A stretch of 64,000 nucleotides of DNA, from contig CM059438.1 of NCBI GenBank assembly GCA_030390025.1, forward strand, positions 82,770,001 to 82,834,000. The letters run 5' to 3'. The notes under the pieces are model-generated. The model was given only the letters and a program-made list of their open reading frames with translations. It did not search any database and was not told where the DNA came from. How positions within the stretch are numbered: position 1 is the first letter of the stretch; each line of letters opens with the position of its first letter. The DNA comes from Squalus acanthias. Its lineage: Eukaryota. The position numbers were made by a program, and so were the translations under genes. Shown piece by piece: positions 1 to 64,000 of this stretch.

Positions 1-2939
1 AAATTTTTTTAAATTGTGCTGGACTCTTACAATTAAGGGACACTAGTGTACTCAGTAAAAAACATAGTAAGATGTCTTGCTCAGTGCAGCAGTAACTTTG
101 GTTCAGTTTAAGACTGCACCATTGGGCAGCATCAAAATTGCTTGATTTTATGCAGGCCATATATTGGCTCTCCTGATATTGAGGTATGGACCCTCTTCTC
201 TCCCACCCAACTAACGCTGTCTGCATCACAAAATCATTAACTTCCCATCATTGCCAGTACTTGGATGATGACTGCAGACATGGAAGTGCTGCTAGTATTG
301 GGGTAAATCCTCCATTATCACCTTGTTGTAGAAGGCAAGGAAGAAACCTTGTGCTCCAGGCTCAATGTATTGTGCCATGCTTTGATGCGAAAAAGCACTT
401 TTGCCTCTTCCCTTTCCGGCACACACGTGAGCACGTTGTATGGATAGTATTATTAAAAATAACTAAGATTTGAAATTTCTTGTGGTTCTTTCTGTAGTTG
501 ATGCCCTTTGTGATGTTCATGTGAATCAGATTGCACTGTAAAGTTGGCCCTATTGTCATTTTGTATTAAAATAGCCTAGTGGTAATGGAGAAACTGCTAA
601 TGCAGGTATAATAATATTAACCACGAAACAATAAAAAAAATTCTCTACCTTTTTTGTAATGAAGTTATGAAAGAAAACAAGGTACACTGCTCTGACTGGC
701 AGGCGCACCATTCCAAATCTGTATTTGTTTAGTGGTAAAAAAGGATAAGTAATTTTACTTCTTTAGCTGGTCTTTCTGCAAATGATATCCCATTGTATTA
801 GGCAGTTTGCATGTGTCCAGGGTAATGTTTATATCTGTGGTCAGACTCAAAAACTGAATTCTGACGTGTGTATTCGGAGAAACTTGCTGGCTATTTCCTC
901 TCTCCCCATCCCCATCTCCTCTTCATTATGCTATTCGTCGGCTGTGCAGTTGCAGTCTTTACAAAGCAAAAGAGATAACTCAGCATGTTTGCATACATAT
1001 GAAATTGTGTTTATGTCGCCTATTAAAAGCTTGTTAGAAAGGCATGGATTTCTACTGGTGACAGTCATAAATTATAAACATTATATCTCAGATCAGGGTT
1101 TATCAGAGAGTGCTGCAAATGTGGCTGCAGTATTCTAATCCAAAATGAGGAAAGAAAAAATTATTTAAAAACTGCAAATACTGGTTTGCAAACTAGTAAG
1201 ATGGACGTTTGATATTTTTGTAGCATCTCTGAATAGGCAAGGAACAATTCTGAAGAATTGGTGGGATGATCCTAACTTGGAATTTGTTTAAGAAATGGCT
1301 GAAAAATCAGATTTTTTGTCGGAAATGTTTATCCTATGTTGCAGGATAAGCTTTGATTGAAATGCCCTTAATTTATAAAATTAATAACTTGTTATGCAGC
1401 TGTAAGCCTCAGCAACATGCAGGCATTGAATTGAAACCCCTGCTGATGTGGCCAGGAGCTATAGTTCAGTGTGTTTTCATTTATTCAGTTTTCCTGCCAG
1501 TGGAACATGTGCAGCAGTTTCTGTGCTTAAAGGGTTAATGGTGCAGCACTTGTAAGGCTAACTTTTGGCCTCTATTTGACCCCTTTGTGGGGATGAATTC
1601 CTTAAATACTTGCAGTATCATGTCATCTTAATGTTGAGAGGAGCAAGGCAGGGGCGCTCCAAAAAAAAACTGCCCAAGCTGATCCAGTGGTAAATTTATT
1701 TTTTGCAACAAGGTATTTGTAAAGGGCTTGTGCAGCAGCAGTTAGCAACTTTAAGTGTTCCAAATTAATTTTGAAGAAAAAATAATTCGAACATTTCAAA
1801 AAGTCTTAAAGTGGTAACATAGGAATTTCTATTATTTAATATTTTTTGATGTTTGTAATAATTCAGTTGTTTCTTGTATAGTAGAAAAGGCTACAAGTTG
1901 AACAAGTGAAATTAACAAAATTACAGAATACCTCCATATCTGAAATTGACATGCACACAGCACATCTGGCACACCTGGTACCTGATTTCGCAGGTTTGCA
2001 TTCACAAAGACACACTCCTGTTCTTCATAAAAATTCCCCTTCTCTGCACTGTTTTTTTTAAATTTAGAGGTTTTCAGATTGTTCATTACAAGATTTTCAA
2101 AATCTATATAAAAAGACGTCCCATTGTTTTAAAATTCAGCATGTTTAAATTTTAAATTTAGCCATATATGAGCACATTTCTCCTGTAGCTGTTGAATGTA
2201 TAGAAAATGTATGACAATTGGTTCCATTCCCTAAGGATAATTTGGATGTTTCTCTACCCCCCACCCTCGCCGGCCAGTCCCTAAGGAGGCCTAATAGAAG
2301 CAAATTAAACTGCAGGGTCTTAAAACTCATTGTGGAAATTGAAGGCTTTGCTCTCGGTAACTGTAAAGGATCAAATGCAAGCTGTTTATATTTCTTTCAC
2401 TATGTCGCAGCAAAAGTATTTGACTTTTTCTGAAAAGGGGCTAAATAGGTTATAAATTTTTTAATGCCATGCTGTAACTGTTGAACCATTTCTTCAACAA
2501 AATTGCAACTGACTATTGCTTTGGTTTAATTAGAATGGCAGGTCACCTCTGTGTGGATGACCTGGACTGAATTTCCTACAGATATGGAAAAATAAAAACC
2601 TTTCCACTGGCAAGACTTTAGATGGTAAATTATAGACGCTTAGATTTTATTTATTTGATTGACTGATACAAAACACTAGGCTTGTGTGTTAATGCTCTGA
2701 GAACGACTCTTTACGAGTACAAGAGATTAGAAAATATTTGATAACTTTTTTTTCTGCCATTTTTCTCCCCATCTGAAACTGTGAAATCATTACTTGGGTG
2801 TGGTTTCATGAGTGCTAGCTCCATTGTGGTACATCGCACATTATTCATACGTGTTCCTTTAGAGTGGGCCTTGGCAAACTGTTCGACTGCAGGGGTATCA
2901 CCGCTGTGTTTGATCTTGTCCTCCCGTACCCACACATGC

Positions 2940-3110
2940 ACACTTCTAACACTGGGTAATGAAGTGGAGCAGGAAATCTGGCTGTTTTCTCCCTGAGGAG
3001 TATCAGATCAATTGTAGCATCTGACTCAACCCTGACTGAGATCAGCTAATTTAGCACAAAGCAGGGATTAAATCTGAGATCTTACTGGCCTGTATGGGGT
3101 GAGCAGGTAA
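2940..3110 (-). mobile_element. Decayed ancient SINE fragment (AmnSINE2-like family)
   Basis: ctgagatcagctaatttagcaca and caattgtagc are shared with the copies at 11270, 40275 and 43670. The family name is from recall. Confidence 0.45.
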
Positions 3111-4104
3111 TTATTGACTTTTTAACAAACTTGATATCTTAAACTCTGTCTTAAAAGGAATGTGTTTCAATTTACCTGTGTAAATGGGTGAAATGTTGGA
3201 AGAAAAACTTAAAACAGACCTAAGAACAGTGAGCAGATGTTTGCTTTATAAAAGATGTTCCAAGGAGTGCCAAAGTGATTGATGAATGTCTTTTTGAAAG
3301 TTTATTTTTTAAATATAGGCCCATTGGTGTTGTAATTTAGAGTCAGCCAGCAGGACAGACACACTTTTTTTTTACCATTTGTGGCACAGGCACAGAGTTG
3401 ACGCTTCATGTCTGCCACAGACAAACTCGTTTGTAAATGAGATGGTTAATATGGTTGCTGCCCTCCTGCTCTATTTCATCAGCCATGTTTGACTAAGCAC
3501 CCAGGAGGGATGGGCACAAGGAGCTCCTCCAACAATAATGTACTGTAATTGTTAGTCACATCAAAATCCACAAGTTGCTGGCATGGGTACAAATAGGACT
3601 GGCACCAGCCCTCAAAGAGGAACTTTGGGCCCTATATCTTCTGGAATGCTGTGCCATCTTTACTATTACTATTTTGTCCTTTCAGTAGTCCTGTAAATAA
3701 TTATGGAGAGTATCTCATGACACATAGGGTTGCTTCCCAGAACATTTACAACATGTCAAACCAAACAACAGCAGCTGAGGGTCAAAAATAAATGATGCAT
3801 TTTGTACTTTCAGAACAGTGATGATGAGAAAAGTTTCTGAAGTAATAAAATGAGAATAAGTGGATACAAACAGAAGGAAATGTACCCATAAAAATGGAAA
3901 AGGAGGCGAGGGTAAACCGTATGCAAGAGAAATAACCTTTTACATATTCATAATTTTTATTTCTCATGATCAAATTTATGCTCTTAAAATATTGAGTTCC
4001 AAATGCTCCATTTTTGCGATGATCAGTGATACTGAGCCTTGGTATACCAATATACTTTTCTGATTATTAGTTTTGTGATTATAAGTAGTCTTCTCTCTCA
4101 CAGG

Positions 4105-4250
4105 ACTTGGCTTAGTGATAGCTTTCTTGCCCCTGAATTAGAAAGTTGTGGGATAAAGCCCTACTGCAAGACTTCATTCAGTACATAATCTAAGCTAACA
4201 CTGCAGTGCGGTACTGACAGAGTTTTGCAATGTCGGAGGTGCCTAATATT
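4105..4250 (+). mobile_element. Decayed tRNA-derived head of a DeuSINE-like element
   Basis: ttggcttagtgatagc...ataatctaagctaacactgcagtgcggtactga...gtcggaggtgcc matches the reverse complement of the 38940 and 54980 copies. Confidence 0.55.
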
Positions 4251-5169
4251 TATATTATGTATACAGCACATTGTGTCAGGGAGTGTTGGACGTTGGGTTC
4301 CTTCAGCAATGTGTTTGTGTTCTCGTTGATGGAGGCATGGAGTGGAGGTGAGCATTTCCTTTCACAGGAGGAAGGATAGAAGAAATACAGAATGGGGAGT
4401 TACTGTAGGTTGTAATTGTTCATTTTGTAGTGGCCAGTTCCAGAGCAAGAATTGGTAACTGCATTGGAACGAGTTTTTCCTTAATCTCTGAATGAGGAAT
4501 AGCAGATAATTTGTGGAATGGGGAAACCAAGAGTGGAGAAAAACTGCCACAATACCAATTCAAACACATGCTCCATTGGAAGATTTTGTTAACAGCACCT
4601 ACTCTAACAGTTTCAGTATCTGAGTGTTTACATTGACATTTTCTGTAAACATTTACAATGCTTACTTATGAGATTGCAGCAGTGACCAAATCCTATTAGA
4701 GATGAGATTTGTCGTTTTCAGTGATTATGTCACAGTTTCAGTATGTTTTTGTTCTTTTACATTTTATAAAAGCCCTTTTGTCTAATTTCATAAGCCTTCA
4801 TAGTGCTGGAGCCTATTGCCATTACTGACAGGAATTGGGTGGCTGTCCAATTTATGGCTTTTACTAGACTAGTGGAATAATGGTAATACAGCACCTCAGT
4901 GTACTGACCCACCGCACCACAGATGGAAAGCAAATCTCAGCCTCATCATTCTTCACAAAATTAGATCCTATTTGGGGAGATGGACTGGTGGGTGGGCGGG
5001 GGGGAGAAAATTGGAGGGTGATTTGATCTGTGATCTGGTTCAGTAGTCACCGATTGATTTTGTGAGTGTGATCTCTTTTGAACACCTTGATTGCAATTAA
5101 AGTTGTAACTTCTCAGCAATTTATTATATCTAGCTATCTTTTATCACTCTATCATATATTAAAAATGGA

Positions 5170-6498
5170 TCATAGAATGAGTACAGCACAGAGGAAAGAC
5201 ATTCGGCCCGTCGAGCCCATGCTGCCTCTCAGCTAGTCCCACTCCCCTGCCTTTTCCCTGTAGCCCTGCAAAATTTTTTCTTTCAGATACTTATCCAACT
5301 CCCTTTTGAAAGGTAAGATTGAGTCTGCCTCCACCACCCTTTCAGGCAGTGCATTCCAGATCTTAACCACTCGCTGCGTAAAAACGTTTTTTCTTACGTC
5401 GCCTTTGGTTGTTTTGCCAATCACCTTAAATCTGTGTCCTCTGGTTCTCGACCCTTCTGCCAATGGGAACAGTTTCTATCTACTCTGTCCAGACCCCTCT
5501 TGATTTTGAACACCTCTATCAAATCTCCTCTCAATCTTCTCTGCTCCAAGGAGAACAACCCCAGCTTCTCCAGTCTATCAACGTAACTGAAGTCCCTCAT
5601 TCCTGGAATCATTCTCATAAATCTTTTCTGCACCTTCTCTAAGGCCTTCACATCCTTCCTAAAGTGTGGTGCCCAGAATTGGACACAGTACTCCAGTTGG
5701 GGCCGGAGCAGTGTTTTATACAGGTTCTTCATAATTTCCACACTTTTGTACTCTATACCTCTACTTATGAAGCCCAGGATCCCATAAGCCTTTTTAACTG
5801 CTTTCTCAACCTGCCCTGCCACCTTCAATGATTTGTGCACACATACCCCATGATCTCTCTGTTCGTGCACCCCCTTCAGGATTGTACCATGTAGTTTATA
5901 TGTCCTTTCCTCATTCTTTCTACCAAAATGTATCACTTCGCACTTTTCTGCGTTAAATTTCATCTGCCACGTGTCCGCCCATTTCACCAGCCTGTCTATG
6001 TCTTCCTGAAGTCTATCACTATCCTCCTCACTGTTCACTATACTTCTGTTTCTTGTCACTTAGCCAATTTCATATCCATGCTGTCACTGTCCCTTTTATT
6101 TAATGGGCTTCAACTTTGCTGGCAAGCCTATTATGTGGCACTTTGTCGAACACCTTTTGGAAATCCATGTACACTACACCAACCGCATTACCCTCATCAA
6201 CCCTCTCTGTTATCTCATCAAAAAACTCGATCAAGTTGGTTAAACACCATTTGCCTTTAACAAATCCGTGCTGGCTTTCCTTAATTAATCCACACCTATC
6301 CAATTGACTGTTAATTTTGTCCCTGATTACTGTTTCTAAAAGCTTCCCCACTACCGAGGTTAAACTGACTGGCCTGTAGTTGCTGGGTTTATCTTTACAC
6401 CCTTTTTTTGAACAATGGTGTAACATTTGCAATTCTCCAGTCCTCTGGCACCACCCCCATATCTATGGAGGATTGGAATATTATGGCCAGTACCTCCG
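5170..6498 (-). mobile_element. CR1 LINE, 5'-truncated and internally deleted
   Basis: Minus-strand ORFs give NYRPVSLTSVVGK, QHGFVKG, YMDFQKVFDKVPH, WQMKFNAEKC, LEYCVQFWAP and TRGHRFK. The 3' tail lies near 5170. Confidence 0.93.
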
Positions 6499-6786
6499 TA
6501 TATAATTGTCATATTGCAGACGTTACACTTTACTCTAGATGCAAAAACAGTTTTAAAATACTGGCTGCTTTTGAGCTGTAATCATAAGAAACAAGTATAT
6601 TCCAGTTTATAAAGTTCCCTGACTGAACAATAATTAAACTCTGGGTGACTTCAGATTGTGCTTACTTATAGCAATTAGACTTTATAGGATTAAAGAACCA
6701 CATGCGTGTGTGCCAAATTGTGTTTGATAATGCTCATGTGAAGCGTCTTGGGACATTTAACTATGTTAAACGTGCTATATAAATGC

Positions 6787-7203
6787 TTGATTGGCACCCC
6801 ATCCACCACCTTAAACATTCACTCCCTCCACCACCGGCATACCGTGTCTGCAGTGTGTACCGTCTACAAGATGCACTGCAGCAACTCGCCAAGGCTTCTT
6901 CGGCAGCATCTCCCAAACCTGCGACCTCGACCACTTAGAAGGAAAAGGTCAGCAGGCGCATGGGAACGCCACCACCTCCAGGTTCCCCTACCATCCTGAC
7001 TTGGAAGTATATCGCTGTTCCTTCATTGTCACTGGGTCAAAATCCTGGAACTCCCTCCCTAACAGCACTGTGGGAGCACCTTCACCACATGGACTGCAGC
7101 GGTTCAAGAAGGCGGCTCACCACCACCTTCTTAAGGGCAATTAGGGATGGGCAATAAATGCTGGCCTTGCCAGCAACGCCCAAATCCTGTAAATAAATTT
7201 TAA
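6787..7203 (+). mobile_element. 3' fragment of a second CR1-group LINE family, inserted in an L2-type tail
   Basis: Close homology to 23000-23370 (ttgattggcacccc...gcagcaactcgccaag...gcagcggttcaagaag). Flanked by aaatgc at 6781-6786 and 7204-7209. Confidence 0.75.
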
Positions 7204-7564
7204 AAATGCATGTTGTTGTTGTATGTGTGTATATAATATGTAGAATCAGTAGTATTAGTTCCACATAAATTCCCCATCCCTGTCAGGATTCAATTAACAA
7301 GAGTACTTTCATTGGTTCCCCAAATAGCTCAAAGAGTTTGTCCAGTAACCGTACAGGACCGTATTCAGTCAGCACTAAAATGCCAGCAGCTCTGAGTTAG
7401 GTGCAAGAGTGACTGTCAGGTGTGGAAAGGATTTTAAGTGTGGCTATTATTTTCCCCACAGTTGAGTTTTACTGTCGGGACTAACTATCAAGGCTCGCAC
7501 ATGAATTTTGGCCACTTGGATGAGGTATATCAGAGTGTTTGGCACCATGGAACTTGACCTCAAC

Positions 7565-10105
7565 AAACAACAACAGCAACAACTTGTATTTATATTGCGA
7601 CTTTAATGTAGTAAAACGTTCCAAGGCACTTCACAGGAGTGTTAGAAAACAAAATTTGACACTGAGCCACATAAGGAGAAATTAGGGGAGATGACCAAAA
7701 GCTTGGCCAAAGAGGTAGGTTTTAAGGAGCGTCTTAAAGGAGGAAAGAGAGGTACATCGGATTACATAGGATATACGGCACAGAAACAGGCCATTCGGCC
7801 CAACCAGTCCATGCCGGCGTTTATGCTCCACTCGAACCTCCTCCCGTCTTTCCTCATCTAAATCTATCAGCATAACCCTCTATTCCCTTCTCCCTCATAT
7901 GTTTGTCTAGCCTCCCCTTAAATGCATTATACTTTTCGCTTCAACCACTTCCTGTGGTAGCGAGTTCCTCATTCTCACCACTCTGGGTAAAAAAGTTTCT
8001 TCTGAATTCCCTATTGGATTTCTTGGTGACTACCTTGTATTGATGGCCTCTAGTTATGCTCTTCCCCACAAGTGGAAACATTCTCTCTGTATCCACTCTA
8101 TCAAAACCTTTCATAATTTTAAAGACCTCTATTAGGTCACCCCTCAGCCTTTTTTCAAAAGAAAAGAGACCCAGCCTGTTCATCCTTTCCTGATAAATGT
8201 ATACCCTTGCATTTCTGGTATCATCCTTGTAAGTCTTCTATGCACCCTCTCCAGTGCCTCTATATCCTTTTTATACTATGGCGACCAGAACTGTATGCAG
8301 TACTCTAAGTGTGGTCTAACCAAGGTTCGATACAGGTTTAACATAACTTCCCTACTTTTCAATTCTATACCTCGAGAAATAAACCCTAGTGCTTGGTTTG
8401 CTTTTTTTATGGCCCTGCTAACCTGTATCGCAACTTTTAGTGATTTGTGTATTTGTACTCTGAGATCCCTTTGTTCCTCTACCCCACCTAGCCTTGCACC
8501 CTCCAAGTAATAAGTGACCTCCCTATTCTTCCTACCAAAATGTAATACCTCGCATTTATCTGTGTTGAACTTCATTTGACAATTAAATGCCCATTCTGCA
8601 AGTTTATTAATGTCCTCCTGTAATTTGTTGCAGTCCTCCTCAGTATTGACTATCCCCCCGCCAATTTGGTGTCATCCGCAAATTTAGAAATTGTGTTTTT
8701 GATTCCAAAGTCTAAATCGTTAATATAAATTGTGAACAGCAGTGGTCCCAGCACTGATCCTTGTGGAACACCACTACCCACCTTCTGCCACTGTGAATAG
8801 CTACCTTTTACCCCTACTCTCTGCTTTCTGTCTTGAAGCCAGCGAGCTATCCATTCTGCTACTTGTCCCAACTCCGCATTCTCTGATCTTGTTCATCAGT
8901 CTATTATGTGGTACCTGATCGAAGGCCTTTTGAAAAATCTAGATAAATTACATCTATTGCATTACCATTGTCTGTTAAGCTGACTGATCTATAATTCCCT
9001 GGACATGTTCTATCTCTGTTCTTAAATATAGGTATTACGTTAGCTATCCACCAGTCCTCTGGCAATACACCTTTTTCGAACGAATTATTAAATATGTGTA
9101 GTAATGCCTCTGCTATCTCTTCCCTAGATTCTTTTAAAATGCGTGGATGCAATCCATCTGGACTAGGGGTTTTATCCTCTTTGAATTTGATTAGTTTATT
9201 TAATATATCCCCTCTTTTTATTTTAAATGCACTTATCTCATTACTAATCTCATCATCCAATGTCATGTCCACCTGTTCTATCTCCCTGGTAAATACTGAA
9301 GCAAAATAATTATTTAATATTCTGCCATCTGTCTATCGTTACCTGTGGTATTATCCTGTCTATCCCTTAATGGCCCTATTCCCATCCCAACCTTCCTTTT
9401 TTATTGATGTCCTTGCCTGTGAAATATTTTACTATTTTGTTTTATGTTCCTTGATAATTTAATTTCATAGTTCCTTTTTGTCTTCCTAATTGTTTTTTTT
9501 GGGTTCTCTCCTAATCTCTTCATATTCTCCCTTATCATGCACTCCCCTGCTGTCTATGTAGTTAATGTATGCCTCTTTCCTTACCTTCAATTGTTCCCTT
9601 ATGGCTTTATTCATCCATGGAGTCTCATTAGTGTTTCATTCCTTTTAACGGAATATATTGTTGCTACACTCTGTCGAACACTGTTTTAAATGTTTCCCAT
9701 TGCTATTCTACATCGTTGTTTGCCAATATTGTTGCCCATTTTATTTTCCCAAGTTCTATTCTCAGCCCCTCAAAATCAGCTTTTCTCCAATCTATTACCC
9801 TGGTTTTTGTCATACTTATGTCCTTCTCAATTATCATCTTAAAGTGTATTATATTATGGTCACTATTGCCTAGATGTTCTCCTACTTTTACTTCTCTTAT
9901 CTGCTCTGGTTCATTCCCCATTACTAGGTCCAATAGCAAATCCTCCCTTAGGTTTAGGGAGGGAATTCCAGAGCTTAGGGCCTAGGCAGCTGAAGGCACG
10001 ACTGCCAATGGTTGAGCGATTAAAATCAGGGATGCTCAAGAGGCCAGAATTAGAGGAGCGCAGATATCTCTGGGGGGGTTTAAGGGCTGGAGGAGATTAC
10101 AAAGA
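7565..10105 (-). mobile_element. L2 LINE 3' fragment split in two (about 7565-7754 and 9950-10105) by a CR1 insertion
   Basis: Both halves are reverse-complement matches of contiguous sequence in the + strand L2 at 52330-52560 (tgaccaagctttt; ttccctccctaaacct). A caa-rich tail is present at 7561-7583. Confidence 0.8.
7755..9949 (-). mobile_element. CR1 LINE ORF2 remnant (endonuclease end to RT to 3' tail), frameshifted
   Basis: [60 protein letters not shown] and LEYCIQFWSP appear in successive minus-strand ORFs. Confidence 0.95.
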
Positions 10106-11269
10106 CTCACAGTGGGTATTTGCTTGGGGTTCTCATCAGCTGCCATTCCTTCAGTGGAAGATCAGTGAAGTCCTTGTTTGTGCAGTCTATCTGGGGTTTC
10201 TGCTGAACTTATGGCAGCTGATTAAGAGAACACCTGAGGAAAGAGGAAGGAAAAAGTACTTTTGTCATATTAATGTAAAATTTGTCTTCTTCCTTACACA
10301 TAAAATCTACAGTGACTGTTTTAATAAGCATTTCATGCTGGTGATTCTCAGGACAGTGTTAAGGATCTACCTCACTGTTATAATGAAGTTATACGCTGCC
10401 TTGAATGTATTGAAGCCTTGTAACATGCTCCCACGCATATAATATGAGTGAATAATCACTTCATATATATTATATGAATGAGAGATATTTTTCAGACAAG
10501 ACTTTATTTGCTCATGTAGTTTTTGTACTTAATCATCTTGCAAGAGGGGGAAAAAAAACTTGATGCGGCTCTTCATGTGACAGGCTGATTTTCCACCCCT
10601 GTTGTGTTGCTGCTTGCTGTAGTTAATATTCGGCTGTAAGTGTCTTGGAGAAGTAAACCAAAGGGCCCCGCACATGACACTAGAGTGCATTTCCATTAAT
10701 TATGCAGTCAGAACTGGTGAGAAAATGCTGTCATAGAAAGCCAGTAAATGAGATCTCTTCAAATAGGGCTGAATGAAGTGCATTCACTTTATTTAAGCCA
10801 GAATGTTGCCGTAAGTGCAAAGAAGGACACAATGGACATTTTTGCTGGTGGTTTTTAATTACTGTACGCTTAGTTGTTATGTGAAGTGCTTAAATGAGAA
10901 GGATGCTGCAGTTTCACAAATTCAGTGTTTTACTGTAATGTGCAGACACCCTGATGCAAAGTGTCTGCTGTGGAGAGAATGTTGGACATGCAATTAAAGA
11001 CTCTGCAACATAGCAGTTTAGTGGAATAATATTATCAATTTTATAGCTCAATTTGTTCTTTCAATTGTTTCGGGAGAAGTAAAGCAGATTTCAAAATATA
11101 TGCATGTTACATGTGTGTATGTCTTCACAAGAACTGGGCGCATGACTGGAAATAGTAGGGTTTGACTGTCTGGTTCATAACATCTGCGTAGTTCAATGAT
11201 GGTTTTTGCTGATTGTTTCCCCTCTACCCCTTTGCAGAAATCATTGACTGACTGACCTTACTGAGAAAA

Positions 11270-11845
11270 AGTTCCACAGGCATCAGTTGCTCTCTGGTAC
11301 TTCACCCACGTGGCCATTATTTATGTGAGCCTGGACCATGTGCTGGCAGGCTTTTGGACTGCACAGGGCATCACAGCTAAGGCTGCACTTCTCCTCACCT
11401 GACATCCACACATTTGCTTTCTCGCAGGAGTCGTTGAATAGCAATCATGAGTGGGATCACTGGGTGATTTTCCCTCTTCAACCCAGGAGGTCTGAGGCCA
11501 ATTGTATGGCCCCTGTCTGCTACCCCAGCTGAGATTAGTCAACCCAGCACAGACTGGGGATCACATTTGGGACCTTCCTTCTCTGAATGACTTGGACTCC
11601 GTGCGTAAACTCACTGAGCCATCAGAAGAGCCGGTGTATTACATGCTTTCCTGATGACTCCGTGGTTTTATCCAATGTGTAGCTGAGCATTACGGATCAG
11701 GAAGGTCAGTGATTTCACCTGATTTCTGTTCTGTGTTAACTGATCTCGCCCAGGATGACCGCAGGGATGGTACAATTGTGCATCGCGCTTCCGCATTAGA
11801 GAAGGGAAAACTGTGGCGTTCCTGTGCCTGTGGAACTATACCCTA
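11270..11845. mobile_element. Two ancient SINE copies (AmnSINE2-like) in head-to-head orientation: about 11270-11635 minus and 11645-11845 plus
   Basis: ggaccttcct (11571-11580) opposes aggaaggtc (11699-11707), and gctgagattagtcaacccagcacaga opposes tctgtgttaactgatctc. caattgta and tacaattg occur on opposite strands. Confidence 0.55.
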
Positions 11846-14798
11846 ACATCTTAAGGAGCAAGGGCTACAGAGAAGATTGGTACAAAAAGGGAAAAAAGAT
11901 AATCTCTTGTTAATTGTGCCATTAACACACTTTAATAAGCAAAATAATGAGCAGTAACATCACAGTAAGTCTCACTTTAAAGTACAGCAGGTGGGCTCCA
12001 AATATATTTCATCTGTATGATTTGAAGCATGCATTTTAGCTTCTCATTTCATCTTCAATCTGCGTTATTTCTTTAAAAATGCACAACCGCCTGCAGTCCT
12101 CTTTAATATTTAATTCAACAACTTTTTAATCTGTCATTACTCCGTGATGAAGTAAGCATCAAGTGTCACAAAAGAAGATTAAATTATACTTGGAAATAGG
12201 AATTGAAGTGATTTAGTGGTTGTGGGCTGAATATTTGTTTTGCTCAAGTAATAATGGTAGTTTGGGCGAAAGGGGGTTTCTTGGTGTTTTATATGCCGAC
12301 ACAGAGCTGTGCGGTACTCCCTTGTGGCTGGCCTTCATTTACACAAGCACAACAGAGCTTTCCTTTATTTAAATAGAGGTGGATGTTGAAGTGAGTAAAG
12401 AACATTACATTAATTGTGCTGAAATTTTTCTCCGAAGCAGTTGTGATTTCTGTAAGCATTCAATTTTTTTTTAAATTGCAGCCATTTGCACATTGTCTCA
12501 GGCTTTTTATATTATTGTAATTCAAAAGCCGAGGCTGCTTTTAAGGAATTTGGATGCAGAAACAGTAATTTGTAAAAAAAAAAAGAAATTGTTACGCCAA
12601 AGATATCTATTTTTACCATAAATGTTCAAGCGATAATTGCCCTGTATTGTTTCATCACAAGTTGTTGAAATTAAGTTAAGGTGGAACAATGGTGCAGCAC
12701 ATTGGTGCCCTGTTGTACTGTGCTGCAGAGAAATATGATGCTAGTTTGTGCCCACAGACATGTTGAGTTACCAATCAGTGCTGTTGTCTCAGTGGAGGTC
12801 AGGCAGATCCCTGGAAGGAAGGACAGTCATTCTGGACTGCTCTTGGGCATCTCCAAGTGGCTGGTTTCAGAACTGCATTAGCAGAGGTCCAGGAGCATGG
12901 CATCTGCTGCTTTCTCTGCTTGGTTGGCACAGGACATGGGAAAACCCAGGAAAAAGGGGGAGAAAATACACTTCAAAACAAAACATCTAGGAGTTTTCCT
13001 TTAATATTTTGGGGAAAAAACAGGCCTGTTTGTGCAGTTAAAGTTTTCCTTACCTCTCCCATGATACTCAGATGTGTTGACTGGGTAATCGTAAAACACT
13101 GACTATAAGTTATATTTGTTGTGTTTGATTTGGTTAGAAGTGTGCAAAGTGTGTGATTATTGTGGTTTTATTAATAAAGTGTGTCGCTTGTTCCATAATT
13201 TATAATTACCGATAACATCTAAATATATACCCCTTGGTATAAATGGACCAAACCAAAGAATGCAGTTTACCCCAATGATAATTAAAAGCTGCTTCTTATC
13301 GACCCCTCCTCTGATCCTTTTGGAAAGATATAGTTAGTGTGATGGCTACCAGGCCAACAGAAACATTGTATCATCTGATGCAGATGGCCCTTGACTTCCA
13401 CCTACAGAATCTCACTGAATGCCATCAGCTAACTAGACATTCTCATTTTTTTTTGGATGATTTGAAATCATCTATTTCCTTTTAGGCTGTATCAGGGGGC
13501 AGTTTGATGGCTGCCAGTCACCAGGCCTTTGTCCAAGCTGACAGCCAGAGAGAGTGCAAAAACAGGTTGGGGACTCTTCTCAATAAGGTGGCATCTTGCT
13601 TCTGCTCAGTGCTTCTCTTCAACAGCATGGCTGAGATCAGGAGATCTGTACTGTCTAATTAAAAATATACAGCCTTTTTATTTTGTACAACAGCTGCTTC
13701 TCACTATGATATTTCATAATAATCCAGATCATGTGATAATGTAATCACCTACAAATATGGAGTTGCAAATCTATATTTTCACTTGTGGCAAGTACTCTCA
13801 TTTCCAGCATTACATGTTATATAGGCTTCTGAAATATGAACTTTCACTGAGGGTGGCATTCTTAATGGTGTACCATGCTAACAAGCTGCCTTATAAAGTT
13901 ACAAACAGATCACACATTACTTGCTTCCACAAATGACTGAAGTATCTTCACTTGCAAATGCATACCTCACTTCTTGGTTGGGTACAGTGTGTCTCACAGG
14001 GAAACATTCCCCAGACTCCGAGGTAATTCTTTTGTTGTGTGGGACCATTTTCATTGACCCAGATGGGAAACCTTATTTCTTAGTTTGCTGCAACTTTCCA
14101 ATAACCAAATTTAACACTTGCAGTATAGTCACACCACTCAGTTATTTGGTGCTGTCAGAGCAGTCACCTGTATTTGGACAGATGGGTCATGGAGGTGTTC
14201 ACTAGTGCATTGTACAGTAGTGTCTTTTTGCTGAGCACTTTATACAGTAGCACAAAAAATGCTGAAGCAGACATAAATTATTGCTGCAGAGTTTTGAAGC
14301 AACAATATTAATGCCCTTTGTGCAAAAACCAGATTCATTCAGGCCATGCAGAATAATGGATGGCCGGGGAACGTTACATTTGGAATAATGGATATTCAGG
14401 GGTGAATTACAAATGCATAAGCGATCCCCAGTTGGTTTTTGGTTTGCCACTTGTGCTTGGACAAGCCTCAAACTAGTGAGAGACTCTGTATGTGTCTCGA
14501 ATTCACCTCCTGACCATTCGTTAATTTAGAGTAACATACAACAAGTACTTCCAACCCCCCTCTTCATTCATGCAAAGTGCCTGGTGTTCCTTGAGGAGGG
14601 CACTGGTAACAAACAGTGGGTGATCTCTGAAATGCAGTAACACAACATTCAGGACAATAATATGTATATTCCAATAACCGTGCATGCAATTTGCAGGGGC
14701 ATTGTATTCAGAAAATCCAGTGGGACAAAATATCTCTTGTAATGGGTTTATCGCTCTTGTATTAGGCTTATTGTCTGCACTGCTTTGGGATGGTATGT

Positions 14799-15801
14799 TC
14801 TTCTTCTTAGGCAGTCTCTCGGAACCGAGGGTGACTTGCTTCCACATTAAAAATGAGTTCGCAGGTGACTGATGAGTCCAATGCGGGACCTACAGTCTCT
14901 GTCACAGGTGGAGCAGATGGTGGTTGAAGGGGCGGGTGGGTGGGGTGCTTGAGTTGACGTGCGCTCCTTGCGCTGCCTGCGCTTGGCTTCCGCTTGCTCC
15001 CGGCGAAGAGATTCGAGGTGTTCGGCGCCTTCCCGGATGCTTCTCCTCCACTTTATGCGGTCTTGGGCCAGGGATTCCTAGGTGTCGGTGGGGATGTTCC
15101 ACTTTTTCAAGGAGGCTTTGAGGGTGTCCTTGAAGCGTTTCCTCTGCCCACCTGGGGCTCTGTTGCCGTGCCGGAGCTCCGAGTAGAGCGCTTGTTTTGG
15201 GAGTCTCGTATCGGGCATGCGGACAATGTGACCCGTCCATCGGAGCTGATCGAGCGTGGTCAAAGCTTCGATGCTGGGGATGTTGGCCTGAGCAAGAACA
15301 CTGACGTTGGTGCACCTATCCTGCCAATGGATTTGCAGGATCTTGCGGAGGCAGCGTTGGTGGTACCTCTCCAGTGCTTTGAGGTGCCTGCTGTACATGG
15401 TCCATGTCTCTGAGGCATACAGCAGGACGGGTATCACTGCTGCTCTGTAGACCATGAGCTTAGTGCTGGGTTTGAGGTCCTGGTCTTCAAACACTCTCTT
15501 CCTCAGGCGACCGAAGGCTGCACTGGCACACTGAAGGCGGTGTTGGACTTCGTCGTCGACATCTGCCTTTGTTGACAGTAGGCTTCCGAGGTATGGAAAG
15601 TGGTCCATGTTGTCCAAGGCCTTGTCGTGGATTTTGATAATCGGGGGGCAGTACTGTGTGGCGGGGGCAGGTTGGTAGAGGACCTTTTGTCTTACGGATG
15701 TTTAATGTAAGGCCCATGCTCTCGTACGCTTCGGTGAAGGTGTTGACGATGGTTTGGAGTTCGACCTCCGAGTGAGCGCAGACGCAAGCGTCGTCTGCAT
15801 A
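14799..15801 (-). mobile_element. RTE-clade LINE, 5'-truncated at the YADD motif
   Basis: YADDACVCAHSE, FPYLGSLLS, LLYASETWT, LRWTGHIVRMPDTRLPKQALYSEL and GGQRKRFKD. The 3' end has an (AAG)n tail at about 14798-14808. CpG-rich, so relatively young. Confidence 0.93.
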
Positions 15802-15950
15802 ATATCTGACAGCTAGGGCAGATTGCAAGTTTTTTGGGGACTAGCATGTACCAAAGTGGCATAAGCAGGAGTATGTGTACTCCTGCTTATACCACTTTGG
15901 TACATGCTAGTCCCCAAAAAACTTGCAATCTGCCCTAGCTGTCAGATATT
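15801..15950. repeat. Near-perfect palindrome: 73-bp arms, 4-nt loop, 1 mismatch
   Basis: 15801-15873 is the reverse complement of 15878-15950 except at position 15860. Confidence 0.97.
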
Positions 15951-17890
15951 TTATGTAACGTAATAGATAAATATATATTACATTGACAGCATGCACCAAA
16001 TTCCAGGTTTTACTTAGATGTGCTATACAGTAGCATGTGAATGGATTGTCATAATAAGACTAGGCAGGTGAACAGACAGTGACAGTGTTTGCAATTAAAA
16101 ACAATGGATGAATACCACGAGAAGGGATAAATTATAGGTTGATTTCAGTATGTCTTATGATGTGAAAACCTGAAGATTGAATGTTTTGTTGATTTCCTCT
16201 TGTTTTCAGAAAACACAGGAATATTTTGCATGCAATATCTGTCAGCATGTATAGTTTTATAGACGAGCCCCAAATCAGGTAATATGACTCAGTTTATAAT
16301 TTCAGATTACAGGAAAGTGGCGATTGCATGCAGGGTGTTAATTTTCATTCTGATTCTAGTCAATTGTTATATTTAAAAAAAAAAGTTAAAAAAAAAAGTC
16401 CCAACCCAGAAATCTGTGTTGACCTCGGCTGACCTTTGATAGGTATGATTAATCAGGTAATAGTTTCTGGAGTGTTTGATTATCTAATGGCGTGCCCATT
16501 TAGGTAGATGTTTGTCATCACTAGTCCATTCAATTTGCAGCAGGAAGCAAACGACTTCCTTTAAGCCAAGTAAGCTTCCAGGGTTAAAGTAAATGCACAT
16601 CTTTGTACAAGAATAAATAAAAAGAGCAAGCTGAGTCAATAAGCTGGTTCAGTTCGTGCCTACAGCAATGGAGGACAGCTCATTCTGTAGATGTGGGTGT
16701 TTTGTTTACATTTATAATGCAGCTTTATTTAATGCTGACAGATATAGCTTGTGGCAAATGTTAGTCAGAACATATGAGCAGTCATAATGCTTCTGTCATC
16801 TTATAGTGTGCTTTAGAAAATAAGCAGTTCACATCAGTTTCATTGAGGAAAAGATACAAGACAGCATCAGCTCTATGGAGCCATTTATCGAGTTGTTTTA
16901 CAAGTTGTGAATATGGCATTTTACAGCGTCAGTGGAAATAGTCTTTGCTTGTGTCTGTGTATCTGAGTGGGGATGGGCGAGAAGGAGTTATATGAAGAGA
17001 ATAAAAGGAGGCATACAAATCCAAATCACATTTAAAAAGTGCCTGTAGAGATTGTGATTTAAATGGTGGGATGGTGGGGGGTCCAAACTCGCAGATCAAA
17101 GCCTTATGGTACTGTATCTGAAAACTCGCAATTTGAACAACTGAATCTGGCTGAAAAAATGACTTGTACAGGAAGTTTATTATCTCTTTGTATAATATTT
17201 CAGCCATGTACTCCAGTATATAGGGAATCCATACATCTCAAACTTACCAGTCATGCAGTGGTAATTTAAAAAAATCTTGTATGTTACAGCAAAATGCAGC
17301 CTTCGAGCCATTGAATTCATTAACCTGCTGCCTAATTAGCTTTTCTGGTTTGATTACTGGCAGGGTATTGAGTATGAACCTGATGCTGTTGTGTCACCAT
17401 TCGAACACTGACTAGAGTAGAGGAGGGCTTCATTTAAATGTCTACTGGTATGAATTACATAAAGAAGCCATGTAATAAGGTTTCACTCTCTGCACTCAGG
17501 CAAGTGTTAGTGGCATTTGATGTTCAGCTGTAATTAAATAGTGACTACAAATTAGCTTACAGGTTTATTTAAAAGTATATATGCAAAGGACAGCTGATGC
17601 TAAATTATTAAAACAATTTTATAGAGCTTTAGTTTAAGATCATTCATTGACTCTACTGGACACAGACCCACATGTAATTGGGCTGAACATGACCTTGATA
17701 AGATGTGCCAGAGGTGATTGAGAAAGAAAGAGGAATATGTTAATTTGGTTATAGAGTGGGAACTTGGAAACTGACCTCTACCTGGAACCTCAGTGAATCT
17801 GACTTGATGGTAACCTTTAACTAGAAGAGCAGTGAAAATTTGATTACTTTACCAGTCCCTTCGGCCAGCTAGATGGCTTGGCTTGTTTTT

Positions 17891-17957
17891 GGATATTCCA
17901 AGATGTGAGTTTCGGATATTCCAAGATGTGAGTTTCGGATATTCCAAGATGTGAGTT
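17891..17957. repeat. Perfect tandem repeat, 23-bp unit x2.9
   Basis: ggatattccaagatgtgagtttc starts at 17891, 17914 and 17937. Confidence 0.97.
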
Positions 17958-19249
17958 GACAGTCTCACCTGAAGATTCCTTCTCCTCGTTGAATTACCTT
18001 GGGTCTTTTTTGTTGAGTACTATAGCTACTTTTACATTGGGTTTAGTGGGGTGTTATGCCACTCCACTGACTCCCAATGCAGCTGGCAGCAATCCTGGAG
18101 TAAATTTACCGGATTATCTAAGGAAGACCTAGTTAAAAAATGGCAAGTTTGCTTTGCCATTGATTGCACAAGACCCTTGCATTGATTGCGGGCTGGCCAT
18201 GCCAACACCTCACTGTTGCGAAAAGGTCATTTAAACTTATTAGTAATCAAACTAAAGATCCTGCAATGTCTTGTTTCCTTTAACATGTATTAAAAAAATG
18301 TTGTTAGTAGAGTGAAAAATGAGTTGGCGATGCAGTTTGTAGCTTTAATTGCAGAAACTCTTCAGCAGCATTGTCCTGTCTGAAAATGATTTCAATCAGG
18401 TCATTTAGAGTTCAAGATCTTACTGTTTGTTCTTTTCCTGTCTTCTGATCTTTACTCTGAGGTGTGTAACCTGGGTACAATTTTTCTGCTGGTGAAAGTT
18501 GTGCTGTTGATGACAATGCTAAAAATGGGCTACTGCTGTGTTCCAATCTTTCCCTTTCTCTCAGTGGGGTGCTGCTTTGCAGCTTAGGGAAGAGGCAGAC
18601 CTAAAGGATTAACGGCCATCCGCTAATTTTTGCTACTTTTGTTTAGTCTAAGTGCTGGTGAAAATAGTAGCTTGACACATCTGGTGCTATCCAGAAAATG
18701 ATCTTCCTCGGCCTAGGAAGCCACGATTCTGCTCTCGAGTTCTATCCTGAATGGGGCAAATGGCAGTTGTGACTGGAATAAAGTTATCTATAAAGAGACA
18801 TTGTTATTGGTTCTGGCACAATTGGTGGTATATCCACTACGGCCTACATTGGGTAAATTTGATTCTCAGGACCTCCCCATGTGGAGATTGATAATTTAAT
18901 CACTTTTGCCCTCTTCCCAACTAATGTAACTTGTGTGGCATTTGAAATTTAATGTTTTAGTTGATGCATAAAGAAAAGTTTTAACAGTTTAAGTATAAAA
19001 AAACTGCAATTAGTTTTACTTTAATTGAAGGCTTTTGTAATGTTGTGAGCAACAGATGCATTCTTGTTGGACCTGTTCATAACCCACTCAACTCAAACCT
19101 TTTTTTGATATGTTTGAAAAAGCTTTATAAATGAGTATGAGCAAATATACAAAGATTCCCAGTATATTTATGCATATTAGAACGAGTGTACAGTAACTAG
19201 TATACATGCTTTCAGATTCACTCATTTTCAGACATGATTTGTTGCAGCA

Positions 19250-19860
19250 AGTGATTTGTTATCTCTCAGCTCCATTCAGAAACTGGTATTTGCCATTCAG
19301 GTATCTTTCACACACTGTTGGGGTTTGTCCAATCTTGATTGATTCGGGGGAGTCCCATGTATTTTTCTTTTGATGTGATTGGGATTGCTTCCCATAACCC
19401 CCTGCACCTGCACCGTATAAAGGCCCAGGGCCTCGAATAGCCCATTTCTTTTGGCCTAGTTTTGAGAAGTTTATCCAAGTTGCCAGCATTGCTTTTATTC
19501 GACTTGTAAGAGCCAGGCTCTACAATTTTTTTAGGGAGCGCCAAGTACAATTTTTAGCTCTTTTATGTGCTTGGTTGTTCTTTTTTAAATCTGTCATATC
19601 CTTTTTTTTGGTTGTTGATTATTTGCGTGTGAACTCTGTGAAGCTCGACTCCTTTTGTTTTAGCTCCCAAACACTTGTCTTTTTCACTAATCTGGCAAAA
19701 TTGCCCATTTTGGGCACAGAATCCACTGTTCTCAAAGTCTCCCATAAAGTGCTTTGTCAGTAAAGCAACAAATATCTGTGAGATTCTCAGGCATACGATT
19801 GGTGCATCCCAATGGTGGATGTTCCCTCCGCCCTCCACCCCAAGATACAGCTTGGTACCT
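19250..19860 (-). mobile_element. Probable highly decayed Gypsy LTR-retrotransposon pol remnant (RT end, connection, RNase H start)
   Basis: Across frameshifts on the minus strand, in order: PENLTDICCF, ARLVKKTSVWELKQKESSFTEF, a GAGGYG segment and FLNGAER. This resembles Gypsy P.N..ELR.F / L.KK...W.W...Q..SF.EL / DAS.YG.GAVL / SR.L..AERNY. Confidence 0.45.
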
Positions 19861-21936
19861 TAACCAAAGATAACAAATTTAGAGCTTAATACTCTGACTT
19901 TGAAGAAGGAAGCTGTCTCTAGAATGAAAGCACAAGAGAATTCCTTTGGATACACTTTTTTGGTCCTTGCTGTTATTTACCCAAGTTCTTTCAAAAACAA
20001 TTCTATGTGCTACCTGGGAGAAATCTTTGTTTTATTGGTTACACCCAGTAAGCAATATATTCTATAGTCTGTGAAAGAGTTAAACTTCCTTACATCCTGC
20101 CGATCTCAGGTTCCAGGTGTATAAGACCTTTCACCTAGCCAAATAAATCAAAATAAAAACATGCATTTAATTTACAAAGGAATTATCAATATTAAACGAT
20201 AACTAAGAGACTGTGGTGGACTGGGATCTATTGCAACTCAGATTCATTGCAGTGAGTACATGTATCTGATTCAAGACTTTGAGGTAGAGAGATGTGGCTG
20301 CTCCTATTGTTTGAAAAGACCTAAATGGTCCATTTTCTGTTTCAGATAGACATGAAAAATGTTACAACTTGTGTATTACTAACGCAAATGTCCAGTTGTT
20401 AAAATTGTATCAGCTTGTACATCAGATTTGCAGCCTAGAATTAACAAAATGACAGACCTAAAACAAAGCAATGTGTTGTCATTGGTGGGTGGGGAGGGGG
20501 GTGCGCAACTCCCACGCCAAAAGGGTGCAACGAAACCTGTTGTTTAAACAGTCCACGTGGCACATCAGTTGCTTAGTATTTTGGGTAATACACCTGGCTT
20601 ACATCATTTTCTGATGTTTGTCCACGGAAACGTGGTCCACATTTGGGCAGACAATACCTTTGTTTACATCGTTGAGTGTGGGGGTGCTGGGGGGAAAGTT
20701 TCATTATGTCGGGATGCAATATGGTTGACCTGTTGATGCCTGGCGTAAAGAATGTCTCTTGGCTCTTCACTTGGCAGGACCATACAACTTGGGATCCTCA
20801 GCCACTTTAATATCCATCCACATGAGTGAATGATTCTACCTCAGCTAAGTTAAGGAATATTCTGCAAATAGAAGTGGCTGGCGATCAACCTGTTTAGATC
20901 CCCAGCAAATCATTAGCTTCCCTGACTCTGCTTCAGGAGAGAAGATGCATCCGTGTGGAAGTGGGACAGACTCCTTTGCGTGGATTCTGTGTGGAGAGGC
21001 TGAATACTTTGATGATATTTAACAGTATCACCTTCAAGACCAAGGTATTCCCTTGTTGGTGGAGTTCCAGGAAAACTTCTACTAATCAGGTTTATAAGGG
21101 CCAATTTTATGAGACTCCACTGGAAGATTTAGAAAATTGGGCCCCATCCTCACGCACCCACATCTGTATGCCGCATTTTACAGTGTGTTTTTTTTTTGAG
21201 GCCAGATCAGGCTGCGCTGCGGGTAAGCACAAACCTCATTCCCCATGGAAATTTATTTAAATCATGTCCCTCCAGTGTTCCCCTCACCCAAATAAAATGG
21301 GCACATTGGTAATCCTGGGACCTGGTGTGTTCAAGTAGATTCTTAAAGGGAAATTATTGTTCCCCAGTTGTTAGAAGTTTTAATTTTTTTAATGTTTGCA
21401 GTTAGATTTTGGTGCACTTTGCTTCATACCAGTTGATTTTGTTGGCGAGGCTCTCATTTTTACATTCATTGAGTTTTTCCTTGCCAGTAATTTCCATTTC
21501 CTTGGTTACTGCCACCATTTAAATCACACCATGCAAGGTGGTGAGCATGGCTATTCTTTACTGCATGATTTAGGCAAGCACGAGAAGTTCATGAGAGGCT
21601 AATGCATAAAGATGTAATAACATCTGAAGCATTTTGGCCGCACCTGTCAACACCCCAAGACAGATGTTTAAAATCTCTTCCACATGTAACTGGCCATGTC
21701 AGAAGAGAACTGTCTTTGCCACCCTTGCTTTAAAGAGAGGCTGTTACAGAGTTGTGCGATTTGATGCAGGATACTTGCAGATAAAATCTGGAACAGGGAT
21801 GACCACTTCCACAGCAGTATAGGTTACTACAGAATGAAGCTTTCATGTTATCGAACCGTTTCAAGATACCGTAGGGGTCATATGTCAGATCAGCCATCTG
21901 CAGTGCACGCAGGTATTGAGCAAGTGACAAATGCCA

Positions 21937-22235
21937 TGTGACGTAAGAAAACTACTAGGCACTTGGTCTTAGCGTTAAACAAAGCTTTAATCAACTGTTT
22001 TTCAACATGGAGATCTAGTGTGTCCTTCACTAGTTCCTGTTGAGGAATGTCCTAAGCAAGCTGGGCCCATGCCCGCATATTTATATTCTCCCTGGACAGC
22101 GCCACCAGCAGGCCGCCCAGTATTACTTCATACATGAATGACAAGATTCATGTCACCATGTTTGTCAGGTCCAACACCTTCGTCATTTTCCTGGTAGAAA
22201 GGAGACACAAGTTGCCCACAGCCCACATTACTACA
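21937..22235 (-). mobile_element. Possible solo LTR (about 300 bp)
   Basis: TG...CA termini (minus strand TGTAGTAA...TTACGTCACA), with TATAAAT followed by ATTAAA on the minus strand. No clear TSD. Confidence 0.3.
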
Positions 22236-22504
22236 GAAATAATACTATGTACATAAATGGTCATTATATAGGAAGCAGCCATAATTCCTTCATTACGTGG
22301 CAGTCCAAGGTTCTTGCATTATTTGAAGGAAATAAAGCACTTGGTGGAAAGCTTTGTAACACCAGGGCTATCCTCTGAGATCATGACTGCTGACTGCACT
22401 GAGAAACAAACCCCTCAACAGCAGAGGAGTACCTTGCACTGGAACTGTGGGCAGCTGCCTGTTGTTCATCGGCAGCCACCACCACCTGGCTGAAAAGTTA
22501 AAAA

Positions 22505-23375
22505 GGAGTTTCTCAGGGCAGCGTCCTAGGTCCATCTATCTTCAGCTGCTTCATCAATGAACTTTGCTTCATTCGCAATTCGTCAGATAATGAAGCAGTC
22601 CATGCCTGCAAGCAGCAAGATCTGGACAACATCCAGGTTTGGGCTGTTGTGGCAAGTAACATTGGCACCACACAAGTGTCTGGTAGTGATCTTCTCCAAG
22701 AAGAGAGAACATAACCACCTCCCCATGACATTCAGTGGCATTACCATCGCCGAGTCCCCCACCATTAATATCCTGGAGGTTACCATTAACCAGAAACTGA
22801 ACTGGACCAGCCACATAAATGCCATGGCTGCTAGAGCAGTTCAGAGGCTGGGTATTCTGCGATGAGTAGCTCACCTTCTGACTCCCCTACGCCTCTTCAC
22901 AAGGCATGTCAGGAGTGTGATGAAATACTCTATACTTGCCTGGATGGGTGCAGCTCCAGCTACACTCAAGAGGCGCGACACTAGGACAAAGCAGTCCGCT
23001 TGATTGGCACCCCATGTACTGGCTTAAACATCGATTATCGACATACCGTGATTGCAGTGTGTAATTTCTACAGGAGGCACGGCAGCAACTCGCCAAGCCT
23101 TCAGCAGTACCTCCCAAACTCACGACCTCCGCCACCTAGAAGGACAAGGGCAGCGGGGGTTCATGGGAGCACCATGACCTCCAAGTCACACACCATCCTG
23201 ACTGAGACATAACATCGCTGGGAACTCCCTACCTGACAGTATTGTGGGAGCATCTTCACCCCACAGACTGCAGCGGTTCAAGAAGCCCCGCCACCACCTT
23301 CTGAAGGGCAACTTGGGATGGGCAATTATTGCCACCCTTGCCAGCGATGCCCACATCCTGATAATGAATTTTTAA
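22505..23375 (+). mobile_element. CR1-group LINE (second family), RT to 3' end, decayed
   Basis: Begins GV.QGSVLGPSIFSCFIN, followed by WQVTLAPHKC and KLNWTSHIN. The 3' part is homologous to 6787-7203. Confidence 0.8.
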
Positions 23376-23944
23376 CAAATTAAGTTGGGGGAATGAGTTT
23401 CCCTTCACGGTCACATTGCTTAGTTGGCTACTGGAGCCTTTATCTCTGAAAGTGTCTCAGTAGGAGGCTATGGGGGGTGGGAGGCACTGTTCGTCAGGTA
23501 CTGCAAGAATTATTCATCACATTGGGCAGCACTGGTCCAGTATGTTCAACGGCAGTCATGGAGTGGTGGTCCAGGACATGCGAGTGTGGGTTGCCTAACA
23601 CATAGGAAGATGCTGGCAGGGCTGTTATTTAGATTAATTATTAAACACTCATGTCTGCTTAAAACACTTTGCATTTAAAAGTACTGGAGCGATGCTTCCC
23701 TCACTAATCACTCAGAGAATGCAATATAATGCCGATGTTACTGGTATTTTTAGAAAGAAGACACTGGGGCCATTGGGAGAGGGAGAAGGTTAGCTGAAGC
23801 AAATTTAATATTTAAAAATAATAATTAACTACTACATACACCAGATACCCAGAAGCAGGTGGGTAATAATGAATGGGACCAGGAGCCCTGGAAGGGAAAA
23901 AATATGTAAAAAGCATTTTAAAAATCATGTAAGTGAAGTTACTA

Positions 23945-24618
23945 CTACTACTTTGTATGGCTGATGTAGATGTCGAGCAACAACTATCATTTTACATTTC
24001 GGTGGTTAAGCCAGATAAGTGCAGCATGAGGAGTGGAGTGTATTGCTGTGATGCCTCCTTCGTATTTGTGAATGGGGCATTGAGTCGTTATATGTTCCGT
24101 GGTCTGTTCTGGGTGACCACGGTCGCACACTGGAGAGCTTTTAATTCTCCATTTGTGCATCAAGTATCCACATCTGCCACGGTTTGTGCGGATGCGGTTG
24201 AGGGTTGCCCATAAGCCGGGGATCTTCCGCGTCAGGTCTTTCACGAGGTGTTTGTTTGTGACTTCTTGTGGACTCCATTCGGCTTTCCAAGCATCATTTG
24301 GGTTGAAGCAGCATTGTCGAAGGTTGAGCGTGTGGATCCAAAAGGGCTTGCGCGACTTCGAGCGGTGGTGAGGGTCGTTGTTGAGATCCTGGTGGATAGG
24401 GAGATGTTTGTTTTCCACGATTCGCTGAACTTCTCGGAGGGTTGCGGCATCGTGGCGAGCGATGTGCGACAGCACGGGCAGCCAGGCTGTTGGGGTCGAC
24501 TTGAGGGTTCCAGTGTTCAGTTGGACATCAACAAGTCGAATGTGGCTACTTCTGGTCCATACTTGGCTACGAAGTACCCAAGGACCATCGCTGATGTCCG
24601 TAGCACTGATAGTTACAC
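23945..24618 (-). mobile_element. Vingi/Ingi-like (I-group) LINE 3' fragment with a 13-bp TSD
   Basis: TSD agtgaagttacta at 23932-23944 and 24619-24631, with a (TAG)n tail. Minus-strand translation TGTLKSTPTAWLPVLSHIA...WATLNRIRTNRGRCGYLMHKW..SPVCDRGHPEQTTEHITTQCP is a degenerate CCHC knuckle. Confidence 0.8.
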
Positions 24619-27600
24619 AGTGAAGTTACTAAGAAATAGTTACAATTTATTTTTAAACCATATACTCTCATGACTACCTAACACCTAATCTTTGTGACAC
24701 CAGGCCGGGTGAATCTGTGCTAGGCACGGTGTGACAAGCTTAAAATTGCAAACACCTATCACAGCGCCACCTACATACATAATGGGTACTGCAGGCAATG
24801 GGATGGGTTTATCCAGGGGGACAACATTCCCTTGAAAGCTTTCAATGAAACCCATGCTCCAAATACCGAATAAAGTATATATAGGTTTTAGAAATTAACC
24901 TGAAATCTGCAAATATTCCCTTTGGGGAAAAAAAGGAATACTGCTCCCTTAACATATTTTGGGTATGAATGCAATCATTTGTAGCAAGGATAAAACAATG
25001 AGATTTTATAATTATTGTGGAAAATCTGTTTCAAATTATCTTACCCCCAAACTCCCACTGAATTGAAGCATGCCGCTGTATAAAAATGCTTTACATGTTG
25101 TTGGGGCATTAGGATGAATGTTTTACAGATTTCATTTTCAGGAGAGTATTGCACTGATTTAGGCAAATGACTGAAAGCACATTACTGCGTTCAGTTGCCA
25201 GTGCTCTGTGAGGAATATGACATTTATTTTTGGCTGATGTATAGATAATTAGTGTGGGAAAACATGGACACATGCCCAGACATTATATTACACAGATGTT
25301 CAGATAGAGGTTTAAGTTATCAAACAGTGCACAAAATATTGTAATATATTAAAATTGCGCAATAGTTTCTGGTTGTAAAAAAGTTCTTGAACGGGTAAAA
25401 AATGGACTCAGTGAAAGCAATGAGCTGGCTCTGCCAGTTGTTAACCTCTCGGCGTCTTACACCTTTAAATACACAATTCTTCCTTCATTTTTCTTCGCTT
25501 TATATATACCTATGAAATATAACAAACTCCACAAGGGAATCTTTTACTTCAGCTTCTTCTCCATTAAGAGCACATTGCATCATCTCACTACATGAATCCA
25601 ACTTCCCACACCCTTATATTGAGCTCCCTACACTCTAATTTAAATTGTTTTTGTCATATCATTTAGAACAATCAAGATTTTATGTTGCTCCCTCTTGCAT
25701 GCCAAACAGGTTCTCCATAATCATTATGTTTGGCTTGAGCCTGTTGGCCTGAGTTAGTATATTGTTCTCCATTCCAGACTTGCAGTCCCTACCAGGTCTT
25801 GGTTGCATAAGTAGCAGGAATGCGTTCTCAGTCACTGATCACCATGACCACCACTTCTGGTGCCAATGACATGACCACAACCTCATTGCCAACAAATTCT
25901 GTGCAAATTTCCAGGAAAAGTTCAAAAAGAACTGACTCTATAAACTGCAAAAGGTCACAAAGGAATGGCTGTTAGATCAGAAGCAGCAACATTCACAGAA
26001 CACTACAAGTTATCTCAAATGTTCTCTTTGTGCTATTGTGCTCATGCTAACTGGTTGTATCTAGACTTGCTTTGAAATCCATTGTCCCTCGATGGAACTG
26101 AACATTACCCATTATGAGCTGTAGAAGCTCCCTCCCCTGGCCTATGTGATCATGTAACTTAAAGTTCCTGATCTGGAACAATTCCTTTTTTTGGTGGCAT
26201 TAGTGGCTGCTGGAGGTATCGGTGAGTTGGTTACCCAGCTGTTCCATCTTTATACTATAGGTGGGGTGCTGTTCTGGAATGGGAAGACCTTTGATGCAAC
26301 CATGAACTGTGCTCTTAAAAGGGTAGGAAAGATGCAGTGCGAAGTTTTCTTTGGAGATAGGAAGTAATTTCTTGGCTTACAGAAAATTTATATGTAAAGA
26401 AGTAGCTTTTGTATACATCTATCTTAAATCTGTAACACCGTAGTATTAAATGATAGAACTGGGAGAATGCACAGAACACTTCTACTTGTTAGGATATTCT
26501 GAATAAACCAGAAAATTGTTTTTTGGGATGGGTAAATGGTAATTGTTGAAAGGATTTAGAAAAAACTTTCAATTCTACTCGAGTATTGTTCGTTCTGCAT
26601 GGTTTAATATCGTCATGTTAGCCTTGGTTAAAACTACATTCAGATTCACCTCTGGTAATATTTGACTTGTTTGCAAGAATAGAATATTGTCAATAAAAAA
26701 ACTATATGTGTGCTAGTGAGCTAATTGGTCGATAGTGTGGTTTCCCACTCCAGTGACCTGTGATTGCTGATAACCATGTGACTATTTGCTCCAAATTGGT
26801 GCTTCTAGCATTGCTGAATCTTCCAGCAGGCTTTTCCTGGTATTACTAATTGTATTCACCCTTTTCTTAATTTTTAAAAATCTTTCCAGCTCGTATTAAC
26901 TTTTAATTTAAGTTTCTAATTATTCCTCCTCCTGAATTTGGTTTACAGTGCTGCTCCTCTGATAGTCGCGGTCTCAAGGGTCCAACTCTGGAGTTTCGTT
27001 CAGCTTTCTGTTCAATTTACTTCAAGTTTTGATATTTAATTCAGATTTGATTTCCATATTGATAATATTTCTTGGACTAGATTTGTCTCCCTGTGCTATT
27101 CCTGTGGCCTTGGGATCATTGCAGATTTCCAGATCCTGGTGTGTGACACCAAAGGTGCTGAAATGTCTTCAGTTTTCTTGGCACCATGTTGCACTCCCCA
27201 CCTTCTAGCCCCATGTAAAGGGACAGACTGGCATTTCTAATGCAAGAAGAACTCAAATAGTTTAGCTTCCTCCCCCTCACACACAACTAGGACCCGTTAC
27301 TTACCCCTGAGGGACATCCAACAGGACAACTTCAGAGGGAACCACACGCACTGGAGGGGCTTTTCCTTTGTCTACAACCACTATTTATTAACCACCAGGC
27401 TCTCAGAAATAATACAATATTTTTCTCTTTGCATTTTATTCGGAGCTTTTAGTGGGAATGTATAGTAACTTAGTTAATTCAACAAGTTAGCTTCCGTGAA
27501 GAATATTTATCAGCTATCAGAAACCATGCTCTAGGCCCTGGACTACCTGTGAGCAATGCCATGGAAGATCTGTTAGTTTAATCTCCGGAATAGTAAAATA

Positions 27601-29814
27601 ATTTAAAAAAATTTAAAATACATAGGGCCAGATGAGGTGTGACAATAAGGAGCTGCTGTTGAAAAGTTAGGAAATTCAACCGTAGTGATTAATTCTCCAA
27701 TTAAAATTTACAGGCCCAATTCAGTTAATGATTTACTCTTAAACTGCCATAACCTTAATCCCTGATAGGGGAAATGACATACAATCCCTCATAGAGAACA
27801 GTTTCTTGCTCAGTGAGTTGTTACACTGTACCTCTTTAGCTGTTGCTAAACCTAGTGCCAAACAGCACAGCAAGTTCCAACATGTGCTGACTTGCCTTGA
27901 CAATAACCCGGCTGAAAAATCCCTATCCTGTTTTACTTCCTGCTTATTTCAGATACAGTTTGATGGATTCTGCAATTATTTTTTAGAATGATTTTGTAAT
28001 GTTCCAACAAACACTGAATTGTCTACCAAATGTAACAAAATTTCTGGTAATTTTATGAGTTTATGATTAGCGCATTACTGTTTGACATAAAGGAACGTAG
28101 CCATATTAGAAAAATGTATGGCAAAATACTTTTTTTAGTTCCCATTTTAACCATGTTTTATTCAAATAACGGCAGAGAATTCTACATGAGAATGTGGTAG
28201 TGGGATATTGTAACCTAGGGCTATATCATTTTATAAAACCATATCTATTATTTAGAATACATTAGATAGAAAAAATATTCCCTGTAGCCTCAACTTCAAA
28301 AGAGCGTATGTCTTTAATGTGCATTAGTGCTGTAGAAAGTCTATTAAAATAATGTAACCCGATTGGGTAGAGAGCAGGCGTTAATCCCCAATAGATGTTC
28401 TAAGAACTGAATTTAAATTTGAAAAACGATACTGTGAGTGTTCTTGAGGAACCGTGTCACTCAACTATCTACTAACGGCTGTAGTGTAGGAACGTGCAGG
28501 TTCTAATTACTAATGAGGACCTCGATCTAATTAAAGCATAAGGCGATGTTCCTGACTATTGCCTCGTGTTGTAATTAGCTCTCGATTCCCTTTTCCAGCA
28601 TGGAGCCTGTGAGTTTCAATGCTTGAACCAAAGAATGGAATAGAAAACACAATGCTTGAATCAGCTGCCAAAGATTAATCGTACCAAAAAATCAAACTGA
28701 TGTACATCTACTGGTGCACACATAGTATGCGATTAACTCTGGTTGTGGCCAGTACATGCGCAGACATTTGTTGCTGCTTGACCTGTTTTTGCATTAGTCT
28801 TCTGAATCCCTACATGTCTAATTAGGACACGAGAAAGACCTGGCCCACTTACTGTACCAAGAACTAGCCCGTGGGTATTTTTTAAGGGGCTTTCAGTAAT
28901 ACATTTGCATCTTTGCCTGGGGTCTGAATAAAGAATCACCTAAAGAAAATCCTAATAAACCATAATGAGGTTGCAATGGCTGGTAATGGTACTGTCCCTT
29001 GCCACTGTTTGTGATCACTGAAGCTTGCCAGTGGTCTGTGGACCACCGTTCACTGGCTGTGTGCCCACTCGGGCGAAAGGTCACAGGAATAGGTGATAGA
29101 CCTTGTTTACCAATTATCACATTTCCCAGTGGGCTGTCACTTCAAATGACACTTTCCAGAAATGTCAGCATTTCAACAGGGCAGTGATTAATTTTGGTGT
29201 GCCTGATGAAATGTCTACAAGATGTTTGTTTCGGTTATCTTCTCCCGCTGCACTGTTTCACAACTGTCAGCCTCTTCTACTTGACACTCTCAAACTCAAG
29301 ACATGGGGAAGAAGCTACCTGATCTGACAGGGCCCTTGTGTAGAAAATGAGTGTCTTTGTTTTTCCCTTTGCTCTTCTCAAAGGTGGACGATCAGCTCAA
29401 ATGGTACAGAAGGTATACTCCTCTTCTCCTAGTATGTAACTCAAAGCTCAATACAGTATATGGAATATTTTAATTTGGAAAGCAGCTGAAAAAAACATTT
29501 CTCCTGCAAACCAGTGGGGTTTTGCTCACAGTAAGTGTTGAAGTGTTTTTCCAACAATGGGGCAGGTTGTGGAGTTAAAATCATTTTTTTGAAAAAAACC
29601 TGCACGTGTGTTCATGTATATGCAATTCTTTTAAATAGAACTTAAATAAAATTGAACTGTTTTGACTCTACAATTCTCCCAGTGCTGGAGTAGCACTGTA
29701 CCGCCTGACCTCTGACATGTGGTAGGAGGGGGAGAAGGAGGAGGGGAAGGTAAGGGATGGGGCTTATAAAACATGAATTAACCCCTACTTAAGGCACTAT
29801 TTGTGACTACAAAT

Positions 29815-29930
29815 TACAGCTCGGTTCAATTGATAGCATTCTTGCCTCTGTGTCAGAAGGTTGTGAGTTCAAGCCTCACTCCAGAATTTGAATTCATAAT
29901 CTAGGTTGACCGTCCATTGCAGTGCTGCAT
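29815..29930 (+). mobile_element. DeuSINE-like tRNA-derived head fragment
   Basis: gatagcattcttgcctctgtgtcagaaggttgtgagttcaagcctcactccaga is the reverse complement of the 39270-39330 segment. Confidence 0.65.
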
Positions 29931-30009
29931 CGTTACTTCACCACAGCTATAAATGTGAAAGGAAGTGCTTGTGAAGAATAATGTGTGTGTTTTAAAGAAA
30001 AAAGAAAAA

Positions 30010-30180
30010 AAACTGCAAATGCTGGAACACTGAAATAAAAATAGAAAATGCTGGAAATAAATGGCATTTCGGTCAACATCTGTACAGTGAAAAGACAAGT
30101 TTCTGGTGCAGGGTGTACACCTCAAGAGTTACACCTGTCTTGACAGATACTGACTGTATTTCCAGCATTTTTTATTTTTT
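30010..30180. mobile_element. Decayed fold-back repeat, probably Penelope-derived
   Basis: Inverted arms aaaatgctggaaata (30045-30059) and tatttccagcatttt (30157-30171). Similar to 34050-34156. Confidence 0.5.
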
Positions 30181-32318
30181 GTGATTTTTGAAGTTTATCT
30201 ACTGGGACAAAACCTGTTTAATTGTTGAAAATAATTAGCCTGAAGACAATTTGTGGCATTTGTTTCTATACATCATGCCTTTGGAAATAGCTGGAAAGTC
30301 TTCAATAATGCTTTCAATAATTATTACGTTATTAATGTAAACGATGTTTAATGTGTACAAGTTAATATATTAATGGCATGTTAATTGCCATACATGTCAA
30401 GCACCCCAAGGCAGGTTTTAAAATGCACCATGTAATGTGTCATAGAAAAAATCACATGCCTTGAAGTTCATTTGGAATATTTGAATGTAAAAGTTTACCT
30501 GTATCTTACATAACGGGCATATCAGAAATACTGAATCATTGCTGTTTACAGTAATCTGGTGGTGATTTTACCAACTACCAAATAAATTGATTAAAAAATC
30601 TACCGCCTCGTTTCTAACTTATTTCTTCACATGACCGCGTGATAGTTTCATGATGAGGATGGGTTGGTTAAGTGTGTTGTGTAATACACTATTTAAGAAT
30701 TTTTGCTCTCGTCTTGCACCAATTTTCCTGTAATATTATGTGCTGTATTGGCGTGGTGGAGTAATATCTGTGCTATTTCACATATGATACATTACTTTAA
30801 TGTGATAATTGCATTGTTGTTACATTAAATGTTAGGTTACTAATACAATATTAATGTTTAAAAAAAGCCAATTTTGGAATTCCAAATATGGCTATTTATG
30901 GATGTGAAAATATCTTGTTTTAATCGATGTCATAGTTTCCACACCTTTGAACTTTTAAAGTAAGATGAGCAAATGCAGCAGGCAAATATCTGCCCAGTTG
31001 TCCTAAAGTATGTAACTGTTTAATAAAATAGTTAGTTATCACATCTTTTTGTTTTAGATCAGCAGGGTTGCTACTTTACAACTCTCTGAATTACACCTCA
31101 GTGATGAAAGTAAACAAGCGTCAGATTAGAGGTCCGATAAACCCACAGATCTAAGGGATTGAGAGCAGAGAGTGAGAGAGCACAGTACACCAGAGCGTAT
31201 TGACGACCTGATTCTGTTATATCAGTGCAAAGTTATAGCCGCCAGGAGAGTCTATACTACTCTATTTAACACGATTTTGTAAAGAGTATGAGGAAGCAGG
31301 TGGATTTATTAAGTTCCTCATAAGTTTCTTGCTTGACTTTTACTGTTGAGTTGTACAGTCTGTAATATTTGTTGGCAGCTTACTGGATTGGCAGGACCTG
31401 GATCATGAGGCTCTAAAGTAAATTTAATTACAGTCTGTGCTGTAAAAACCCAGTAAAAAGGAAGTGCAATAGTAAAGGCTGTACATACTGAGGTACTGGC
31501 TGTGAAATTAAAGCTGTGCAAAAAAAGAGTCCATTATGGAAACAAATATTCTGCATGTTACAATTGTACTGAAAAATCATCATATATAACATTCTCCAGA
31601 CTGGTTCACCTATCACTGATTTCCTAGAAACATCCCCATATCCAACGAATAAATCCTAGTCCTTCAGTAATTTGGATTGCGGAATGTTTTGGATTAATGA
31701 ACATTTTTGACTTTGATTTTTTGCAAATAGCAGTCAGTAAAATATGGAGGGAGTGGTGATTTAATCAAACAGCCTTACATCCACTCTTCAGGCCAGCCTA
31801 GAGTTAGAACATAAAGGATATAATGAAATATGCAAGAAGAAAAGGAGATTTGGCTCATCCAATCCACAGGTTATATTTTATATCCTCATCAATTTGAATT
31901 TAATATATTTCAGAACATATAAATGGTTAATCCACAGCAGTTTCACCTTTATTTTCTTTGTTTATTCCACGAGGCAGAACTCCTCTCTGCTTCCGAGCCT
32001 ACACATTTAATGAAACATTATAAAACTGGCATCTGGAGACCTCAGAGGACATCTCTGGGAAGCTTGAGTTTGGGCAGTTGGGTAATCATTTTTATTCTGC
32101 TTATTTTCCAAATGGAAATAGACATGTATGATAAAAATGTCATCCACACTCTAGACATTGTCCTCGGTAACAGAATTAGATGTCAGTTCTTAATGTCTAG
32201 CTCTGTTTTTCTTTTCTATGAACGGATGCATTATTGCTCACAGGAACTTGACTGTAATATATGGTAAGAGACAAGTAGCTCTTTATGGCCAGTGATTATT
32301 CGGTTTGAATGAAACCTG

Positions 32319-32328
32319 TGATTTATGG
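32319..32328 (+). promoter_or_regulatory. Pbx-Hox consensus site TGATTTATGG
   Basis: Exact TGATNNATKR match. A second TTTATGG is at 32282 and a Meis-type CTGTCA at 32570-32575. Function is untested. Confidence 0.4.
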
Positions 32329-33299
32329 CCATTTAACAGAAAAGTCTTGTAAATTCCCAGTGTTGCATTTTTCCTCCATACAGAACAAGACAAGTGAAAG
32401 TGACAACTGGGTTAGCCTGGAAAGTGGAATGCGTAGTGCTTCAGAATGTGTTATACTTAATAAACCTGACATGAGAAACGTGCACATACAGTACCACACC
32501 GATGCTTTATGCAAGAGTGAAAGTGACATTAGCTCTCAGACTCACACAGTGTATGTTCAGCTAACAGTGCTGTCAATGCACATCTGTTCCATCAACGGTT
32601 TGGACAGGAAGGCAGCACCTGGGCCTACCAAAGGCAGCTTTTCAAAGCTATTACAGATCAGATTTGTTTAGAATGTATTGTCCTTAAAAACACTCTCATC
32701 TTCAGAGGAAAATAATTGAGTACTTGAAAAAATCTTTTTAATTCTAGTAATTAGTCTTCCAAGGAAATAGACTGCATCTGTTTTATTTTTAATATTACGG
32801 TTACCAATTTCCAGAAATTGCAGTGAGGTCAAATGGGAATGAGACCATAACTGGCTTTCCCACCAGGCCTTCTCATTCTTGAAAAATGTTGAGATTTAGG
32901 TGTGAACATTTGGGCAGTGGATTTGCATGCCCAAGGCCTCTGGTCTAATGCCTAATACTGGCTTATCTCATTTGAGGTATGTAAGGTCACTCTGGGGGTG
33001 GGGTGGGTGCAGAAATGCTATAGCATCTTTCTGTAGGATGCTATTTCATTTTCTTATATTAAGCGGGGCTTTGTAATCCTAACATACATTCTGTGGCCTC
33101 AAAAAAATGTAAATGTAATTAGAACAAAAACCCAGTATAGAAAATATAGCATCTAGCAAAACTATTCATTTCCAAACAGAAAAATAATACAGAAATTGTT
33201 GCAATTTTAAAAACAGAAAATTTGCTGTGAAAGGTGGAATAGAGTGAAGTTAGAAACATAATTTTGGTAAATAATTGTTAGTAGCTGTACGTTTTTATG

Positions 33300-33530
33300 C
33301 CCCTAAACGCTCAGTGTGTTAATTCACTGCCTTGTGTGTCATTCGGCCATATAGACCAGGAGGAACAAACATTCAATGCGTGGTGCTGTTAACTGATTAC
33401 CCGACAGGGTGGTGATAGGAGCAGCCATTAACTTCAACATCTGAGCTAGGGAGAGGAAAAGAGAGGCAGGGCTCTTGCTATTGATTGCTGTCCAGTGACC
33501 CTCTGCTGGAAAGAGTCTGTGGGTGTTGGG
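33300..33530 (+). mobile_element. Ancient SINE copy (AmnSINE2-like)
   Basis: gccatatagaccaggagg...gctagggagaggaaaa...tccagtgaccctctgctggaaag, homologous to 40275-40470. Confidence 0.5.
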
Positions 33531-34049
33531 TTAAAGAAATGTAAAAATCCAGTTTAGGGGGTCTAGTCCTCTTCCCTAGATTGGAGCCGATGGGGCCCAC
33601 TTCTGCCCTTTTGGAACCGGTATGCCTCATTTCATTGGGTGTACCTGCCTCCAGTCTTACGCCAGCTCCCTTATGGGCCAGGGAAGCAAAACTCCCAGCA
33701 TCGGGAGGCCCCGCCTCCTCCACGTCACTGGCCTTGTAAGGGGTGAGAAGTGGCCAAGCAAGAAACCCCAACTACGATCGGGACCCAGGGTACACTGTCC
33801 TAGCCTTTTTCCAAGCTGTTCTACTGGACTCTCACCAGAGTTATGGCAGGCATCTAGGAGAACGTCCAAGGGAATTTGGCCCCTTACTGTCTTGACTCAC
33901 ACTTTTAAGAAGCCACTTTTGTGCGTCACTGTAGTGCTGCCTGCACATGCAGAACTGTACCTTCAGATGAGTCAATACTTCTAGGAGAGAGAAGGGGGAA
34001 AAGCTTGAGGTAAAACTACACCATTAAATGTAAAAAAAACAGACCACAT

Positions 34050-34156
34050 TAACAGAAAATCTGAAATCGTGAAATTCTGGAAGTGCGTTGTGGGGTAAGT
34101 CAGCATCTGAATGAAGAAGGTGGGTAAATATTTAGGATGTAACCCTTCATCAGGGC
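34050..34156 (-). mobile_element. Decayed Penelope-type repeat with a broken hammerhead core
   Basis: The minus strand reads cCTGATGAagggttacatccTAAAtattt, with GAAA mutated. Confidence 0.5.
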
Positions 34157-36023
34157 TGGCAGTCAGGCTCAAAAACTCCTTTTATGGGGCTGACAAGGTA
34201 AAATTGGGATATGTCCAAGAAAATAAAGAAGGGAAAGGAGAATAGTATTTTTTATTTAGTAAATTGAATTTCTGGTACTACCCAGGAAAAGGTGCTTTAA
34301 ATGGCAAGAAAATCCAGTTTCCTCGATGTTCATATGTTTCCCCACTGTAATATGCCGTTAAAATCTCCTGGATCAAACCCAATGTGTATATGCAAGAAAG
34401 TCCTTTTATTTCAAATTCTGCAGTACAATATAGCCTCGGTGGGTTCTAATCTGCTTATTTATAAATCAAAAACTTTCCATGTATTAATGCGTTGTTAATG
34501 AGCAGTTGAAAATCTCTGAATTGCAGTCAGATTATTAAAAGTGAATGCCCTTGTAATCATACAATTTGAGTGGGATTTGGGTGGTTTTCACATCTGCTGT
34601 TTTGAATTGAAAAGGATGTGAGTTTCTTTGGAGAATGCTTTGTAATATTTTTGACCTGTAATTTATTTATTGGCCTTTGAATGCAGTGTTCTATGCAGAT
34701 GCACATTCCCATTATCCAAGAGGGCAGGTGTGCTGCATATTGAAAGACTGCTAATTAGGATTTGCTGAGAGATGAGCAAAACCCAGTGTCATCAGAAAAG
34801 CAAGTGCACTGTTAAACAATGTTTCAGTATTTTCAGCATGTATTTTGGCCGGCATACAAGCATATTAAAATGAATGTACAATTTGAGCATTAGCAGTAGA
34901 TTAGCAACAGTTACACATTGTATTTTGCCCACCAGGATAAAAGAGGAAGATAATGTCACATGAATTTAGATACTTGTGTTGAAAGTATTACTAATACTCT
35001 GTGCACAAATAAGATTATCTAGAAGAGCTCTTCAAACTTTGGAGCCTTATATCATTGGTTTGGTTGTTTTAAACTTGGGTATCTGCATTGTTTAGTATCC
35101 AGACATAGGTAGTGTGGTGTTTTATACTTGGTTGTCGTGTTTGTACCTTAGTATTACCATCTGATGCTCTGAACCTGAGTATCTTTGGTGTTTTTGCTGT
35201 CTGGGTTTGTGGTGATATAAACGCCAGAATGTATGTTTTTTTTATACCCATTTATGTGTGGTGTTTTATATACTTGGTGCCTCTATCTGTGCCAGTTTAA
35301 ACTTGGGTATCTGTGGAATGTATTGTTAGCTTTTTTGAATGCTTTATGGAGTAGGTTTTTGTGTACGATGAGGGGATGGAAAAATGGTGCAGAATTTAAT
35401 TCTTTCATTGTTTCTAAATTGAGACTAATGAAATGTGCTAACATATTTCAGTATAACCTTTTGTTAATCTCTACTGGATTACTGATTCTATGTAGTAATA
35501 AATAATATTCCATCTGCGTATTACTATGTATCCAGATCAAAACAATTTCCAAATAGGGAATTGACATCTATTAGTCTTCTAAAAGGTAGCCTAATACCAC
35601 AGTGATTTAACTGTAAATATATCTCTAAATATTTAGTTAAACATTATTATTTTTGTACTCTGGTGCCATTTAGCCCTTTCAGTACAATGGTTTCAGCCAC
35701 ACTATACTTGCTAACTGCTGCATCTTGGCATCCAATTCTACATAGCCATAGATTTTTTTTTCTCTAAAATACGTTCCAATATCCTTTCTGGTTAGTTTAG
35801 CCTTGACATAATGGTAACACTCGTGTATATCTGAACCTTTGGCAGGTTATAGATGTTACTGTCATGTAAGCTTCATTCCACACAGATTGTGCAATTCGGT
35901 GTGTAAATAAAATAAACACAGGCAGAGCCTGAACACAGATATTGCGCTGTTTGTAAGATGGCAAGGTTGGTGCCCATAGAGGCTCATGTGTAATAGTTCG
36001 ATCAACACTTGTTTCACAACTGA

Positions 36024-36362
<339 letters not shown>

Positions 36363-37099
36363 TGAGCATCAATGGAAGCAGTTTTAGTAGTAGCACTGTC
36401 TATGAGAATGTTACAGGAAGGGCAGTTTAACCATTGTTAATGTTTGTTGTGCCTGCTGTCTACAGTTCTTCTTTGATTATACCTGGATTATACTGTAAAT
36501 TGAAGACTGGAACTGCTCTGAAACCAGTTGAAATCCATATTGTGCTGTACAGTTTAATTATCACCAACTCATTGTGAACTTGAGCAAACTGGAACAGTGT
36601 TTGACTGGAACAGTTGTCTCCAGCTGTACTGTTTTGTTGTGCCAATTTCTGGACAAAAAAAACCTGTGTTTTTGCTCAATTTGCCCTAAAACCCACACTG
36701 CCCTAAAACCCTCGAGTCTGCATGTCAGCTGTTGTGGATTTGGAAGTGGAAATGAAACAAGCAGATTCTGAGAGGGAGACTTAGATTCCTGGCATCGGAA
36801 GAGTGAACTGTCCATATTTCTGTAAATGGGCTTCAGTACTTCACAGAAAAATGCCTTGTATTCTTTTTGTTTGCATCTTTTTTTCATGTAACATAGCAAA
36901 TCAAGGGATTGAAGTTAGTAATGGATACGTTAGCATGCTCGTATGAAATAAAATTTCTTTGCTGTTTTCTCGAAGTTGTTACCTATTTCATATGAACATA
37001 TTAACACATTTATTACTAACATCAGACTGCTTAATAAAAGTCGTCTTTATAAGCTCAGGCCACTTTAGATGAATAGGCTACAGCACCGTGCAGTGTTCT

Positions 37100-38685
37100 G
37101 AGATGAATACTTTGCGTCTGTCTTCACAAAAGACAGGGACGAGGCAGACATTTTAGTTAAGAAGGAGGAGTGTGAAATATTAGATGATATTGAGAGAGGA
37201 AATATTAAGGGGTTTAGCATCTTTGAAAGTAGATAAATCGCTAGGCCCGCATGAAATGTATCCCAGGCTGTTAAGAGAAGTAAGGGAGGAAATAGCGGAG
37301 GGTCTGACCATCATTTTCCAATCCTCTCTGGCTACAGGCGTGGTGCTGGAGGACTGCTAACATTGTACCGTTGTTTAAAAAGAGAGAAAGGGATAGACCG
37401 AGTAATTACAGGCCAGTCAGCCTAACCTTGGAGGTGGGGAAATTATTGGAAAATATTCTGAGGGACTCTTTTAATCGTCATTTAGAAAGGCACGGATTAA
37501 TCAGGGACAGTCAGCATGGATTTGTTCAGGGAAGGTCGTGTCTGACTAACTTTATCGAATTTTTTGAGGAGCTTACAAAGAAGGTCGATGAGGGTAGCAT
37601 ATTTGATGTAGTCTACATGGATTTTAGCAAGGTTTTTGATGAGGTCCCACATGGCAGACTGGTCCGAAAAGTAAAAGCCCATGAGATCCAAGGGAAAGTG
37701 GCAAGTTGGATCCAAAATTGGTTCAGTAGCAGGGAGAAAAGCATAATGGTCGACTGGTGTTTTTATGACTGGAAGGCTGTTTCCAGTGGGGTTCCACAAG
37801 GAAGCTGCAGACTGCAGGAAGATATCAGTGGACTGGTCAGGTGGGCAGAAAAGTGGCAAATGAAATTCAATCCGGAGAAGTGTGAGGTAATGCAGTTGGG
37901 GAGGGCTAACAAGACAAGGGAATACACAATAAATGGTAGGATACTGAGAAGTGTAAAGGAACAGAGGGACCTTGGAGTGCATGTCCACAGACCTCTGAAG
38001 GTAGCAGAACAGGTAGATAAGGTGGTTAAGAAGGCATACGGGATACTTTCCTTTATTAGCTGGGGCATAGAATCTAAGAGCAGGGAGGTTATGTTAGAAC
38101 TGTATAAAACACTAGTTAGGCCACAGCTAGAGTACTGCGTACAGTTCTGGTCACCACATTACAGGAAAGATGTGATTGCACTCGAGAGGGTACAGAGGAG
38201 ATTTACGAGGATGTTGCCAGGACTGGAGAAATTTAGCTATGAGGAAAGATTGGATAGGCTGGGGTTGTTTTCTTTGGAACAGAGGAGGCTGAGGGGAGAT
38301 ATAATTGAGGTGTATAAAATTATGAGGGGGCCTAGATAGAGTGGATAGGAAGGACCTATTTCCCTTAGCAGAGAGGTCAATAACCAGGGGGCATAGATTT
38401 AAAGTAATTGGTAGAAGGATTAGAGGGGAGTTGAGGAGAACATTTTTCACCCAGAGGGTGGTGGGGGTCTGGAACTCACTGCCTGAAAGGATGGTAGAGG
38501 CAGAAACCCTCATCGCATTTAAAAAATACTTGAAAATGCATTTGAAGTACCGTAACCGACAAGGCTACGGACCAAGAGGTGGAAGGTGGGATTAGGCTGG
38601 ATAGCTCTTTTTCGGCCGGCACAGACACGATGGGCCGAATGGCCTCCTTCTGTGCCGTAAACTTCTATGATTCTGTGATTCTATG
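37100..38685 (+). mobile_element. CR1 LINE, 5'-truncated, RT catalytic segment deleted
   Basis: The 322-aa ORF has NYRPVSLT, QHGFVQG, YMDFSKVFD, then SGVPQGS fused directly to CRLQEDI, and LEYCVQFWSP. The tail is ttctatgattctgtgattctatga. Confidence 0.95.
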
Positions 38686-38939
38686 AGCATATTACCAAAT
38701 TCTTTTAAAACAAAATTATAGTCTTTCTGATTTTCTTCACTGATGGCGCTAACTCTGTCTGGGGCATGGTTCCATCGGACACTGGGGTTATTTGTGGTGC
38801 CTGAATTGAGATTGGCTGTGCATGGATCAAACTTGAAAACTTGTGGTCAATATGGCTCAGTGCTAGGCAATCAGGGGAATTCAAGTCCTGGATTCTGCTA
38901 GAAAAATACAAGATGGAGCTGAAATATTTATATATCAAC

Positions 38940-39336
38940 TTTCATATCCTCAGGATGACCCAAAGTGCTTGACAACCAATTAGTAACTTGTGAAGTATAG
39001 TCACTCTTCTTATGTAGGCAAATGCAGCAGCCAAATTGTGCACAACAAAGTCCCACAAACAGCAATGAAATGAATGAGCAGTTGATTTGTTTTGGTGTTG
39101 TTGGTTGAGGGATAAATGTTGTTCAGAAGACTGCTGATCTTCCAGTAATACCATGGGATCTTTTACGTCAACCCAAACAGGCAGACAGAGCCTTGGTTTG
39201 ACATGAGTCAAAAGATGGCACCTCTGACAATGCAGTACTCTACGGAACTGTTAGCCTTGATTATCTTGGAGCGGAACTTTAACCCACAGCCTTCTGACCC
39301 CAAGGCGAGAGAAGTCCAGCTGAGCCAAGCTGACAC
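38940..39336 (-). mobile_element. DeuSINE-type SINE (SacSINE1/AmnSINE1-related), near full length
   Basis: Core cagcagccaaattgtgcacaacaaagtcccacaaacagcaatg and ccatgggatcttttac, with a tRNA-like head at 39270-39336. Homologous to 54980-55395. Confidence 0.75.
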
Positions 39337-40274
39337 TTGTATACGATTAATCTCACTAAACTGACCTATCTGGTTTTCGAGCTGAAGTGGCAGAAGAAAG
39401 GCCTTCCTTTGAAAACGAGGAGAAAAACTGGACAGAATAAAATCTACAAATGTTCCAATGGAGTTCTAATTAATTCACTCTTCATATACCCCAATTTATG
39501 CACTGACATCTGTTACTCCAAGCTAGTACTTTTATGTAATCGTGATTTGGGATGTGTGGCACGTTATCCTGTGCGGCACGTTATCCTGTGCTCCCTTATA
39601 CATGACTTTTCCTTTATATTTAGCACTGTCATCTGGAGCAGCACCAAAGGGAGGGAGGGAAGATGGGAAGGAATATCAACTAAGGTCTCTCGAGCTCAGT
39701 TCACATTGGCCATTAACACCATGTCACTGGAATGGAGCAGGTCACTGCCTCCCCTCTGGGTCAGAGATGCTTCCATGGTACAATGGGCCTCAGATAAAGA
39801 CATAAACCCTTGAGAAAGTTATTTCAAGTGTTTTCATCCCTGTCTGAGGCCCCAAAATATGAAGAAAAGAGCTGAAGAACAGTGATATTGTCTTTGAGGG
39901 AGAAGCTATCTATGCCCAGCATGTCTTGAGAGTTTTTTTAATGGCTAGTCACACAACTCTTCCTCAGAGAGAGTCGGAGTATGTTGGGAAGAGTTCAAGG
40001 AATGCTCTCCTTTGGTGACTAATCTACCGTTTCTTGCCCTCTCAGCTCCCAGTGTTTGTTAGCTGGAGCCTATGCACATAGGTCATCAACTGAATTATTT
40101 TCCACCAGATGTTGACTTGATTTATATTACAGCGGAATTTCTTCTTTATTCTTACTATCATTTTGTTTTATCCTCTTCATGATGTCCAGGTACATGAAGT
40201 TACATCATTTGGGTCAGGAGATTAGTTAAAACCAGTCGTGCTTTAATCAGAAAATATAGATCTGCTCTGTTACC

Positions 40275-40470
40275 TGAGTGAATAAATGACGTGGTACTGA
40301 GCTATACCAACCAGGAAGGTCCCAGGTGCGATCAGTGCTAAGTTGATCAGCTTCATCTGTGGGGGTGGTCCTAGGGCACCACAGTGAGCTGGGAAAGGGA
40401 AAAAAATCAGCCACTGACGATTGTTATTCACACACCCGGCTGGAAATGTATATGTATGAGTTAAGATAGG
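40275..40470 (+). mobile_element. Ancient SINE copy (AmnSINE2-like)
   Basis: gtggtactgagctatacc..accaggaaggtcccagg..gatcag..gggaaaaaaatcagcc. Confidence 0.55.
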
Positions 40471-43054
40471 CTGAATGGCCTTCCTCATCTATAAGTACCT
40501 TGTCATCTGTGGTTGACGTTAAACCATATCAACCTAATACAAAGAGAAAAAAATTAAATGAGGTAAAAGAATTAAACAGAAAAAGATCCAGGAACATGGA
40601 GGTAATATCTAAGAAAATAATGCAGAGAACCAGAAAAATGTTTGATCACAGTTACTTCTGAGAAAGTAGGGGTCTGGACTGCTGTTGTCATTGCTGGCAG
40701 GAAGTGCAGCTCAAATGATCTGCAGTGGACAGTTTTCCACCCTCCCCACCCAAGATGGAACCTGACAGGGTCCTTTGAACTTGCAGCCCTCTGGTGGGTG
40801 TACCAGGCCAGCCTGAGTGTTTTATTAAAGTAAATCTTATTACAGTTCCCATCAACCTGCTTGGTTGTGTAAACTTCACGTGCCATCTTAAATGAAATGT
40901 TACCTAGCAACCAAAGCCAGTGTGAAGATTTAACAGTAATAGTAGCCAGAGGGCTTCATTGGACCCATTAATGTACATTTTTATAATTGCCATCTTAAAG
41001 GATATTTTTAATCTGAAAACTGCTTTCTTTAAATGTCACGTAATGAAAAAATTGTTCATACTTATTTCAGTCTGTCATTGCTTCAGGTTACTGCATCTAT
41101 TTCAGGGCAATGTATGTTACAATAAGTAGTCATCATTACAAAAACAAAAAGTTTGTGTGTCAATTTAAAACCAACTCTGGTATCAATTAAAGCACTGTAA
41201 TTTTCTCTTTGCCTCCATCTTAAATCCTTCCTCTTGGATTAGCCAGTTACCTTTCTAAAAATACAATAGCAAAATGTTCAGGGTAGAGTATATTTTATAA
41301 ATGAAAGGATGCCCATTTTTGGTGTGCATATTTATAAGCTAGCTTTACCCAAGACAGATGTCGTTTTTGCTGTTAAAGTGCATTTCAGATTTTTTGTAAA
41401 ACCGACAGTACTATATTTGGCTTTAACAGCAAGCATCACTAATTTATCATTGGCATTCCTCTTGCAGTGTGCACTTAGCTCATTGCATGCTCATTGTGCT
41501 TGTAGCTAGCTCGTGCTGCTAAAACCCATTTGATACAGTGTAGTAGGATTGCCACCTTGTGAAAAGCGTACGTGAGGACATCCAGCCACGTGCTTCCACT
41601 GTTGCATTTGACTAATTTACAATCCTATGTGCATTTGGTTCAGTACAATTGCATGCAGTAGCATTAATGGTTTCAGTCAGGCAGATCCCACTCATTCAGA
41701 AATGTTGATGGTGTTGCAACTTCCAGTGTTGCACCGGTTGAGATGTTGCCATGAAAGCAGCAATCCAGTGCTTTCTTCCAGGTTAGGTTGAAACACCTGC
41801 TGTGCTGGAACTGAAAGGCAGGCAGTGCATCTATAATTCAAATGTATAGTCCTTGGGCACAGTGACACCTGGGGTCAGGTACAGTGGAGGAGGGTGGCCA
41901 CTGGTGAAGGTGAGTCATTTACTATCCTGTTCAACACAGCTGCAAGATTCAAGACGGGTGGGAGCCATACTATATAGGGATGTGAACATCATTAGGACAT
42001 GAGAGTATGCACAGGCCCAGCAGAAATATTCCCTTTTTTCATTGGCACTGGTTATGATGTTTGAGTGCCCAGCTGTAATTTTGCACTTATCCTGTCACAA
42101 TTAACTGTGCTGAAGATGAAATTTGAAAATGTTTTAAAAGAAATTCTCGCAATAATAGCCCTGATCCCTGGTGAGATGGAACCCAGAAACATATAGTAGC
42201 CCAAACTTTGAAATAAAACCATGAGATTGTGCATCTACACTTGCGCTGTATCTAATCCTTCCCTCAGTACAAATTGCAGAATGGTGCCAAGGTACCAGAA
42301 AACCTCACAAGGTAGTAATGTATGTTTTTTTTTAAGTGAATCATGGGGAACAATTTCCAGCTGTTGAATTTTGTGCTGTGCTGTGCAGTACTAAAAAAAC
42401 GCACCAGTGGATATCAAACCTGGTGTGTCAGATAGGATAACATTGTACTTACATTTAGGGGAAGAAAAAGTTATGGACAAGGGAACTGTTTAAGATACAA
42501 GGTGGTCTCATGAAATCTTTCATTGTATGTTTTTTAAACTGCATGTAGTACTTTATTCATGAACAATATTTTTATTCATGAGGGTAATTTACACATTTTC
42601 CGTTGTTGGCTTCTCCCTCCTCCATTCCTCATTAGGTATATTGGGTTGATAGAGTGCCATCGATGGCAGATGTGCAGTCCTTCTGCCATCAAGGGCACTC
42701 TCTAATGGTGACCTCTGGAAATCTGACAGCACAAGGTACTATTGATGTCCACTTACCTTATAATGGCATTTTTTTGAGAAGCAGTAGCATGGACTGCATA
42801 TGAAATACAAAGGTGCCTTGTGCTACTTTTCCCACCAGTATTTGTCTGTAGGTATGATACATTTGTTGCACAGCATTCCAAAACAAAAAAGGTGAGCAGA
42901 TAACCTTCCCCAGGCAGAAGGCCACGTGACTCTATTCTTTCCTCCACCCGCCCCCCCCCAACTGATTCATGCTGGATTATGGTTCTAGGGACACTGGCAA
43001 CTTTCCACTGCGTCATGCAATTGGCCATTCAACATTTGTGAGCTCAAGGAGTGA

Positions 43055-43612
43055 GGGGATAATTTTAACCCACCCGGCGGGAACAGGGTGGCCACGCAGT
43101 TAAAATTGCCTCCAAAAACTTACCGGCCTGTTCCAGCTCCATTCCTGCCTATCGCCACTTTAACTGAGCCCTTTTTTTAAGCCGGCCGAGGCACTCAGCC
43201 GACTCAGGCGGGGGCCTAATTAATTCATGAAAATTGGAGTCCCAAAGGCACATTAAACACCGACTGAGCAGGGCACCTGCCGCAGCCACCCCCTCTCAGT
43301 AAAACCTGTCGGGGAAGAAGCGGAGGCTCTAACAGACGAGTCTCTGCTGTCCCGGCTCCTTCCCTTCCCACCTGCGAGAGCCTCCCCACCCACAAGTTAC
43401 CAGCGGGTGGCCTCTGGGCTGCCCAATATTTGCCTGCTGGCAGCCCTGGGCAGCTGGCTTTTTGAGGCCGATTTGGCAGGGCAGCAGGCTGGCGGAATGT
43501 AAATGAAGCCTGGGAGTTAAAATAGTCCAGGCCTCAACTTGATAACGTTGTGGGAGGATGGGGCGGGGGGCGGCAGCCCACCACAAACCCTCTCCCAGTT
43601 AAAATCTCCCCC
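43055..43612. mobile_element. GC-rich MITE-like element
   Basis: Imperfect terminal inverted repeats ggggataattttaac / gttaaaatctcccc bound a GC- and CpG-rich block. Confidence 0.6.
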
Positions 43613-43669
43613 CACCCCTGTGCTCTCAAGTATCATGCTCTGATCGGTTTGTATCTTCACCCAATGTCA

Positions 43670-43870
43670 ATACACACACACACTTTCAAGTAGGGTTACA
43701 GGATAGGAATCTGAAGCAGCAATCCTGGGGGTGCTGAAGCCAATTGTAGTACTCCAATTGCCACCACAGCTGAGATTAGCAAACTCAGTGCAGCCCAGAA
43801 ATCGTACCTGTGAGCTTCCTGGTCTATGTGGCTTAGGACCCCAACAAGGTGGTGCATTTACCAATTGATC
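43670..43870 (-). mobile_element. Ancient SINE copy (AmnSINE2-like)
   Basis: gccaattgtag...cagctgagattagcaaactcag...cttcctggtctatgtggcttag...gtgcatttaccaattga. Confidence 0.55.
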
Positions 43871-45373
43871 CACCAAAAATACTCTCCTTCGCTGCTCTTA
43901 AACCAATTCCCAAGAGTTGCACAAGAGCATCCCGGTGGACTCAGCCTCCAACTTTACTCCATTTCTCGAGGGAGTGCCTTCACTCTCCTCTGAGTGGCCC
44001 ATCCAAGTTGGGGAGCTCACCATGTGGGGAAGAAGCTGTGTCTTATGAGTCTGTCATGCAGTGAATTAATGCTGCCATACTGACTGATGATATATTTCTT
44101 TTTAAATCTGATGGAGTGTTAGAAAAAAATAAGTCAGAGAACTGGCTCCTTAAAGGGCAAGTGCTAGTTGATTTACAGCAGTCCCCCTTAGTGCAAAGTG
44201 CAGCGTCAATGGGACTATATTGAGGCAGGCAGTGATGTAATTTAAATTGGTAATTTACTGTAAGTAGTCACAAAAGCTTTTGCCTGAAGTGCATACATGT
44301 TTCTTAAGGGTGTAACCAGACTTTAATTATCTAAATGTAAATACTTAACAAATTTTACTTAGAGTAATGAGCTAAAGTGCGCACTGTATAAATGAGATAT
44401 TCTAATTAATCATACATGAATTGCTGGTTTAAAGGAGTGTTGCATGCGTCTGTGGATGTTGGTAAAATGCCCAATAGCAAATCACAATTTGCATTCATAG
44501 ATAAGCTCATTTAATACAAGTTTTATGAAATTTGACTAACCATATTCAAAATAGTCTTCAGCATTTACATGCATGTATATGTTCAGGATGTTGGCCTTTA
44601 TTTTGGGAAGCCTCTTTTGTTTTGTGTATAGTAAATGTCTTGCACATCTCTGCTTGTGCGATCATAACCTCTCATTCACCACTCCAAATGTTGATTTGTG
44701 AATTGATCTTTGATCCACTAGTAGCAGCTATCCAGTATAAGTACCATACACTAACCTCTTGATCTCCTTAACTGCCCTGTTTGTAAATATAAAATAGTAA
44801 ATTTCCAACTAATACCTTGTTTACAGTTGGAAATAGCAGCTGAGTGAACACATAATTCAGCTCCTTTTGCTACGATGAGTAATGTCAATCAAAGCAAAAC
44901 TCAATTTAAAGTTAAGGGCACCAAACTCAACTTCTGCTTTCACTCTCCTATCATTATAAGCTATGGTAACAATGCCCAGTATCCCCTTCAGAAGTACTGA
45001 TAGAAAGGGGAGTTAAGCATCGTTTCTTTGGGGGTCAAACTGGCTCCAAGATGATACACCTGGCCATGGTAGATTGAAACGAATTCAACCTTCTGGCAGC
45101 TATGGTCATCTGATATCTAAGCCAGGTAGATCTGCAGTACTGTAGGGCACTGTGCTGATTGACCAGGCAGCCTGACTCATTCATGAGACATGGAATAGTA
45201 GACATGTCATTTGGGGCATGATTCTTTCCACTTGGCTCTGGAGAACCCTAAAGGTAGCGCCTAATGGGTGGGGTGGTTCTGGCTAGACAGTAGTGGGAAG
45301 CTTATCAGTACTTTGTGTTGGTAAGTTGCGTGGTTTTAGCTGGTTAACTTCGACAGTAGCCATGCGCACACTT

Positions 45374-46243
45374 GGGGCTGGATTTTACCTGCCGAGACGA
45401 GTTGGGGGCGGGACTGCTGCCTTCCAGGTTCTAGTCCCACCCCCAGCGACGTCTGACGCACAGACACTATTTGCCCCTGATTGGCCTTGTTAAGCCTGCC
45501 CTGCGGGCTTGCTGGCCAATTAAGGGAAAGCCGGTGTCAGATGACGTCAGTTGATGACGCTTCATCTGCTGGTTTTCTTAAAGGGACATGAAAACCATTT
45601 ATTTTTGACAGATGATTTGACAGTGTTTGACAGCATTGAGGTGCTGTCAAACACTGACGATCACTGTACAAAGGTGAGCCCTTGCACTGAGGCTCTCCAA
45701 TGACTCTCTCCTTAGGATAAAACAGATGGCAGCTGCAGGTGAGGGTACAGAAGCGATCTGTCACTTCTCCCAATGAGGTGAGGCCACACAAACACTTCAA
45801 AGCTTGTCACCTACAGAAAAATCTAAACACATTAAAAATGACTTTCCCAACATTTCCTTACCTCTGATACTCACCAGTGTCCCATTGCATCCTTCACACC
45901 ACTTCTGCAGCTGTCATCGATACACAAACATTACAACAGACCCACAGCACGCCTCACTTACCCTGGCGGGGTTCCCCGACGTCAGGAAGCCCGCAGCAGA
46001 AGTCTTAAAATGGGAAAAAGCCTCTTAACTGCCTGTTAACTACCTGTTAACAGGCAGTTAAGTGGCTATAATCCTCTTCCCGCCACTAGGAGTCGGGTCC
46101 CTGCGCAAATCGTGGACCCGACTCCCGGGAAGATTGATTGGAGGCAGGTTGGGAGCGGGTTCGGGACCCGTTCCCATTCTTTTTGATTTTCCCAGCAGTC
46201 CCGCCTCCAAACTCGCCTCCTCGGGGAAGGTAAAATCCAGCCA
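45374..46243. mobile_element. Non-autonomous DNA transposon (about 870 bp), possibly PIF/Harbinger-type
   Basis: Perfect 15-bp TIR ggctggattttacct (45376-45390) / aggtaaaatccagcc (46228-46242), with GC-rich subtermini. The superfamily is inferred from the G-rich termini. Confidence 0.7.
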
Positions 46244-46457
46244 AGGGGTCACCAAGCCCTAGCTATTGACAAGTTGTCAAAGCTCTCTGGACTTAGGTAG
46301 GTGGCATGTAGGAGAAAGTGTGAACTTCATATCGGGCAAAAAAAACTCTATCCATGTGAATTTCTCAGTAGTTTTGGCTTGGAGAGTCTTAAACATGGTG
46401 ATGGGTTTCTGTGTGTGCCAGATACCCAGCTGCCTAAAAAAAATCTTTTGCAGCTAT

Positions 46458-46571
46458 GGAGTTGAAATTCAACTTGAAGTCAATAGAAGGGAAAATCGGG
46501 TGAGGCGTATAACAGGCGTCCGATCCGTGACCGCCTGTTTTGTGCCCCGTATTGAAGTTCAGTTTCACTCC
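46458..46571. mobile_element. Short MITE fragment related to 50026-50189
   Basis: Imperfect inverted ends ggagttgaaattcaactt / aagttcagtttcactcc. Internal gtcaatagaagggaaaatcggg resembles the reverse complement of cccgattttactctccattga. Confidence 0.5.
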
Positions 46572-47757
46572 CTATGTTTTTTTTTAAAGTGTATGTGCAT
46601 TAGCTAGAATACTCGGGGAGTTCGGTCATATTTTTTGATCGCTGTTCTCTCCCTCATGCTGGTGAAACTGCTCAACGTCGTAAACAGGGTCATTTTATCA
46701 GTTGGAGGATAAAACTAAATTTACAGACCCACCATCTGAAAGAGCTGAAGGATTTAGGTACCCTAAATCAGGTATAAATTTGTTGTTGCGCTGTAGCTTG
46801 AGTCATAAGATTGAAAGAGCTCGCTGAGCCATGCTCTCCCGAGCTTACTGCAGGGCGCAATAGAATACCTTCAACACCCTTTTGCCTTGTGGAAATTGTT
46901 GCTGTTTGAGTGAATGCTCATACTTTATTAGGATCATGATTGTGCTGAGTTTGAAATTTAGTACCCCAACAAACACTCTGGTATCCTTGGGCTGCTGTGA
47001 CTTCTGACTACAGCACACAGTGTATGTACTCCCTTGTCATGTATATTTGTGATAATGTACAAAATTGGTTGTATCTTTAACGGGCCTCCACTGTGATAGC
47101 CTTCAGGGTGTTGAAGCTTTCCATGCTCAGTGTTATTGCAATACCAGAAGGATTAAAGAAAAATTGTGTTGGTTATATCTGGAATACTTCATTATTTTCT
47201 TCTTGGTATCCTTACAGTTGAATTTTCAGATGCCATTTTATACAAAGTAAGATGACCTTAAAAACAGCTCAAAGGTTTTCGTGACATTGTGGTGATGATA
47301 TGAGACTAAAAACACATGGTAGCTCACAAGGCTCTACTTCTCATTCAGTTATGTTAATGTTACAAATGGGCATTGTGAATGATTTTATTTGGCATTTTGC
47401 TGCATGGAAATGCAGTCTATTCTGATAATTTGAAGTAGCTTTTTGTACTAAAAAATGGAATGATCTAATTTGAATTAAACAATTTAAATAATTCAGCAAG
47501 GTGTGAATTTAGTGCTAAAATTAACTGATCAAATAATATCAATTAAGCAACTTTGAATTAAGGGGAGGCAGACTGCATATGAAAAAGAAATCAGAAAACA
47601 TGCATCATGTATGAGCATGATCCTGAGTCACAGCAAACAGAAGAGCAGTGTCTGCCATTTTACCACAATGACATCACAACCATACCATTCTCCCATGACA
47701 TGGGGAAGAGTCTATTTTAAATCCCTTTGTAGCAGACGGAAACAGTGTGGAGTAATA

Positions 47758-48176
47758 CAGGAAACTTTTGTTTATCCGGCACCCAAATATCCGGAATTCT
47801 CGCTTAACCGGCAAAAATCATCCTCCGAAAACTCCTCTCAAATAACCGGCAATGTTGCCGAGTCGCAGTCGAGTCTCCGCGAACGCCGAGTACTCCGAAA
47901 ACTCCTCTCAAATAACCGGCAATGTTGCCGATCCCGAGTCCGAGTCCGCGAACGCCGATTTAGTCAGTAGGGGTAGTTTTCAAAAGTGCCACTACTCGGC
48001 CTCCTGGTGCTGTCGGAAGTCCGAAACACTGCAGTAGCAGGAGTTGATTCTCCCGCGCTGCCTGGAGTCTCTTTGTTAAAAATAGCCTCGGTAGATATAA
48101 CTCTCCGTTATCCGGTACTTTCGATAAACCGGCACCACGCCGGTCCCGTCGGTGCCGGTTAATAAAGAGTTTCCTG
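47758..48176. mobile_element. Tc1/mariner-pogo (Tigger-like) MITE, copy 1
   Basis: TA at 47756-47757 and 48177-48178. TIRs caggaaacttttgtttatccggca / tgccggttaataaagagtttcctg. Highly similar to 60314-60738. Confidence 0.9.
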
Positions 48177-48241
48177 TACTTGATATATTCTAGCAGGAAA
48201 ATTGAAACAATCACTTAACTCATGTACTCTTTCTGTTGTAG

Positions 48242-48448
<207 letters not shown>

Positions 48449-50025
48449 TAAAATGTGCTGTATTTGGATCCTTGACTATAAGGCTCAAGTTCCCATTTAA
48501 CATTATATGTGGGCTTCCTCCCTACCCTGCCAGTCTTTACATGATCGTTCAAGGAAGGGAGGGGAAGCTGCACATTGGACAAATTCCTTCATGTATTAAT
48601 CACCTTCCTAGAGATGCACATTGGTAGTGGTATCCATGGAGGAATCATTGGGCTGGACTGAACTTCACTCCTGAGCATAGGGCTTAGCATGGTTTCAAGG
48701 CAAGGGGAGAGAAAATGGGGAATATACTGTGAAAGGGATAAATCTAACCCTAAAATAAGTTTCTCTGTGTGGCACAGTAGATACAGCAAGACTACTTTCC
48801 ATAAGCAGCATCCCTCGAATTGTGTGACAAATGAAGGTGGAGCTCTGTGGCAGGATTGCTTTTTCTGCAACACAGGATCTCGGGATTCTAAAGGCCTTGT
48901 TTACAAAATTTAGTTCAAGGTGAAATTTTAATTTACTTAATAGAATTCTTAGTTTGCAACAATAAAATAACAATTAAAGCTGTATTGCAGATAAAGATAA
49001 TATTTTAAACCGTAAAAACTTATTAACTAATTACTGTGTTAAAAGAAAGTAAACTTTCCCTTTGTGGGTGTAAGAGAAATTGTTTTATAATCAGAACTCT
49101 TTTATACTGTGCCACTGCCACTGGTTCCTGACATACTGATCATATGTAGTCGATGGCAGTCCCAAAGATAAACCTAGCAGATTTACTGAGGCTGGCAGCA
49201 ACCAAGTTCTGGCTTTTACTGGGTCTTTCTAAAGAGCGTATGTATTTGTCCACTAAATATTCTGAGTTAGGATTGCAGCCTAACATTATAATGTAATAGA
49301 GTGTCATTACATCAGTATGAAGATGCATTGTGGCTTGCCTAGCACATGTGGGTGGACATGTGTTATTGCTGACATTATGCAACCTATGCACACTGTCCAA
49401 AAGTCACTGCCAGTTGCACATGTGCAGACTTTTGAGATTGCAATCGAGCGCCAATCTATAAGAATCCAGCTCTACTTTGCACACTTAAGTGCTGGAGTCA
49501 CTCTCCCGCAACCCAGAAAACAGAGACCACCAAACGAGAAAATGGCTGAAGAAGGACTGAATCAACAACAGTTCTCTGCAGTGTGTATGGATTTGGTGAT
49601 CAATTTCCTGTTATTAGAGACCATAGAGTGAAAATCCTCTTTTAACAAAAAATTGAAGAATGCCTGTTTATTTCCATAATTAATAAACAAAATCATGGGC
49701 ACACAGTTTTAAAGCATACAATTTTTGGGACACAATTTTGTTAGCAAGTTGTTAGTCATGGAGGAAAACGAACACTCTAATTTTGTTAAGAGGAGTTTCA
49801 ACCCTCCTTTATCCAGTTTACTTCTGAAAATGCAGTTATTGGAATGGCTTCTGTAGCATGGATTTTCCTACCTTCACCGTGCGACTTTCAGTGGGTATTC
49901 TGCAAATGGGGCAGGGATCCGTTATGCAGAATTTTTGCCCTATTTTGCACCTGCCCAATTTTCCATCATCATTTCTGGCCGGCATTGAACGTGTTTACAT
50001 GAGGTGGTAATGATGTGCGGACATC

Positions 50026-50189
50026 ATGGGGGCAATTTTAACCTAACCCGCCCCTCGGGAAACTGACGGGATCAGGTGCAACGCTGTTTTTACATCCCGC
50101 CCGATTTTACTCTCCATTGAATTCATTGACGGCGTTCCACCCGATCCTGTGGATTTCCCGCCAGTGAGTTAGGTTAAAATTACCCCCAT
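50026..50189. mobile_element. Palindromic MITE (about 160 bp)
   Basis: 22-bp inverted ends atgggggcaattttaacctaac / gttaggttaaaattacccccat (1 mismatch), with further internal complementarity. Confidence 0.75.
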
Positions 50190-51299
50190 ATGTCTTATCT
50201 CCCATCATTACTGTCTCATTAATGCTGAGCTTACATCATGCTCGTAAAAATAGCGTTGTGAGATAGAATTTGATTTAAAGAGCCCAGCAGCTGTTCTGAA
50301 AGGATTCATGAAAAGTTTATTTCTCAGCCAATTTTGATTTTTTTTCCTATTCCCTGCCTTCTACTGTGGGGTTCCCACTTTTCCCTTCCTCCTATTCTTA
50401 AAAAAAAAAGTCTCAATGGAAATTGGAATTGGAAATATCACTGTATATTAATTTTTGGGAGAAAAAGAAGAGGAGCAAAGCAAGTTGGTCAGGCAGCAGA
50501 AGAGGTGCATGGCATCCACCTGGACCATGAACACCACATGTTCTGATTGATGCCACCTCATCAAACATCTTACAAACCTTGCCAAAAACAATCTCTGCCT
50601 TCCCAACATCTAGTGCAACCATAATTTTAATGAAAACCCATACTTTGTGTGTGACGTGTTTGCACTGTGAAAGTATGTAACATATGACCTCTTAAAGCTA
50701 ATCTAATATTCTTCCTAGGTGTTAGCTGAGTAGCAGAAATGTGTAAGATTGCTGGCTGATGCACACCATTAGGAGCCTCTTGGGACTAAGGTTGTCTTAT
50801 CTCGTGGCACTTAAAGCCTGAGGTGAACTTGTTGCAGGCTGCACCTCATGTGCTGCTGCAAGGGCATCCTGGCCCTACTTTCTTTCTGCCATGTATGCTG
50901 CATCTTATCGGTGCATTCCTGCCATACCGCTTGTACTGGGCACTGGATCTATACAATCACTAATCTGTAGGAAAGCAGACCTAATGGTACCAATCAGATT
51001 AGTAAAGCACTGAGAAATGGTTGTCTATAATTGCTCACCAAGACTGGGGGAAACCAGGAGAGACAGCCTTTCCCTCATTGGCACTCAAACCCTCTTTGGC
51101 AGCACTGAGCGTGCATGTCATAAGCTAAAACTGTCCTTGTGGCTCCTGTCATGGGGCGCCCATTGCATATTGGCCAAGTGCTGCAAAGGCATCCATCATG
51201 GTGTTGCAGATGTGGGTAAAGGACTCCTCCAACTGATTCATCATCTGCTGCATGTCGGAAACCATTCCAAATGTCTCTATATACATTTTATGCCCCAAT

Positions 51300-52562
51300 C
51301 AAAGTCTCAAATGGCATCCTCGATGACTGTGTTGCACTCTCCCTCCTGCTCCTTCTCGACCTGTCTGTAGCCTTTGACACAGTTGATCACACCATCTGCC
51401 TCCAAAGCCCCTCCTATGTTGTCCAGCTGAGTGGGACTCCCCTCGCCTACTACCACTTTTACCTATTCGGTCATAGCCAGAGAATCTCTTGCAATGGCTT
51501 CTCTTCTTGTCCCACCACCATCATCTATGCTTGGCTGCCTCCTATTTCTCATCTACATGCTGCCCCTCGACCACATCATCTGAAGACATGACATCAGGTT
51601 CCACATGTACGCTGACGACACCCAACGCTGCTTCACCACCTCCTCTCGGCTCCACTGCCCCTGTGTTGTCAGCCTGCTTGTTCAACATCCAGTCCTGGAT
51701 GAGCCACAATTTCCTCCAATTAAACATTGGGAAGACCAAAGCCATTTGTCTTCGGCCTCTGCCACAAACTCCGTTCCCTCACCACCGATTCCATCTCCCT
51801 CCCTGGCCACTATCTCAGGCTGAACCAGACTGTTTCCAACCTCGGCGTCCTATTTGACCCTGAACTGAGTTTCCAACTCCATATCGGCCATGATCTAATT
51901 GAATGACGGAACAGGCTTGAGGGGCTGAATGACCTGCTGCTGTTCCTATGTTCCCATATCCTTTCCATCGCAAAGACTAGCTACTTCCACCTCCATAACA
52001 TCGGCCGTCTCTGCCCCTGCCTCAGCTCATCTGCTGCTGAAACACCCATCCCTGTTTTTGTTGCCTCCAGACTCGGCTATTCCAATGCTCTCCTGGCCAG
52101 TCTTCCTTAATCCACCCTCCATAAACTTGAGCTTATCCAAAACTTTGCTGCCTGTATTCTAACCCGCACAAAGCCCCGCTCACCCATCACCCCTGTGCTC
52201 GTTGACGTATATTGGCTCCCGGTTCACCAACGCCTGAATTTTAAAATTCTCATCATTGTGTTTAAATCACTCCGTGGCCTCACCCCTCCCTATCTCTGTA
52301 ACCTTCTCTAGCCCTACAACCCTCCAGGAACTCTATGTTTCCTCCAACTCTGGACTCATCCATTCCCCCCTCCCTTCACCCCACCATTGGCAGCCGTGCC
52401 TTCAGCCATCTAGGCTATAAGCTGTGGCATTCCCTCCCTAAACCTCTACATCTCTCTACCTCTCTCTCCTCATTTAGTACTGTTCTTAAAGTTACTTCTT
52501 TGACCAAGCTTTTAGTCACCTGTCCTAAAATCATCTTCTTTGGCTTGGTGTCAGTTTTTGTC
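51300..52562 (+). mobile_element. L2 LINE RT to 3' end, decayed
   Basis: LLLLLDLSVAFDTVDH, MYADDTQ, IQSWMSHNFLQLNIGKT and IGSRAFSHLG..LWHSLP. Confidence 0.9.
51886..51953 (+). mobile_element. 68-bp CR1 3'-tail insertion nested in L2
   Basis: TSD ccatatc at 51879-51885 and 51954-51960. The sequence matches the tail at 62098-62160. Confidence 0.85.
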
Positions 52563-54979
52563 TGGAACATGAGACTGTTCAGCCGACCCTCCGATCAGCA
52601 ATGTCTTCCTCGTTATCTTCCACCCTCAGCTCCTCTTGCCTATTTGTGCTTTGTGTGCCGCCCTGTTCACACTTCTCTGCCTCACTGTCTGATATCTATC
52701 AGGGCTGAAGCTTGGCAGAGTGACCGTGAAGACACATTTTTGCCTCATTTCTACTGTAACTGGCTCACCATAATGCAGCAGGAGTGTGAGAAGCACTCCA
52801 GTTGTTCAGTGCCCATCGCAAATGGGAGCTGAAAGAGAGGGTTTCAGAATAATTCTTAACTTTTTTTTCCTGCGTGGTCCTGACCTTCTAATAGGACCTT
52901 TCGTAATGATGTCTTGTTGGATGATTTTGCCCTCAAAAAGATGATTTGCTGTTGGCTCTGTCCTGCTGGGTGCTATTTCCCTCACCCCACACACCTCCAA
53001 ACAAGGAATTGTTCCTTCAATGTGTCAGCAGCCCTTTACAAGCTGCTGGAAATTGCACCCCTGCGACCTTGGTGCTCTTCCAGTGTGATGCTCATTTTCT
53101 GGGGAGGCTGGAACTGCATTATTGGCCCCATTGTTTCTGAAGGAATATGTTCTTCAGAACTCAGTAACTTAAAAATGCTGTGATGGAATTTCACGAAACT
53201 TGATAGTGAATTTTATTCTTACTATGTTCATAGTTTCTTCTGAAAATGCAGTTTAAGCCGGTGCATTTAAAAAGTGAGGGCTGTTGTTGGAAAGTTGAGA
53301 GTGAGGAATATTCTTGGAAGCCTGTCAGACTATCACTCCTGATCCACTGAATTTCAATAATTTCTTCTTTTTGAATTAGTTCTTGTAAAACTGGAGTGAT
53401 GTGAACGGCCGTGGAAATTGTGCTGTGATTTAAAATGTTAATCTTGGATGAGCATGTTTCATTACAATTTGTTCCTTCAAGCTTTGCAGATCTTAGTAAA
53501 CGCTAACAATTTGGATGCTGAACATTATGAAGCGCAGCTCTAATTACCTCACAAAAGAGTGAGAAAGAAGTTAGTAATTGCCACATACACTTGAATGAGC
53601 TGAATATGTGGCAACACAAATGGGGAAGTTTCCAAGCTCAGTTTGTCATGTGACCTAATTACACAAAAATTGACAGCAATCTGAACAATTCACTATCTAG
53701 TAAAAGTTTATATTTCTTAAATATACGGCGTGGTCATTTAAAAAAAAATTGTTTAGGCAATTAAGGCGTATTCTTGTGTTTATATTACTTCTGTAGTGAA
53801 CTCGATTAAGGTGGATATTTTAGGGTGCATACATTGGAATTCCAGTGTGGTGCCAAAATGGGTTTTAAAAAGTCCCCCAGGGGAGTCCTTGGATCTCTGG
53901 GGCACTTTGTAAACCTACATGGAGTTAATTTAAATGTTCACAGAGTGCAGACACTGCCATCCGCACTCTCTAAACATTTAAATGTTAACTCCTGGGAGAG
54001 GAGCTCGGCGCAGGCGTGTAACCAAGCATGCACCAAGTTCTCTCCTGGGCAGGAGAATTGGAGTTCCAGCCAGGCAGTGTAAATAGGAACTGATACTAAA
54101 GCCAACAGTCTGAGACCAGGAGCGACAGCATAAATGCAGCATTAAACACTAAACTGCAATTTCTAAAGCTAGCTTTGCACAGTGCATAATTACTGCATTA
54201 CAATAAAAAAACACGGCACTATTACTACATTGCAGACCAAAACCATTCTGTTATAGAATCTAAAATCTATTTATTATAAACATTTCACCCCCTGCATATT
54301 TCTTGTATTTTTATTCCTGAGCTGCTTATGTCCCATTTAAGTGTTTTTAGCAAATTCTTTCCTGTATACAAGAAGTGTGAGGCATTATTTTGGCAAACAA
54401 GCTACGTTAGTGTTTTCAGATTTTAAAAGAATATATTAAAATAATTTTCTTTGAATAGAAGAGAGAACGAAGAAAAGAAAAATCACCCACCATCCCAACT
54501 AGAATATAGAAAATAGTAATGTCCATACAGACTGCACATGAGAAGGGGAAAGTGTCCCAGTTGACCAGCAAAAGGGACTCTCCACTTTAGGGTTTACGTT
54601 CCAGTTCAGATGTGGCCAACATTTCAAAGATAATGTCATAAAAATAAGTTATATACTGGCAAAAAGACATAGTTTTAAATATTACTAGTTCATCTGAAGT
54701 TTTTGGATCTTATGAAGCTTCATCTCGTGGTTTGCAGTTGCAGGCAGGACTGTATGTCACAGAATGGTGATGCCCAAATAAGGAGTGTGTGACATACATA
54801 ACAAATTTAATATATTATTGATAGCAGCGTGGGATAAAAATGGATCCTAATACTAGTGAACTTCTCTAAATTGAGAAAAAGTCATAGAGGTTAAAATTGA
54901 GTTAAGATTAATTTTCAAAACCCACGAACATCAAACACACCAGTCTCAAACATAGCTTGTCTAAAGATCAAAACATAGA

Positions 54980-55395
54980 TTTTATATGCCACTTTTCATG
55001 CCCTCAGGACATTCCAAAGTGCTTCACATCCAATAAATTACTTTTGAAGTGTAGTCATTGATTTTTCTTTTAGGTAAATGTGGCAGCCATGTTGTGCACA
55101 GCAAAGTCGTACAAACAGAAATGAGATGAATGATTAGTTCATCTGTTTTGGTATTGTTGGTTGAGCGATGTTGGCCAGGATAGCAGGAAAGCTCCCTGGC
55201 ACTTCGAAAAAATGCGATGGGAATTTTTTGCATTAACTTGAACAGGCAGACGGCATCACTTGACAATGCAGCACGCTCTTAGTACTGCACTCAAGTATCA
55301 GCCAAGATTATGTGGTGAATTTCTGGAGTGGGAATTGAACTCACAATCTTCCAGCTCAGTGGTGAGAGTGCTACCAGTAAGCCAAGCTGTCACTC
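54980..55395 (-). mobile_element. DeuSINE-type SINE, near full length
   Basis: Colinear homology with 38940-39336. Confidence 0.75.
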
Positions 55396-55971
55396 TAAAG
55401 CAGACACGAACCTCTTATCACTTGCTGCGCACAGTCCACATGTACTTCCTCTGATAGAATGCGAGCCCAGGAGAAGAGTAACCAGTTATTGTGAAGGAAA
55501 ATGCGAGCCCCTGAACCTGAATAACTCTAAGAACAGTTTCCTTCTCCAAATGATGAGAAATATTATATACTCAGTCCAGGGTTCCCCAGATTTGAATTCG
55601 GATGCTTCCTCTCGAGTATCTTGAGATTTTGAAAGCTCAGATCGGGCTCCATGCAGGCTTTCAGTGTACAATTAAAATTGATGGGTGAGCATGCCACTCG
55701 ACCAAGAATTGGCTAAAAAATAACTTCTGAGATTGAGAGGGTAGAATAACATGCAGCTACAGTTAGTAAAACCTTTCCAGTAGATATTTTGTGTATTGAA
55801 TATAAATGTGACCGATTATAACATTTTGTGCATTGGTATTCAACCACAGAAGAGATGCATGTAGCTCACAAGGTGTTGATCTTGTACTCTGTCCCTCCTT
55901 TAAACATCACCCCTCCAATGTCTGGGTCAGAAAAGGTTTTATAACTATGGTTCATTGTTTGATTTTAACCT

Positions 55972-56398
55972 TAGAATCATAGAATAGTACAGCACAGAAG
56001 GAAGCCATTCGGCCCATCCAGTCTGCGCCGGCTCTTTCAAAGAGCAATCCAGTTAGTCCCACTCCCCCGCTCTTTCCCCATATTCCTGCAATTTTTTCTC
56101 CTTCAAGTATTTATCCAATTCCCTTATAAAGGCTACTATTGAATCTGTATCCACCACCCTATCAGGCAGTGCATTCCGAATCCTAACCATTCGTTGCATA
56201 AAAAAGCTTTTCCCCATGTCGTCTCTGGTTCTTTTGCCAATCGCCTTAAATCTGTGCCCTTTCATTATTGACCCTTCAGCCATTGGAAATAGTTTCTCTT
56301 TATTTATGCTATCTAAATCCTTCATGATTTTAAACACCTGTATCAAATCTCCTCTTCGCCTTCTCTGCTCCAAGGAGAACAACCCCATCTTATCTGGT
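55972..56398 (-). mobile_element. CR1 LINE 3' fragment
   Basis: GLFSLEQRRRRGDLIQVFKI...KGHRFK...GERAGEWD. Same family as 5170-5570. Confidence 0.92.
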
Positions 56399-58030
56399 CT
56401 ATCCTTTCTTGATGATTCTGAATAAACAGCTGAATGTAATAATAAAAAACATTTTCAACTCTAATATTTCAACATTTATTTTTCAATTTCAACACATTTG
56501 GACTTAATTTCAATGATTTCCAAAGGCCATGTCTATGTTCTTTGCAATGCCGAAGAACAGAAGGCAACGAGTATAGCACTTTTTTATATATAAAATGGGC
56601 GAGAACTAAATCTTTGTGCTTTTGCATTTGCAAATGATAAATTGATCTTGCATGGTTCGGTTTACAGTTTAATATACTAATGTTAAATGGAAAGGCTTCT
56701 TCATCTCCTGTGTGTTCACATTCAATCACAAATTCAGACCTTGTCACATGACCAGCAAAGTGACTGTTTTGTCTGCCATCCCCACATTTCCCACTAACTG
56801 ACCACCTTGTAATGCTGTGGTGGTGGTAGAAGTTTGACGACCAGCCTGTGTCATTCTCCTCTAAGAAGATTGTGCACAAAGCACAACAGCAATGTTATAG
56901 TCACTGTTACAAACACCTGCCTTTGAAAGCCTCGGTCACACTGGTGTAACTCAGTTTTAAACTGCAGATCAAGATCTCTGCTGGTTTGTTGTGTGTACAG
57001 ATTCTCTTAATGCAGCACACCTTGCACCTGTAGACAGTTAGAGGCTGAAACAAACTGAAGTAATTTCACTGGCAGCCAGGTCATCAGCAGGTGTGGTAAA
57101 TTATAATAATTATAAACAGTTGGAAGATGTCTTTAGAGAATTTGGATAACTTTATACAAGTTAAATTGAGCAGATGTGCATTTTTTAAATGATTTATTCA
57201 AAGGGGAGAGTGCGTAAACAAGGCAATAAGAGTGGTCACACAATAGAGAGATGAATGTTACCCCAGGGAGATTCTGTGCGCTGTGCTGGAGTGAGCATTC
57301 ATCGTACCACTGCAGAGAAACCAAAGGGGCAATGCACTGTGGGAATGATGCAGCGTTCCCTATTGTGGCACAAAGCAGAGGCACCCTCCATCTGATCTCC
57401 CCAGAGTCACAGAAAAAGCAATCCTGAAGGGCACAAGAACAAGTGTCTCCACAGGCATATTGCCTCTTTGGTCACAGTGGAGTCAAGAGTCCCACCGAAA
57501 AGCTGTTGACATGAATATATTTTTAGTATGATGCAGGTGCTAGACGGAAAGCCTCGGCTTACACTTCCCAAAAGTATGCTGCTTGCAGATTTTAGAGAGG
57601 TGCCAATTGTATTGGCTGTCTTTCAGTATCTGATGATGTGTCTTCAGTTACATTCGGAGCAGCCTAGATGCAGTTTAATGGTTCTTTTCTGTTCCATTAT
57701 CTTGTTCATTGGCTGTTCCTTTATTACTTGGTTGGTGTTATTTTTGCGCCACTGGACTTTTGGCTCTTTAGCTAAAAATGTAGATATAAAAACTGTTGCA
57801 AATACATTCAAAATGAGTGTTGATTCTGCATTGTGTATTAAAGCAGAAATGGGAAAAATATGAAATATACTTTTAAATGATTTATTCAAATCTAACTTGA
57901 TTCATGATTTATCCATTTATTTGCTTTTTAAAGATAAAGTGTGAAGAATAAGTCAAATTAAAAATTGGCAAATACAATTGCTAAATGTCAACTTAGGAGA
58001 AAAATCAAAATCTCTCTTTCGTGTTTTCAG

Positions 58031-58166
58031 ACGAAAACGACGCAATTTCAGCAAACAAGCAACAGAAGTCTTGAACGAGTATTTTTACTCGCATCTCAGC
58101 AATCCATATCCCAGTGAAGAAGCCAAAGAAGAGCTGGCAAAGAAGTGCAGCATCACAGTATCACAG
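58031..58166 (+). CDS. PBX3: PBX (PBX3-like) coding exon, equivalent to exon 5: N-terminal part of the TALE homeodomain
   Basis: AG|A split codon, then [45 protein letters not shown], which includes the TALE loop and PYP. Acceptor gtgttttcag ends at 58030 and donor gtgagc starts at 58167. Confidence 0.96.
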
Positions 58167-58235
58167 GTGAGCTGGGGCATCTTGCAACTTCTGAATTTAG
58201 TCCAAAGGAAAATACCACCTCTAGGTTAAATATTG

Positions 58236-58435
58236 CGGAGATGCCGGTGTTGGACTGGGGTGGACAAAAATGAGAAGTCGCACAACACCAGGTTATAGTC
58301 CAACAGTTTTATTTGAAATCACGAGCTTTCGGAGCGCTGCTCCTTATGACTTTACCTGACGAAGGAGCAGCGCTCCGAAAGCTCGTGATTTCAAATAAAA
58401 CTGTTGGACTATAACCTGGTGTTGTGCGACTTCTC
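58236..58435. mobile_element. Penelope-like element terminal-repeat fragment, inverted pair, 13-bp TSD
   Basis: TSD aggttaaatattg at 58223-58235 and 58436-58448. Perfect 75-bp inverted arms at 58271-58345 and 58362-58436. Contains a hammerhead core. Confidence 0.85.
58352..58388 (+). ncRNA. Minimal type I hammerhead ribozyme motif (Penelope type)
   Basis: Stem I uuac/guga. CUGACGA at 58356-58362. Stem II ggagc-agc-gcucc. GAAA at 58377-58380. Palindromic AGCU replaces stem III. Predicted CUC cleavage after 58384. Confidence 0.7.
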
Positions 58436-59114
58436 AGGTTAAATATTGGAAGACGGGTAGGAAAAATGGCTTAGAAACCTTTATGTTCAACGTGATACTT
58501 CAAATTCACCCATAATGGTATGGATTAGGTATAGTGGCTGATGTTTTCTGTTAGAGGAAATCTGCTCACAGTTTATAAAACTGATGGTTGAGTTGCTATT
58601 TGTTTAATCTGGTTCATTCTCTGACTTGATATTGCAGTTGACTAGATGCAAAAATAGACAGCAGCTAACAAAAAATGTAAACTTGCAGAAGATATTGAAT
58701 AATGATTGACTGAAAATATTTGATTACTGAAAAAATAATCATGCAAAACAATTGCAAATTACTGAAATTAATTGAATATTACATAAAAATGTAAGTATTT
58801 ATGAAGCACAAAAATCATAAAGTTGTGCAATGAATTGGCCATCCCCAAAGCTCCTGAATTAAATTTTCACAATGTGGAAATGTGCTCCTGTGTAAAATAG
58901 CAATATGGTCCAGTTGTTTTTGTGGTACTTGTGGAATTCATGCAGCATATCAACAAATTTCTGCCTTTATACAAGATGAATGGTCTGGAACTGAAGTTTA
59001 AAAAAAATATATATTTATATTTATAGACTCATAATTGTTCAGCTATTGGGGCTGAGGTTTCTTTTCTGTAGGCCAACAATCCCTGCATCTAACGTGCCTC
59101 ATCTGCAGTTAAAA

Positions 59115-59195
59115 GAAATCACAGAATCTTACAGCACAGAAGGAGGCCATTCGGTTCGTCGTGCCTGTGCCAGCTCTTTGAAAGAGCTGTCCAAA
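59115..59195 (-). mobile_element. CR1 3'-tail fragment
   Basis: acagcacagaaggaggccattcgg...gccagctctttgaaagagc matches 55988-56046. Confidence 0.8.
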
Positions 59196-60313
59196 TGGAC
59201 AGACTTTTTCCCGAAAAGAGCTCATCTCGCCAGCGACTCGTGTAACTAGTTGTCATCTTTCGCTCTGTGTCATGATGTAACAGAAATACATGCTGATATT
59301 TCCATGCTTTTCACTTCATACAACAGCATGTAAGTGTGGCATTTCTGCCACATTTTATGCTTTACAGCAGTAGTGTCAAACATACTACCTCTAAGGCAGG
59401 AAGTGTAGCTATTAATTCCATATTGTGATGAGCCACTAATTTATTTCTGTATGTTTTTACTGAGACTCCTAAAGTTCATGCTTGCTATGTGATACTTTGG
59501 TAAATTTATTTGGGGATCAGACAGGATTGTAAATTTAATACTTAATTCCTGTTTCAGGGATTTCCGAGATGGTGGTCAGTCACCCCATTGGAGTGTTCTG
59601 TGAGGCAGCTAACTTGATGAAAGAGGGCATACTAAACCCACTTTTCCTTGCAAAACACTCTCCGTTAACGTAACAGATTTTTCTTTAAATTACACACGCC
59701 AAAAATTAAAAATAATAAGGTAAATCTGTGGTATAAATCAAATTTGTCAGAGGCATCCGTGAAACATGATTTGTGTTTCCACTTGTGAGACTGACCATAA
59801 CTCACTTGTGACTTTGTCGCTCATGAGTTATCCAGTCAGCCTCACTTGTGGACATATAAATCATATTTTACGACTGGCCATGACACCTACTCTATTTATA
59901 CCTATCAAGGTGCTTGCTAGGTGTCATGGGTATTGGGCTTGCTTCTAAACTCAGAATGATGGAATGTGTTGGTTAGGGTGACACAAACAGTGATCCTGGA
60001 CTACTCTGAGTCTTGCGTATCAGTATTCCAGCTCATAATATATTTAAAGCGGTGTGGCTGAGGGTTAAATGGATTGCGCTTTAACTATTCATGGCTTTTG
60101 TTCTATTTTTGACATAATGATCAACTTAACCTCTAGAGGAACTTTCAGAAGCATAATTAGAAACTGGCTTGAGGTTTGCTAATTAATTAATATTATTCCA
60201 ATTGTTTCAACTAAGGTTTGAAAAAAGGTCATCAGTAAAAGATGTGCTGAAAAGTTAATTCCTGCTGAGTGAATAACCCACTTCTATTAAATTTTATTCA
60301 TTAATCTTGAGTA

Positions 60314-60738
60314 CAGGAAACTTTCGTTTATCCGGCACCCAAATATCCGGAATTCTCGCTTAACCGGCAAAAATCATCCTCCGAAAACTCCTCTCAAATA
60401 ACCGGCAATGTTGCCGAGTCGCAGTCGAGTCTCCGCGAACGGCGAGTGCTCCGAAAAATCCTCTCAAATAACCGGCAATGTTGCCGATCCCGAGTCTGAG
60501 TCCGAGTCCGCGAACGCCGATTTAGTCAGATGGGGTACTTTTCAAAAGTGCCACTACTCGGCCTCCTGGCGCTGTCGCAAGTCCAAAACATTGCAGTAGC
60601 ATGAGTAGATTCTCCCGTGCTGCTTGGAGTCTCTTTATTAAAAATAGCCTCGGTAGATATAACTCTCTGTTATCCGGTACTTTCGATAAACCGGCACCAT
60701 GCCGGTCCCGTCGATGCCGGATAAACGAAAGTTTCCTG
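60314..60738. mobile_element. Tc1/mariner-pogo (Tigger-like) MITE, copy 2
   Basis: Perfect 24-bp TIR caggaaactttcgtttatccggca / tgccggataaacgaaagtttcctg. TA on the left and CA on the right. Confidence 0.9.
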
Positions 60739-61999
60739 CAGTTGCTTAATAGAAGTGTATGTGAAATTGTGCCATGTATTTGGTTGGGCCCCCCATAAGC
60801 TACTATTTGCAAAGAAGGTTTTTAAGAGTGCGTTCAAAGTACAGTATAAGTCTGTTAATGGGAGCATCTGCTGACAAGGAAATTATTTGCTTAAGCTAAA
60901 TGCTGTTGGAGAGTTGTTTTGGTGTCAAAGCCAAAGTTCCCTAGAAATTAATATTCCTATTAAGAGGGTGCCTATTAACTGTTTGCTGTGTTCATATAAC
61001 TTTCATATCTGTGCAATCGACTGTGCTGAAAAGTGGAACTGGTTTTTCAAGTTTTTGGCAAGAAATCAAATTCAATCAATAAACAACCAACAATAAAACT
61101 TTGTACTTCACCTGCCTCAGGTAATTTATGATGATGGAAAGAGCAAACTTGCTGGAACAGCAACTGGTGTATAAGTGGCTGAATGTCATTGTCTCTGGTT
61201 ATAATGGAAATCAAGACACCCTCTGCATCTGGTGGTATTGATTTCTGAAAAGAAAAAACTGGATGTAAAATGTTAACTAGTAGAAGTGCACGCAGCTTGG
61301 GTGTTATAAAAGCGGATAAGTTCTTGGGTGAGTGACAAATGTACTTTAGATCCTGTTGTGTTAACTGGTCTCAGTCACTTGCTAATGAGTATATTTTTCT
61401 TGATTCTCTTAAATGAAGGCTGTGATTTTAATTAAGGAATATTTAATTTCTGATAAACAGGTGACACACAATGAATTTTTAAACAGCAACCTATATTTTC
61501 TTGCACTATTTGTGCAGACTAAAAATTCAAATAACAATGGTGAAAGTGTGAGCTCTATTATACTCGACTTCAGACGAAAAACATTCGGCTCTCAGACTTA
61601 GAAAATTCTCATTTGCAGAAGTGAAGAAATGTTGCTATACTTATAAACATAAAACTAAAGCAGCAATGTAGCAAAGATAGCAGGAGTCTTTCTCTCAAGT
61701 AAGTGATCATAGTAAGAGAGTCCCAGAGTACCATGTCACTCTAATCTGCCAGCTATGGTTAGTAGCAGTTTACTTGATGGAGAGGCTTACAAAGGAAAGG
61801 GAAAACTAATGTTTGTGGCCATCTACCACCACCATTTCTTTCAATAAAGAATTGCATTGTGGATATTGCATTTTATCAGCATAATATTCATGAGGGCAAA
61901 AAAGAAAAATTCAGCCTAAATAGAGCAAATAAATTCACTATTTTTACAGATTAATAGATATTTGGATCTTTGATTTGATTTGGTGTTTGTCTCCTAATT

Positions 62000-62176
62000 T
62001 GAATATATTTAAGAAGGAGGTAGATAGATTTCTAGACACAAAAGGCATCAAGGGGTATGGGGAGAGAGCGGGAATATGGTATTGAGATAGAGGATCAGCC
62101 ATGATCATATTGAATGGCGGAGCAGGCTCGAAGGGCCGAATGGCCTACTCCTGCACCTATTTTTCTATGTTTCTAT
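62000..62176 (+). mobile_element. CR1 (HER1-like) 3' end
   Basis: tttaagaaggaggtagatagatttct...gatcagccatgatcatattgaatggcggagcaggctcgaagggccgaatggcctactcctg, followed by a ttctatgt tail. Confidence 0.85.
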
Positions 62177-62219
62177 CACTGAATATAATTTCTTTCCAAT
62201 TTCTAAACATTGATATTAT

Positions 62220-62515
62220 TCCACACAACACAGTCCAAAAATGTGTGGGTTAGGTTGATTTGGCTATGATAAATTGACCCTTAGTGTTAGGGGGGATTAA
62301 ATATGTGGGGTTATGGGGATAGGATGGGATATGTTAGGGGGAATTAAATACGTGGGGTTACGGGGGTAGGGTGGGATATGTGTACTGTGGGGATTAAAGC
62401 AGGGACAGGGTACTGGATTTGGATGATCAGCCATGATCGTATTGAATGGCGGAGCAGGCTCGACGGGCCGAATGGCCTACTCCTGCTCCTAGATTCTATG
62501 TTTCTATGTTTCTAT
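62220..62515 (+). mobile_element. HE1/V-SINE-like fragment with an internal duplication, joined to a CR1 tail
   Basis: cacagtccaaaaatgtgtgggttaggttgatttggctatgataaattgaccctt, a duplicated tgttaggggg..attaaata.gtggggtta.gggg.tagg..gggatatg block, and a tail nearly identical to 62093-62153. Confidence 0.65.
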
Positions 62516-62519
62516 CCAC

Positions 62520-62820
62520 CCTCACGCAGACTGCACATGCACGCACCTACACACACAAGCACATGGCAAAAACATGTCCTCCTCCCATAAACTATGCACA
62601 TATTCACCCCTTCTCAACCCCCCTCAATCCTGTATGCTGCACACACAGCCCCTTCACACACTCTACACACACCTACCCGTACCCACATACTATGCACACA
62701 CATACCCCACCCACATACTACGCGCACACACATGCACCCCTCCCACACACTATACACACACATGCACTCCTTCTGCATGCTATCCACACATATATGTCCC
62801 CTCTTACACATATGCATCAA
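62520..62820. repeat. Degenerate CA-rich low-complexity tract
   Basis: Repeated cacaca/tatgcacac/cccac units. Confidence 0.85.
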
Positions 62821-64000
62821 AGAGCTTTTCAGGTTTCAAAACCCAGCTGTTATAACAGTCATGAGGTTCAAATAAACCAACAAACTGTTAAGATTAATGA
62901 AAAACCTGAGTACAGACAGATCATTAGAGAACACCAATAAACATTAAAAACCAAAACACAGAACTCCCTCTGTATCACACACATTGTTTATGGCTCCCTC
63001 ACTAATAGAGAAACCATAAAAGACCCTGTCGATAACTCGCTGTGTGGATGGCTCCCAAGGACAGGATATAGCATTATCTACTGCAATTAGAAATAGAACC
63101 ACAGAACAGGAGAGAATTTCAGCAATATGTTTTTTGTGGGGGCAGCACATGAAATTAAGCCAATATAATAAAATATTAAAATTATGTGAAACGCAGGAAG
63201 TATTCAAATACTCTGTATGAGAATATATAGGAACAATAGTCACTAAAAGTGCCACTATAAAATTCCCTTTGAATGCTTTTTTAAAAAAAGCAAAAGACCC
63301 TGGATACAGCTCACAAAATGTATCCTTTTATAAGTACATGTGACCAGTAAACTTGCATTTGAATCTTAGCAGCCAAGTGCAGCCATATTTAAAGAAGAAT
63401 CACAGGCATCTTACTCAGTGACCTTTATTGTGATCAAGCCCCTGTTAAATATTCCGAGTAAAAATAGAGACTGATGGCTCAAGTTCAGGGGAGAAGACCT
63501 GCATCAAGAGTTGCAGCAGACTACCATGTCTGCTGCGTTTTGGCTGTAGATAAACTGTCTCATCTGTTCCACAGACACACTGCCTGTGAGGGAAAACGCT
63601 TTATACAGAAGCAGATGAGTGTCCTGCAGGGCGTCAGGAATAGTGAATATTTATACTGCAGAAGGCACTGGCACTACTGACAGAAGGCATTGGGAAATAA
63701 CACAGAAATGTGCCACGTCACAATGGCTACAGTATCATTTGTTAGCCTTTAATTTTACATTTTATGCAACAATTTACATGTTCTTTTTAATCCATTTCTT
63801 GGATGCTCAGTCAGGGTTATGTAAAAAGGGCTATTTTGCTTTCCCAGTGTACTTTTCCATAATTAGATTATGTGTAAAACATTATAAAACATACTGGGGA
63901 CACAATTGCCTGGTTATCAATGGCAGGTTATTTCTCAATACATTTCAACTTCCTAGTGGGAATGTCTTCACACACTGCCAGTTACTGTCAGCACAGGAGG

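Follow-up and report, generated by a model that had tools for sequence, protein, structure and literature searches.

The closest described systems are EN+ Penelope-like elements (PLEs), whose insertions carry an inverted, 5'-truncated copy joined head to head, a tail at one end and a target-site duplication (TSD), and whose pLTR contains a hammerhead, a TATA box and an Inr-like motif, with the ORF starting at the pLTR end (PMC3846280; PMC8557442). The one-sided tail, of 30-40 bp, is described in these two sources and in PMC11167929. The insertion reported here is alike in all these respects, but the copy itself has no ORF and both of its arms are cut to less than 130 nt. A strict one-tail rule and an extra G are features of the present family that were not found in the available portions of the text of PMC3846280 and PMC8557442. 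The Poseidon element PAc of Anolis is alike in having two 3' end positions 30-40 nt apart and in that its copies contain sequence 5' of the ribozyme cut site; it differs (PMC11167929) in that the present family has a CX4CxxC motif, places the ATG at the tail end and not in stem II, and uses the two sites one per arm.

Two further systems are related through the ribozyme. The minimal hammerheads of metazoan PLEs have the same core boxes, an extra base between positions 9 and 10.1, a G10.1-C11.1 pair, palindromic 15.2-16.2 positions and a 4-bp helix I, and close hammerhead pairs on opposite strands had already been noted among them (PMC4209133); helix II of the putative ribozyme is 5 bp here against 7-8 bp in the Schistosoma families of that source. 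Non-LTR retrozymes (10.64898/2026.07.22.740005) are likewise hammerhead-bearing, non-coding and pLTR-related, but they form tandem arrays, whereas the element described here is one inverted pair with a TSD.

The insertion in the PBX intron

The window, a stretch of 64,000 nucleotides of Squalus acanthias DNA, contains 200 nt lying between two 13-nt direct repeats in an intron of a PBX-family gene. The host exon was matched by Pfam to Homeobox_KN (E 1.4e-9), and 42/45 of its residues are identical to a PBX1 chain. Its GT donor is at 58167, and the intron runs for about 12.1 kb to the next homeodomain exon. The distance of 69 nt from the homeobox exon to the element, given by an earlier note on this DNA, holds, and the duplex starts 104 nt from the donor. 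The features are as follows:

58032..58166, plus strand: host exon; it encodes the first 45 residues of a PBX-family (TALE) homeodomain
58223..58235, no strand: left TSD, 13 nt, the final 2 nt shared with the element
58234..58270, minus strand: 35-37-nt Penelope "tail" confined to the long arm, stopping a few bases short of the element ATG
58234..58345, minus strand: long pLTR arm, element +14 to +125, 5'-truncated, without CUGANGA
58346..58348, plus strand: junction filler, two unmatched bases and then a G immediately before element +1
58349..58436, plus strand: short tailless pLTR arm, element +1 to +88, from the likely transcription start
58352..58388, plus strand: minimal type I hammerhead motif, with cleavage predicted after 58384
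58394..58399, plus strand: AATAAA hexamer in the right arm interior, on the PBX sense strand, a candidate signal only
58436..58448, no strand: right TSD, 13-nt direct repeat

The complementary arms (58271-58345 and 58362-58436) are 75 nt each, 100% complementary and 16 nt apart, and the hairpin fold scored z = -22.7, with 0/200 shuffles as good. Re-measurement returned the dimensions claimed by the earlier note, namely a 200-nt insertion, a 13-nt TSD, perfect 75-bp arms and a 16-nt loop, and identified as the Penelope tail the segment 58234-58270, which that note had left unexplained. The edges of the TSD are ambiguous by 1-2 nt, since TG at 58234-58235 and A58436 also match the element. Locus L043 has a pLTR to which both arms are identical, the long one over 112/112 nt and the short one over 88/88 nt. 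The G of the junction filler is likely a copied cap, a reading that is inferred from the family data given below. An AATAAA hexamer occurs in both arms, each on its own sense strand (58394-58399, plus; 58308-58313, minus), and the plus-strand one could act as an intronic polyadenylation signal for PBX.

The hairpin is a recent head-to-head pair of truncated Penelope-like pLTRs, and very probably a neutral passenger of the PBX intron with a hammerhead predicted to be silent.

The Penelope family and its paired arms

The 200-nt cassette is a repeat, matched over nearly its full length (89-100%) by 40/40 scored candidates. Three mutually exclusive exact patterns detected at least 8,507 arms in the genome (4,803 + 3,184 + 520), with 0 hits for the reversed-pattern controls, and three insertions were present in 24 arbitrary 10-kb stretches (239.5 kb), giving a rough density, from these three events, of one copy per 80 kb or so. 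In loci L081 and L082 the repeat flanks a broken ORF encoding a reverse transcriptase (RT; Pfam RVT_1, E 5e-9) in a pLTR-ORF-pLTR arrangement: read on the minus strand, the sequence of the left arm leads in these copies to an ATG, the broken ORF and a second repeat copy. Because the arm repeat is thus the pLTR around an RT ORF, the hairpin consists of two pLTR stubs that meet at their 5' ends. The Penelope origin put forward in the earlier note was borne out by this terminal-repeat similarity, as the same repeat flanks an RT-encoding element. The L081/L082 translations also contain a CX4CxxC motif and, by eye, a GIY-YIG-like motif after the RT, while Pfam gave no match for the 186-aa endonuclease fragment. 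A CX2-5CxxC motif upstream of GIY-YIG is a mark of the Neptune and Nematis clades (PMC8557442), and from its CX4CxxC motif the family appears to be a Neptune-like (Neptune/Nematis-like) Penelope.

Some long copies have a more complex structure. A GC-rich block of about 0.7-0.9 kb interrupts their 5' part (L081, about 2330-3050; L082, 8388-9282; and L056), lying inside the ORF in L081 and inside the pLTR in L082, and is probably a secondary insertion. A 436-bp local duplication in L035/L036 takes in a tail end, and contig C64 carries two near-identical loci, L005 and L006, separated by 114 kb. No literature title on the present family or on a cap-derived G in PLEs was found, which does not establish absence from print.

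The arm survey covered 220 loci and yielded 321 distinct arms and 139 pairings, reduced to 132 pairs by keeping the closest partner and dropping seven rows. The dropped rows include the only two short-short pairings, which were looser and came from loci with further copies (L021, L103). Resemblance to the window copy was the basis on which the first 29 of the 132 pairs were chosen, and the duplicates L005/L006 are included; 50 arms had no partner inside their own locus. The 3' ends were bimodal, with 162/321 arms ending at +67 to +100, 159 at +119 to +131 and none between, in a survey whose reference ends at +131 and in which 50 loci were chosen on the tail. Every one of the 132 pairs joined one long, tailed arm to one short, tailless arm, and the same layout was present in 67/67 pairs from sets not chosen on the tail. 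An exact TSD of at least 7 nt flanked 117/132 pairs (mode 12, range 7-19 nt). The hammerhead core was intact in both arms of 64/132 pairs, in the short arm only of 36, in the long arm only of 15 and in neither arm of 17. Arm lengths and junctions varied from about 0 to more than 1,000 nt.

The same central junction was seen in separate insertions (L112, L154, L160 and L019), either because joining favours that point or because a finished hairpin was copied. At about position 500 of L229, some 10 nt of tail stand in front of a short arm that looks solo, indicating that some "solo" copies are pairs whose long arm has been almost wholly trimmed.

Other classes of element were considered for the window copy. 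MITEs and DNA transposons have inverted repeats at both termini and a TSD of fixed length, and were rejected on account of the one-sided tail, the TSD of 7-19 nt and the variable centre. A non-LTR retrozyme was rejected because there are only two arms, inverted, and the next family copy lies about 45 kb away.

Element start and route of insertion

A TATATA motif stands at exactly -30 in 51/73 copies that reach upstream and at -33 to -30 in 64/73, and +1 is the commonest single 5' breakpoint (22 arms, unbiased sets), so that, as judged from these sequences, +1 looks like the transcription start of the element. Genome-wide, the base before +1 was G in 2,982 copies and A in 398; one base further upstream, G and A together accounted for 520, and the first 100 of these, counted by hand, gave a ratio of about 55:45. 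The genomic template base before +1 is C or T. In L221 and L222, loci picked for that trait, a non-templated G precedes +1 on both arms. The signal was weaker in a small unbiased sample, where G preceded 12/22 arms starting at +1 versus 29/63 arms starting at +2 to +30, and many of the Gs before +1 can also be read from the partner arm. A 22-row test for the cap-derived G (21 G) was set aside as biased, as 11 rows had been picked because they resembled the window copy, and the partner arm explained five others. Copying of the cap into an extra G is known from L1 elements, and the extra G before +1 in the present family would fit a cap copied by reverse transcription.

The tail rule, the TATA spacing, this G and the mixing of subfamilies make it likely that both cut strands prime on capped sense RNA. 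Our reading of the whole route, slightly more probable than not, is that the two cut strands each prime at one of two fixed start sites on capped, uncleaved sense RNA, at least sometimes on two RNAs, and that the products are joined head to head. In the window, the element endonuclease would have cleaved the two target strands at points about 11-13 nt from each other. One strand would have primed at about +125 of the element RNA, producing the tail, and the other at about +88. Reverse transcription of both would have proceeded towards the capped 5' end of RNA that the ribozyme had left uncut, and the two cDNA ends would have been joined, one of them having been trimmed to +14. In PMC11167929, two internal start sites define the tail, and the enzyme cut and extended both strands; the two groups of 3' ends found here match those two start sites. 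Start-site use in vitro did not differ between strands in that study, and strict pairing of a long with a short arm is therefore not predicted by it.

The arms themselves carry information on the number of templates. By inspection, the two arms carry different variants at several subfamily sites in at least 7/132 pairs (L026, L055, L057, L104, L203, L209 and L211), an indication that some events used two RNA templates. Arms of the same pair nevertheless agree at variant sites above chance (0.96 versus 0.73 at +39), which also fits one template or later conversion, and the mean number of mismatches is 1.8 within an insertion versus 3.1 between insertions. The last comparison, the identity of the arms in the window and the exact recurring junctions at L112, L154 and L160 are what would be expected of a hairpin formed on one template by fold-back self-priming, for which PMC3846280 proposed an antisense RNA, or of a mobile palindromic unit. 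Against such an origin stand the variable arm lengths and junctions, the pairs that differ at several subfamily sites and the non-templated G on both arms of L221 and L222; moreover, the short arm of the window contains +1 to +13, which the long arm is missing, and so was not copied from the long arm as it stands. We therefore consider such an origin improbable.

Hammerhead, host gene and age

The core of the motif comprises CUGACGA (58356-58362), an extra A (58363), a 5-bp stem II (58364-58376) and GAAA (58377-58380); cleavage is predicted after C58384, at the end of a CUC triplet, and stem I is 4 bp. The minimal type I anatomy claimed earlier agrees with the feature list of PMC4209133, in the core boxes, the extra base after A9, G10.1-C11.1, the palindromic 15.2-16.2 positions and the NUH triplet, while an Rfam scan of the window gave 0 matches at gathering scores. 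The claim of a complete core on the plus strand only also stood: the minus-strand arm ends at 58345 without CUGANGA, because this long arm is 5'-truncated at +14. As a monomer, the motif has a stem III limited to a 4-nt palindrome (duplex -2.5 kcal/mol). Position 17 is C or U in 273/274 family copies, which descend from few source elements. In the family copies of X6 and X10, runs from two other organisms, the base before the predicted cut is U almost throughout, versus C at 58384 in the window, both being NUH. A single minimal hammerhead did not cleave in vitro (PMC4209133), and the Anolis hammerhead required protein for cleavage and was not needed in insertion (PMC11167929).

In folding, the pairing probability of stem II was 0.0 with the upstream arm and about 0.95 without it, in agreement with the earlier proposal that this arm sequesters the ribozyme. 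In PBX pre-mRNA the antisense arm would come first and would base-pair with the arm that carries the ribozyme, which follows automatically from the geometry. A head-to-head pair places the antisense arm first in transcription on either strand, and the cage therefore needs no selection. That caging explains the tolerance of the insertion, as had been suggested, is unsupported, since all 132 pairs have the cage layout; the explanation is unnecessary rather than refuted. No second family copy is present within the 12.1-kb intron. A solo, tailless and uncaged copy, flanked by a 12-nt TSD and with a core that looks intact, lies on the PBX strand at L089:8972-9060 (G000:C14:82872972-82873060), about 31 kb past the last PBX exon located; this distance beyond the last located exon led to its rejection as a within-gene uncaged control.

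Contigs from two other organisms, X6 (record 25) and X10 (record 9), have the flanks joined across one TSD copy, so that the presence/absence comparison asked for in the earlier note yielded an empty site in both. Their flanks differ from the window at 15/738 (X6) and 33/922 (X10) aligned bases, or about 2-4%. By these comparisons the insertion is young, given the empty site in two relatives and the identity of both arms to the L043 pLTR. Same-species contigs (X1) enter the element from both flanks; X5, of which 55% was read, lacks the left flank and is no guide to polymorphism. Conserved intronic hammerheads of the amniote kind form a family conserved at an orthologous intron position, and this origin was rejected for the window copy because of the empty site in the two related organisms. 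The X14-X17 runs, guessed to be RNA, gave coverage of the repeat only, without exon or flanks; A>G differences on the repeat were rejected as editing, as they come from pooled family copies and are present in DNA runs too.

Two explanations would give the hairpin more than a passive place in the intron. The same origin could be combined with a selection filter, under which sense-strand hammerheads persist in introns mainly when caged upstream. Caging does hold in folding, position 17 is cleavage-compatible in nearly all copies of this family of few sources, and a preprint (10.64898/2026.07.22.740005) reports that tandem hammerhead retrozymes are depleted, indeed excluded, from introns, which makes selection against intronic hammerheads plausible; but caging is the default insertion product, the monomer has its 4-nt stem III palindrome and no partner in the intron, and published monomers were inactive (PMC4209133), and we regard the filter as decidedly improbable. 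It is highly improbable that the duplex, as an adopted sequence or otherwise, regulates the processing of PBX by way of editing, splicing or early polyadenylation. A perfect 75-bp duplex close to the donor and the AATAAA at 58394 would suit such a role; however, two related organisms, with flanks only about 2-4% different, lack the insertion, the identity of the arms to another family copy gives no sign of adaptation, and with a copy every 80 kb or so insertions in genes are expected. The splicing modifier envisaged in the earlier note is for these reasons unsupported, and the hairpin is best read as a passenger.

The locus in the window is one young copy among many thousands and matters little by itself. 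What the family statistics inform is how Penelope insertion is completed, its later steps being described as not yet validated in PMC11167929. They yield testable predictions: each strand should use one start site, a G should derive from the cap, and two RNAs should give rise to chimeric arms. Two-strand priming, if true, would take the place of antisense self-priming as a model and account for the tail being one-sided.
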